DNA of 64,000 bases from Blastocladiella emersonii ATCC 22665 (GCA_025594325.1 JANHCV010000003.1:806001-870000), one strand, 5' to 3'; shown: positions 1 through 64,000, counted from the stretch's first letter. Translations and numbers: made by a program. The notes: generated by a model not told the origin, from the sequence alone.

Positions 1-3000
1 ACGCCCAGCGCCTCGACCAGCGCGTCGAGCGTCGTATACAACAAGTGCCGGTTGAGCAGCTGGTTCTGGAGCAACGACGTGACCCGCGTCGCCGCGCGCG
101 TCGCGTTCTGGCGCCCGACGACGCCGCCGAGCAGCTCGGGCACCAGCGTCAGCAGCGTCTGTTTCGCGCTGACCTTGACGCGCTCGCGCTCCGCGGCCGT
201 TGGCGCCGGCCACTCCGTGTTCCACTTGCCGCCCGGCCACAGCAGCGCGTCGAGGGACGACACGTACCCCGCGACCATGGCGGGCGAAGAGAGGTACGCG
301 ACGGCGGTGCCGAGCCGCCGGTCAATCGTCTCGCCCAGCAGCTGCTGCAGGACGATCAGGATCGCTTGCCGGCGCAGCCAGTTGTTCTTCTCCTTGAGAT
401 CGAACACCTCGATGAACAGCTCGCTGAACACGGATGCTGCCGCCGTCTCTTCGGTCCGCGCCGAGGTGGAGGTGGATGAAGGGGAGGGGAACAGCGCGTC
501 GCTGCTCGTGCTGAGTTCCTGGAGCCACCGCGCCGCCGCGGTGCCGAGACCCGATGGTGCGTCGGGGCCGAAGCCCGGGAAGCGGAGGAACCCGGACGAG
601 GATGACGAGGACGCGGACGCGGCGCCGACGGGAGCGGCCGCGGTCGCCGACGAGGCCGAGTCGGTGCTGCCGGGCGTCAGCGCCTCGAGCCCGCTCGCGA
701 TCTTCTTCTGCCACTGCCGCATCAGCGACATGCCCGACGTCTTGTTCCCGAGCTGCTGCTGCGGCTGCGGCGCGCTGCCCGTGAGCCCGGCAAACAGCCC
801 CGCCGCACCCCCTCCCGCACCCGAGAAGCTGCCGCGCTTGCGCAGGAGGATCTGCTGCTGCTGCAGCTGCAACCCGGCGACGTCGAGTTCCTCCTGGCAG
901 ATGAACTGGCGGAACGCGGGCGAGTCAGCGACGTCCGGGTGCGTGCAGAGCGCCTGGAGGTACTTGGAGAGTTTCTCCATGCGGCTGGCGGCGAGCGCGT
1001 GGAGCAGGGTGCCGCCCATGAACGCGTTGGGCGCCTTCTTGGGCAGCTCGTACCCCGCCAGGACCGCGGGGAACTGCGCCTTGAGCAGCTGGTGCAGCAC
1101 GAGGAACTCGGAGAAGCGGCGCGTCACGACCCACCCGGGCCCCGCGGACTGCCCGGTGTCGCCGTACACCTGCTTCACCTCGACCACGTACAGCGCAAAG
1201 TCCTTGGTCCCGTCCGACTCGAGCGTGAACGAGGACACGGACACGGCGCACTTGGCGCCCCCGCCGCTTCCGCTTCCCGCGAGAAGGGAGTAGGGCGCGT
1301 CGCGCCGGTCGTCCTGGATCTCCTGCCACAGCAGCTCGCGCATCTCGTCGCGCAGCATCGCTTTCGACTTGGTCAGGATCTTGATCAGCTCCGCGTTCTT
1401 GTTGGCGCGCCGCGCCGAGCCCAGCAGCGAGTCCACGATCGCCTCCTGCTGCGACAGACGGTCGAGCGACTGCCGGATCGTGCTGCGGCCGGACGTCGCG
1501 GCGGGAAGCGGCATCGCGGGCACGCTCGTCGACGAGCTCGCCGACGACTGGCTCGCGCCGCGCACGTGCGATGGTGGCGCTGCAGGAGGCGCGGGGTCGG
1601 CAGAGACGAGGTCGAGCACCCCGCCGCCGCTGTCGGGATCCGCCAAATTGAGCGTCGACGCGGACGACGATGATGCGGCGCGCGACGACGCGAGCGGGCG
1701 CGGCGACCGCGGCGGCGGGTCGAGCAGGTCGTCGGCGGTCGTCAGGATCGACCGGAGCTCCGCGGCCACGGTCTCGACCGCGTCCGACGGCAGCAGCGCG
1801 TCCTCGTCGAGCAACCGCAGGTCGAGGACCGCGCCGTCGCCGCCACCGTTACTCGCTGCGGGCGTCGCGGCGGCGGCGGTGGGCTCGTCGGCCGTCGTCT
1901 CGCCTATGGCGGCAGCGCTCGCGCGGCGGCCGAGCGCAAGGGCGGCCTCGACCTCGGCGATAAACGCCGCGTCGTTGATGAGGGCCAGGTACAGGTCGCT
2001 CTTGACGAAGGCGGCGAAATCGTGCGACTCCATGATCTGGAACACGTAGCTCTGCGCGTCGAGGATCGGCTGGTGGAGGTGGCCGGGCCACGGCGGCGAA
2101 GGCCGCGCGGCAGCTGTGGTGGGCGTGGGTGTTGGCGGAGCCGTGTCGGCCACGGGCGACTCGCCGGGACGAGCGCCGCCGCCGGCGGCGGCGGCGGCGG
2201 CGGGCGGTTTGAGCGAGAGCTTGGACGAGATGGAGCCAAGGATCGACTGATGCGGTTGCTGGTCCGCGGCCACCGGCTCGGTCGCGGGCGCAGGCGCATC
2301 GGCAGCCGCCGCCGTCGGCGCGTCGCGCTGCGCGTACACAATGTCCATGAGCTGCGTGAGCTGGATCGAGAGGTGGACGGGGAGCTGGATGAACATGGGG
2401 CAGTTGGGCGCGAAGAAGTGGCGGAACATGGATTCGTAGTCGTCCCACAACGAGGACGCGGTGCCCGCCGCCGCGGCCGAGGTGGCGGTGGGCGAGGGCA
2501 GGTCGCGGCCGACGTGCTGGCGAAAGTGCTCGGCCATGAGCCAGAACTGGAGCAGGCGGGTGCGCTTGGTCTGGTCGAGGAACTCCATGAGATACGAGAG
2601 GCCGACCGACGACGCGATGAGCTGGGTGAAGGAGACGTGCGTTGTTGAGAGCCCGACGGTGCGGTTGCGCGGGACGTAGGGCGGCCCGCCGAGCGCCTCG
2701 ATGCGCTTCTCGACCTTGGACTTGGCGTGGAGCAGCTTGTTGATGAGGCGGATAATGTCGGTGACCTTGACGCCGTGGACCGTGTCGGTGGGCAGGCGGT
2801 CCGTGATGTCGAGGCGGCGGCGGCGCACCTCCATGATGAGCTGGTTGCGGATCTGCTTGGCCTCGATGAGCGACTTGCACGACTTGATGGACTTGACCAG
2901 GTCCTCGTACGACCGCGTCGGCGGCGCGCGGCTCACGTCCTCGGCCTGCTTCTCGAGCACGCGGCGGAACTGGTGGACCATGTTACTGCGAAGTGGGGTG

Positions 3001-3981
3001 TCAGTGGGCGGGCTTGGGGTGACGGGAGGCGGAGAACGACGTACAGCTCGCGCATGGCATTGCCGGCCTGAATGAACGTAAGTAGAACAGTCAGCGAAAG
3101 TCGGGACGACGGCCAACACGGACGGAGATCCGTACCCAGTGGTCGATCTGGGTATTCCAAAAGTGCGGGTCGCTCAGCGAGTCCATGACGGGCTTGAGGA
3201 CCGAGCACGCGACAATCTCGCGGAGCAGCGTGCGCGACACGTTGCTGCGGAGCTCGGGCGCGCCGGGGAGCAACAACCCGAGCAGCGTGTCAGCGACGCC
3301 GCGCAGGTGGGCGAGCTCGGTGAGGTGGGTCGACCCCTTGGCGTCGAGGGCGCGGTGCAGGCGGCCGCCGTTGTACTTTGACGCGACGAGCTCGTGCAGC
3401 TCGAGCGACTCGGTCAGGACGCGGTCCTCGTCGGCGCCGCGCACGGCCTGCTCGGCGCGGCGGAACTCGACAATGTGCGCGGTGAGCGCCGGGCCGAGCG
3501 TGTCAAGGATCAGCGTCTCGAGCGACACGCCGGACGCGCGGCGGTACAGCTCGGCGGCGGCATCGGCGAGACGCGTGTCGACGACGTCGGGGAAGGCCGG
3601 GTCCGCGCTGATGCCCGCGAACCACGAGTGCACAAACTCGGCCTGGACGTGGTCGAGCAGCGCGTTGACGGCGGCCTGGATCGCGGCGCGGTCCGGGTCG
3701 TCCTGCGGCAGCGCGATGGGCAGCAGCGGGCGCGGGCGCGGGATGCGGTCGGCGGCGAGCGCGGCGCGGTGCTCCTGCCAGCTGCGGGCGAGGGCGTGGA
3801 CCACGGCGGTGCCGTCCTTGGCCAGGTCCGAGACGGGCGGCGGCGGCTCCGGGTACCTCAGCGTGTACAGCTGCAGCGCGAGCGACACGAGGGTCCAGGT
3901 GCCCGCGACGCCGATGGTGCCCAGCACCGTGTTCCACAGCACGCGCGACAGGAGCGAGGTGATGGAGAGGAGGAGGCCCAT
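1..3981 (-). CDS. MDM1: PXA-RGS-PX-PXC sorting nexin (Mdm1/SNX13/14/25 family); 3' end runs off the left edge
   Basis: ATG at 3981 gives an N-terminal hydrophobic segment (MGLLLSITSLLSRVLWNTVLG) and a PXA domain (LLDHVQAEFVHSWFAGIS...LLREIVACSVLKPVMDSLSDPHFWN). Introns 3135-3068 and 3044-2986 flank a 23-nt exon. The next exon reads an RGS-like segment (LSYLMEFLDQTKRTRLLQFWL), a PX domain (WVVTRRFSEFLVLHQLLKAQFP) and PXC (LFIEVFDLKEKNNWLRRQAI). Confidence 0.9.
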
Positions 3982-4178
3982 TACATTTGCTTCATGGGTG
4001 CGGGTTTGAGGGGGAGAGCGAGGACCGCGAAGGTTGGCGGCGCCGAGACCGGACGACGCGCCGACGCGACGCTGCGGGCCGCACGTGGCGCCCTGTCTTG
4101 AGGATTCGACCTCGTCCTCTCTCACAGGTCCCATCGCAACGGCTCTGCGACGACGGCAGGCCGCCCCCACTCTGTGCA

Positions 4179-4698
4179 ATGCTGGCAACCAACGAGACCT
4201 TCAAGCACCTGTCGTCGAGCGAGCTCGAGATCCTGCAGTCCGAGCTCGACTCGCTCGACGCGCGCGCCGTATGTGCTCGCTGCTGCCCGTCGTCTGTTCC
4301 CGACGAAGCGTAACCGTGTTTGATGGGTGTCTAGCGCGTGTACCAGCGGCGCGTCGGAAACTCGAACGTGCTGTTTCTGACGAACCGCCTGTCGCTCGAC
4401 AAGACCGTCGACGGTACCCTCACCCCTCCACGCTGCCGGATCGGTACCCGTTGTTGATCCCGCGCATTCTGTAGAGACGCTCCGCACGATGCTGGTCGAC
4501 GCGCCGGTGCCACCACCGTTCGCCACGCTCGCGTCCTCCAAGACCACCGCCGAGCAGCCGATCAAGGCGGCCACAGCCTCGGCCCAGCCAGCGCCTGCTC
4601 CCGCCCCCGCTTCCCCTGCAACCAAGACCCAGCCCCAGCCCAAGACGAGCCCGAGCAAAAAGGGCAAGGGCAAGGGCAAGCGCGGCGGCCGGAGGTAA
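4179..4698 (+). CDS. ASDURF: Small spliced prefoldin-like protein resembling ASDURF (PAQosome subunit), about 130 aa
   Basis: Exons 4179-4268, 4335-4413 and 4475-4698, joined across GT..AG introns of 66 and 61 nt, give MLATNETFKHLSSSELEILQSELDSLDARARVYQRRVGNSNVLFLTNRLSLDKTVDETLRTML followed by a P/A/K-rich tail. The core matches my recollection of human ASDURF ([26 protein letters not shown]). Confidence 0.7.
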
Positions 4699-4812
4699 TC
4701 CTGTGCTGGATAGAATACATGAGTCACCTGAGTGATCGGCGCGCGCCGTGAGCCGTCCCACGAAGCCGAGCGCGTCGCCGCTCGCGGTCCCCTGAACACA
4801 CCGACCCGAACC

Positions 4813-7800
4813 ATGGCACGCCGGAAACCCGCTCCGCCGCCGCGACCTGCTGCAACGTCGTCGTCCGACTCGGACTCGGACTCGGACTCGGACCACAATG
4901 ACCGCGCCGCGCCCGCGCCCGCCGCGCCGGCGGCCCCCGAGGTCCCCGAGATGACCAAGAACATCATCCTGATCTTCGGCGAGGCCCAGAAGACCAAGGC
5001 CGGCCACCGCAAGCTGTGCAACGTGCTGCGCAAGCTGCACCTCGAGGCCATCAACGACGGCCGCGAGCCCGACTTCATGCGGCCCTTTGTCGCGTGCCTG
5101 ACCCGCACCCTCGCCACCAAGCAGCGCGCCCCCGCCGTCGAGCGCATCCTCGACTTTGTCCAGAGCTTCATCGCCTTCTCGCGCGACAAGGACCGCGCCC
5201 TCGCCCGCAAGGCTCGTGGTGGGGCTACACCCGCGCGCCAGCAGCAGCCCGTCCTCACGCTTGGCGAGCCCGACGCGCCCGCGCCTGCCGACGAGGACGA
5301 CGAGGACGACTTTATCTCGACCCAGTTTGCCGTCTGGGTCATCAACTTCCTCCTCCGCGGCATCGCCGCCCGCGATAAGATCGTGCGCTACCGCTGCGCC
5401 CGCCTCATCTTCATGATCGCCTCGCACCTCACCGCCATCGAGTACGCCTTGAATCCTTGAGTGTCATGGTGAGACTCGGCTAACCCCGTGTGCTGCGTAG
5501 CGACGACCTCTTCGAGTCCATGAAGCGCGAGCTGTACGCGCGGTGCCGAGACAAGGAGCCCATGGTGCGCCGCGAGGTGGTCGCTGCCCTGGCCATCCTG
5601 CAGGGCGGCGAGTCGGACGGCGACACGGACACGGTGCAGCAGAAGCTGATCGAGCTGATCCAGTTCGACCCGTCGCCCGCCGTGCGCAAGTCAGCGCTCA
5701 ACCACATTGCCCCGAGCAACGCGACCATCGCCGCCATCATCTCGCGGTGCCGCGACGAGGACCCGGCCATCCGCCGCGCCGTCCACCGCGTCCTCGCCAC
5801 CCACATCCCGTCGTTCGAGCAGCTGAGCTCGGCGCTCCTCTCCAGCATCACCACCAGCGGCCTGCGCGACCCCGACGAGGGCGTCCGCAAGTCATGCGTC
5901 GACCTAATCCTCGGCTGGGTCGGCGGGTCGCCCGTCCAGCTCGCCAAGCTGCTCGCCCGCCTCAACGTCGTCAAGAACCAGGTCGCCGAGCTGATCGCCG
6001 TGCAGTGCCTCCGCGGGCCCAAGGCCGGCCACGGGATCCGCCTGCTCTTCACCTTCGACTCGTGGCGCAACCTCACCCCCGAGACGGCCCTCATGATGCG
6101 GTGCTACACGCAGCTCCTCATGGACGAGGCCGCCAAGGGCAACGTGGCGGTGCCCGTGCCGCGCGGCGCCGGCGGCAACGACGAGGACCAGTTTACGCCG
6201 CTCGACGAGATCTTCATCATCGAGCACCTCGCCTACTACGTGCAGCTGCACACCAACCACATGATCACCAACGCCGACGAGTCGCTCGACGCCGCCTACA
6301 TCTACGTGGTCCAGGAGCTGCTCACGCTGTGCTGCATGGCCGACTACGGCGACCCGCACGGCCGCCGCCTCATGTTCGCGCTCGTCCGCAACATGATCAG
6401 CTCCATCGCCGTCCCCGAGGAGCTCATCCCGCCGCTCATCGACCTCCTGCGCCTGCTGTGCGTCGACGAGCGCGACTTCATCCGCGTTGTGCACGAGATC
6501 ATCGTCGACACCGCCGACACCCCCGTGGTCCCGCAGCCGGGCGACGACGGGTACAACGAGGCCGAGCCGAGCCACATGGACCCCGAGGAGGACATGCTGT
6601 TCCGGCACCTCAAGTGCCTGATCATCCTGCGCAAAACGCTCGAGGCCACGCCGCTGCCGTGGACCGCCGACGCCCTGATCCCGATGCACGGGCTCGTCGC
6701 CGAGCTCGTGGCCCCCGCGCCCGACCGGTACCCGGGCATCGGCGTCGTCATCGCCAACGCCATCGGGTGCCTCGGCCTCATCAGCCTGACGTCGCGCCCG
6801 CACGCGATCCGCCACGCCGCCCAGGTCCTCGCCTACGCGTCGATCCCCGCCGTCGACCGCGCCTCGGACGAGGACCTCGCCGAGGTCGTCATCGTCTCCC
6901 TGCGCGCCCTGTTTGACCTCGTCCTCCTCTACGGCACGGACCTCCTCGGCCTCAACAAGGACCAGGTCGCCGCGACCTTCGCCGCGGCGCTCGCGGACCC
7001 GGTGCGGCCCATTGCCGCGCTCGCCGTGCAGGGGTGCGTGAAACTCATGCTCGCGAACCGGCTGCGGTCCGCCGACCTCCTCGCGGCGCTGTACCACCTG
7101 CACTTCACGCAGGCGTGGGCCGCGGTCCCCGAGATCCGCGACTGCCTCGACTTCTTCGCCGAGACGTACCCGACGATCCTCGAGAACAAGCGGCTCGTCG
7201 CGGCCGCGTTCGGCGCGATCCTCGCTGCCGTCCTCGCCGACGGCGTCAAGGGGAAGGCGTTCACGACCGTCGGCGACACGCTCGTCAAGTACCTCGACGA
7301 CGACGGCGAGGGCACCGCGCTCCGCCTCGCCGCCGCCGCCAAGATGCTCGAGGCCGACGAAGGCGAGCTCCCGCTCAAGCCCGCGCTCCAGCTCCTCGCC
7401 AAGTGGTCGCTCAACCAGGGCGGGCGTGTGCCCGCGGACCGGCTGCGTAAGGTCCAGCGCCTCGTCAACGAGATCCCCGACGACGCGCTTGATAACGTCG
7501 GCCGCAACGCCCTCAAGAAGGTCAACAAGGCGCTCGTCGACCTGAGCCCCATGGCCGAGGAGGACGAGGATGCAGCCGAAGAGGAGGCGGACGAGGAGGC
7601 GCCCAAGGAGGAGGAGGACGAGGAAGATGTCGAGGAGGAGGAAGCGGAGCCCGAGGCACCCGCCGCCGCCGCCCCCGCTGCCGCCGCGACCGAGCCGTCG
7701 GACGACGAGGAGGAGCCGATGGAGGGCGTCGAGCAGGCTGGTGCCGCGGCCAAGCGCGACGACGACGAGGAGTCCGAGCCAGAACCTGCCCCGCGCCGCC

Positions 7801-8750
7801 GGTCCGCGCGCAGCGCAGCTCGCAACGCGCCGCCACCGCCTCCGCCCGCGCCGCGCGCTGCGACCAGCAGCGACAGCGAGTCCGAGCCGGACGCCGAGGA
7901 GGTCGTCGACGACGCGCCGACCCCGCGTCCCCGCTCGCGCCAGGCCAGCCACTCGTCCTCCTCTTCGTCGTCGTCGTCGTCTTCCGGTACCCCAACCCCA
8001 GTCTCCTCGCCCGCCAAGCCCTCAGCCGCTGTCACGCCGCCGCGCCGTCGCACCACGCTCCCGGCGCACCTCCTCCCGGAATCGCCGACCCTGTCGCAGA
8101 CGCTCGGGTCGAGCTCGAGCCCCGCGATCGCCGCGCTGCTCAACGCGCCGACCCCGCGCCCGCGCCTCGGCGCGTCGGTCCGCGGCACCCCGCGCGCCAA
8201 CCGCATCGTCGTCGAGATCCCGATCGAGTCGCCGTCGTCGTCGTCGACCGCGAAGCCCGCGCGCGCCGCCGTGGGGGTGGGGAAGAAGCGTAAGGCCGTG
8301 TCCGAGTCGGAGAGCGGCGAGGATGATGACGAGGAGGACGAGAAGGAGGCCGAGGCCGGGTCGCCCGTCAAGCCCAAGCCGCGGCCGATGCTAAAGTCCA
8401 AGGCCAAGGCTGTCGCTCCCGCTCCGGTGGTCCCGGCGTCGCGGCCAAAGACGCGCGCGGCGGCTACCGCGGCAGCGGCCAAGGCTAAGCCGAAGCCGAA
8501 GGTGCCGTCGAGCAGCGAGAGCGAGTCCTCTGAGTCGTCTGAGTCGGACTCGAGCGAGGACGACGACGGGGACGCGCCCGAGGTCGCCGCCGACCTGCGC
8601 AAGAAGGCCGCCGACGCCATCGCGCTCCGCCGGCTGCCCGCCGACACGGCGCAGCGTCTCGCGAACGCGGCCGCGCAGATCGACGCGTTGCTGGCTCAGG
8701 ACGAGGATGCGGCGAGCAGCAGCGACGAGGACGATGGGGATGACTACTAA
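4813..8750 (+). CDS. YCG1: Condensin complex subunit G (CAP-G/Cnd3/Ycg1), HEAT-repeat protein
   Basis: ATG at 4813; intron 5442-5500 joins AI-D-DDLFESMKRELYARCRDKEPMVRREVVAAL. Contains CAP-G HEAT motifs (DPSPAVRKSAL, RCRDEDPAIRRAV, DYGDPHGRR) and a long acidic/SP-rich C-terminal tail. Confidence 0.9.
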
Positions 8751-8795
8751 CGCGGTGGCGGTGATGATACATTTCTAACTTATGCACACTCTAAG

Positions 8796-10940
8796 CTACT
8801 CGATGCGCTGGTAGAAGAGCAGGTACGGGTTGCTATGCAGCGCGTGGCCCTCGCTGACCTTGGTCACCCTGGCGTCGTTCATGAGGAACCACGTCGCCGC
8901 CGCCTCGCCGTCCTCCCCGCGCGGCACCGCGCGCCGCGTCCCGCGGTGCTCCGAAGCGAGCGCCGGCTGGTGCACCTTGACGTACGCCGTGTAGTGGCCA
9001 AAGTTCATGGTGCCCGCGTGCTCGACCACGCCGAATAGCTCGTACCGGACTGGCGCAGCGGGTTCGGGGTTGGCGTCGCCGGTCGGGTGCGGCTGCTCGC
9101 GCAGGGAGAGGTGCAGTGGGAAGTCGATCCTGGTCTTCTTGGTCTTGGGCGTCCGCTTCAGCTGCACGCACAGCGTCGGCGCCAGCGTGTGGATCCGGTA
9201 CCGCTTGGTGTGCGGGACGGGCGGGATCGAGGATGTGGACTTGGCGGCGGCGGGCGGACGGGCGGTGGTCGACGTGTTCTCCTCGCCCTCGTCGTCGACG
9301 GGCGCTTCTTCATCGTCGTCGGCCTCAGCAGCGGCGGAGTCGGACGGCTGCTCGTCCGAGTTGAAGGGCGACTCGGCGACGGCCGTCTCGTCGTCGGCGG
9401 TGCTCGGCTCAACGGGCGACGCGCGGCCGCCCGCGTGCGATGGGCACTCCTTGTTCTCGCACGAGTACTCGACGCGGTCCTCGGCAAAGAAGTGGGCGAG
9501 CGACGTGGTCAGCGACGACGATATGACGAGCGAGAAGTCGTAGAAGTCTTCGTTGATGGTTTGGAGCTACACGCGGGCGACTCGGGTCAGTGGGCGAAGT
9601 AAACGAGGGCTGGAGGGAAAGCGTACCGTGCCGCAGCGAGTGCACTTGATACAGCTCTGGAGCACGCTGCAGAAGGCCTTGGCGACAAGACTCCGCTCGG
9701 GCTTCTCCGCCTCGCCGTCGCCGTCGCCGTCGGCGACCTCGCCGATCCGCTCGCGCTCGCGCTTGAGGTGCTCCGTGTCCATGACGTCGAACAGACACCG
9801 CATCATCTCGTGCGAGTCGTTCTGGCGGCGAAAGTTGCGGAACTCCTTGAACCGGTGCCCGAGCTCGGTCAGCACGGCGCCCGGCGCGAGCGTCGGCGCG
9901 CCCGACGTCTCGGCCATGTCGCGCAGGAACAGGTAGAACTCGGCCGACACGGCGTCCAGCCCCTCGCACTCCGAGTACGACGGGACCGCGAGGTGCCGCG
10001 CGTGCGCGAGCACCTGCATCAGGCTGTTCGCGTAGCACGTGTTGCCCAGGTTCGACAGACCGTGCGCGCCGAGGGCGAGGTACTCGGCGGGCTTGAGCGA
10101 GGACGACTTGCCGAGCGCGCTGGCCGCGGGGCGGGAGGACGCGGCGTGCGTGCGGTCGAGGATCCCGTCGAGCGCCGAGTCGTCGCCGTCATCGATCGCA
10201 GCAGCGGACGCTCCAGTCGCCTTGCGCGCGCTCGCCGTCGCCATCTCCTCGAACCGCGTGCGCACAGCGGCGAGCGCCTCGACCATGAGCGGATACTTGG
10301 TCGGGTCCACGTCGCCCTCGCACGTGAGGCAGCACACGCGGACGAGGCCCTCGCGCATCGCCGTGGTGTAGTCGACGCCCGACTGCGGGACCAGCGAGTG
10401 GATCGGGTGCTCGTGGCCCTTGTGGTCGGCCTCGCACTGCACGACGAGGCAGCACAGGCACATCCAGAGCGGCGGCTGGCTGTCTGTCGAGGAGCGGCAT
10501 GGCTACGCGATCGAGGGGTGTTAGAAGGGTCGCGAAGTGAGGGTGCAATGGGGTCGAGTGTACCCTTGCGCTGCACCGCGGCGCAGCCTGCGAGAAAGCA
10601 GCCGCCGGCGCCGTCTTGATCTTCTTGATCTTGATGGCGGACCGGAAGTGCGAGCACTTCTTCTTGGACACCTTGCGGTCGGCGCTACGGGACAAAGTCG
10701 GCGGTCAGGCTCGGCTGGTCGCGCTTGACCTTGCAGAGCAGGATCGTACGTGGTCGGCGCGGACACCACCTCATCCTTGGACTCGCCATCGGGAGCCTGG
10801 ACAGAAGATGACGAAGCGTCGCTCGGAGCAACGACGACGGCGGTCACGGTCTGCTTGAGGTCGTCCTCAGCTCGCTTCCGCTCCTCGCGCTTCTCGGCGA
10901 GCCGCTGCCCCTTCTTGGCCTTGGCGCGGTTACTGCCCAT
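8796..10940 (-). CDS. Ubiquitin-specific protease (USP16/USP45-like) with an N-terminal ZnF-UBP-like domain
   Basis: Cys box GLSNLGNTCYANSLMQVL, RQNDSHEMMRCLFD, His box FGVVEHAGTMNFGHYTAYVK, and WFLMNDARV...PYLLFY. Introns at 10749-10685, 10563-10503 and 9626-9567. Confidence 0.92.
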
Positions 10941-11088
10941 GGCGCGATATAAGTTGCATAGAGTCCAGGTCAAGCTGGCGACCGCTTCGGTGAGGGACAG
11001 CCGTGATCAGGGAGGGAGGTCAAGACTGCCAGCAGCGCGGCCGCGGTCGCCGCTCTCCCTCAAACCGCGACGGCGTGAATGAAAACGA

Positions 11089-12387
11089 ATGGAGAACGAC
11101 GGAAGCACATGCAATGCAGACCTCGGTCGGCGTCTTGCTGATACCATGAAGCCCGTGGCCGGCGAGGCCGAGGCGGCTCTCGGTGCCTTCGAGGGACCGA
11201 GCGGCGTCGCCATCTTCGCCGAGGTCCTAGCGCTCGCGGACGGCGCACCCGTGTCGGTTCGACTCCTTGCCGAGTGCGAGTTGCTTGTCTCGAGGGCAAA
11301 CCAGCACATCCAGGCGCAGCCGTACCAGGAAGTGACGCGGCCGCATCGCGTGCTATTCCAGGCCGCGTCGATGGCGCTCGCGGCGTCGCTTCTCACTGCG
11401 AGAGACAGCAACGATGGGATTCGCGCTCTTCACGTCCTCGACGAGGCCCAGATCGTGACGGGCCTTCCGCTTGCCCAGTTACCGCTCGTCGCGTTCATGG
11501 CGGAGCTCCACGCGTCGCTTCCACGGCTTGAACTCTCGACGAAGCAACCTCCGCTGCCATCACCCGTACCTCGCCTGCTATATCAGTTTCCTCCGATCCG
11601 ATCACTTTCGGACCCGCACAGCGTCAGTTTTGCGCAGTTCGCAGCTTGGAAGGATGTCCCATTTGTGCTTCGCGGCGCAGTCTCGCACTGGCCCGCTACG
11701 ACGCGCTGGACGCTCGACCACATCGTCGCGACCGCAGGGCACCATCTCGTACCCGTTGAACTCGGTCCAAGCTACCTCGACCCCGCTTGGTCACAGAAAC
11801 TGATGCCGCTATACGAGTTTGTAACCAAGTACGTCCTTAATTCACCGGACTCGCCACGCTCCGAAGTCGGGTACCTCGCGCAGCACGACTTGTTCCGCCA
11901 GCTACCGCAGCTCCGCTCGGACATTCTGATCCCGGATCAAGTTTACTATTTCCCCTCGGATCGCGAGGACAGCGACGACGATTGCGACGTCCGACTGCAC
12001 GCGTGGTTTGGGCCGGCGGGAACCGTCACGCCACTACACCACGACGGCACCATCCGAAATCTGTTTGCGCAAGTCGTTGGCCAGAAGCGGATCGTCTTGT
12101 TTCCGCCGCAAGACTCGCACATTCTCGCCGATCTCGATGGTGTGCTTCACAATACGAGCACCGTTGACGTGCGCGAGTGGGACATGGCCGCGTGGCCGGA
12201 GCTCGCTGATACGCATGGCGTCGGGACGGTTCTTGAACCGGGGGATCTGCTCTATATTCCGGTACGCGCTTGACTACTACTGTATGGTGTTGGGTCGGAC
12301 GACTGACGCCATCAACGGTAGCCCTCGTGGTGGCACCACGTCGAGTCGCTCAGCGTGTCGTTCAGCGTGTCGTTTTGGTGGAACTAG
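11089..12387 (+). CDS. JMJD5: JmjC-domain 2-oxoglutarate oxygenase, JMJD5/KDM8-like
   Basis: Motifs VPVELGPSYLDPAWSQKLM, YLAQHDLFRQLPQLRSDI and WFGPAGTVTPLHHD (HxD). Intron 12262-12321 joins LLYIP-PSWWHHVESLSVSFSVSFWWN*. Confidence 0.88.
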
Positions 12388-13561
12388 GTCAATGAGCTCG
12401 CTTAATGAGAGAGCAACTGGACGCGCTCTGCAAGCACACGAGCGGTAGCTGCGACGACAATTCTGACTGGACACGTTCTGTACCTTCAATCTTTGGTTCC
12501 TGATCGGTGAGCTTAGCCATACCTGCTTCCCGACGCTACAGTAGCGCATTGTGTCCATCTCCGCTACATCGCTGCTCGCCTTTCACTACGCGCGAGCCCT
12601 GCTGCTGCGGGCGAAGATTAACTTGATGCCGAAAGAGTCTACCACCGGGAATATATTGCACATTCATCGACTTGACCCGCGCCAGCGACTTCATCAGGAT
12701 CGTCCATCAGAGCCATAGACAGCCGTCCAGCTCCGCGCGGCGACTTGCTTGTACGAAGGGCCGGAAGCGCACGGGTGACGCGGCCTTTTCACGGCACCCG
12801 TGCGTGTACGGCCCAGCAGCGCGACGCTTGAGGACCATGGAAGCTAAGATATCTACGATTTAATTTGGTCGAATCTGTCGAAGGACAAGGCGCCTCGTTT
12901 GGGGACACGCGTCGATTGAGGCGTAGCTCGCTGTGCGTAGATGTGACCGGAAGTATAGTGGGTGAGATGCTGAGCAGGCTTGCGAGCAACTTGGTGTAGA
13001 ATAGTTCCTTCTTGATGCATCGCGCCACGACGGGTATACAATCCGGCGCGACGTCAACGTGGATGGAACATTGAGTCGTGTGCGCGGATATATGAGATAG
13101 CTTGACGTGCTCTTCGACTGCTTAGGTGTCATTGAGGACTTCCTTCGAGGAAAGTAAGCGGACGGGACACTGCAGCCGTTGCGGATGGGTCCTCGAAGCA
13201 AGGACGGCGGGTTCGCTGGATTCATTAAAGTCGGCCGACCGGCTTAAGGGGGCGGGCCCAGCAACGAAAGCAGGTGCTGACTTGATTGCGACGAGATTTC
13301 ATGAGTCTACGTCATAAACTGTATGCTGGTCAGGCGAGCGGGGATGAGCGCGAGCCCGAGGCGAAGTTGCCCGCCACTCTGACCGTCGAGCGATCGCGCG
13401 AGCTCATCACCGAAGCCACGTCGGGAACACGTGAAATCCACGCCATTTCTCGACGCGTCTCGCGTACCGTTGCCACTTCACCTAGTTTTGCACTAAGGGA
13501 GGAGGGAAAGCCTTCAAGCACAGTGGCTCGGATGTGTCGAGCTCCGTGAGGAGAGCGTCTC

Positions 13562-13599
13562 AAGACCGCCGCCATCTGCTCCAAGCACCAGTCGCTCCG
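13562..13599 (+). repeat. 38-bp exact dispersed repeat, copy 1 (copy 2 at 57495-57532)
   Basis: AAGACCGCCGCCATCTGCTCCAAGCACCAGTCGCTCCG is identical at both sites; the flanks do not match. Confidence 0.95.
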
Positions 13600-14037
13600 A
13601 GAAGGGGAGCGGGCGAGGCAGCGCTGGCCTTTGCGGCGGGGCGGTGGGCTGGGGCGGTGCGCGCTTGGTTGCTTGGTTTCTTGGTTTGCCGGTTTGGCCA
13701 CTCGGTCCTGCCATAGTGAGGGTCGAGAACATGGCGTAAAAACGCTAAGTCACGGACATTTTCATTAAGCCGCAACCATGCGATTCGGCGGGTATCGCAT
13801 CAAGCACGTGCGTTTCGCGAATGCGCATGCAACTCGCGCCTGGCGAAGTTCTTGTCCAAGGCGAAGAGGTCGAAGGCCGTTCTCTGTCCTACCGCCATTC
13901 AAGATGGAGTACGAGGAACCACCAACCTTTGAGGTAAACGGGGGATTCAGACTTTCGTGCCGACTTCAACTTGGTCGCCGACCTCGTTTGCGGGGCCGCT
14001 CAAAAGCAACACACTCCTAGTCCTCGTAACCGAGCGT

Positions 14038-14671
14038 TCATCGCGAAGAAGTCGACCAAGACCTTAGTCTCTGCAACGCTCTGCAGCTTCCATCTCGAGA
14101 CATCACGGTTGCTGGTGTAGTAGACACGGCGTACGCCTGGATTGCGGGCGTGATGGCGTCAGTGTACGACTTGCTCAGCAGCACGCTATCAACCCTTCTA
14201 TTCCTCGTTGGCTGCATGCTGCAGGTTATGGTCGAAGGCCTCATGTTGCTCCTTGTGGCTCCATGGACGTTGAGTGACCTGGTCTTCCTGGACTCGGGGC
14301 CGTCTCTCTTCTTGCTCAGCGAACCGCTGATTGTGGCCCCATGGGCCGATCGTACAGCGCGCGTCTCAGTCGGACTCGGAATCCTTGCTGCAGTGGCTAC
14401 CGTGTCTTTCGCTATGGCCGCACCGTCGGTACGTGGCATGGCAATCAAGTTTGCTGGCGGGAGCGACGTCACTGGCAGCGCTGCTTTGGGCCGGGACGAA
14501 GAAAATGATGCTTCCTGCCGTCTAGGTTCGAGGAATTTTGTTGGAACACTATGTAAGCTTACTTACGATGTCGATTTGGACGAGTTTGTTGAACTCAAGT
14601 TCGCAGTGGGACGCATCCCACCAACCTGCTTCCAACAGGAGAGTCCACTGATTTAGGCCCTTTTTAACCAT
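14038..14671 (-). CDS. Possible small orphan gene (uncertain)
   Basis: ATG at 14671 (MVKKGLNQWTLLLEAGWW), a GTAAGT donor at 14566 and an AG at 14515 would join it in frame to ORF 14038-14472. No recognisable domain, and the + strand is also open here. Confidence 0.25.
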
Positions 14672-14983
14672 TACAAGGATCTGGACTTTGATTCACGCAC
14701 TATACCATCATTTTACGAGTAGCTGATTTGCTTCCGTGATCCATCATGTTCGCGTTGGTCACCTCCGCCTGACTTCACGTGACGCGCTCCGCGTCTCCCG
14801 CCGCGCGCGTGTCTCGCGCGTCGCGTGTCCGCGCGTTTTTCACCGCGGTCCGCGTGACCCCCGCGATAGCCCGAACGCGCGCCCGTTCCCCTGACGCGTC
14901 GATCGCCCGTTCTTCTCGCAGCCGCTCCCATCCCCTCTCCCCTCCCCATTCGCCGCCCCCGCACCGAGCACACACGCCGAACC

Positions 14984-16222
14984 ATGTCATCGCGCTCCTG
15001 GAACACGAACACCACCAAGCCGTCGCGCGGCAAGCGCGGCGGGTACCGCGGCCGGGGTTCCGGCGGCCCGCACCACTCGTCCAACCCGACCTCCTCCTCG
15101 TCCGCGTCGCCGCCGCCCGTCGGCGCCTACGACACGCGGTGCGCGCAGCCGTTCCTGGACATGGGCGTGGTCGTGTGCCGGCTGAAACCCTCCCCCGCCG
15201 CGCTCGCAACCTCGGACGCGCCGCCGTACCTGCTCGACATCACCGAGACGCTGGTCCGGCTCGGCCTCGCGCCCGCGCGCCCGCGCACCACGCACCACCA
15301 CCACGGCCTGCTGCGCGCACACGTCCAGCCGTCGTCGGCCGACCCCGCCACCGGCGGCGCGGTCGCGGTCGCGCGCCCGACGTCCGTGATCAAGGACCTG
15401 ATCGCGCCCGCGGGCCTGCACGACGCGCTCGCGTCGCAGGCCGTCTACGTGCAGCTGCTCGCGATGCGGTCGCCGCTCGCCCTGCGCGTCCAGGCGGCGG
15501 CGGAGAAGCTGCACGGCGACGAGGGCGCCGCGTTTCTCGCGGACGCGATGCGCGCGTGTGCGGGCACCGGCACCGGGACCGGTGGTGATGGCGGCGGTGA
15601 TCCGCGCGGCGGCACGGAGGCGGCGACAGGAGGCGCCGGCGCCGGCGCCGGCGGTGGTGGGATGATGGCGAGTGCCGCCGAGGGGAAGGTTGCCATGGCC
15701 TTGCGCGCACCGGGCCCGGCGGCGTACGACTCGGGCCCGCAGCCCGACCGCGCGTCGTCGGCGGCGAGTAAGAAGCAGCAGGCCAAGTACACGCGCGCGG
15801 ACCGCGCCGCCGCCGCCCCACCGCGGGCGCCGAGTCCGTCACTCGAGACCCGCGCCGCTGCGCCGCCGCCGCACCCCGAGCAGGTTTCGGCGACCATCAA
15901 GAACGGCCACGCTGTCGACAACCGCGACCGCGCGCCGAGCCCGGCCGCCGCTTCCCGCCCCGCATCCCCAACCCCGCCGTCGCGCCCGCGATCGCCGCTG
16001 GTCCTGACGGCCGACGAGACGGACCTGGTTCTCGCGCTGCGCAAGGCGACGGCGGCGGCGGCCGCGGCGGGCGCGGACCCAGGGTGCGGCGCGCCGTCGG
16101 CCGACACGCTGGCGGACCTGATCGCGAGCATGGTGGGGGTGCTGCACCACGGGGGCGAGGGCGGTGGTGGTGGTGGGGACGAGATGGGACAGCGGGTGCG
16201 TCGCGCGTCCAACTGGCTTTGA
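14984..16222 (+). CDS. Hypothetical protein (412 aa; RG-rich N-terminus, low-complexity A/P/G regions)
   Basis: Long ORF with host-like GC3 bias, downstream of a CGCG-rich promoter-like region. No domain recognised. Confidence 0.7.
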   Translation: MSSRSWNTNTTKPSRGKRGGYRGRGSGGPHHSSNPTSSSSASPPPVGAYDTRCAQPFLDMGVVVCRLKPSPAALATSDAPPYLLDITETLVRLGLAPARPRTTHHHHGLLRAHVQPSSADPATGGAVAVARPTSVIKDLIAPAGLHDALASQAVYVQLLAMRSPLALRVQAAAEKLHGDEGAAFLADAMRACAGTGTGTGGDGGGDPRGGTEAATGGAGAGAGGGGMMASAAEGKVAMALRAPGPAAYDSGPQPDRASSAASKKQQAKYTRADRAAAAPPRAPSPSLETRAAAPPPHPEQVSATIKNGHAVDNRDRAPSPAAASRPASPTPPSRPRSPLVLTADETDLVLALRKATAAAAAAGADPGCGAPSADTLADLIASMVGVLHHGGEGGGGGGDEMGQRVRRASNWL

Positions 16223-16293
16223 TTCAGCGGGATGGGAATAAACGGAACGAACGAACGATGTGTATACTTTTCGACTCGGGTTGGTTGGTATCT

Positions 16294-18620
16294 TCACACT
16301 CCTCCTGCTCCTCCGCTTGCCGCTGCCGCGGCCGCAGCCGCAGCGGCCGCGACGTGGGCCGTGGGCGGTGGTGGTGCGTTAGCGGCGTGGGACGCGGGCG
16401 GCTTCGCGTACGGGTTGAGCTCGATGTCGTCGTTGTCGTCGGGCGGGAGCCCCGCGCGGGCCGCGGCGCGGTGGGACGGGCCGAGGTGCGCCGCGCACGC
16501 CGGGAACACGTACATGTGCGAGTGCCGCGACTCGAACAGGTCTACACGGTCGAGGGGTCAATAAAGAGAGCGGACAAAGGGGGGGGGGGTAATCGCAATG
16601 GCGTACAGTAGAGGTTGACGAGCAGCCACTGCCCCGTGAGCGGGACGCGCGCGACCGTGAAGGGGAGGTAGTTGTCGACCTGGAGCAGCGAGTTGCGGAA
16701 CCGCGCGTGGTGCTGCGCGCGGGGCGACGCCTGGTCGGCGTCGGGCCGCGGGAACGACTCGGCGAGGAACTGCGCGAGCAGCGGCGACACGCGTTCCGGC
16801 TCCGGTGGGGGCGGCGGCGGGGACGCGAGCGCCGGCGCGGCGGACGCCACGTCGTACGCCCCCGAGTACGCGTACGGATCGCGGTGATGGTGCTGGCGAC
16901 GATGGTGGTGGCGATGGCCGTACTCGTAGTCGTACTCGCGCGGGTGCGGGCGGTGCTGGTACTCGTGCGGGTGGTGGTGGCAGTAGTAGTCGGCGGCCGA
17001 CCGCGACTGCGCGTGCGCGTGCGCGTGGGCGTGCGGGTACGGGTACGCGTACGAGTAGTCGTGGTACTGCGGGTAGTCGACAACAGGCTGTGCCTGCTGC
17101 ATCGGCGGCGGCGGGGGTGGTGGCTGGTCCTCGACGTGGACGACGGGCGAAGCAGACGCGGGCGCCAGCGCCGGGGCGGCAGGAGCAGGCGCGGGGAGCG
17201 GGGCCGACTTGGCCTTGACGTTGCGGGTGTGCTTGGACGCGACCGGGCACGCGGGCGGGGCGGCGTGCGGGGCGGCGTGGTGCGGCGGGTGGCCGTGGTC
17301 GCGGCCGAGGTTGAGGTCGCGCCGGACGGGAGGGGCAGACGCGGCGTCGGCCACGACAACGGCGGCAGTAGCAGCGAGCGCCTCTTGTTCCTCCTCCTCT
17401 TCGTCGCCCTCGCCCGAGACCAGGTCCGACTCGCTGAGCGTGGCCGTGATGCTCCCCAGATCCTCCTCCTCCTCCTCCTCTTCATCCTCCGACTCATCAT
17501 CGTCCTCCTCCTCCTCCTCGGCATCAATCTCCTCGAGCGCGGGCGGCGGGTGCGGGCTGGGCGTGACGACCGAGGGGTCGGGCGGCGCGCTGTGGAAGCG
17601 CCACTGCATGCGGATCGGGCAGGCGGGCCCGTAGTAGGTGGTGCGGTAGATGCCGTCGGGGCAATAGCACGAGACGTAGCCGGGTGGGAGCTTGCCGGGG
17701 AGGTAGCCACCGGAGGCGGTGAGGGCGGAGCGCGAGGGGTCCATGTAGAACATGTTGAACTGGAGCTTGACGAGCTCGCCGCGGGTGATGGCGGCGCGGC
17801 GCGTGTCCTGGCGGGCCACGGCCGACGCGTACTTCCACTTGGACAGCCAGCGGAAGTTGAGCGGCGGCCAGGGGGCGAGCCAGTCGGCAAAGGACTCGCG
17901 CATGATGCGCTCGAGGGCGAGGTACCGGCGCGACGCGTGTGGAGCCACGGCGACGGTCGTGGTGGGCGCGGGCGGATCGTAGTAGCCGCCGTAGTAGTTG
18001 CTGGACGACGACGACGGGTGCGGGTGGCCGTAGTACTCGTTGCCGTAGCCGCGCTGGTGCTGCTGCTGGTGGTACGGGTCATAGTACGCGTGCTGCTGCT
18101 GGCGGTGCACTTGGTGCGGCGGCGGCCTCGCATGCGCCGGAGCCGCAGCATCGACGACGCGCCCGGCGAGGGTCTCGGCGAGCGCCGCGTCCTGCTGCGG
18201 GAGCAGCAAGTCCCACGCCTGGCGCGCGAGGAGGAGGTCGACGAGCTCGCTCTCCGACAACGTGCCGTGCGGGTGGCACGCGAAATCGCACAGCGGGTGG
18301 AGCGCGTGGGGCGGGACGTGGAACTGCTCGGCGGCGACGGCCCAGCGGTAGTGGGCGCGCCACACGGCCTCGTCGTGGGCGAGGCGCGCCCAGTACCGGC
18401 ACGCGAGGGCGGCGGCGCCGAGGTCGCGCGCGGCGAGGCGGCCGGGCGTGGTGGTGGCCTGGGCCTTGGCGGCGGCGGGGACGCGCGCGTCGGCGAGCTG
18501 GGCGCGGCTCGGCAGCGCGACACGGTGCAGGATGGCGATGGCCAGCTCGACGGGCAGGCGCGACACCAGGTCCGGCTGCGACGGCGCGACGCGGCGCAGC
18601 GAGTCGGCGGTGAAGGTCAT
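16294..18620 (-). CDS. F-box protein with His/Tyr-rich and acidic low-complexity inserts
   Basis: F-box-like DLVSRLPVELAIAILHRV...DLGAAALACRYWARLAHDEAVWR. Intron 16606-16542 joins WLLVNLY-YLFESRHSHMYVFP; stop at 16294. Confidence 0.8.
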
Positions 18621-19022
18621 GGCGGGGTGCGGGTGGGTCGAGTGCAGCGGGTTACATGGGGCACTCTCGAGCGATGGGATGGGGGAGGGGAGAGAGCGAG
18701 GAGGAGGCGGCGCGGAGCAGAGTGCCCCCGTTCCGCTGCCCGGGGCTGCGCGCAGCTCAGCGCCAGCTCAGCGCGGCGTGGCGAACCCGCGGCGGCGAAC
18801 GCGGACACGCGCCCCACGGCGCTCACGGCGCACACGGCGTGGGAACGGGGACCGACGCGCTGTCCTGCTTCGGGAACCGCCGCGGGAACGCGCTCCCCGC
18901 TGCTGGGATCCGGGGCACCACTGCCGGACCTGCCATGACCCTCACGTCGCCTGAAGCTGCACAACAACATCGCTTTGCATTCGTGGACACCAACAACTCT
19001 CTCGCCTTGTTCCCGATACGAA

Positions 19023-22000
19023 TCAGTGGCGCTTGTTCCCGCGCTTCTTCTTGCCGCCGGACACGGTCGTGAACCCGCCGCCGTTGCCGCTGCCGTTCGC
19101 GCCGTTCCCGCCCTTCTTGGCCGACGCGGACGACGACGAGGACGCGATCGCCCACGTCTCGGGGAGCCCGAGGTCCGCGCGGCGGCGGCGCACAAACTCG
19201 GCGGCGAACACGCGCCCGTCGACGCTGGTCGAAATGTCGAGGACCATGTCGGCGACGAGCCCGATGGTCGACGACGCCGCGTCGTCCGTCACGGGGAAGT
19301 CGACGAGCATGCCGAGCAGCGTGGGCACCAGGGCGCCCGCGTTCGGGATCGCCTTGAGCGCAACGCGCGCCCACTTGGCCGTCTCGTCCGAGATGCCCTT
19401 GGTCTTGGGCGCCGCGGCCGCGGGGGCGATCGTGACGACGCGCGCAGAAGCCGACGGCGACGACGGAGCGGCCAGGCCACCGGTAGCCGCCCCCTTGACG
19501 GGCTTGGCGCCGGGACCGACCTTGACCCACGCGCCGCCGGCCGACGACGCCGACGCCGTCGAGGGGGCCGCAACCACCGCCTTCTTGCCCGACGCGGCCA
19601 TGCCGCCCGCGAGGACGGGCGCCTGGAGGAACTGCGCGGCCGCCGCCGAGCTCGACGTCGTCGACGCGCCGGACGCCGGGCGCGAGGGGGCGTTGGCCGC
19701 CGCGGCCGCCTGCTGCGCGGCAATCGACTGCGGGACGGGCGCCTCGATCGTGGACCACGACCCGGCCTTCTCCTTAGTCTGCTGGTCCTTGGCCGACCGC
19801 TGGGCGGGCGCGGGCGAGGGGACGGGGAGCGGGCCCGACAGGGGCGCGTCCCAGCCCGCGAGCTCCGTGAGAGCGGCCGCGCTCTCGGCGTTGCGCTTCT
19901 TCTGGCGCGCGAGCTCGCGCGCCTCCTCCTCCTGCTGGATCTCGAGGAACGACTTGCCGGCGGTGCCCGCGGGCTTCCACGCCGCCGCCGCCTCGGCCGC
20001 CGCGAGCGCGGCCGCTGCCGCCTGCTCGGCCGCGAGGGTCTTCTTGGACTTGCGCCCACCCATGGCCGTCGTCGGCGTGCCCCACGACAGGATCTTGACG
20101 GGCTCACCGCCGGCGGGGGCGCCGGTGGCCGAGAGCACGGGCGAGTCGCCGCCGGTAGGAGCGGGCGACGCGGCCGCAGCAACAGGGGCAGCAGCCGGGG
20201 CGGACGCGGGCGAGTTGGAGCCCTTCTTGCGCTTGACCTCCTGCTCCATGATATCGGTCAGTTTGGGCGCCGCGGGCGCCGCCTTGGCCTGCTTGGACCA
20301 CGGCGCGGCCACCGCGTGCGCGGGGGCGATCACGCGGGCCGCGGGGCTGCCGCGCGCGGGGCTGTTGGTCGCCGACGACGACGACGCGGCGCCGCCCGTG
20401 GCCGACCACAACGAGTCGCCGGCCGACGGGATCGCCGTCGTCGCCCACAGGTCCTCGGCGGCTGCGTCCTCCTGGACGGCCCACGCCGAGACCGACGGGT
20501 TCGCGGCGCCGGCGGGAGCGGGCGCGGCGTCGACAAAGTCGTCGAGGTCGGGCAGCACGGCGACGGGGGCGGGGGCGGTCTCCTTGGTCTTTTTAGTCGA
20601 CTTGGTGGCGGCAGCCTTGGGCGTCGCCGCGGCAGCAGCAGAAGCAGCGGCAGCCGCCGCCACCTTCTTCTCCTCGGCGGCCTTGGCCTTGGCCGCCTTC
20701 TCCTTGTCCTTGAGCTCCTTCTCGGCAGCCGCAGCGGCTGCGGCAGCGGCGGCAGCCTGCTCGGCGGCCTTGGCCTTGGCCTGCTGCTCCTTCTTGGTCA
20801 CGGCGACGGGGACGGCGACCTCCTCCTTGACGGCGGCAACCTTCTTGACGGACTCGGTCTTCTTGGCCGACGACTTCTTGGTCACGGGCGCGGCCTCGAC
20901 GGCGGCGGGGGTGGGAGCGGGCTCGGCCTTGGGCGACTTGACCGCGGGGGCGGGCGCGGGCGCAGCGACGGCCTTCTTCTTGGGGCTCGCGGGCGCAGCG
21001 ACGGCGGCCGCGGAGACGGGCTTGGCGTCCTCCTTGGGGGCAGCGGGAGCGGGCGCAGGCTTGGGCGACGCGGCGCGCTTGGGCGAGGGCACGCGCTTGG
21101 GCGACGGAACGCGCGTGGCGGGCTTCTTGGGCGAGCGAACCGGAGCGGCAATGGGCTCGTCCTCGTCGGCGACGACCGAGGTAGCGACCGCCGCAGCGAC
21201 GGGCTCAGCAACCTTGGTGGTCTCGGTCTCGGCGGGCTTGGACTCGGCGACAGCCGACGGGTCCGCGGTCAGCGACATAGCGCCGATCGTGCCGGCGAGC
21301 GGGTCGACCGGGGCGGGGGCGGGGGCCATTCCGAACGCGCCAGCGTACGCGGCGCCCGCGGCGCCGTACGCAGCAGCGGGGTTCCCGATCGGGGCGCCGT
21401 ACGCGGCAGCAGCAGCGCCAGCCGAAGTCGCGGCGCCCCAGCCGCCGGGCGACGTGCCGTACATGTCGTACGAGTTAGCGCGCGGGGTGCCGGCGGCCGC
21501 GGCGGCGGCGCCGTACTGCGAGTAGTAGGCGGCGGCCTGCGGGTTGTGGAGGTGGTGGTGGTGGTGCATGCCGGCGGCGCCCGCGCCGTAGGCGCCGTAC
21601 TGGTGAGCGGCGGCGTACGGGTTGTGCAGCTGCGGCTGCTGGTACGCGGCGGCCATGAGCGAGGCCTGGTGGTGCAGCGGGTTGGCGGCGGCGGCCGCCG
21701 CGGCGCCCCAGCCGCCGGCCTGCGAGGCGGCGGGCGAGCCGTACGGGTTCATGCCGCCCGCGGCGCCAGCGGCAGCGCCGGGAGCGCCCCAGCCGGCGCC
21801 AGCGCCGTAGTCGAGGCCGGCGGTGCCCGCAGCACCACCCGCGCCGTACGCGCCGTAGAGGCCGGCGGTCGGGTCGAGGCCGCCCGCGGCACCGCCGTAG
21901 CCCGTGGCCGCAGCGCCCGGGGCCGCGGCCGTGTTGCCGCCGAACGGGTCGTAGTAGTTGTTGGCCGTGGTGTTGGCGGCACCGAACGGGGCGCCGCCCG

Positions 22001-23249
22001 TGCCCGCGGCAGCGGCGGGGGTGCCGCCGGGCGGGGTGTAGCGGGCCGAGAGGAACGGCGAGTCCGTGTCGCCGTTGCAAAAGGCGCGAGCGAACTCGGC
22101 GAGGGGCACAAAGGCGCCCGAGTCGGCCATGGAGCCGAGCGAGGAGCGGAAGACGGCCTTGACGGCGAGGTCCTGGCCGAAGTAGTGGCCGTACCACTCC
22201 TGCATCTTGGCCGACTCGAAGGGACCCTGGACGGTGCCGGCGGGGTCGCGGTAGTACCACTCCTGGATGGCCCACGTCTCGGGCGGGTCGGTGCCGAGCT
22301 GGGCCGGGGTCCCGATGCGGTCGAACCCGGGCGCGCCCGCGCCGGCGCCGGTCGTGGTCGAGGCCTGGGTCCCACCCGTGTTGTTGGTGGTGGCGGCCGT
22401 GGCCGAGGCAGTACCGGTGCCGGGCCCGCCGGGCCCGCGGCTGAGGCGGCCGCCCGTGGGCGAGCGCGAGCGCGAGCGGCGCGACCAGGCAACGCTGCCG
22501 ACGTCCGACGCGTCGTTGGCGGCGGTGCTCCAGTGCTCGCTGCCGGCGTTGCTGGCCGCGTAACCGCCGCCGTTAGCGTTGGCGCCGAGCGAGGCGCCCG
22601 CGGGGAAGCGCGCGTCTTCGGGCGACGTGGCGTTACTGGCCGAGCCGGCGCGGAACCCGCCGAGGCCGCCGTCGGGGCGACGAGCGCGCGGGCCGGCAAT
22701 GCCCGCGGTGCCGAGGGCCGAGACGCCGGGCTTCTTGTTGGGCGAGGGGTCCGGGTGGATCAGGCCGGCGTCGAGCAGGGCCACCTCGTCGAGCGAGCGC
22801 GGGGTGCGGGCGAGCGGGTCGACGGGGACGGGCGACACAACGACGGCGGCGGCCGGGTCGGCCGTGGCCAGCGGGTTGCCGCCCGGGTGGTGGGCCGGGT
22901 CCATGGCCGCGTCGCGCAGGCGCAGCAGGTCGGCCTTGGCGAAGGTGTAGGCGCCGTCGGTCGGGCGCAGCGACACGGGCTCGGGCGGCGGGACCGTGGC
23001 CGTCGACGACGTCGCCGAGGCGGCGGCAGGGGCGGCATCGGCGCTCATGGTGCGGGCCGGGTACAGGCCGCGCGACTGCGGCGGGATGTAGGCGTTGGGC
23101 GAGGGCGTGCCGAGCGGGGCAGCGCCGGCGGCCGCGGGGGTGGTGCGGCGCGACCACGGCGAGGCGGTAGCCGACGACGAGGTGGCCGACGAGGTGGAGG
23201 CGGCGCGCATCGGGTTGCGCGGGATCGGGTTCGAGTGCAGCGACGACAT
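19023..23249 (-). CDS. SMY2: GYF-domain protein (Smy2/Syh1/GIGYF family)
   Basis: GYF domain WYYRDPAGTVQGPFESAKMQEWYGHYF; C-terminal LLGMLVDFP...DGRVFAAEFVRRRRAD and GGFTTVSGGKKKRG tail typical of the family. Likely start MSSLHS at 23249. Confidence 0.85.
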   Translation of the reverse strand: MSSLHSNPIPRNPMRAASTSSATSSSATASPWSRRTTPAAAGAAPLGTPSPNAYIPPQSRGLYPARTMSADAAPAAASATSSTATVPPPEPVSLRPTDGAYTFAKADLLRLRDAAMDPAHHPGGNPLATADPAAAVVVSPVPVDPLARTPRSLDEVALLDAGLIHPDPSPNKKPGVSALGTAGIAGPRARRPDGGLGGFRAGSASNATSPEDARFPAGASLGANANGGGYAASNAGSEHWSTAANDASDVGSVAWSRRSRSRSPTGGRLSRGPGGPGTGTASATAATTNNTGGTQASTTTGAGAGAPGFDRIGTPAQLGTDPPETWAIQEWYYRDPAGTVQGPFESAKMQEWYGHYFGQDLAVKAVFRSSLGSMADSGAFVPLAEFARAFCNGDTDSPFLSARYTPPGGTPAAAAGTGGAPFGAANTTANNYYDPFGGNTAAAPGAAATGYGGAAGGLDPTAGLYGAYGAGGAAGTAGLDYGAGAGWGAPGAAAGAAGGMNPYGSPAASQAGGWGAAAAAAANPLHHQASLMAAAYQQPQLHNPYAAAHQYGAYGAGAAGMHHHHHLHNPQAAAYYSQYGAAAAAAGTPRANSYDMYGTSPGGWGAATSAGAAAAAYGAPIGNPAAAYGAAGAAYAGAFGMAPAPAPVDPLAGTIGAMSLTADPSAVAESKPAETETTKVAEPVAAAVATSVVADEDEPIAAPVRSPKKPATRVPSPKRVPSPKRAASPKPAPAPAAPKEDAKPVSAAAVAAPASPKKKAVAAPAPAPAVKSPKAEPAPTPAAVEAAPVTKKSSAKKTESVKKVAAVKEEVAVPVAVTKKEQQAKAKAAEQAAAAAAAAAAAEKELKDKEKAAKAKAAEEKKVAAAAAASAAAAATPKAAATKSTKKTKETAPAPVAVLPDLDDFVDAAPAPAGAANPSVSAWAVQEDAAAEDLWATTAIPSAGDSLWSATGGAASSSSATNSPARGSPAARVIAPAHAVAAPWSKQAKAAPAAPKLTDIMEQEVKRKKGSNSPASAPAAAPVAAAASPAPTGGDSPVLSATGAPAGGEPVKILSWGTPTTAMGGRKSKKTLAAEQAAAAALAAAEAAAAWKPAGTAGKSFLEIQQEEEARELARQKKRNAESAAALTELAGWDAPLSGPLPVPSPAPAQRSAKDQQTKEKAGSWSTIEAPVPQSIAAQQAAAAANAPSRPASGASTTSSSAAAAQFLQAPVLAGGMAASGKKAVVAAPSTASASSAGGAWVKVGPGAKPVKGAATGGLAAPSSPSASARVVTIAPAAAAPKTKGISDETAKWARVALKAIPNAGALVPTLLGMLVDFPVTDDAASSTIGLVADMVLDISTSVDGRVFAAEFVRRRRADLGLPETWAIASSSSSASAKKGGNGANGSGNGGGFTTVSGGKKKRGNKRH

Positions 23250-24104
23250 GGCGCGGCTAGACTGGGGGTCGGTGGTCGGTGGTCGGTGGTTAGCATGGTC
23301 GCGGAGCGGAAAGGCAAGGTTGGGCGCAGCGGTGCGAGACCGTCCGGTCGGCGACCCCGCGGACGCGCTGGCTCCACTCTCGCCGCGCGCACGGCGCACA
23401 CCCGCACGTTTCCGGTGCTCTCGCTCTCCCCCGACACGACATGCGTGGGACTGCGGTGCGCGATCTGCGGCTCAGCGAGAACTGGGCCACCGATCGAGGC
23501 GTAGTCCAGCCGATCCGGCAGACCGCGCGAGCCAAGTCTCAACACTCGACTCACGCAACAGGGAGAGAGAGCACCACGCAAAACGCGTGCAGCGCGCACA
23601 GCAGTGGACGTTGCACCAAGTCGCGGCCGCCGAGGGGACGCACGGCGGGCGAGGGAGGGGACATACGCTTGGTGGGAGGGCGTGGGAGGGATCGGGGCGG
23701 ACGGGTCGGGTCGGGTCGGTCGGCAACTGGGTCGGTCGGGGTCGGATCAGCGGCTCGCGGGAGAGACGGGAGAGAGGGGACGGGCGCGACGACGCCGTGA
23801 TATGTGTTGCGCGCGCTTTCGGGCTGGCCTTCTCTCGCCGTCTCCGTGTCTCGCTGCTTGGGCGCGCCCGCGAAACCGCAAAACCGCCCGAAACCCGCAT
23901 CAGCTGACGCGCCCGCTCACGACGCGTGACGCCTCACCTGATTCCTTCGCCTCGCGTGGCCGCGGTTTCGGTGGCGCATTCGCTGCCACCTCTCGCCGCC
24001 CTCACCACCACGACAGCGGCGCCCCCACCGGCCTCGGGACTCTCTGCAACGCATCAACCGCGCGCCGAACTAGACTCCTTTGCCCACACGACGACGCGCG
24101 CGCC

Positions 24105-27100
24105 ATGTTCGCCGTCCACCGGTCGCTGGTGCCGCCGTCGGCCGTGACCCTCGCCGTGCACGCCCGCTTCACCTCGGCCCTGCACGACGAGCTGATCCTC
24201 GTTCGCGGCTCTTCCACGCTCCAGGTCTGGCGCCTGCCCGAGAAAAGACCCGACCGCGATTCCGACGACCCGAATGACGATGCGCCCGTCTTCTTTGCCG
24301 AGTGGACGCTGCACGGCCAGGTGACGGGCATCCACGCCCTCCCGCTCGCCGCCGGCCCGACGCCCGCCTCTACGGCGACCGCGACCCGCTCCGCGCTCGT
24401 CCTCGCCATCGCCGACGCCAAGGCCGTCGTCCTCGAGTACGACCCAACGCGCCACGTCGTCGTCACCGTGTCCATGCACTCGTTCGAGGCCGACCCCGAG
24501 CTGCGCTCCACCACCCTGACCCCGGTCCCGCCCGCCCTGCACCTCGAGCCCGCCGCCCGCTGCGCCCTGATGCAGATCTACCGCGACCACTGGGCCGTCA
24601 TCCCCTTCCGCGCCCCCATGGGCGGCGCCGGCGGGCCCGACGCCCACTGGGACATGCAGGGCCCCATGTCCAACGGCCACCACCACAAGTCGACCAACGG
24701 CGGCAGCATGCTCCCGCTCGCCCTCGACCTCGACCACGACGCCGACTCGGCCATGGACCTCGACGGGGTCGCTAGCGACACCCCGCCCTTCTTCCCGTCG
24801 TTTGTCGTGCGCACCGCCGACCTGTCCGACGAGATCCGCAACGTGACCGACGTCGCCTTTGTGCACGGCTACCTCGAGCCGACGCTCGCCGTCCTGCACG
24901 AGGCCGCCAGCTCCGGACCGACGTGGGCCGGCATGCTCGACGTGCGCCGCGACACGATGCGCCTCGCCTTCCTGACCCTCGACCTGCGCGGCCACCGCCA
25001 CCCGGCGCTCTTCTCGTCGCCGCCGCTCCCGTCGTCCTCGTTCCGCGTCCTCCCGCTGCCCATGCCCACGGGCGGCGTGCTCGTGCTCTCGCCCAACGGC
25101 CTCATCTTCGTCTCGCAGCAGGCGCCCAGCGGCGTCGGCGTGTGCGTCAACCCGTTCCCGCGCGGCGGCAGCACCGCCGCCTCGGCCGTGCGCGAGTCGG
25201 GCTTCGCGTACGCGTTCGACGTGTCGCACCTCGGCCTGCTGCTCGACGGGTGCTCGGCGTTTGTCGTACCCTCGCCCGTGCGCCCGTTCGGCGGCGACCC
25301 CGCCCCGCGCGTCATCCTGGGCCTCCGCTCGGGCGACGTGTGGGCGTGCGACCTCGTCCGGTCCGGCGCCGCGGGCGGCGTGCGCGGCGGGATCGACGAG
25401 TTCCGCTTCACGCGCCTGTTCCACGCGGCCCCGCTCGCCGCCCTCGTGCCCCTCCCGAGCTTCCACCTCGGCGACGCCGCCATCACCGCGCGCTGGTTCC
25501 TCGGGTCGCCCGAGGGGCCGTCCGTCCTCGTCGATGTCGCGGCCAACGACGACCCCGCCATCAACGGGCGCTTCGCACCGCGCGAGCTGCCGGCCGACGC
25601 GCCGCGTGTCAAGCGGCGTAAGCTGATCACGGCCGAGACGGTGGCCGCCGAGAACGCGGTCGACGCGCCCCGCCTCGTGCTCCCTGGCGACACCGCGCCC
25701 GGGTTCCGCGTCGCGCACGCGCTCCCCGGACTCGGTGGGATCAAGGACGCCGTCATGACCCAGTTCAACGTATGTGTGCCGTCGCCTTCCGAATACACTT
25801 TTGCTGGTGTGACTGACTCTGTCTGCGGGTGTGGCGGGGTTTTCAGGGACGTAACGCGCTCTTCTGCCTCGCAGGCAGCGGCGCCGGCGCGCACTACATG
25901 ATGCTTCACGTACGCTTCTTCCTCCGACCCATCGCGCGACCTCGCGCCCGCTCACTCCCACAATTGTAGCAAACCCTTCGCCCACACGTCCTGAACCGGT
26001 TCAAGGTACCCGGCGCGCGCAAGATCTGGTCGGTGCGCCACCCGCGCGCGGACCACCACGCCTTCCTCGTCATGTCGGGCGAGCAGAAGACCATGGTGTT
26101 CCGCACCGGCCACGAGCTGTCGCAGGTGTCCAACACGGGGTTCGAGCTCGCCGCGCGGTCCGTCTTCGTCGGCACCCTGGCCCCCGGCGGGTCGCGCACC
26201 GTGCAAGTCCTCGAGCACGCCGTCCTCCTCCTCGACACCGCCACGGGCGCGCGCCTGCACCGCCGCGTCGTGCACGCGGGGACCCCGCCCGCGACCGCCA
26301 TCGCCGTGGCCTCGGTCCACGCCGCGGGCGACGGCCGGTTCCTCGTCACCCTGTCGCGCGACCTGTCGCTCGCCGTGTTCCGGCTGGCCGACGCCGACGA
26401 CGGGACGCCGCTCGCCGCGCTCGAGCTGGTCTACACGGCGCGCGGGATCGCTTTCGCCAGCGTGTTCCTCGATTCCGCCGCGGCCCTCGCGCCCGCCGCC
26501 GACGTGTACGCCGCGCAGGCCCACCTGCGCGCGGTCCAGGACGAGCAGCGGCGCCGCGCGCGCGCCGAGGCCGCCACGTCCCTGCTCCCGAACGCGGACG
26601 CGGTGCCGGCGCCCGCGACGGTGGTCGAGGTCGCGGAAATGGACGAGCTCGATCTCGACTTTTATGGGGCGGCCAGCAGTTCGTCGGCGCCCGAGCCCGA
26701 GCCCGCGGCGCCCATGGTCGTCGACGTCGACGCGGCGGCTACGACGCTCGACGCCGTCGAGCTGCCGAAACGCGAGTACCTGGTCGTCGTCCGCGCGGCA
26801 ACGGGGCTTCTCGAGATCATTGCGCTGGCCGCCGACACCCCGGCGCCCGTGTTCACGACGCCGCACGCGATCGCGCAGCTGCCGACGCTCAGCGACGCGC
26901 CGGGCACCGCCCCCGCGGACCCGCTCGCGCAGCGGTCGCCCGCGGCGCTCGTCCAGGCGCACGTGTTCTCGGTCGGCCCGCGCGTTGAGGACACGCTCCT
27001 GCACCTCGTGACGAAGGACGGCACGCTGCTCGTGTACCAGGCGCACCACCCGGATTTGGCGAGCGGCGACGCGGGCAAGCGCGCCGCGACCGTCTGGACA

Positions 27101-28961
27101 CGCGTCGGGCTCGACCCGGCGCTCCTTCTGCACACGCCCGCGCCCAACGATGTTGCCGGCGCGGGCGCGGTCCCCGCGGCCGGCGGACCTGTTCCGCCGC
27201 CGCCGTGGCTGTCCCTGCGCGTGTTCCAGGACGTCGCCGGGCACGCGGGCGTGTTTGTGATCCGCGGCGGCGGCAAGGCGTCGCGGCAGTGTTTCTGGAT
27301 CATGCGCGGCGCGCACGGCGAGCTGCGCGCGGTGCCCATGGCGCACCCCGAGGACGCCACCGCGAACGTGTACGGGTCGTCGGGCGTGGCCGCCGCCGCG
27401 GGGAGTGCGGAGCGCGCGCAGTGGATCGTGTCCTCGTTCGCCACGTTCCACAACGTCAACTGCAAGCGCGGGTTCACGCTCGTGACCACGTCCGGCGACC
27501 TGGTCCTCGCGCAGCTCGACCCGCACGTCGACTTCTCGCTTGCGCTCCCGTCCCGCAGCAAGCACACGGGGACGACCGCGCACCGCGTCAGCTACGACGC
27601 CGAGTCGGGTACCCTTGCGGTCGCGACGTCGCGCACCGAGCCGTTCGAGCTGCTCATCGAGGTGCCCGACCAGCACGAGCACCACCCGCCGTCCGGGATC
27701 AAGGTCCCGCAGCTCGTCCCCGACATGCTCGACCGCGGCGTGCGCGCCGGGTGGACTGCGCCGCGGATCCCGCGGTTCTCGGTCCAGCTGATTTCCGTCG
27801 CGACCCCGGGCCAGCCGTTTGGGCTCGCCGATACCGTCGAGTTTGCCGCGTGCGAGCAGGTCACGGCCGTGCACCACGTGTCGCTCGAGTGCTCGCAGTC
27901 GCGCACGGGCCGCCGCAATTACTTGGCCGTCGGCACTACGCTCGTCAAGGGCGAGGATGTCGCCGCGCACGGCCGCGTGTACATCTTCGAGGCGGTTGCC
28001 GTCGTGCCCGAACCCGGCAAGCCCGCGACCGCGCACCGCCTGCGCCGCGTGTGCGTCGAGGAGGTCAAGGCGCCCGTCACATCGCTGGGCAGCGTGCAGG
28101 GCCACCTCGCCGTCGGGCAGGGGTCCAAGGTGATCCTGTACGACCTCGACGAGGACGACGAGACGGGCGCGCGCAGCCTGCTCGGCATGGCGTTCCACCA
28201 CACCAACGTGCTGACGTCGCACCTCGTCGCGCTCAAGGGGTACCTCCTCGCGGGCGACCTCGTTCAGTCGGTCCAGTGGCTCGTCTTGCAGGCGGACCCC
28301 GCCAAACTCGTGTCGCTCGGCGCCGACCCGCACCCGCTCGCGGTTACGGCGATGGAGGCGTGCGCGCGCGGCAACCAGGCGGCGTGTCTCGCGGCCGACG
28401 ACGCGGGCGCCGTGCACATGCTCGCGTACGCGCCGCACAATATCCAGAGTTTCGGCGGGACCAAGCTGCTCCGCCGCGGCGACTTCTTTTTGGGGGCCGT
28501 CGCGACGAAGATGGTCCGGTACCGCATGCTCGCGGGCGCGGACCCTGTCGCGAACGAGCCCGCGCTGTGCACGCTCATGGGTACGCTCTCCCTCTCACTG
28601 TTTTCGCGGACAACGCTGACCCATACTCTTGAATGTAGTCACGCGCGACGGCTCCGTCGCCCTGATCGCGCCCGTATCCGAGACGCAGTACAAGCGGCTT
28701 CTCGTGCTCTCCAACCAGCTGGCCGAGTCGATCCCGACGGTCGGCGGGCTGCACCCGAAGGCGCACCGGCAGCAGCCGCTGGTGCAGAGCCGGCTGTTCT
28801 CCAACAACCAGGCGACGATGCTGGACCTCGACGTGGTCGCCGCGGGCATGCTCGCGGAACCGATCGCCGAGCAGCACGCGTACGTCAAGGGCGCCGGGAG
28901 CACGCTGCCGCGCGTGCGGTGGGATCTGCGCGCGCTGGCGGGCGCGTGGACTGTGTTCTAA
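24105..28961 (+). CDS. CFT1: Cleavage and polyadenylation specificity factor subunit 1 (CPSF160/Cft1)
   Basis: MFAVHRSLVPPSAV start; DAKAVVLEYDPTRHVVVTVSMHSFE, HGYLEPTLAVLHE, YLAVGTTLVKGEDVAAHGRVYIFE and LLRRGDFFLG. Introns 25770-25846, 25910-25969 and 28581-28638. Confidence 0.93.
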
Positions 28962-29028
28962 GGACAGGTGGATTGGATGTATTGGAGGTGACTAGGCTAG
29001 GTAGGTAATGAGATTTGTGCTGGTTGGT

Positions 29029-29757
29029 TTAGAAGGAGAGCGACTGCGACACGGTGACGGGCACGCCAAGCGCGTTGGTCGCCTTTGCTGGCGACGCCTC
29101 GTGCTCGGACTCGTGCGAGACCGGGAGCGGGGTCCAGGCGGCCGAGTACGCGGCGAGCGCGGCGGGCACGCCGGCCACGGCACACACGAGCTTCCACTTG
29201 CCGCGGATGCGCTCGAGCAGCTCGAGGATGCCCGTGTCGAGGCGGTTCTCGCGCGGGAAGGTGGCGACGAGGGCGAGGAACGAGGTCAGAGTCTTGGCGG
29301 CACTGTCGACGGCGTCGCGGTTAGCGCGCGATCCACCGTGATAAGCCTTGAGCGTACCGAGCAGGCAGTACCGTGCGTGGCGGCGCGGTCGTTTCCTCGT
29401 CGTCGTCGCCGTCGGCGATCGGCACGGGCGTGACGGCCTGGGCGGCGTCGAGCCACGCGGCCGCGCACGCCTCGTAGTAGGCGACCTCGGCCAGCAGCTC
29501 GAAGCCCTTCTCGAGACCGAGCGTGAAGCCCTCGGGGCGGCCGGCGCGCAGGCCGTCGGCAACGCCCTCCTCGCGGCCCTCCTCGAGGAACCTGATCGGA
29601 TTGGGCGTCAGCGGAGGGGCGAGGGACGCGTGACGGGACTGCGAGACACTGACATTTCCTCGAGGTGGATCAGGTCGCCGAGATCAAAGGCGCGCGCCTC
29701 GGGCGATGCCGGGTCCGCGGCCGTTGCTGGTGGTGGGAGTGATGCATGAGCTTCCAT
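29029..29757 (-). CDS. LTO1: Lto1/ORAOV1 (Yae1-Lto1 Fe-S adaptor for Rli1)
   Basis: Introns 29653-29592 and 29357-29303 give DLIHLEEMFLEEGREEGVADGLRAGRPEGFTLGLEKGFELLAEVAYY (deca-GX3 motif) and TFPRENRLDTGILELLERIRGKWKLVC, matching ORAOV1-type C-termini. Confidence 0.85.
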
Positions 29758-30347
29758 TGAACCTTCACACGCGACGCGAAGTGCAGCGCGAAGAGAAGGG
29801 AGCGGGAGAGCAAAGCCACCGCGAGGTCGCTGAATCAGCTGCCAGCAGTGCGTCACGCGCGGCCATCGTGACCGCGGTTCCCGAGCCGCCGGACCCGCGT
29901 GACCCGTGCGTGTGGCGTTGCGCGTTGCCGATCGGTGCGCGATGGGTGTGCGCCTCGGGCTATCCGCCGTTTATCACGCGGGATGCGCCCATCGAGATAA
30001 TTCACGCGTCGCGCGCGGTGTGAGCTACATCATCCGCGCAACGTCATGAGCCGCGAGCGAGGGCAGCGTGTGGGCCCAGCCGGCCAGCGAGCAGCGAGGC
30101 GCGCGGAGCTCATTTTGGGGGCAGGCGATCATCGGACGACAACCGGACGAACGGGACCGCGCGGGAGGGAGACGCCGCGGCCGCCGTGGTGTGCGCAGCG
30201 CTCGGGCGAGTATAAGAAGCGCGGCGGCCCCCCTCGCCGCCCCATCCTCTCTCCCGCTCACACTCCCGCTCGGTTGCTCATTCGACTGCCTTCTCCCTCC
30301 GACCCCCACCATCATCAACCGCCCCATCATCACCCCACCGACCGTAA
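29758..30347. promoter_or_regulatory. Divergent promoter region (LTO1 / mitochondrial-like ORF) with clustered TCACGCG/CGCGTGA motifs
   Basis: Motif copies at 29852, 29896, 29974 and 30002; TATAAG near 30209. Confidence 0.4.
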
Positions 30348-31694
30348 ATGCTCTCCGCCACCCTCACCTCTTCGTGCCACGCGTCGCTTCGCCGCTCCGC
30401 GCTCCTCCCCGCGGCGCGCCGCGGCCTCGCCGCCTACTCGCGCCCGACGGCCGTGCCCGCTGCCGCGTCGCAGCAGAGTCAGCAGCGGCCCAACCAGTCG
30501 CCCGTCGACGCGACCTCCTCGCCCGCGTCGGCGCTCGGCCTGCTGCTGTCCACGGCCGAGTCGGCCGCGTCGTCCTCGGTGCGCAACGGGCCCTCGGGCG
30601 TGCGCGGCGCCGATCCCTCCATGTCGTCCGACAGCGGCGACCACACGCGCGCGGCGCGGCGCGCCGAGATCATGGCCAAGACCGAGCTGGGCCGCGCCCC
30701 GTGGCGCGCCGACGGGTCGCGCGCAGCGTCGGGCGGGTCGCCGCTCGCCGAGTCGGTGCCCGACAAGACGCACCGCGGGATCGGCGCCATTGACGAGGGC
30801 GTCGACGGCCTGCGCGAGGCCGGGTTCCTCAACGACGGCGAGGCGCGCACGCTCGCGTCATCGTCGTCGACCAACGGCAACGCGACGGGCGCGGCCGGGC
30901 TCGCGCACCCACGCGACAGCCCCGACGGCGCGTGCAACGTGTACGCCATCGACGACGAGTACAAGGAGATTGCCTTCACCATCATGGACCTGACGGAGCG
31001 CGATTTCGCGGGCAAGACGGCCACGTCGGCCGACCACGACAAGGCGTACGTGGCCGACTCGTTCACGGACCTGTCGGCCGAGCTCGCGGCGCACCCGCCG
31101 GGCGTCGAGCTCGCGACCGCCGTTATGAAGCAGTCGCAGATCGACCCGGCGCCCGAGCACCAGCAGCGCGACCACCAGCACGACGTCGACATGGCCGCCC
31201 TCTCGCCCGCCGTCCGCCTCCACGCCGCCGCCCTCTACGCCACCCACGTCGCCTACTCGTGGCGCCCCGAGCCCATCGCCCTCGACGAGCACGCCCTGCC
31301 GCCGCACCACCACCGCCACCACCACCACGCGATCCCCGACAACGAGGGCTCGATCGGCCTGCGCGCGCTCGGCCGCGACCCGTCGGCGCTCGTCCCCGGC
31401 GCGCGCCGCCCGTTCCACTCGCTGTCGTCCCGCCGTGTGTCGAACCCGTCGCTCGCGTCGGCGGCCGCCATGGCCATGCTCGCGGCGCCGCGCACGGCCA
31501 TCTCGCAGAACCGCGCCTACACGTACATTGCCGGGCTGTCCGAGTACCTCGAGGAGCTCGAGTCGGGCCGCACCCCCGCCCACTACGACACGCTGCGCGC
31601 CGTGCTCGCCAAGTCGCCGCCTGGCAGCCTGTACCGCCAGGACGCGCCCGCCGTCGAGGTCGCGGCGGTTGAGGCGGCCGCTGAGTCGGTCTGA
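30348..31694 (+). CDS. Hypothetical protein with a mitochondrial-presequence-like N-terminus
   Basis: 448-aa ORF whose N-terminus is R/S/L/A-rich with no acidic residues (MLSATLTSSCHASLRRSALLPAARRGLAAYS). TATA-like TATAAG near 30209. No domain recognised. Confidence 0.7.
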   Translation: MLSATLTSSCHASLRRSALLPAARRGLAAYSRPTAVPAAASQQSQQRPNQSPVDATSSPASALGLLLSTAESAASSSVRNGPSGVRGADPSMSSDSGDHTRAARRAEIMAKTELGRAPWRADGSRAASGGSPLAESVPDKTHRGIGAIDEGVDGLREAGFLNDGEARTLASSSSTNGNATGAAGLAHPRDSPDGACNVYAIDDEYKEIAFTIMDLTERDFAGKTATSADHDKAYVADSFTDLSAELAAHPPGVELATAVMKQSQIDPAPEHQQRDHQHDVDMAALSPAVRLHAAALYATHVAYSWRPEPIALDEHALPPHHHRHHHHAIPDNEGSIGLRALGRDPSALVPGARRPFHSLSSRRVSNPSLASAAAMAMLAAPRTAISQNRAYTYIAGLSEYLEELESGRTPAHYDTLRAVLAKSPPGSLYRQDAPAVEVAAVEAAAESV

Positions 31695-32113
31695 GCGCCG
31701 CCGCTGTCGTCGGTCTACGCCAAGAGTCACCCCGTGTGCGGGTTGTACATAGTCTCTCTCGTTTTGCATCCATTACCCCACCTCCAGTCCAGTCCATCGT
31801 GTTTTGTCGACGCGTCGCCGTCATCCTCCCATCCATCATCGCCCCCCTCCGACCCAGATTCCACGCCTTTGGGCCACACCACAACAAGGTATAGTTTACA
31901 ACGAACGAATACAGCTGCCGCGAATGGGAACTGAGTCGCGTCGTGAGGAAGGGGCCCTGTGAATGGGCAGTGTCCCGCACGCGTCGCGAGACGCGCGGGT
32001 CGCATCGCACCACCCTCACGTGCGGCCGCGGCCGATCACTTCCGAGCCCCTGCCTCGCTTTCACCTCTTCTCTCTCCCCTCGCGCCACCCTACCTCAAGC
32101 AACGAAACAAACC

Positions 32114-33303
32114 ATGGCCCTCGAAGCGATCCGCTACACGCGCGGCGACCTGCGCCTGCTCAACCAGCTGCTGCTGCCGCACGAGTCGGTGTGGGAGCCG
32201 GTGCCGACCATCGCCGAGGCGCACGCGCAGATCCGCGCCATGAAGGTGCGCGGCGCGCCGGCGATCGGCGTGACGGCCGCGCTGGCGATCGCCGTCGTCC
32301 TGGCCACGGACGCGGGCGTGCAGGCGCTCGGCAAGGCCGACCTGCTCCAGTGGCTCGACGACCAGTGCGCGTTCCTCGCCACGTCGCGCCCGACCGCCGT
32401 CAACCTGTTCGACGCGATCGCCAAGCTCAAGGCCGCGGCGGTGCGCACTGCGGGGACGATCGAGGATGTGGCCACGGTGCGCGAGGTCGTCATCGAGGTG
32501 GCCGAGAACTATTTCGCGGCCGACCTCGCCGACAACCACGCGATCGGGGCGCGCGGCCGCGACTGGCTGCTGGCGTCCGTCGGCGTCGGGTCGCGCGTGC
32601 GGGTCCTGACGCACTGTAACACGGGGTCGCTGGCGACCGCGGGGCATGGGACGGCGCTCGGGATCGTGCGGTCGCTGCACGCCGCGGGCGCGCTCGACCA
32701 CGTCTACTGCACCGAGACGCGGCCGTACAACCAGGGCAGCCGGCTGACGGCGTACGAGCTGACGTACGAGAAGATGCCGGCGACGCTCGTCACCGACAGC
32801 ATGGCCGCGTTCCTGATGCGCCGCCACCCGGTCCACGCGGTCATTGTCGGCGCGGACCGCATCGCGCGCAACGGCGATACCGCTAACAAGATCGGCACCT
32901 ACCAGCTCGCCCTCGTCGCCCGCGCCCACGGCGTCAAGGTCATTGTCGCGGCGCCGCTTACGACGCTCGACATGCAGATCCCCGACGGCGACGCGATCCC
33001 GATTGAGGAGCGGCCGGCCAACGAGCTGACGCGGGTCACGGGCGCGCTGGTGGGTGAGCCCACCGTCAAGCTCGCGACGGTCCAGGTCGCGCCTGTCGGC
33101 ATGGACGTGTGGAACCCGGGCTTCGAGTGCGTTGCGCTGCCACTGCTGCACCTCGTAGGCGGCCGCTCACTGACCCCCGTCACCCTCGTAGCGTCACCCC
33201 GGCCGACCTCATCGACGCCATCGTCACGGAGCGCGGCGTCATCACCAAGGCCGCGGGCGCCACGGCGTTCGACGTGCCGGGCTTCCTTGCCTCGCTCAAG
33301 TAG
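32114..33303 (+). CDS. MRI1: Methylthioribose-1-phosphate isomerase (methionine salvage)
   Basis: MALEAIRY...LLNQLLLP, MKVRGAPAIG, SRPTAVNL, LTHCNTGSLATAGHGTALG, ETRPYNQGSRLT and GADRIARNGDTANKIGTY. Intron 33127-33191 joins NPGF-D-VTPADLI. Confidence 0.96.
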
Positions 33304-33335
33304 TCTAATAAACTCTCTTGCCCGCCCACCAAACC

Positions 33336-34520
33336 ATGGAACTAGACCCCGACCCGCTCCCCTTGGCGCTGCGCGACTACCTGCACTCGCACGGCGTCGC
33401 CCCCGACATCTACTCGGTCGCGATCCCGCGCTACTTCCGCGTGCACCCGTCCCACTCTCCAACCCTCGCCGAGCTGCAAGCGGACCTCGGCACCGATGAC
33501 GTGACGCCCGTGGCCTGGCTGCCCGGCTTCTACGCGTGCCCGTCCTCGACGCGTCTCGCATCCTCGCCGCTGTACCAGTCCGGCGCGCTGCTGGGCATGG
33601 ACGTGGCGTCGGGCGTCGCGGTGCACGCGCTCGGCGTGCAGCCGGGCGACCACGTCCTCGACCTGTGCTGCGCGCCCGGCGCGAAGCTGCTTCTCGCCGC
33701 GCACTTGTTGAACCCCGACGGCAGCGTCCCGTTCGCGGGGAGCGTGACGGGCGTGGATGTGTCCCGGCACCGCCTCGCGACGTGCCGCGCGCTTATCAAG
33801 AAGTACAAGGTCGTCAACGCGCGCGTGTTCCTCGCGGACGGGACTAGGTTCGCGGTCCGCGCGCCGAGGGTCGCGGAGCTCTTGATGGCAAGGAAGGCGG
33901 TGCCTGACGAGTGGAAGCGCGCGGGCGAGGCGGTGGTGCCGCTGTTCCACGCCGCGAAGCCGCTGCGCAACGACCCGCAGGTCGACGACGACGCGTGTCT
34001 GTACGACCGCGTCCTCGTTGATGCCGAGTGTACGCCCCCTTCCTCCTCCGCTGTAGATCACTCGCACTGAATCCCGCCCGCGTTGTTAGGCACGCACGAC
34101 GGCTCCGTGGCGCACATCCTCAAGTACCGCGACCCGGAGACGGGCAAGTGGCCGACGGACCCGTCCGCCTTCGCGCGCCTGTGGCTGACCGAGACACAAC
34201 AAGTCGAGCTGGAGCAGCTGCAGCGCGCGCTGCTGGCCAACGGGTGGCGGCTGCTGAAGCCCGGCGGCACGCTCGTGTACTCGACGTGCTCGCTGACACG
34301 GCGGCAGAACGAGGACGTGGTCGCGTGGTTCCTCGCGCAGGCCGGGGGCGAGGCGGAGGCGGTGCCGATCGATGTCCACGAGCAGTTCCCGAGGGCTGCG
34401 GCGGAGGTTGAAGGGGAACCGTTCGCGTGTCTCCGCATGGACCCGAAGCGGTCGCGCACGAGCGGCATGTTCGTGGTCAAGCTGGTCAAGAAGCCGGTGG
34501 TGGCGCGTGTAGATCAGTGA
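33336..34520 (+). CDS. NOL1/NOP2/Sun (RsmB-like) RNA cytosine-C5 methyltransferase
   Basis: SAM-binding VLDLCCAPGAK, motif IV DRVLVDAECTHDGS (across intron 34030-34089) and motif VI LKPGGTLVYSTCSL. Both catalytic cysteines are present. Confidence 0.88.
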
Positions 34521-34539
34521 AAATGTATCCTAGTTTCTT

Positions 34540-35674
34540 TTACAGCAACGCCGTGACCGCGCGGTTCAGGTCGCCGCCGACACGCCGCAAGACCGCCGTG
34601 GCCTGCTCGCGGTCGAAGCCCATGGTCACGAGCAGCTGCACGTTCTCCTCGGACACGGGTTCGGGCGCGGGCACCGCGGTCGCGCCAACACCGCCGCCCG
34701 TCGCGATCTCGGCGTGGGCGTCGGCCACAGCAGCATTGGTCCGCGCGCGCGTCGCCCCCGTCGCCGCGGGCGGCGGGCGTGGGACCTCGGCGTTGGTACT
34801 CCGCGCAGCGGGCGGCGCCGACTCGCCGCCCATGAACGGCGCGACGATCCGCGCGGCCACGCGCTCAAGAACGCGCGGGAACCGCCACGCCTGGACGCCC
34901 GCGAGGTTGGCCATGTAGGCCGCGCCCGCGACGTAGCCGCACGCGGCGGGGAGGAGCGAAGCGGGCCAGACGGCGAGCAGCAGCTGCATGGCCAGCGCGT
35001 AGGTGAAGAAGCGCTGCGACAGCGTCACGCCGAGCACGCGGAACCGGTCGTTGTCGGGCACCTTGTGCTGGTACAGGTACAGTTTCGCGAAAAGGAACGC
35101 GTACGGGCCCGAGGCGAGGGTGTTGGGCCCGCCGTACGAGCGGAGGAGCAGCATGATGGTTACCTCGAGGAGCGTGGCGAAGGTCGTGGTCACGAAGACG
35201 AACGCCTATATGTGGCGAACATCGTCAGCTGTCCGAATCGCTGTCTAGCGAAACGACCGCAAACGTACGCAGTACTTGCGCGTGCCGTAGAGCCGCTCGA
35301 GCGTGCGGTAGTGGTAGGCGAGCAGGCCGCCGCACAGCACCTCCCAATTGGTCGCAAACACGGCGTGCGTGGTGACGAGCCGGTGCACCTGCCCCTGCTC
35401 GAGCAGGTGCGGCACCAGGTGCACCGGGAACAGGTGCTTGATCCGCAGCACCGACGCGCCCACCGACGCCGCGGCCATGCCGTACACGGCCAGCTTGGTC
35501 GCCGGCGCGTTGTCTAGTTGGGATGGGGTGAGCGGCGCAGGCTACAGCAGGAGGCCGCGGAGTGACGACGTACAGAAGCCTACAAGCAAGCGTCAGGGGG
35601 TTAGCCTCGGTGCATCGCGAAGCGGAGCAATCGCCGAGCAGCAGCGGACCAGAGTAAGTCCCGTGGGGAAGCAT
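34540..35674 (-). CDS. DSC2: Dsc2/UBAC2 rhomboid-like pseudoprotease with C-terminal UBA domain
   Basis: Exons 35674-35650, 35579-35574, 35513-35269 and 35205-34540 give SGFYNAPATK, RTLERLYGTRKYCAF, SGPYAFLFA and the UBA domain EENVQLLVTMGFDREQATAVLRRVGGDLNRAVTALL. Confidence 0.88.
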
Positions 35675-35901
35675 GGCAGTTGCGTCAAGTCGCGGTTCGT
35701 TGCAGGTGGTCGATCTCGTAGCAATGTGGGGCAGGGGCAGAGAGCGGGCCGAGTGCGGCGGCCGCAGTGGCGAAGAGCGGAGGCGAGTGGCTCACCCAAC
35801 GTGACCGGCGGCGACGCGACTTGCCACGCGTCGCACAGACCGCGTCTCACGCGCGCGCACCGATCTCCCTAATAGCCGTCCCTCATGCTCGCGACGCAAC
35901 C

Positions 35902-38900
35902 ATGGATTTCACACCAGAACCGGGAAAGAAGAAGAGCACCGACCTGCTCGTCGACCCGCTCCGCAGCGTCGTCGCCACCGCCGAGCTCAGCACGCCCACC
36001 ACCCCGCCAATAGCCAGCGACACCGATGCGCGCGCTGGGCTCGTGCACCGCCGGGTCCCCGGGTCCACCGAGGGGCTGCTCCATGCCGGCTCTGTGGTCC
36101 CGGCCGAGTCGTTTGCGACGAGCCCCAAGAAACTCGCCTCGGCCGCCGTCGCACGGGCCGCCGACCCACTCCGCGCGCGGCTCTCGCGCAAGTTCACGCG
36201 GCTCGCGGGCCGGCTGCACCTCAGCGTGGTCCAGGCCGCGCGCGAGGCAAGGCGCAATAAGGGCCAGTACTTGCTGGGCTTCTCGGTCGTGTTCGTCGTC
36301 GTCGTGACGACCGCCGTCCTCATGGCCGTGGCCGCGTACTCGACTCTTATCTTTGTCGGGCTCGCCGAGTACAGCGCCGGCGAGATCGACCTCGTCGTCG
36401 AGCCCTCGGACACGGTCTCGTCGGGCCGCCTCAACTACACGCGCGTCGCCGAGATCCTCCCCTCCGCGTTCGAGCCCGCGATGCTCGACCCGAGCACGCC
36501 GCCGTACCTCCACGCGCCGCGGCTGCCCGACCTCGAGGCGTCTGTGTTCGCGCCCGGCGAGTGTACTGGGTTCAACGCGTCGCAGCCCTACGAGGCGACG
36601 TACCCGTATACGGGCATGCCCGCCAACCCGGACGCGGTGCCCGCGGACCAGCAGACCATCAACGCGACCCGCGCAACGTGTAACCGCGTCACCAACTGCC
36701 TCGAGCTCCTGTGCGCACGCGCCTTGCGCACGAAGCTGCAGCTCATCGACTCGGACCGTGAGGCTGCCGCGGGGATCGGGCGCACGTGGAACCTGCAGAA
36801 GATCCCGCGCGGGTCGGTCGTGCTGCTCCAGGACCTCGCTGCTAACTTGCGCGTTGGGCCCGGGGATGTCGTGTTTCTCAGCACCAACCTGTACGCCTCC
36901 GCACCCGCTTGCTCGATGGATTGTACTGACCATTGACCCGTAGACCATCGATCGCCGCGTATCAGCAAAATCTCGCAGCGGCCACGGTCCGCGCACAGCT
37001 CAACCGCACCTTCACCGTCCCGAGCTACGCCAGCACCACGCTCGCGCTCCCTCTGCGCGTGCACGCCGTGATCGCCGACTCGCTCGGCAAGACGGCGCAG
37101 GACCGCACGGGTCTGTCGTTCCTCGAGTACGGGACCGTCATCGACCTGATCGCCGACCACCTGCACCCGTGGTACTCGGCGTCGCACCGCGCCGCCATGG
37201 CCGCGACCGCGCCGACCGTGTACCACCAGGTCGCGCAGGTCGTCTTCACGCGGCAGCTGCCGCGCTTCTCGTCGTACCTGGCGTCCGATTTCGCGACCAT
37301 CGCCAAGGCCCTGCTCGAGTGGAGCAGCGACGTGCGCCTGCGGCTCGGGTTCATTGACACGGACGTGTCGCTCCCCGTGCTGGGCAACCTGCAGAACGCG
37401 AGCCAGCTGTCGTTGTTCGTCAACCTCATCATGTCGCTCATCATCATCATCCTCGCCGGGCTCTCAGCGTTCCTCGTCTACTGCCTCCTCATGGTCTCGG
37501 TCGAGACACGGACTTTTGAGCTCGCGATCCTTCGCATGGTCGGGATGCAGCGGCCTACCGTGCTCATGCTGATTCTGGTACGCACGCGGACTGCGACGGC
37601 GTGTCGCATGCCTTACTCACACACGACCTTGGCCGTAGGCGCAGGCCATGTCGTACTCGATCCCGGCGCTCGTCGTGGGCCTAGTCGCCGCGCAGATCGC
37701 CTTTGCGACGGCGAAGCGGTACCTCGAGGACTTCCTGCACATCAGCATCTCGGCCAACCCCCCTGCCTCGTCGATCTCGCTCGCCCTCGTCATGGCGCTC
37801 GTGGTCCCTGTGCTCTCGTCGATCCTGCCAATCCGCAAGGCGCTCTCGCTCAACCTGCACGACGCGCTCGACCGGCAGCGGCCGTCGTTCAAGCCCATGA
37901 CCATCACCATCGAGCGGTCCAAGGCGGCCTTCGACCCGCTGCTCGGCGTGATCGGGGCCGTGCTCACGGCGCTCGGGTTCGGCATCTACTACTTTCTCCC
38001 GCTCGCGCTGCTCAGCAACGACCTGGCGCTGCTGTTCAACATCTTCCTCGCGATCCTCGTCGGGATGATCACGGGGCTCGTGGTTGTGACCAGCAACTTC
38101 CTGCAGCTCCTCGAGCAGCTATTCACGCGGCTCATCTTCGCAGCCGTCTGGTTCGAGAACCGGTCCATGGCCACGCTCGTCGACCGCAACCTGCTCGCGC
38201 ACCGCGGCCGCAACAAGAAGACGTCGATGCTGTACTGCCTGTCGCTCGCCTTCATCGTGTTCATCTCGGTCACCGCCAACATCGAGGTCGGCTCGCTGCA
38301 GTACGGGTACCGCCGCAACCTCGGCGGGTGCGACTTTGTCGTGTACTCGGACTACCTGACGACCACGGGCGCGCCGTACCCGATCGCCGCCGTGGCCGCG
38401 CTCGAGGCGTACGCGGACGCGAACCCCGTCATTGCGGGCTACGCGTGGTCGACGTGGGCGCTCGAGTACCTGACGACGCGCAACCTGGCCTCGCAGATCT
38501 CCAACTACGGCCGCGTCGACGTCGCCAGCGCCCTCGTCCGCGGCGTCAGCCCCAACTTCTTTGACCTCACGGGCACCGCGTTCCTCCAGGTCGACCAGTA
38601 CGACCGCAGCCCGGGCGTCGCGAGCTACTCGCCGAGCGAGATGCTGTACACGGCCAAGGGCACGTACTCGGCCGTCGTCGGCACCTACTACGAGGACCAG
38701 TACTCGCTTCAGTCCGCCGCGTACGACCGCCCGTTCCTCGTCACGGCGCGCACCGACGGCGGCGCCGCGGGGACCCTGCGCCGGACGTTCCCGCGGTGGC
38801 CCGCGTTTTTCGCCAAGACGAGCCCCGTGTTCACCCTCTCCAACTTCCCCGGCAAGAAGCAGGACGTGCTCGTGTCGCTGCCGGCGTTCCTGAACATGAC

Positions 38901-39535
38901 GGGCGGCGCGTACCGGTCCGTGACGCAGCTCCCGATGCGCTCGTTCTACGTGAAGCTCGTGGCCAACGCGACCGCCGCGCAGTACCGCCAGGTCAAGCGA
39001 GAGCTACTCGCGTACCTGACGGTCGAGGACATGCTGGACATCAAGGAGCAGCTGCGCGGCAGCGTCCAGGCCATGTCGGCGCTGTCCCTCATCTTCGACA
39101 TGGTCACGGCGCTCGTCATGGTCATCACCTTCTTCTCGCTCAACACCAGCTTCTACGTCAACGTCACCGAGCAGTCCAAGGAGATTGGGATCCTGCGCGC
39201 GCTCGGCGTTGGCCGGCTTGGCATCCTAAGGCTATACTTTTACGAGTCGCTCGTTCTCGTGCTCTCGTCCGTGATCCTCGGGGTACGGAACTTCAGTCGT
39301 GCGTCGTGAGCATGGACTGACGCGCTGCGTGTAGTGCTCGATTGGCGCGGCCGTCGGCTGGACCATGGCCGCGCAGCGCACGGTGCTGACCGAGATCCCG
39401 ATCACCATGGAGTTCCCCGTCCGCCAGGTCGCCATCATCGTCCTGCTCAGCATCGCGTCGGCCATCGCGTCGACAGTCGGGCCGGTGTACCTCGTCGTGT
39501 TCAAGCGTAAGCTGGTCCGGATTCTTCGCGAATAG
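35902..39535 (+). CDS. FtsX/MacB/LolE-like (type VII ABC) permease with two FtsX domains
   Basis: Introns 36891-36943, 37578-37638 and 39283-39334. Two FtsX signatures (SVETRTFELAILRMVGM; NVTEQSKEIGILRALGV), each preceded by a large extracytoplasmic loop, plus multiple TM helices. Confidence 0.85.
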
Positions 39536-39686
39536 AGAAAGATTCGTTTCGCGACCGGCCCGCTTCACATGAAGGGAGATCCATCACGGGAACGGGTGAA
39601 ATACCTTGGGAAGAACTCTGCAATACGGAAAATGTGCAATACAAGCAAGCAAAACTGGTGGACGTCGCGTCCTTGAGAGTGCGCGG

Positions 39687-42415
39687 TTACGAGCGCGTCG
39701 CGTCCTGGGGCATGATCAGCTACACCATCACGTTGGGTCAGTTCGCCGTCCACGGTGGCCATCGAGGCCACACGACCGTACCTTGATGAAGCCCGTCCAG
39801 TCGAGGCGCGTGCCCGAGTACGACTTGGTGTCCGAAGTCGACGTGAGCACCCAGGTGCTCGTGGTCGGGTCCTTGGTCACGGTGCCCTTGCCGCACTAGC
39901 GGTTCGCGCACTATGGTCAGTATCAACGTTCTTCGCCACAAGATGGTGCCATAACGCACCTGCTCGACCAAAGCCGTCGCGTTCGTCATGCGGAACTCGC
40001 GGCCGACGTTCTCGGTGAGGAACTCCTGGGTCATGGCGAGCGTCTTGCCCTTGAAAGGCGTCGCGAAGACGCGCTTGCCGTACTTTTCGGGCGTGATGAA
40101 CTTGCCCGCCTTGACGCTGTCGAGGATCCACTGCGGGTCGAAGATGATCCAGCGGTGCATCAGCACGCCCGCGAGGACCTTGAACTACAGTCGCCGCGTG
40201 AGATCGTGTCAGTGATAGTCGATCCAAATTCGGGGTGTCGCGAGCGTACCGTGTGCGAGGAGCCGGGCGTGACAATGTGCGTCACGTCCGTGTCGAGACT
40301 CTCGGACTCGAGCTTGACGACGCCGCCGAGCGCCTCAATGTGCTGCGCCAGCTTCTACTCGGAGTGATCAAGCGCGATGTTAGTGGTCGTGCTCTTCCGC
40401 GCACCGGGAAAGCAACGTACCTCGCGAACAGCCAGCGTGTACTCGGGCAGCGTGTCGCGGAAGCCCGAGAACGTGACGACAACGCCCGCGCGACGAACGG
40501 GGACCGTAGGACGGCCCGAGGTCGACGCAGGCGCGCCGGAGGCCGAGGGCGTGAACTGGTACTCGGAGCGCCCGGCGACCGACTTGGCCGTGCCCGCGGC
40601 AGCGGTAGTGTTGGCACGACCAGCGGCGATGCGGCTCATGAGCAGCGAGGCGGCGCTGAGATCCGGGTCGATCTCGTCGGCCGCGCGCGGCTTGGACGTG
40701 GGACCGCCGATCACGCTCGCGGCGCGACGCGCGGCACCAGCGCTGCCGCTGGCGAGCGGCGACTCGAGGCGCATGCGCTTGTTGGCGAGCAGCGCGGCGC
40801 CGGCGCCCGGCGAGCGGAACCCGGTCCCGGCCTCGGACGGCGCAGCACCGCCACCGGGCGCCTTGCGCTTGATCCCGAGGCGCTCAAGCGTCGAGTAGAT
40901 GTTGCTCGACGTCGACATGACACTGCCGGGGCCCTGGACCTTGGGCACGAGGAGCGGCGCGTTGCGGCGGCGCATGTCCTCGAGCTGCTTCTTGAGGTCG
41001 GCGATCTCCTTGTCCTTCTCGGCCACGGCGCGCGCCGTCGCCTCGGGATCGGTACCGCCGTTGGCCGCCAGCTGCGCGTTGCGCTTGCGCTCCTCGTCGA
41101 GCTGCGCGGCGAGCTGGGCCTTGGCGGCGGCCTCCTCGTCGACCTGGTTCGACAGCAGCTCGACCGTCTCGCGTTGCGTCTGCGCCTGCTTGGTGAGGCG
41201 GTCGACGTCGGCCTCGAGGCGCGACCGCTCGACCTGAACGTCCTCGAGCAGGCCCGTGACGCGGACCAGCTCGGCCTCCTTGGCGTCGAGCGACTGGTTG
41301 AGCGTCTCCATCTCGTGGTTGGCCTGGCCCGTGTACTCCTCGAGCTCCTTGACGCGCGCGGCGTGCGTGTCGCGCTCCGACTCGGCGTCGTGCAGCGCCG
41401 CGGTGCGCTCCTCGAGCGCGGCCTCCATCTCGCCCGCCGCGTCCTTGAGCGCCGTGTGCTCCTGCTGCAGCTCGTCGAGCGCCGAGCGCACCTGGTTGAT
41501 CTCGGCCTCGCGCGCGTGCAGCGAGTCGGTCGCGGCACCGAGCTGCTCCTCGAGTTCGCCGATCAGCTCCGTCTTGCGCGACGCCTCCTCGCGCAGCACC
41601 TCGAGCTCGGCGGCGCGCAGCGCCATGGCCTGGTCGAGCTCGGCGCGCTCGGCCGCCGTACGCTCGCGCTCCTGGTCCCACTGCGCGGTCGCGGCCTGCC
41701 ACTCGTCGTGCTGCGCCTCCCAGCGCGCGAGCTCGTCGGCGGCTTCGGCCAGACTCCCGGTCAGCGTCTCGATGTTCTTCTCCTTGTCCTCGATATCCTC
41801 GGCCGCCTCGGTCAGCAGGGCCTCGAGTTCGCCCATCTTGATCGCCGTCTCGGACATCTCCGTCACGTGCGCGGTGCGCTCCTTGGCGGCGGCCTCGCGC
41901 GCGGCGTCGAGCTGGCCCGCGAGCTCCTGCGCCGCGGCCTCGACCTCGGCGTGCTTGGTGCGCCACTCGGCCAGCTGCGCCGAGACGTCGTCGAACTGCG
42001 ACTGCGCCGCGGCGAGCGACGACTGCAGCGACGTGCACTCGGCGTCGAGGTGGTCGCGGTGCGCGCGCGACTCGGCGAGCTGCGCCTCCTTGATCTTGGC
42101 CGCCTCGCCGACCTGCGCGAGGAACGTCTGCGCCGTGTCCGCGAACGTCGCGACGAGCGTCGTCACGGCGTCGCCGTCCTGGTTGCCCGAGGCAGCGGCG
42201 CCGTTGGGAACGCGACCGGCGCCGGCGGCGGCAGCCGCGATCGCAGGGGTTGCGGGCGTCGGCGGGCAGTAGGCAGTGCCGTTACCGTTAGCCTTGGCCT
42301 GCTGCTGGGACTGCTGCTGCTGGTGGCGCTTGGCATTCTCCTTGTTGGCGGCAGCACCGGCGCGGTTGGCCCCGCCGGTGGTGCGGGTGGCGATAGCCTT
42401 GGGCTCGTTGCGCAT
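39687..42415 (-). CDS. Coiled-coil protein with C-terminal BRCT domain(s)
   Basis: Long E/A/L heptad region, then VVVTFSGFRD...KLAQHIEALGGVV...VTHIVTPG...FKVLAGVLMHRWIIFDPQWILDSVKAGKF (BRCT). Four short introns reconstruct an end at LIMPQDATRS* (stop 39687-39689). Confidence 0.78.
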
Positions 42416-42908
42416 GGTGATGATGTGCCTTGAGATGGCGGCCCAGGTTGGATCAGTCAGGTGCAACCGAGGGGTTGAGATCAGGAGAACACGGCCGTGC
42501 AACGTACAAATCTTTCCTGCCTGTGCAAGGGTGCTCGGGGTGGCGGGGAGCGGGCGAAGGCGGCAGCCGGTCGGCGGCAATGACTCGCTGCCTGTGAGTC
42601 GATGGCCCGCGTTTCAGGTTCGCCGGCCAGCCCATGTGAGGGTCACGCGACCGCGTTCCGGTCACGCGGTGTGGCGCAGCGCGTCCAAACACGTCCCTTC
42701 GAGTCAGCGTGAAACCACCTCACGAGTTTGCGATTAAATTGCTCGCTTGTTCCGCGCCATGATGCAAGTAGTAGTTGAACTCGTGAAGCCCCCGCATCAC
42801 TGAAGATTCGACAAGAAGTGAGCTCCTTCGCGAGGTTGCGAGAGAATCGAAAGGCGACAGCGAGAAGTGAACGTCATCAAGTAGATTCATTTCACAAGTC
42901 CAACCAAA

Positions 42909-45900
42909 CTACATGATCGCCGACGCCGGCCGCGGTAGCGACTTGTACGGCGTGCGCGCCGCCTCGCCGCCCTTCGACGTCGCCTTCCCCTTGCCTGGTG
43001 CGATCTTGGCCAGCGGATCCGCCGCCGTCGCCGCCGCGGACCGGCCCTTGGTTACGCGCACGCCGTTGACAACGTGCACCTTGCCCGCGCCCGCCGCGGA
43101 CCCGCCCACGTCGCCACTCACGGACGTGGTGCTGTCGGCCGCGCGCACGGGCGTCCCGACGCCCGACGGGTTGGGCGCCGCCGCGGGGCTCCCCGGCCGG
43201 CTCGCGTACGCGTGGACGGGCGACTGCGGCGGCGGCGACGCCGCGGCCACCTGCTCGGGCGGCGGGCTGTGCACGCCCGACGCCGCGTTGCTGAGCGCGT
43301 ACACGTACTGCGGGATCCAGTAAGGCGGGATCGCCGCATCTTGCTGCTGCTGCTGCGCAGCGGCCGCGGCCGCGGCGACGGCGGCCTGTTGCTGCTGCTG
43401 AGCCAGGATCGCCTGCTGATGCTGTTGTTGCTGCTGCTGGGCGTGCGCCATCATGAGTGCCTGCTGGTGCTGCTGCTGGAGGTACGCAGCAGCGGCCGCG
43501 GCATCCGCGTTGCTGAGCGCCGGGTACGAGGAGGCAGCGGCCTGCTGCTGCTGAAACTGGAGCTGCTGGAGCTGGAACTGGAGCTCGTGCGCGGCGACGG
43601 CCTCGTGGTACGCCTGCTGGTGCTGCTGCGCGGCGCCGTTCTGCGCGAACGCGGCCTGCTGGGCGAGCGCGTGCGCGAGCGCCGTCGAGTCGAGCGCGTA
43701 CACGGCGTGCGGGTGCTGCTGCTGCGCGGTCACGGCGTACTGCTGCACCGGGATCGACTGCGGGTGGTGCGGTTGCTGGACCTGTTGCTGAATGTACTGC
43801 TGATGTGGCTGTTGCGGTGCCGGGGGCGCGACGGTGAACCGCTCGAGCTGCGACTGGACATCGACGAGGACGCGGTTCGCCGCGTCGCGCTGGCCCGCGA
43901 GGCGCAGCGCGTGCAGGTGCACCTCGTGCAGGCGCCGCTCGTACTCGAGCTGCATGTACACCTGCGACGACGACTCCTGCGCCTGCAGGTGGCCCTGGAT
44001 GAGCGAGGCGAGGTGCGACGGCTGCGCTGCTGGCGCTGCGGGAGCCGGTGCGGGTGAAGGAGCGTGGGACCATGCGACGGGAGCAGGCGCTGTTGCGGCG
44101 ACCGGCGCGTACACCGGATGCTGCTGCATGGGCGTCGAGACGACGGTCGGTGGCGGCGGGACCGCCGCGTGCTGCTGGTACACCGCCGACGCGTTCAGCG
44201 ACGGAACCGAAGCCGCAATTGGCGCCGGCGCAAACCCAGCCGGCGTACCAGGCGGCGCGCGCGCGAGGTTCTGGTACGACCCGGCCACGCTCTGCGTAGC
44301 GGGCGTCCCCGCAGGCGGCGGGACGAGGAGCTGCGACGGGAACACGGACTGCTGCGACTGCTGCAGGACGCGCTGGAGCTGCGGGTGCAGGTGGCCGTAC
44401 TCGGCGTACGCGGCCTGCGCGAGCGCCTCGGGCGTCGGGACCAGCGACAGGACCGAGTTGTGCGGGGCGCCCGGCATCGCGTTCAGAATCGCGGCCGACG
44501 CGGCGATCGACGACTGGCTCGCGGTCCGCCCGCCGTCGGCAGTGGTCTGGCCGCCCATGTGCCCGCGTAGGTGAAGCGGGATCGCAGCCACGTGCGCCGC
44601 GTGTTCGCCCGCCGACTTGGGCCGTGCATACGGCGTCGTGGACTGGGCCTGGCGCTGCAACGCCGCCGCGAGCGCGTGCGGGTTGGCGGTGGACCCGGGT
44701 GCGCCCGCGAGGTTCATGGTCGAGTTGGGCGGCGCGTGGGGACCGAGGTGCTGGGCCGACGCCATGGACGCCGTGGACCCGACGCCGAGCGTCGCCGAGA
44801 GGGCGGCCGGCTTCACGTCCTTGGGGTTGCGCGAGTCCTTGACGGGCACCGGCGACGGCGCAGTACGCTTCGGCGACGGCGGCGAGCTGGCCGCCATCGA
44901 CTCGTTGGGCGACGGCTGAGGGTCGCCGTTCTCCGAGTCGACCGAGAGCATCGAGCTCGCGAACCGCATTACGTTGACGCGCGGCGAAAGGCTGCCCGCC
45001 GCGTTGCTTGGGGCGGGGAGCGACTGCGACGGCGACGTCGGGCGACTGCTGTTCTTGCCGCCGTTGACCGCGGCCTGCGACCCGCGGATCTCCATGGCCG
45101 ACGGCTCGCGCGAGTTGCCCGGCGCGCCGGTCCAGGGAGTCTCGCCGATAGTCGCGAGCTGGGTGGTAGAGAGCATCGACGACGCAGCGCGCTGGACGCC
45201 GAACCCGCCGGCGCCGTTACCCATGGCGACCGACAGCATGCTGCGCGTGGGCACGGTCGCCGTAGACCGGACGTTGAGCCCGACCATGGAGTTGGCCGGG
45301 GCCGCGTTGAACCCGGACGGGACGAGCGACGCGAACGACGGCGCGGCCGACGGCGGGTGGAACTGCATCGAGCTGTTGGGCACGCGGTACTCGGCGGGCA
45401 GCACGTCGAGCGGATCGAGCGACGACACGGTGCTCTCGGACGGCGACGACAGGATCTGGTTGCGCAGCGACGATACGGCGCGGACCTGCGACGGGCTCGA
45501 CTTGCGGTTTCCGGAGTGTTGCGAGTTGCCGAGGTCCTGCGACCCCGACGCCGACTGCCGCGTCGTCGGGCTGGACGACGGGGACGGCGACCGCATCCGC
45601 TGCGCGACGGCCGCCGGCGTCACGGCGTGCGGCTGAGCGAGGTGCATCGACGAGCCCATGGGCGTCGCGGGCGGCGCCGCGGCGTGCGCCATGTTGAACT
45701 CGGACGCCGCGGGGCCGAGGTACATGGACCCGCCGGGCGTGTTGGCGGGTGCCGCGAAGTGCAGGTGCATGTCGGCGACGCTACCCGGGCCGAGCCGCAT
45801 CGTCGAGCCCACGCGGCTCGGAGGCGGAGCGCGGCCGGGGCCGAGGCCGTTGTTGAGCGCGAACGTCGACGCCATCGGCGTGTTGGTCGGCGCGTGCGCG

Positions 45901-48004
45901 AGGAACATGGTCGAGCCGGCGATCGACCCGCCGAGGTTCATGCTGCTCCCGTGGTCCGCGGCGGCGGTGCCGAGGAAGTTGCCGCCGCCGCCGTAGCCCT
46001 GCATCGGGTGCAGCGACGGCGACGGACCGGCGAGGTGGACGACCGATCCCGGCGGCGCATGGTAGCCGGACCCGGGCATGGCGTTCACGGCGTTGAGGAA
46101 CACGGTTGACCCACCGGCGGCGGCGGCGTGCGACTGGTGCTGAGCCGCGGCCGAGAAGGGCGCGAGCAGCGTGGTGCTGGAACCGAGCGACATGGTCGAC
46201 GCGCTGGGCGTGTTGTGCGGCTGCGGTAGCAGCATGACCGAGCCCATGGGCCGCTGCTGGCCCATCGGGAGCGGGTACAGCGATGCGTTCGACGGCGTGA
46301 TGCCGGGCGTGAAGAAGTAGGTCGAGGCGGCGGGCGTCGGGTTCGGCGGCGGGTTGCCGTTGAGGCTGTACATGGAGTTGAGCGACGTGAACGAGTCGCC
46401 GCTGAGCGTGCCATGCGGCGGCGTCGAGGGCGACGCGTGGCCAGGGCTGTGCGAGTGGCCGTAGACGGGCAGCTGCGCCGCGGCCGCGTACGCCGGGAGC
46501 ACGGCCTGGAGGTGGGTCGCGATCGACGCGCTGCCCGGGTGGGCGCCGTTGGCGAGGAAGACCATGGACGGCGCCGGCGTGTTGGACGGGGGTCCGACGA
46601 GGTAGGCGGCCGACGACATGGACGACGCGGCCTTGTGCTGCTGCTGCAGGAGCTGCGGGTCGTGCGCGTTGGTGACCGATGTCGTCGCGCTGGCGCTGCG
46701 CCGGTTCGGCTGGGCGTACTCCTGGTACAGCCCGCGACCCGAGCCCATCTCCGAGTCCTCCTCGGACACGACCGACGAGACGGCCTTCATGGTGCGGGTC
46801 GAGAGCGACGCGTCGGGCCCAGAACCGGGCTGCGCGCTGGCGCGCGACGGCGGCGGGGGTGTCGCGCAGTCAGTCGGGGTTCCCGAGCCGGGCGTGGGCA
46901 TCTCGCTCTCGGACTGGAAGACGAGCGTGTTGGTCGCGGCCATGGTGCCGGACGCGGCGGTGGTGGGCGGCTCGTGGACCTCGGAGCCGATGATCTGGAT
47001 GACGACGCCGACGCGCGGGGTGCCGTCGGCGGCCTGCGAGGCGCCCTTGTGCATGACGACCATGGAGTCGAGGTTGGCGAGCGACTCGGTCGGGATGCTC
47101 GTGTCGAGGAGCGAGAGCGACGCCTGCGACCCGGCGGCGGGGCCGAGCGCGGCCGCGTCGATGATGTCGGTGGTGCCGACGCGGAAGTGCACGAGGCGGT
47201 GATCCTCGTCGAAAAAGTCGCCGGGCGTACCGAGCCCGCTCGCTGTGCCGTCGTCGCCGTCGACGACCGTGTCGAAGACGGAGATGACGATCTTGGGGTT
47301 AGCCTCGGTCTTGGCGAGGCTGTCGCGCATGAGGACGACTGAGTCGGCCTTGCACAGCTTGGAGGCGAGCAGGCCGGCGAGGGTCGGGTCCGAGAGCAGG
47401 TCGTTGAGCGAGGTGGTGATGGAGGCGGCCTTGGTCAGGCTCTGCAGCTGCAGCAGGCTCTGCGACGCGCGCTGCGCCGCGCTGAGGGCGTTGTTCTCTA
47501 CTCCATACGGTTCGCGGGGTGCGGGTAAGCGCGTGTCGACGTCGCGAAGGTGACGGGCGGGGACGTACCGGGCGGCGACTCGGTCGCGGTGCCGTTCACG
47601 TCCTCGTCGTCGACAACAAAGTTGATCTGGATCTGGTTCTGGTTGGCGGCAGCCGACGGCGCGCCCTCGGCGTCGGTGGGTCCTTGCGCCGGTGCATCGC
47701 TGCCGTGCGAGTCATTCGGGTCAAACGAGAATCCATGGCGGCTGAAGACCTGGACGAGGTGCGCCGCGTCGAAGCGCGCCGTGTGCGCGTGCGGGGGAGC
47801 GGCGGCCGGGGCACTGCCTTGGCCGGGCAGCGGGTACGACATGGATCGGGCGACAGACGACGCCGGCGGCGGCGGGAAGGGCATGTAGGCGGGGACGGGA
47901 GGGTGTCGGAGCGGCGGTGGCGACAGGGAGCTCGCCGAAGGTGAGGCAGCCGGGTCGGAAAGGGCACCCGCGGCGGCGGCGCCCGGCGCGTCGCGTGTCT
48001 CCAT
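42909..48004 (-). CDS. Very large, mostly disordered S/A/P/Q-rich hypothetical protein (about 1670 aa)
   Basis: ORF starting METRDAP at 48004, joined across intron 47568-47498 (GTACGT..TAG) to the frame of ORF 42909-47330. Poly-Q C-terminal third; no domain recognised. Confidence 0.7.
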
Positions 48005-48548
48005 GCACGGCGTCAGGTGCGCGCGCGCGTGTGTGAAAGCGGAGGCGGAGGGCTCAGGGGAGCGGTTTGTTTCGTTCGGCTTCGTGAGCGGCAGCGCGGA
48101 TCGCTCAGCGATAGAGTGGGGATTGCCGAGGCGGCGGCGCGAGGACGATGGCTTGGCCCACGTTTGCTCGTACTCGGCCCTCGTTTCAGCGTGCATCGGG
48201 ATCGAGGCTGCGCGGGACGGGCGGGTACGGGTGTGGTCGCGCGGGCCGGCGGGTCGCGGCGGGGAGGGAGACACGCGAGACGCGGGCGCGACGCGCCGGG
48301 ACGCGGTCACGGCCGGTCAGGTGACGGTCGCCGCCGACTACGCCACAGCTTCGCTCCCACCCGCTCCGCCGCGATGATTGGCCCGAGGGCGTGCAGGGAG
48401 CATTACGCCACACGTTTGGAGTCTTCGCGACGTCAGCGCCCCCTTTTGCCGGGTGACCCGACTCGGTCCCTCCTCTCCTTGCTCCACCATCCCGCCCATT
48501 CTCTCTCTCTCCCCCAACGACCGCGATCCGTCTCCGCCCACACCCTCA

Positions 48549-51020
48549 ATGCATCGTGCCGCCGGCCAGCGCCACAGCTCCATGTCCCTGCCATCGTCGG
48601 GCGGCGCCCCGGGGCCCTTCCGGTCCAGCTCGGTCGGCAGCTCCATGTCCGCGACCGGCTCCGCAGGGATCGCCGTTGACGACGACCCGTTCGCCGTGCT
48701 CGTCAAGCAGGCCGAGCCGTCCGCGCGCGCTGCCGCCGAGGCCTCGGCCTACGTCAACGCCGCGAGCGCTGCGGCCGCCGCGGCTGCTGCTGCTGCCTTT
48801 GAGCCCGCGTCGCCGTACCGCGGTCTTCCCGCTGGATCGGCACCGCGCCCGTCGGCGAATGCTGCTGCGAACCGCAACCGGTGGTCGACCATGTCGGCGC
48901 CGACCTGGCTCGACGCGCCGGGCCTGTCCGAGGACCCCGACGCCGACGAGTTCGATCCGTACGCGCCCGCCGACGCCGAGACCGAGTACGGCGGCGGCGG
49001 CCCGATCGCCGCGTCGTCGTCCGCCGCGCCGTACTACGACGACGACATGACGCGGAGCGAGGTCGATGCCGCCGAGGAGTTTGAGCGCCGCATGGCCGAG
49101 CTGCGCGCCCAGCTCGCCGCCTGGGAGCGCAACTTCCCCGCCACCGCTGATCCGGTGCCGTCCACGTCGTCGCCGACCATGTCGGTAACTGCTGCGTCGC
49201 GCGCGTCCGGCAACCGCAACTCGTCGTCCTCGCTCAAGCTGCACCCGTACCGCCCGCACGAGCCCAGCTACTACCACGACCACCCGCGCTACCACCAGCA
49301 CCACCCGAGCCACCACCGCTACCTGAGCCAGTACGAGCAGCAGCCGTACCCGCAGCAGCAGCAGCAGCAGCCGTTCCGCGGTGGTGACCGTGGTGGCAGT
49401 CACGGCCGCGCCTTTACGGCCGAGGACCTGTCCGCTCACGGCGGCCGCGTGCGCCGCGAGCGGCCCGTGTCGTGCCCGCCCATCTCCTTCTCGGATCTGC
49501 CCAGCAACAACAACAACAACCCCTTTGCGACCGCCGCCAGCGACTCGTACGACGCCCATCACCGCGCCTCGGGCTTCCCGACGGGCGCCGGCAACCGCAC
49601 CTCGTGGTCGTCGCCCGCCGTGTCGCCGTCGTTGCGCCACCCGCTCGCCCAGGAGTGGCGCCCGCCGCTCCCGAACCAGTGGAGCGCCAACTGCCTCGAC
49701 GACCTCGACTTTCTCGCCAGCCACCCGGCCGCTCTCGCCGGTGCGCCCGCTGCGGCCGATGACGGGTACGGCGACGACGACGACGGCGATAACCTGATCA
49801 ACCTCGCGCGCGACGGGCCGCCGTCGCCCACGCACTCGGTCCGGTCGCTCGCCCAAGAACTCGCCGGCGCCATGGGGGTCGCGCCGCCCCCGCCCATGGA
49901 CGGCGTGCTCATCTCGCCGCTCGGCGACGAGTTCCCCGACCGCCCCGAGGATCTCGCCGAGTCCGACGCGTACCGGTACCCGCACCCGAACTCGGTCTAC
50001 GGTGACGACGACGACGAGGAGGACGACGAGTACGTGGACGAGGCCGACGACGTGTACCCGGGCTCCGAGTGGGACCGCGGGACCACCGACTCGCTCGTCG
50101 CGCACCGCACCGTGCTCGACCCGGAGACCGTCGTCACCACGTACTCGTACCCGACGCCGCCCGCGCCCGCGCCCTCGAGCAAGGCGGCGCGCCGCGCCTC
50201 GTACATGTCGTCGGCGTCCTCGGTCGCATCTTCGCGCCACACGAGCGCCGCGCTCGCATCGGGCGCGCACCACCTGCCGTCGCGCCGGAGCAGCGCGCTC
50301 ATGGGCGGCGGTGGCGCTGGGCGCCCGCACTCGTTCTCGTTCGGGAGCACCAGCGCGCCGTCGATCGCGCCGTCCGCGACCTCGGCCGCGTCCCTCGCGG
50401 CGCGCCGCCGGTCGACCAACCCGTTCCTGCGCGACGCCCCGCACCGCGCCAGCGTCAGCTTCCACACGGACGCGGACGTCGTGGTCGCGCACCCGGTCAT
50501 GTCGGCGTTCGACGAGCACCTCGCCGCGCACTCGGTCGACGCGTGGATGCCGCCGCCGCCGTCCGACGCGTCGGTCCCGCCCAACCCGTTCGCCGACCCG
50601 TCCGAGCTCGACTACGCCGGGCCCGAGCATTTCGTCGACGCGGCGGGACCGCACGCCGAGGTCGAGCTCGAGTTCGCGGCTTCGCTGGCAGGTGACGCTG
50701 CCGAGTCGCTCGCGGGCGAGCTTGACGGGATCTCGTCGACGGGTGCGGTCGCGGCCGCGAGCGCCAGCGAGGCGGGCGTCGAGGCGTCGCTCGAGGAGGA
50801 GCTGGCCGAGGCCGAGATGAAGCGGTTCAGCAACCTGCTCGACCGGGTCGCCCTGCAGATCTCGGACCTGCGCGTCGCCGACGCCAAGCTCACCAGCTCC
50901 CTCCACGCCATGGACGCCGTGTGCGCTCGGTGCGACGCCGTGTCTGAGTCGGGCGCGTCGCACACCCACGGCGATGGCAGCGAGACGTCGTCGGCGCCGC
51001 ACGCGCCGGCCGAGGCGTGA
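48549..51020 (+). CDS. Low-complexity protein with NPF/DPF motifs and a C-terminal coiled coil
   Basis: Intronless ORF from ATG 48549 with three NPF motifs, one DPF and a terminal helix (LEEELAEAEMKRFSNLLDRVALQISDL). Confidence 0.72.
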   Translation: MHRAAGQRHSSMSLPSSGGAPGPFRSSSVGSSMSATGSAGIAVDDDPFAVLVKQAEPSARAAAEASAYVNAASAAAAAAAAAAFEPASPYRGLPAGSAPRPSANAAANRNRWSTMSAPTWLDAPGLSEDPDADEFDPYAPADAETEYGGGGPIAASSSAAPYYDDDMTRSEVDAAEEFERRMAELRAQLAAWERNFPATADPVPSTSSPTMSVTAASRASGNRNSSSSLKLHPYRPHEPSYYHDHPRYHQHHPSHHRYLSQYEQQPYPQQQQQQPFRGGDRGGSHGRAFTAEDLSAHGGRVRRERPVSCPPISFSDLPSNNNNNPFATAASDSYDAHHRASGFPTGAGNRTSWSSPAVSPSLRHPLAQEWRPPLPNQWSANCLDDLDFLASHPAALAGAPAAADDGYGDDDDGDNLINLARDGPPSPTHSVRSLAQELAGAMGVAPPPPMDGVLISPLGDEFPDRPEDLAESDAYRYPHPNSVYGDDDDEEDDEYVDEADDVYPGSEWDRGTTDSLVAHRTVLDPETVVTTYSYPTPPAPAPSSKAARRASYMSSASSVASSRHTSAALASGAHHLPSRRSSALMGGGGAGRPHSFSFGSTSAPSIAPSATSAASLAARRRSTNPFLRDAPHRASVSFHTDADVVVAHPVMSAFDEHLAAHSVDAWMPPPPSDASVPPNPFADPSELDYAGPEHFVDAAGPHAEVELEFAASLAGDAAESLAGELDGISSTGAVAAASASEAGVEASLEEELAEAEMKRFSNLLDRVALQISDLRVADAKLTSSLHAMDAVCARCDAVSESGASHTHGDGSETSSAPHAPAEA

Positions 51021-51220
51021 TGTGGTGTGGCGATTTTGTGTGCGTGAGCTGTCCCTCCGTCGCGAGGGACGCGAGTCGACGACGACGACCTTTTGTGCCC
51101 TTTTTGCGATTTCTTCCCTCCTTCCTCTGCCCTTCTTTTTGTTTTAGAACATACCATTCATTGCATGATGCACCTCCGGCGCGGCGATCAAATTTCCTGA
51201 GGTTGAAAACTCAGTGGGCG

Positions 51221-51289
51221 CGCGGCCACGGTGACCGTGACCACGACCACGGTGACCTGACCACGACCACGGTGACCGCGGCCACGGCC
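51221..51289. repeat. Short imperfect tandem repeat, unit about 20-21 nt (CCACGGTGACC(G)TGACCACGA)
   Basis: Read directly from the sequence: about 2.5-3 copies between two convergent genes. Confidence 0.75.
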
Positions 51290-51378
51290 ATCTGCTGGAC
51301 TCGTTGATGTGGGCGAATGCCGACGAGAAACTCCATGGAGATTAGAAAATGAGTAGGACAACAAGAACAAATCAACTA

Positions 51379-54300
51379 TCAGAGGGAAAACTGGGCGGCC
51401 CAGGGGAAGAAGGGCAGCAATTTTAAGTGGCGGAGGAACGGGTGCAGGTCCTCGAACGCTTCCCTGAGGACCCGTCGGTCCGTTTTCGGGACTGGCGAGT
51501 CGTGCTGGACCGACGTGACGAGCGCCTTCAAGAACAGCACAAAGTTCTTGTGGCTGTTGAGCAGCACGGCGCCCGCCACGCCGTCCGTGTCGCCGTACAT
51601 GCTGTAGATGATGCGCTCGAAGAGCTTGGCGACCTGCGGATCAAAAGGCCCGCCCGTGAGGTTGCGCTCGTCGTACGCAAAGTAACAGGCCGCGCCGGGC
51701 GTCGCGGCCCCACCAGGACCAACGGGCGGCACATGGTAGATGTGGTTGGGGATGATCAGCGCGACGAGCTCGTTCTTCGCGGCAATCTTGCAGTGAATGG
51801 TAATCAGACTGGCCTTCGCGAGAAGCTTGAAGACGCTGCGGGTCGCGCCCATGATCACGTCCGCGTCCGAAGTTTGGGCCAGGACGTGCAGAGTAGGTTC
51901 CAGCGCTGCGACCCGGTCGATGGCAAGCTGCATGCAGGTCGAGGTCACCTTATCAAGAACAGCTCGCCCGACATGTGTCGCGGGACGCGAAAGGCCGCAC
52001 TGTTCGTGAGCGGCGACAAGGATGCGCTCGAGGATCACGATCACGCGCTTCTGGCGCCGCGATTTCTGCACGTTGGTCACGCGTAAATTCGCCGGCAGAC
52101 GCATGGTCTGGGCGACGCCGTCAACGAAGAGAGTCACGGCGCCGCGATCGAGGTGCACGTCCTTGAACTCGCGGGCTGCAAGCACGGCCGAGTCCTTGCC
52201 CGGTACAAGCTGAAGTTCAAGCTCAACACGGTCAGCAAGCTCGGAAGCGCGTGTCACTGGAAGCGGCCAGCCGCGGGCGACCTCGTCCACTGACGCGCGC
52301 GACTGCATGATCCCGCGAAACGCGGCGCTGTGCAGATCGTAGGGAACGCGCGTCACGGTGGCATCCAGGAATGAGACGAGCTCGCCGTCGCCGCTGATGA
52401 GTTCGCGCACGACCTTGGGCGAAGACGCGTCAGGCTTGCCGGGTCCACCGGCGGCCGTCTGCCACTCGAAGCGCTCGCGGTACACGCCAATCATGGAGGC
52501 GCGGGAGCGCATCATCATGACGTGACCCTGCGGAAGGTACAGAGCGACGAGTAGCTGCCGCGGGTCGTCCGGGACCAGCTCGACGGTGACTCCGCTGAAG
52601 AAGCCGCTGAACTGGCCCGTAGCGATTTCCACGACCAGGTGCGACGGTGGCGGGACCGGACCGGTCCTGTCGTTAACGCGAACCGGCAGCTCGATCCGGC
52701 AAATGGGCTCGGGCGGCCCGGTATGGCCGGGGTGAAGGTGAGTGTGGAAGCCGCTCATGAGCGCGTAGTCGGCTGAGGCCACAAACGGATTGTAGCTGTC
52801 CATTTCCGGCCAGACGAGCGAGCTAAGCAGAGTCGAGCCGGACCAGACGAGTCGGCCTGATGCAAATGCGTTCGCAACAAGCTTGGGCACAAGGGTATCC
52901 GAAATCAAGGATTGAGCTACACATGTAAAGAAAACGCGTACAGTCGGTGTTAAAAAGGTACGCGCGCGTCGTGAATATACATAGACCGTACCAGAGAACC
53001 GCGAGAGCTTGTCGGCGGCGCCGAGCTGGTAAAGAGCGTTTCGAAGGAGATCCGACTCTTCAAGCGCGATAGGCACAGTTGGCGCGGGAAGCCGGTAGAA
53101 AGTAAAGTATTGGTAGCGCTGGGTCTCGATTTGATCAACGCTCCAAGCAAAGTGCTGCAAATTGTTGGACCAGTGCTCCTCGCCCGGCCGCTCAAGAAGG
53201 CCGAGCCCGAGCAGCGCTGGGAACGCTCCAAGCGGAAACTTGGTGACAGCTGCGAGGTACTCGTCGCGCGAGTCGGCGATCGAGCTCATTTTCGTAGTGT
53301 ACGTGAGCAGCAGCGACTGTTGGTCTGGATAGGTCCCGGGCTTGAGGAGGGCCGAGCCGTGGACGAGGAGACTCAACATGCCGACCGAATCCTGCAAATT
53401 GGCTGTGTCGACCACGTTGAAGCGCTTGGACGGGTCGGCCGTAAGCTCCTCCATGAGCGTGACGGCATGACCAACTGCAAACGAGACCGTGTCAGCTGGG
53501 TCGGCGTTGGTACCGATTGAGCAAGTGAAGACGGAAAGGAAGCGGCGAATTTCGGCCAGTAGATCGGCTTGGAGCGAGGAAGACTTGTCCAGGTACATGT
53601 CGACCGACTCGAACGGAAAGAGCTTGGGATCGACGGCGTAGTAAGCGGTGCCGTCGACGCGGACGAGCAGCATGGTCGGGTTGACGACCGGACTCGCGCG
53701 CGGCGCAGGATCGACAAAGTACGCATCGCTGATCGCGAAACGCTCGGCCTCACAGGCCACGCGCGCCGCCCGCGAGAACGTGAGGTGGTCGCCAAGGCGC
53801 GCCTTTGCACGCTCCATATAATCCTTGACGGTTACAGCCGGGTCCGCGTCTCGGACGGCGGGGTCGGGGTGAGAACGGATGAACGACGTGCGCTTCTCAA
53901 GCAAGGTCTCGACGGACCAGTCGACGTTGAGCCACGACTGCCAGCAGTGGCGGATCGCGCGTTGCGTCTCGATGTTGAGAACGCGCAAAGTCGCGGACGG
54001 GTTAACCCAGTTCTTGACGAGACATTTGCGCATCTGGCCCTCCCAGAACGTGCGCACGTCCGGGTCGAGCACGAGCGAGTACCAAAGCTGGGCAACCCGA
54101 GTCGCGAGAGGCTCGTCCTCGTGCTCATCCGGATCGTAAAACTCGGAGACAGCGTGAAGAATCAACAGGTTGCGCGCAAGGACCTCGGGACGGATATCGT
54201 TGAGCAAAAAGCGGACCGGAGTAGAAGCGTCGTTGGCGAGCAAATCGCTCATGGTATGCTCAACGTCGCGAAGATCGCTGCAACCGCAAAGCAAGACGTC

Positions 54301-54552
54301 AAGCTCGCCGTCGCCCTCGCCGGGCTTGGGCGACGCGTCATGATAAAGCAAGAGGTTACGTGGCAGTACGCTGCGGTACGGGCGGTAGGTGTCGGCCCGC
54401 TCGTCGCAAAAACGCGCCAGGCAGCTGAGCGGCGGCCGCACCTTGCCGACGTGCTCGGGTGGCATCGACGGCACGGTGCGAGCGGCCGCCGGCGGTGCAG
54501 CCTTGGCGTTGCCGCGAGTTACATTAGCTTTTCCTTTCTTCTTTGCCTTCAT
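51379..54552 (-). CDS. DUF4470-domain protein (methyltransferase-like fold family)
   Basis: LDVLLCGCSDLRDV...FLLNDIRPEVLARNLLILH matches my recollection of DUF4470; downstream FNVVDTANLQDSVGMLSLL. Probable in-frame 75-nt intron at 52991-52917. GC lower than neighbouring genes. Confidence 0.72.
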   Translation of the reverse strand: MKAKKKGKANVTRGNAKAAPPAAARTVPSMPPEHVGKVRPPLSCLARFCDERADTYRPYRSVLPRNLLLYHDASPKPGEGDGELDVLLCGCSDLRDVEHTMSDLLANDASTPVRFLLNDIRPEVLARNLLILHAVSEFYDPDEHEDEPLATRVAQLWYSLVLDPDVRTFWEGQMRKCLVKNWVNPSATLRVLNIETQRAIRHCWQSWLNVDWSVETLLEKRTSFIRSHPDPAVRDADPAVTVKDYMERAKARLGDHLTFSRAARVACEAERFAISDAYFVDPAPRASPVVNPTMLLVRVDGTAYYAVDPKLFPFESVDMYLDKSSSLQADLLAEIRRFLSVFTCSIGTNADPADTVSFAVGHAVTLMEELTADPSKRFNVVDTANLQDSVGMLSLLVHGSALLKPGTYPDQQSLLLTYTTKMSSIADSRDEYLAAVTKFPLGAFPALLGLGLLERPGEEHWSNNLQHFAWSVDQIETQRYQYFTFYRLPAPTVPIALEESDLLRNALYQLGAADKLSRFSGTVYVYSRRARTFLTPTVRVFFTCVAQSLISDTLVPKLVANAFASGRLVWSGSTLLSSLVWPEMDSYNPFVASADYALMSGFHTHLHPGHTGPPEPICRIELPVRVNDRTGPVPPPSHLVVEIATGQFSGFFSGVTVELVPDDPRQLLVALYLPQGHVMMMRSRASMIGVYRERFEWQTAAGGPGKPDASSPKVVRELISGDGELVSFLDATVTRVPYDLHSAAFRGIMQSRASVDEVARGWPLPVTRASELADRVELELQLVPGKDSAVLAAREFKDVHLDRGAVTLFVDGVAQTMRLPANLRVTNVQKSRRQKRVIVILERILVAAHEQCGLSRPATHVGRAVLDKVTSTCMQLAIDRVAALEPTLHVLAQTSDADVIMGATRSVFKLLAKASLITIHCKIAAKNELVALIIPNHIYHVPPVGPGGAATPGAACYFAYDERNLTGGPFDPQVAKLFERIIYSMYGDTDGVAGAVLLNSHKNFVLFLKALVTSVQHDSPVPKTDRRVLREAFEDLHPFLRHLKLLPFFPWAAQFSL

Positions 54553-54745
54553 GGTAGTGGTTTGCGAGAGAGCGGGACGGGAGCGCTGCGCGCGCCCGAA
54601 AAAGGTTTCGCTGCCGATCGGCGGTCAGGCGCTCCTGCCTGCCACTCGCGTCAAGCTGTCTCGCGCCTCCTCGCCAGTTCCGGGGCCGCTCCACGTGGCG
54701 ATTTGATACGATGCACCGCGCAGGTCACGATCGTCAATGGTAAAA

Positions 54746-55597
54746 CTACTCGATGACAGCATTATCCTCCGTCGCGGTCTCGCCCGCGTCGCCGCTCGAG
54801 TCCCCGTTGCCCAGCAGGCCGCGCGTCTGCCAAAACCCCTTGCCGTACGAGACACAGATCTCCTCGCCCTTCTTGATCCCGCTGCCGCTCTTGCGCACGA
54901 AGACGCCCATGCGCAGCGTGCCCGCGGTGTCACGGTAGTCGCGGAACTCGGCGTTAGGGCCCAGCGAGTTGCTCTTGGCCTTGGCGGCGGGCGACGATGG
55001 CGCCGCGCGCTCGGGGATCCCGCGGTAGTCGTTGATGAACCGCGCCTCGTTGCCGGCCTTGTCCGCGTCGATGCACAGCTCCGAGTCGAGCGTGAGGATG
55101 TAGTCGCTCGTCGGCGAGAAGGACGAGTTTGGGTACACGATGCCAATGTAGTTCAAGATGTGCTGCCCGGGCGCGAGCTTCTTGGCCGCGAACAGGCCGC
55201 GGTGCGGGAACGCGGGGTGGTTCGGATCTACCCACGCAGGGTAGTTGGCTGTGGTGAGCAAAGGTGCGTCGAATGTCGTTCACGGACAACAAAGTGCACC
55301 GTCGATGAAGCGGATTGAGACGTCAGGGCTGATGCTCGGGGACTTGGCCGAAGTAGCCGTGGACCCGGCTGTCCGCCACGACGAGCTGCTGGGCGCAACT
55401 CGCTTCCGCTGGTCGGCCGTCACGGCGCCGTCATACTCGTAGTCTCCGAGATAGCGGACGCCCACTGGCCACACAGGTCCACGGTTTGCTGGTGGTGAAG
55501 CGGCGGCGGTACGAGGTGCAGCAGCTCGGCCGCCACTGACAGTTTGAGCACCTTTCGATGCCGCCGTTTGCGCCGCAGACTTCTTGTGCTTGGCCAT
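54746..55597 (-). CDS. Small SET-domain protein lysine methyltransferase
   Basis: Intron 55299-55249 joins SIRFID-A-NYPAWVDPNHPAFPHRGLFAAKK. SET motifs: IDADKAGNEARFINDYRG and IKKGEEICVSYGKGFW. An alternative in-frame ATG lies at 55606. Confidence 0.88.
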
Positions 55598-55714
55598 GGC
55601 ATTCAACGTTGCATCAAGTGAGAGAGCGTTGCTGCATCAAGTGACCCATCATGGACGCGCTCCGACCCGCACGGCAGAGCCATCTCCAACCCACACGGCA
55701 GAACCCCCTCATAC

Positions 55715-55715
<1 letters not shown>

Positions 55716-55746
<31 letters not shown>
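55716..55746. repeat. (GCT)10 microsatellite
   Basis: Ten perfect GCT units upstream of the SET gene. Confidence 0.95.
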
Positions 55747-57491
55747 AGCTTCAACGCAACCGACCCCCTCAAGCAGGGCCAGAGTAAAGGGGTACGAGTC
55801 GATGTGTACTGGAAGGTCTCCCCGAAGCGGAGTGTGCCCTCTCACCAACCAAGCTCGCACAGCCGAGTCTCGAGTGCAAGCTTGCTGTGCGACTTGCGCG
55901 CAAGGCCGTTGTCAATGTTACGTGTGGAGAGGAAAGACCGTTTCATTCCGTAGAGCACAAGTTTTTCGTCTTCAGCCAACTGCGGTGAGCCGCGAACACG
56001 GCCACGGCCGGCAAACCGGAGCGGTGCGGTGAAAGCCGATTTGTTTGATCGGCGCGTGACTGTGGCTGTGGCGCAACGCGTCCATGGTGGGAATTTTCGC
56101 CGCCGAAGTCGGGCCGCCGCGTGCTTGTTACAGAGCGCTCTCACGCGTTCGAGGGGGACAATCTCGTCAGTGGGCGACATCATGCAACCTCAGCGATGAG
56201 ATCTCGATTTCGAGCTCGCCTCGCCTCTCTCTCTCTCGCAACAACGCTCCTAACAACGCTCCGTGTTCGCAGCGAGGTTGAGGCCATTTCGCATCCTCGC
56301 GGGGGAGCGCGAGCGGGTAAACTGATTTCTGCCCGAGCACGGACAAGCTCTTTGAACGGCGGTCCGCCTTCAGGAGGAAGTCGGGGCGAGAGAGGAGTAG
56401 CTCGCTCGACGGGTGCGGTGCTGGTCGACGTTCGCGCCGAGAGCGCGTGCGGATCCCAACAGGATCTTTCTCTGCGAGGATGGCGACGTTCAGCGGTCTC
56501 AGGAGTGACATGCACGCGCACATGAAGCAGCAAGTAGAGAATGTAGCAAGCAGTCGGCTACGAGTCCCGCTCGAACCACTCCAGCCGTACTTGGGCCGAG
56601 AAGCGTGTCCGTCGAGAGTCATGAAAGCCGGTGTCTGAGAGAGTGAGTGAGGATGGGCGAGCTCAAGAGCTCAAGGGCTGACGAACGAGGACGTCCAGTC
56701 CCGGGTCAGGTCCCACCGCGCATCGTTCGACCCGCTCGGTTTCTCCGGTTCTTGCGTTGATTGCGTTACATTGCGGGGAGTCGAAACCTGTCAACGGCGC
56801 TCTGGCATTGCCTTCGCCGCGGTGGAAGCAGTGTTGTCCCGAACGCCGGTCACGACGGATCCCACCGCCTGTCTCGCACCCGCGCTTGCGTGACGGCGGC
56901 GTCGACCACGTTGGTCTCCGCACCGGACGCTTCCGCTCGTTTGGCGGTTTGCCGCGCTGCTTCCACTGGCGGTGCGGAGCGATGCTCGGTCGCCGCTCTC
57001 CAACTGTGCTCCCACTCGTCCCGCTCCTTACTCTCGCCGCATCGTCCACGCGCGCGGCCAACTGCACAGCCGAGTGCCCGCAGTTGAGGTCAGACCGCGC
57101 TTGGTCCGATCGAGTCCTTTGCGCTGCTGAGTTCATCGTTGTCAGCGGGCAGCGAAACGCCACAACTGACCAGTTTTTTGCGGGCCGCTCGCGGACTGCG
57201 CCACCTGGCAGTGACACACTAGCCGCGGCCATGAGACCGTCCGCTTCCTTCAGCCGTGGGCCGTCGTCGCTGAGTGGTCGAGGAACTCATAACCGAGCCC
57301 TCGCCATAATTGTTACATGCACGCTCGATCCGCCCCTGGACCGACGCAACAGTTGCGCACCTTTTCCCTTAGAGTACCTCGCCTACAAAGCTGGGCGGCT
57401 CCCCCCGTCCACCCTCTCTCTCGCTCCTCAATCCAGCTCGGAACAGACATCGCATCCTCTTCATCGCCATTGCATCCCCACAGCATTCAAC

Positions 57492-58900
57492 ATGAAGACC
57501 GCCGCCATCTGCTCCAAGCACCAGTCGCTCCGCACGCGCAAGGTCGTTTCGGTCACGCCCGTCGTCGCCTCGGTCGCCGCCCCCGGGACCAAGAAGGTGA
57601 CGCTCGCCCACGTCGCGGCCCTGCCCACGTCGCGGCCCTGCCCACGTCGACGGCCGCGACCCCGACCTCGACGACCACCAGCTCGTGCGCCAGCAACGAC
57701 AAGACCACGGCCAAGTCGGTGACGTCGCCCCTCCACGGTGACGCTACCCTCAAGGCCAACACCCCCGCGCCCGCCTCGGACAAGAAGAAGACGAAGAACC
57801 AGCCCGGCAAGCTCAACTTCTCCACCTTCAAGCCCGTCACGGCGCGCCTCGCGGCGCTCGCTGCGAAGCTGGTCCTCGTCGCGCGGCCTAGTGGCAGCAA
57901 GGCGCGCGACGGTGGCAAGGACCCGCTTCAGCAGCAGCAGCCGCACCCCCAGGACAAGATCATCATCATCAAGGAGCAGCAGCAGCCGCAGCACCAGGAG
58001 GACGTGGCCGGCTCGGACCACGCCAAGTCGCGCCGCGACTCCGGCACCTGCGCTCAAGCTCAGCTCGTGGACCTCGAGGCCTCGGCTTCGGTCCACAGCT
58101 CGACGCTCAATCTCGAAGCCGGCCTCGGCGAGGACGTGGACGTGGCCACCGACGACGACCGGCAGCAGCAACAGGCCAGTAGCAGTGGCACTACGGCCGT
58201 CGCTGTGCTCGATCCCGTCGTCGTCGAGGACGCGGTCCCCATCGAGAACCAGACCCAGGTCGCCCAGGCCCAGGTCGTCCAGGTCGCCCAAGTGCCCGAA
58301 CCCGTCGTCGTCTTTGAGTACTCGCCGGCCGTCGCCGCGGCGGCGCTGTACCGGGTCCTCGACGAGTACAACGCCCGCGGCGGCACCGAGCCGGTCGCGG
58401 CGGCCGCGGCCATGGTCGCGCACGGCTTCCAGATCGAGTCGCCGCTCGGCATCGCGCCGTACGTGTGCGGCGACAACCAGCAGCGCGACGGTCGCAAGAT
58501 GCCGCCCACCGTGCAGGGCCAGGTCATGGTCACTGGCGGTAACCTGAAGCTCACCAAGTACGAGTACGCCGCGCGCGAGGCCGCGCCCGTCGTCATGCCG
58601 CGGCCCGTGCTCGACAATCAGGGCAAGGTGGTCAACGCGGCGGCCGTCGCGCGGCGCATCGTGGCGGCCAACGAGTCGCTCGTCGAAGCTCTGCGCGCCG
58701 CCATCGGCGCGCTGCCTCGCGACGCGTTCGAGCGGCTCGATGCGCTCGAGCAGCTCGGCACCGAGTACCCGGCCCTCGCCAAGCTGTGCCTGTTCGTGGC
58801 GTTCCAGTGCATCGACGACTGTATCACGGTCACCTTCGAGGCCGACCACTGCCGCGACGCGTGGGTCAAGGTCGGCATGTCCCGCATCCAGGCCATCTGA
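57492..58900 (+). pseudogene. Orphan gene interrupted by a 17-bp tandem duplication (frameshifted allele, pseudogene or assembly artefact)
   Basis: MKTAAICSKHQSLRTRK... and ...PTSTAATPTSTTTSSCASNDK...SRIQAI* lie in different frames. Removing one GCCCACGTCGCGGCCCT unit (57606-57639) restores one continuous ORF. Confidence 0.65.
57606..57649 (+). repeat. 17-bp tandem repeat, 2 full copies plus a 10-nt partial copy
   Basis: GCCCACGTCGCGGCCCT x2 followed by GCCCACGTCG. Confidence 0.95.
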
Positions 58901-59154
58901 GCCCGCGGTTGCCGCGAGTTTCTTGACCGTTATACCCTAAACGTGTTTCTACCTCATGTCCTAAATCACGCACTCGCGCATGATGATACATCGTTTTTCT
59001 TCCACATATAAGTTATCGTTTGTTTCTCACTATCATGGTCTCTGAGTCTCATGATCGCCTCGTTCGAGTTCTCTCGCAGCAATCGCTTGTCCATGAGAAT
59101 CGTCGTGGAGTGAATCGCAAATGTATTCCCCAGCCGCGCCGGCGAGCGAGTGGT

Positions 59155-60386
59155 TTACTTGCGCTTCTTCTTGCTCGCCATCTTCTTGGCCTTGCGCTCC
59201 TCGTTGCGCTTGTTGATGTTGTCGTTGCGCTTCTTGATGCGGGACTGGAGGTCCTCGTCGGCGGTGCGCTTGCGGTCGCCCCACTCCTGCGTGCGCTTCT
59301 CCTTGGCCTTCTCCTTGCGCTTGACGGCCTTCTTGAGCAGCTTGACGTCGTCCTTGACCTTCTCGCCGGCGGCCTGGAGCATGGCCTTGCGCCACGCCTG
59401 CTTCTCCTGGACGGCCTTGGCCTTCTCGGGGTTCAGCTCGGCGAGCTCGGCGATGCGCTCCTTCTCCTTCTCGACCTTGGCGAGCTGCGCGCGCACGTCC
59501 TTGTTCGCGGGGCCCTTCTTCTTGGCCTTCTCCTCGCCAAAGTCGACCTTGCCGAAGCTGATGTTCTCCTCGATGCCCGCTGCGGACTTGCCGCCCTTGT
59601 TCTTGCCGTTGGCCGAGGCCTTGGCGCCGGCGGACCGCGAGTCGGTCGCGTCCTTGCCGAGGATCTGCCCGTCGTTGGACTCCTTCTTGATCTGGTCGAT
59701 CTGGCGCTGCTTCTTGTGCTTCTGCTTCTTCTCCTCGCGCTTGGCCTTCTTGCCCTCGGCCGTGATCTTGGCCTTTTTGGCGATCTTCTTGGGGTTGGTC
59801 GGTGTCCGTGCCGCGGAGAGCGCGGCGCGGTGCTCCTTGATGGTGCGCGCGGGACCGCGGGCGGGCTCGTCGACGTCCGAGTCGTCGTCATCCAACGCGT
59901 CGTCGGCCTCGGCCATTTCGGCGTCCTCGGCGTCATCGTCGTCGTCCGAGCCCGACTCGGCGTCGGAGCCGGCCTTAGCGGACGCAGCCTTGGCCATGGC
60001 GGACTGGCGCGCGCTCACGGCGGTGGTGTCGACGAGGTCGAGCTTGGCCTTCTTGGCCTTGGGGCCGGGCGCGTCCATCCCGCGCTTCTTGTGGTGGTAG
60101 CGCGACTCCTGCGGGAGGTCGAGGGGATCGGGTCAGTCGCGACGTTTCGCCGACCCACGATCGTTGCGGATCGAGCCGTACCAGCATCTGCTCATGGTCG
60201 GTCGCGATCCAGTACTGCGACGGCACGAGGTCGACGAGGTCGTTGATCGCCTTGCTCGTGGCGGCGATGCACGCCTAGTGGATGCCGAGTTCGCAGTCAG
60301 CGCTCGGTCCGTGTCAGGGCGCGCAGCCCGGGTCCATTCAGATGCATTGCAGGAACCTTGAGTTCGTCCAGGCTAGGGGAATCCAT
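59155..60386 (-). CDS. RRP14: SURF6/Rrp14 nucleolar ribosome-biogenesis protein
   Basis: Spliced N-terminus MDSPSLDELK-ACIAATSKAINDLVDLVPSQYW (Rrp14-N-like) and SURF6 C-domain ISFGKVDF...WRKAMLQAAGEKVKDDVKLLKKAVKRKEKAKEKRTQEWGDRK. Confidence 0.9.
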
Positions 60387-60613
60387 GGTTGGTGAGGTTA
60401 CCGTGATCAGGGAAAGCACGGCGCGTGTGGCGCTTCGGGTCGACGTTGCTCGCGAGGCGCGCGCCTCGATGCGTCGCGGTCACATGACCGGTTGCTGGGC
60501 TCTCAAATCTTTGATTAGTTCATGAATCTCGCGCGTCGCAACCGCACAGAGATGATAAATAAACATGAATGAACGATTCAAAGGCAAAACAACCAGATTG
60601 GTACACACACGCG

Positions 60614-63600
60614 TCACCCTTGGACCGCCGCCCCCGCCGCGGCCGCCGCAGCTGCAGCCGCTGCCCGTCCGCGGACGCGGTCGAGGAACTGGGACGCCGA
60701 GTAGGCGGGCGACATGGAGTAGAAGAAGGGGTCGACCTCGTTGCCGTTGAAGACGCAGTGGACGCGCATCGCGTCCGAGTAGTGCAGGCCGCACAGGAGC
60801 TTGGGCGTGATCAAGAAGTACTGCGGCGACCCCGGCTTGGCCGCGGACTCGACGAGCAGCTTGTGGATCATGCGCTCGTTGTGCTCGTCCATGCCCTGGT
60901 TGATCTCGTCGACGAGGCGGAACGGCGCGTTCGAGAACTCCTGCAGCGACAGCAGGAACAGGATGGTCGTGACGGCGCGCTCCTATACACGGGCGACGGC
61001 GAGGTCAGTGAGCGGGCGGAGCGCACACAAGAGTCTCGGCGAGCAGCGAGCACACGTACCCCTCCAGACTGGCGCGACTTCTCGAGGACCTGCAGCTCCT
61101 GCGACGCGCGGAACTTGACGCGGATCTCGAGCGCGTACTCGGCAAACTTGTCGGCCTTGCGCAGCGACACCTCGCCGGCGCACCGGATGTGGGCAAAGTA
61201 GTTGGAGAAGTTGGTCGAGACCGTCTGCAGCAGCTCCTCGAGGACGGGCAGCCACTCGTCCTTGACCTTGTTGCGCTTCTCGATCATGGCGTTGAGCTCG
61301 GCGCGCTGCTCCTCGTTCTGGCCGAGCATGCGCTCGATCTCGGCCGCGCGCGTCTCGTACGTCTCGATGACGCTGTCGTCCGTGTTGCGCACGGCGCCGA
61401 GCTGCGTCTCGAGGTCGTCGAGGTGCTGGTTGAGCCGCTCGATCTCCTGCGCGATGGGCAGGTCGGCGAGCTCGTACTCGGCGCGCAGCGTCTCGAGCTG
61501 CTCCTTGAGGTGCTCCTTGGAGTCGGCCTTGGCTTCGAGCGTCGCCTCCTCCCACTTGGACTTGATGTCGCGCGCATCGCGCGCGCGCTCCTGCGTGTGG
61601 TTGCGGTTGAGGTTGAGCGACTGCTCGCACTCCTTGAGCTGCGCGCGCAGGTCCTGCTGCGACTCGGCCATGGCCGCGGCCCGCGAGCTGCACAGCGCCG
61701 CCTGCAGCGTCGCCACGCGCTTGGCCGAGAGGTACCCGGGCACGCGCCGCACGTAGTCGTGCACCGTGAGCGCCGCGTTGGCCTTTTCGGTCGTGATGGT
61801 GTCCAGCTCGCGCTCGAGGCGGTCGAGCTCGACCTGCAGCGCCGCGGGGCGGGCCTCGAGCTCGGCGACCTGGCGCTGCGCCGTGGTGACGCGACGCCGA
61901 AGTGACGTGAGCTCGCCCGCAGCAGCACCGAGATTCTTGAGCTGCTGCTGGTACGCCGACCGCTCGCGGGCAATCTCCCTGGCTTCCTTCTCGCGGTCTT
62001 GGAGGCGCTGCGACCGGTCCTGCATCTTGTGGTTGATCTCCTCGTACCGCTGGCGGCACTCGATCAGCTCGCCCTCGATGTGCTCGCGCTCGATGCCGGC
62101 CTGGTAGCCGTTGTCGATGTTGAGCCACTGCGGCACGCCCGAGAGCGCGTTCGAGACGAGGACCGGGTTGTTGGGGTCACTCGCGTGCGTGCGCACGTTG
62201 CAGTACGTGTTGGCCGTCACGTACGACTGCAGCCCGCTGCGCATGACGACCTCGTGGTTGACGTTATCCGCGGGCGAATACGGGATGTTGTTGAGCTGGC
62301 GGTTGGTGCACAGGTAGTTCATGACGAACTCGTCGGCGGTGACCATGTCGGCGAGCGTGGTCTCGAACCCGAGCTCGCGCAGCTGCTCGGGCGTGTGCGA
62401 GTGGCGAACCTCCCGCATGCGGTGCTGGAACACGGAGATGTCGACGCGGTTCGGGCCGTCGACAAAGTGGTTGGCGAGCAGGTGGTAGTCGTCGGCTTCC
62501 TCGACAATGTAGGTGCGCAGCAGGAACGGCACGCCGACGACCGACTCGACGACGTTGAGCCCGCGCTGCTGCTTCGGGGTGAGCTCGAGGATCAGCGGGC
62601 CGAAGACGCGGCCCTTGAACTTGTCGGCGTTCTCCTTGACCCAGCGCGCGGCGTAGCCCAGGTTCTGGTCATGCTGGGAGAGCCTCTGGTAGCGGTCGTT
62701 ACCGCGCTGGCGGAGCGCGTGGAGCCGCGCCTCGAGCTCGGTCATGGTCGCCCGCGTCCCCTGCTCGAGATTCTCGGCGCTACGGAGATCTTCGTGCGCC
62801 TGCGCCGCAGCGAGGCGCGCCTCGGTGAGGCGGTCGTTGATGGGCTGCATCTCGGCCTCGATGCGTGTCTTCTCCTCGGCGTTGGCCTGGACCCGGGCCT
62901 CGCAGTCGGCGTACTCGCCCAGGAGGCGCTCGTGCTCGGCACGGTGGCGATCGAGCTTGCCAATGACCGCCGTCTTCTCGTTGCGGTGCTCGACGATCCG
63001 GGCCGAAATGTCGTCGGCGCGCTGCACGAGGCGCTGGTGGGCGGTGCGGAACGTGTCGAGGCGCTTGATGGCGTCGTCGAGCATGCGCGAGGGGTTGACC
63101 ATGGCGCGCTTGAAGTGGTCGGACTGCGAGCGGAGGTGTGCGAGGTCGGCCTCCATGGGCGCAAGCTCCTCGGTGAGCCGCTTCTGCGTGGCCTCGAGGT
63201 CCTGCTTGATGGCGGTGAGCTCGGTAAGGCGCTCGCGGATCTGGTTGTAGCGCGCGATCCACAGCAGCACGCGGGTCAGGGCGGCCTTCTGGCGCATCTG
63301 CGTGCGGTTGCGGATGCGCTGGTACTGGTTCTCGATGGCGCGGTTCTTGTCGACAAGCGTGTCGATCTCGCCCTGCAGGTGGACCACGTTCTACGAGTTA
63401 CGCGCAGCGGAGGTCAGTTTCGGGTCGGGGTCGGGGTCGCGCGACGAACTGCCCCGCAGGTCGTACCTGCTCGAGCTCGTGGACATCCTTGTCGAGGGCG
63501 ATGAGCGTGTCGTGCTTGGCGACCATGTTGGGCGGGCCAGCGGCGTCCTCGACCTTGCGCAGCAGCTCCTCCTCGCTCAGGCCCGCGAGCTCCGAGACCT

Positions 63601-63979
63601 TTTCCTGCGGCAGGAACTGGCTATACACGAGCAAGCGAGTAACCGGGTCAGTGAATGGTCGCACTTACACGGACTTCGAGCAAGACGCATCGTACCAGAT
63701 GTTGTCGACCTGGATGCGCAGCGTGTTGAGCTGGGTCTCGACCTGCTTCTGCTTGGCCTTGATGCCGTTGATGAAGAAGGTCGAGACCTTGTGGCCCTTG
63801 TCGATGATGCGCTTGATGACGATCGGGCGGGGCGACTCGCTGCCGCCCGAGAGGTGGATCTCGACCTCGGCCTTGCCGTCGGCCGAGTTGTTGCGCACGT
63901 AGTCCCACACGTCGTTACCGCGGCCCGTCACCTTGGGCGAGCTGGCGAGGCCGACGGCGAGGGCACACACAACGGTCGA
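60614..63979 (-). CDS. SMC5: Structural maintenance of chromosomes protein 5; 5' end (Walker A) lies beyond the right edge
   Basis: [28 protein letters not shown], coiled coils and hinge, signature [19 protein letters not shown], Walker [14 protein letters not shown] and [10 protein letters not shown]. Confidence 0.95.
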
Positions 63980-64000
63980 CTAGACGCAGTCCGCGGCGAT

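Follow-up and report, generated by a model that had tools for sequence, protein, structure and literature searches.

Sequence comparison and structure modelling indicate that the first ~65 residues of a 130-residue protein of the early-diverging flagellated fungus Blastocladiella emersonii (KAI9184068.1) very likely form a small beta-class prefoldin-like domain, which would represent a highly divergent orthologue of ASDURF (ASNSD1-SEP). In humans, ASDURF has been described as subunit six of the prefoldin-like (PFDL) module of the PAQosome; it is a PFDL subunit in Arabidopsis too, where the orthologue AT1G49245 co-purifies with UXT, whereas budding yeast has URI/Bud27 only and is described as lacking the PFDL module (PMC10893143, PMC8567396, bioRxiv 10.1101/2023.12.13.571423). 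The literature that could be searched contained no mention of a fungal ASDURF. The gene is located on the plus strand at positions 4179-4698 of the window, by which we denote the whole 64,000-nucleotide stretch analysed (G000:C15:806001-870000), in a genome (G000) of 32.65 Mb, 21 contigs and approximately 70% G+C. The assembly used here amounts to 32,654,225 bases in 21 contigs, as opposed to 34.27 Mb in 21 contigs given in the genome paper (PMC9730499), a discrepancy for which we have no explanation.

The gene comprises three exons, and GT-AG splicing at the predicted junctions 4268/4335 and 4413/4475 yields the 130-residue product, denoted P0001. Exon 1 (4179-4268, plus strand, 30 codons) begins with the first in-frame ATG, found at 4179 in both the sequence and the list of open reading frames (ORFs), and encodes residues 1-30 with the N-terminal helix of the putative prefoldin-like domain. 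Intron 1 (4269-4334, plus strand, 66 nt, phase 0, GTATGT..TAG) contains an in-frame TAA at 4311-4313 and ends in an in-frame TAG at 4332-4334. Exon 2 (4335-4413, plus strand, 79 nt) encodes the predicted beta-hairpin VY..VGNSN..LFL..R and the start of the C-terminal helix, and is separated by intron 2 (4414-4474, plus strand, 61 nt, phase 1, GTACCC..TAG), which divides one codon as g|ag, from exon 3 (4475-4698, plus strand). The latter encodes the end of the C-terminal helix, a P/A/S/T-rich tail of ~55 residues and the basic motif KGKGKGKR, with the stop codon at 4696-4698. The translated pieces are 30 residues (4179-4268), 26 residues (4335-4412) and 73 residues plus stop (4477-4698), and both introns carry a TTGAT branch-like motif 14-20 nt upstream of the AG. 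When all GT..AG intron pairs were tested by brute force, exactly one pair, with the junctions given above, produced P0001; hence the clean splicing to 130 residues described in the earlier note was reproduced. Without splicing, the frame runs into the TAA and TAG of intron 1 and meets another stop shortly past exon 2, which is why the ORF list holds the gene solely as fragments, as had also been claimed. Moreover, removal of intron 2 is required for the conserved KGKGKGKR end to be in frame.

The spliced product P0001 has the same sequence as KAI9184068.1, which GenBank lists for B. emersonii strain ATCC 22665 as “hypothetical protein H9P43_003121”. The gene, called hidden in the earlier note, was therefore already annotated, albeit unnamed. 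The B. emersonii annotation was built by funannotate with ab initio predictors, and the searched text of the genome paper (PMC9730499) mentions no transcript data. The deposited model is thus a second prediction and no experimental proof, and its ab initio origin is what favours the view that the gene is non-functional, either a prediction artefact or a pseudogene. This view appears extremely improbable given the composition and the conservation of the coding sequence. The GC content at third codon positions (GC3), read in frame, is 0.97, 0.92 and 0.86 for exons 1, 2 and 3, respectively, compared with 0.94 in two neighbouring genes. For second codon positions the value is 0.35-0.37 in exons 1 and 2, and the introns have a GC content of 0.58-0.62. 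Among the three Allomyces genes described below, dN/dS, computed on exon 1 plus the initial 35 codons of exon 2, was 0.13-0.30. Protein sequence, position of the intron and C-terminal motif are all kept across two genera.

Four proteins were compared: P0001 of B. emersonii, P0002 of Allomyces javanicus and P0003 and P0004 of A. macrogynus. When 1.84 billion representative proteins were scanned by HMMER using residues 1-66 of P0001, the 128-residue P0002 was the sole other protein below E 0.001 (E 1.5e-5, 45% identical residues in the segment 8-60), and the two A. macrogynus copies were added by a profile word search. Word-based searches of protein sequences that took the exon-1 ORF or P0001:1-65 as query returned nothing but P0001 itself, and a metagenome scan with the alignment gave 600 pattern matches, none of them relatives. 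Across the four proteins, 24 columns inside residues 1-59 are invariant. All four genes have three exons, and in each of them intron 1, in phase 0, interrupts the coding sequence at the homologous point, immediately ahead of the “VY” strand. Intron 2 is in phase 1 in all four as well and follows residue 56 in Blastocladiella versus residue 69-70 in Allomyces, i.e. 13-14 residues further. The 5' splice sites of intron 2, GTACCC (window 4414-4419), GTACCA (L016:6082-6087), GTACCA (L021:4082-4087) and GTACAG (L022:4082-4087), differ from GTAAGT/GTATGT, possibly a habit of the lineage that may be relevant to gene prediction in Blastocladiomycota. In a six-frame search of the B. emersonii genome with the profile of the four homologues, the gene proved to be single-copy (exon 1 E 4.9e-8, exon 2 E 2.2e-13). 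Judged from GC3, conservation, the shared intron and purifying selection, all of them sequence-based criteria, the segment 4179-4698 is a genuine single-copy three-exon gene.

The four proteins end in an invariant SK..KGKGKGKR, preceded by a variable P/A/S/T-rich stretch. As far as sequence analysis can tell, only the four Blastocladiomycota proteins found here carry this added tail of ~55 residues, which is predicted to be disordered and ends in the invariant KGKGKGKR. As a guess, the tail might serve nuclear import, or it might bind acidic partners, for instance URI1 through its acidic region.

To assign the protein to a family, we searched 24,736 Pfam families, among which ASDURF is represented by PF21975 (ASNSD1-SEP; 96 positions, curated cut-off 27 bits). 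All scores against this model, 12.8-19.1 bits, were below the cut-off: E 0.13 and 12.8 bits for the whole P0001, E 0.028 and 14.9 bits for P0001:1-66, E 0.019 and 15.5 bits for P0002:1-63, E 0.0054 and 17.3 bits for P0003:1-66, and E 0.0014 and 19.1 bits for P0004:1-70. PF21975 was the sole Pfam match for the three Allomyces proteins, for the whole sequences and the N-terminal domain alike, and the top match for the N-terminal domain of P0001. With the whole P0001, CCDC53 and DEC-1_N weakly outranked PF21975, driven by the low-complexity tail, and both vanished on its removal. The matches are collinear in all four proteins and cover profile positions 32-78 of 96, corresponding to helix, hairpin and helix, with exon 2 as the core; since the proteins are homologues, the four matches count as non-independent. 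The residue pattern which the earlier note had aligned with ASDURF is present in order in P0001 (E15, I18, E22 L23, L26, V32 Y33, N39 S40 N41, F44 L45 and R48), with two of the spacings one residue longer than had been written. Specificity was controlled with pieces of PFD1, PFD2, PFD4, PFD5 and PFD6 proteins from the same genome, which matched Prefoldin_2 or Prefoldin with 14-99 bits and never PF21975. Pfam searches with single exons gave nothing useful, and a six-frame genome scan with PF21975, the control genomes of which were prokaryotic, gave no match because the exons are too short. Sequence searches of the PDB with exon 2, P0001 and a two-sequence profile returned low-complexity or chance matches only, the PDB set seemingly containing no ASDURF or UXT chain.

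Pfam scores below the cut-off, together with direct sequence searches that reach relatives in Allomyces only, would also be expected if the gene were real but encoded a Blastocladiomycota-specific coiled-coil protein with a basic tail (e.g. nuclear or nucleolar) unrelated to ASDURF, the weak matches reflecting a generic helix-hairpin-helix pattern. The KGKGKGKR tail, to our knowledge not a feature of any ASDURF, points in the same direction. On the other hand, a single family out of 24,736 was the sole or top match in four homologues, with a best E of 0.0014 and collinearity over the hairpin core, and neither the canonical prefoldins nor the coiled-coil pieces of the same genome matched PF21975.

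Structure prediction bears on this question as well. The AlphaFold2 model computed on the four-sequence alignment (pLDDT 68.8) consists of a helix at residues 13-26, strands at 30-37 and 40-47 and a helix at 53-65, i.e. the helix, hairpin, helix order of elements of a beta-prefoldin, with helices of ~14 and ~13 residues that are short for a prefoldin tentacle. Fold searches with this model, which revealed no prefoldin above noise, are in line with an unrelated coiled-coil protein: the best E of a Foldseek search against the PDB was 0.42, with an archaeal beta-prefoldin first appearing at rank 48, Z was at most 3.4 in a VIA-align comparison with 48,161 PDB representatives, and an ESM Atlas search by shape listed no prefoldin. 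Being compact and monomeric, the model is probably a poor query for a subunit that adopts an extended form in its complex, which would account for the empty searches. The ESM Atlas provides separate evidence in favour of the ASDURF assignment, since its features and structures, independent of the Pfam profiles, rank ASDURF-like and prefoldin clusters first. With P0004 as a query of the feature search, the two nearest clusters were ASDURF-like, with scores of 0.86 (198 of 256 features shared) and 0.82, both under 0.9 and hence leads only by the standard of the Atlas search; the third-ranked cluster, from plants, carried PF01920 as well as PF21975, and all ten best matches having a family agreed in family or clan. 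By the Atlas structure of P0004, a PFD1 cluster was nearest (TM 0.66, residues 8-62), followed by the Prefoldin_2/ASNSD1-SEP plant cluster (TM 0.63 and 0.53). The feature search with P0001:1-66 gave no usable match. The ASDURF-like identity proposed in the earlier note is therefore supported by PF21975 as top or sole match, by the Atlas clusters and by the modelled helix-hairpin-helix, at profile scores that stay under the cut-off.

If the protein belongs to a PFDL module, genes for its other subunits would be expected in the genome. We sought them by six-frame scans with Prefoldin_2 and Prefoldin, followed by phmmer comparison with the human (6NR8) and yeast (7WU7) prefoldin chains. In this way PFD5 (C15:174849, E 2.4e-29), PFD3 (C1:664535, E 4.3e-21), PFD6 (C1:2907460, E 2.3e-15), PFD2 (C6:350120, E 5e-12) and PFD4 (C17:1411076, E 1.7e-11) were identified. 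A fourth beta-class gene at C18:675543-675909 scored 32.7 bits with Prefoldin_2 and matched no PDB chain; it is presumably PFD1-like, so that the clear beta-class genes of the genome are four (PFD2, PFD4, PFD6 and PFD1-like). A long open frame on C20 (locus L012) matches Prefoldin (53.7 bits), DUF3835 (35.5 bits) and Prefoldin_3, presumably the domain combination of URI1/Bud27, and was assigned to URI1. As a candidate for UXT, L014 (C19:413150) was rejected; it matched Prefoldin weakly, and its ORF presumably codes for a protein of the MSP/VAP type that ends in a coiled coil. A fourth alpha-class gene lies on the minus strand at C18:735064-735174 (L013, ~1348-2114) and consists of four small exons, only one of which reached the Prefoldin cut-off, just exceeding it with 23.7 bits; it is distantly similar to PFD5 and archaeal alpha subunits (E 0.1-0.3). 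Since reviews name only PFD3, PFD5, URI and UXT as alpha-class proteins (PMC10893143, PMC8567396), this gene is UXT-like by elimination. Regarding the R2TP core, the genome contains the metazoan-type RPAP3 C-terminal domain (RPAP3_C) at one locus (C1:505154-505474, 46.7 bits) and PIH1 at three loci above the cut-off (C17:838380-838927, C4:417169-417767 and C4:1282686-1282826). Several PIH1 proteins would also fit flagellated zoospores, as dynein pre-assembly factors.

Thus, of the partners expected for the PAQosome prefoldin-like module that the earlier note suggested for this lineage, URI1, a UXT-like gene, PFD2 and PFD6 were found, along with RPAP3_C and PIH1, and PDRG1 was not. The presence of partner subunits argues further against a lineage-specific coiled-coil protein, which we regard as unlikely. 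The exon-wise six-frame Prefoldin_2 scan of the genome, in which PDRG1 was not found, could easily miss this gene, and PDRG1 may have diverged strongly, may be spread over tiny exons or may have been lost.

With PDRG1 missing from that scan, a beta position in the PFDL hexamer has no gene assigned to it, and PFD1 is the nearest Atlas cluster by structure; both observations would suit a beta-class prefoldin-like protein that is not an orthologue of ASDURF, namely a PDRG1 that has diverged strongly or an additional PFD1-like paralogue. We consider such an identity very unlikely. Prefoldin_2 (PF01920) matched none of the four proteins at an E limit of 10, and the scan of the whole genome with PF01920 did not pick up the locus described here, whereas PFD1, PFD2, PFD4 and PFD6 of the same genome score 32-67 bits with this model, to which human PDRG1 is likewise assigned. 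In addition, the two best Atlas feature matches are ASDURF-like, neither PDRG1 nor PFD1, and the genome already has the PFD1-like gene on C18.

An ASDURF orthologue therefore remains the reading that we favour for the B. emersonii protein, and its presumed role can be outlined from the known module. The hairpin VY..VGNSN..LFL would contribute two strands to the double beta-barrel by which the hexamer is held together, and the two short helices would make up one coiled-coil “tentacle”. Partners in the hexamer would be URI1 and the UXT-like protein of the alpha class and PFD2, PFD6 and probably PDRG1 of the beta class, and the module would act with an RPAP3/PIH1/RUVBL-type R2TP co-chaperone of HSP90 in the assembly of multi-subunit machines.

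In common with ASDURF, the protein is predicted to be a small beta-class prefoldin-like protein with a hairpin between two short helices, is encoded by a multi-exon gene and shares its genome with URI1, PFD2 and PFD6 genes and a UXT-like gene. The human ASDURF ORF comprises 96 codons in four exons and is an upstream ORF (uORF) of ASNSD1 (PMC10187264). In contrast, the B. emersonii gene is stand-alone, as in Arabidopsis, and its product, characterized here at the level of sequence, differs from ASDURF in a short N-terminus and in the disordered tail. The helix, beta-hairpin, helix topology is shared with canonical PFD1 (PF01920), as seen in the Atlas structure of P0004; unlike the canonical beta subunits, of which PFD1-like, PFD2, PFD4 and PFD6 are already encoded in the same genome, the protein lacks similarity to Prefoldin_2 and has far shorter helices. 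It would resemble PDRG1, a PFDN4-related prefoldin-like protein, in being small, of the beta class and part of the PFDL module, and differs from it, as far as can be judged from Pfam and the nearest Atlas clusters, by the missing Prefoldin_2 match and the ASDURF-like neighbours. ASDURF has been proposed to occupy, in alternative complexes, the position that PFDN1 has in canonical prefoldin (bioRxiv 10.1101/2023.12.13.571423).

The gene order in B. emersonii is a divergent upstream gene on the minus strand, the ASDURF-like gene and a condensin CAP-G-like gene, both of the latter on the plus strand. The upstream gene starts with its ATG at 3981-3979, and the 197 nt between the two start codons (3982-4178) presumably hold a divergent promoter and the 5' UTRs. 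On the other side, a spacer of 115 nt (4699-4813, plus strand) leads to the ATG of the CAP-G-like gene at 4814; the N-terminus encoded there (segment 4814-5460) carries an SDSDSDSD run. The three Allomyces loci have the order CHCH (minus), ASDURF-like (plus) and chromo-domain (plus), with 140-222 nt to the next gene. A conserved linkage with condensin was ruled out because in Allomyces a chromo-domain gene follows the ASDURF-like gene. The micro-synteny shared by the Allomyces loci extends over MRP-S28, a beta-eliminating lyase, an unnamed gene, CHCH (minus), ASDURF-like (plus) and chromo-domain (plus) (L016:5458-7772, L021:3465-5789 and L022:3464-5616), and A. macrogynus carries the whole block twice, on two scaffolds. 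The short spacer invites the speculation, quite unlikely in our estimation, that the ASDURF-like and CAP-G-like ORFs share a bicistronic mRNA, echoing human ASDURF-ASNSD1; if so, ASDURF genes would tend toward expression as upstream cistrons. A separate speculation, equally doubtful, is that the KGKGKGKR tail gives the PFDL of Blastocladiomycota a nuclear-targeting or nucleic-acid-binding role absent from animal and plant ASDURF.

The ASDURF family itself is known, and its presence in animals and plants makes an ASDURF in a basal fungus expected rather than surprising; what is new is the extreme divergence of the protein and its conserved disordered basic tail. One GenBank “hypothetical protein” and three Allomyces proteins hereby gain a testable name. 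Furthermore, tiny multi-exon prefoldin-like genes slip past ORF scans and Pfam cut-offs, so the seeming absence of such genes from other fungi deserves re-examination. The PFDL module has so far been studied in humans and, recently, in Arabidopsis, and budding yeast, the usual fungal model, has lost everything in it but URI/Bud27. B. emersonii might provide a fungal system for the study of this module. An early-diverging flagellated fungus with URI1, UXT-like and ASDURF-like genes, RPAP3_C and several PIH1 genes fits a loss of the PFDL module within fungi, not its later gain in animals and plants.
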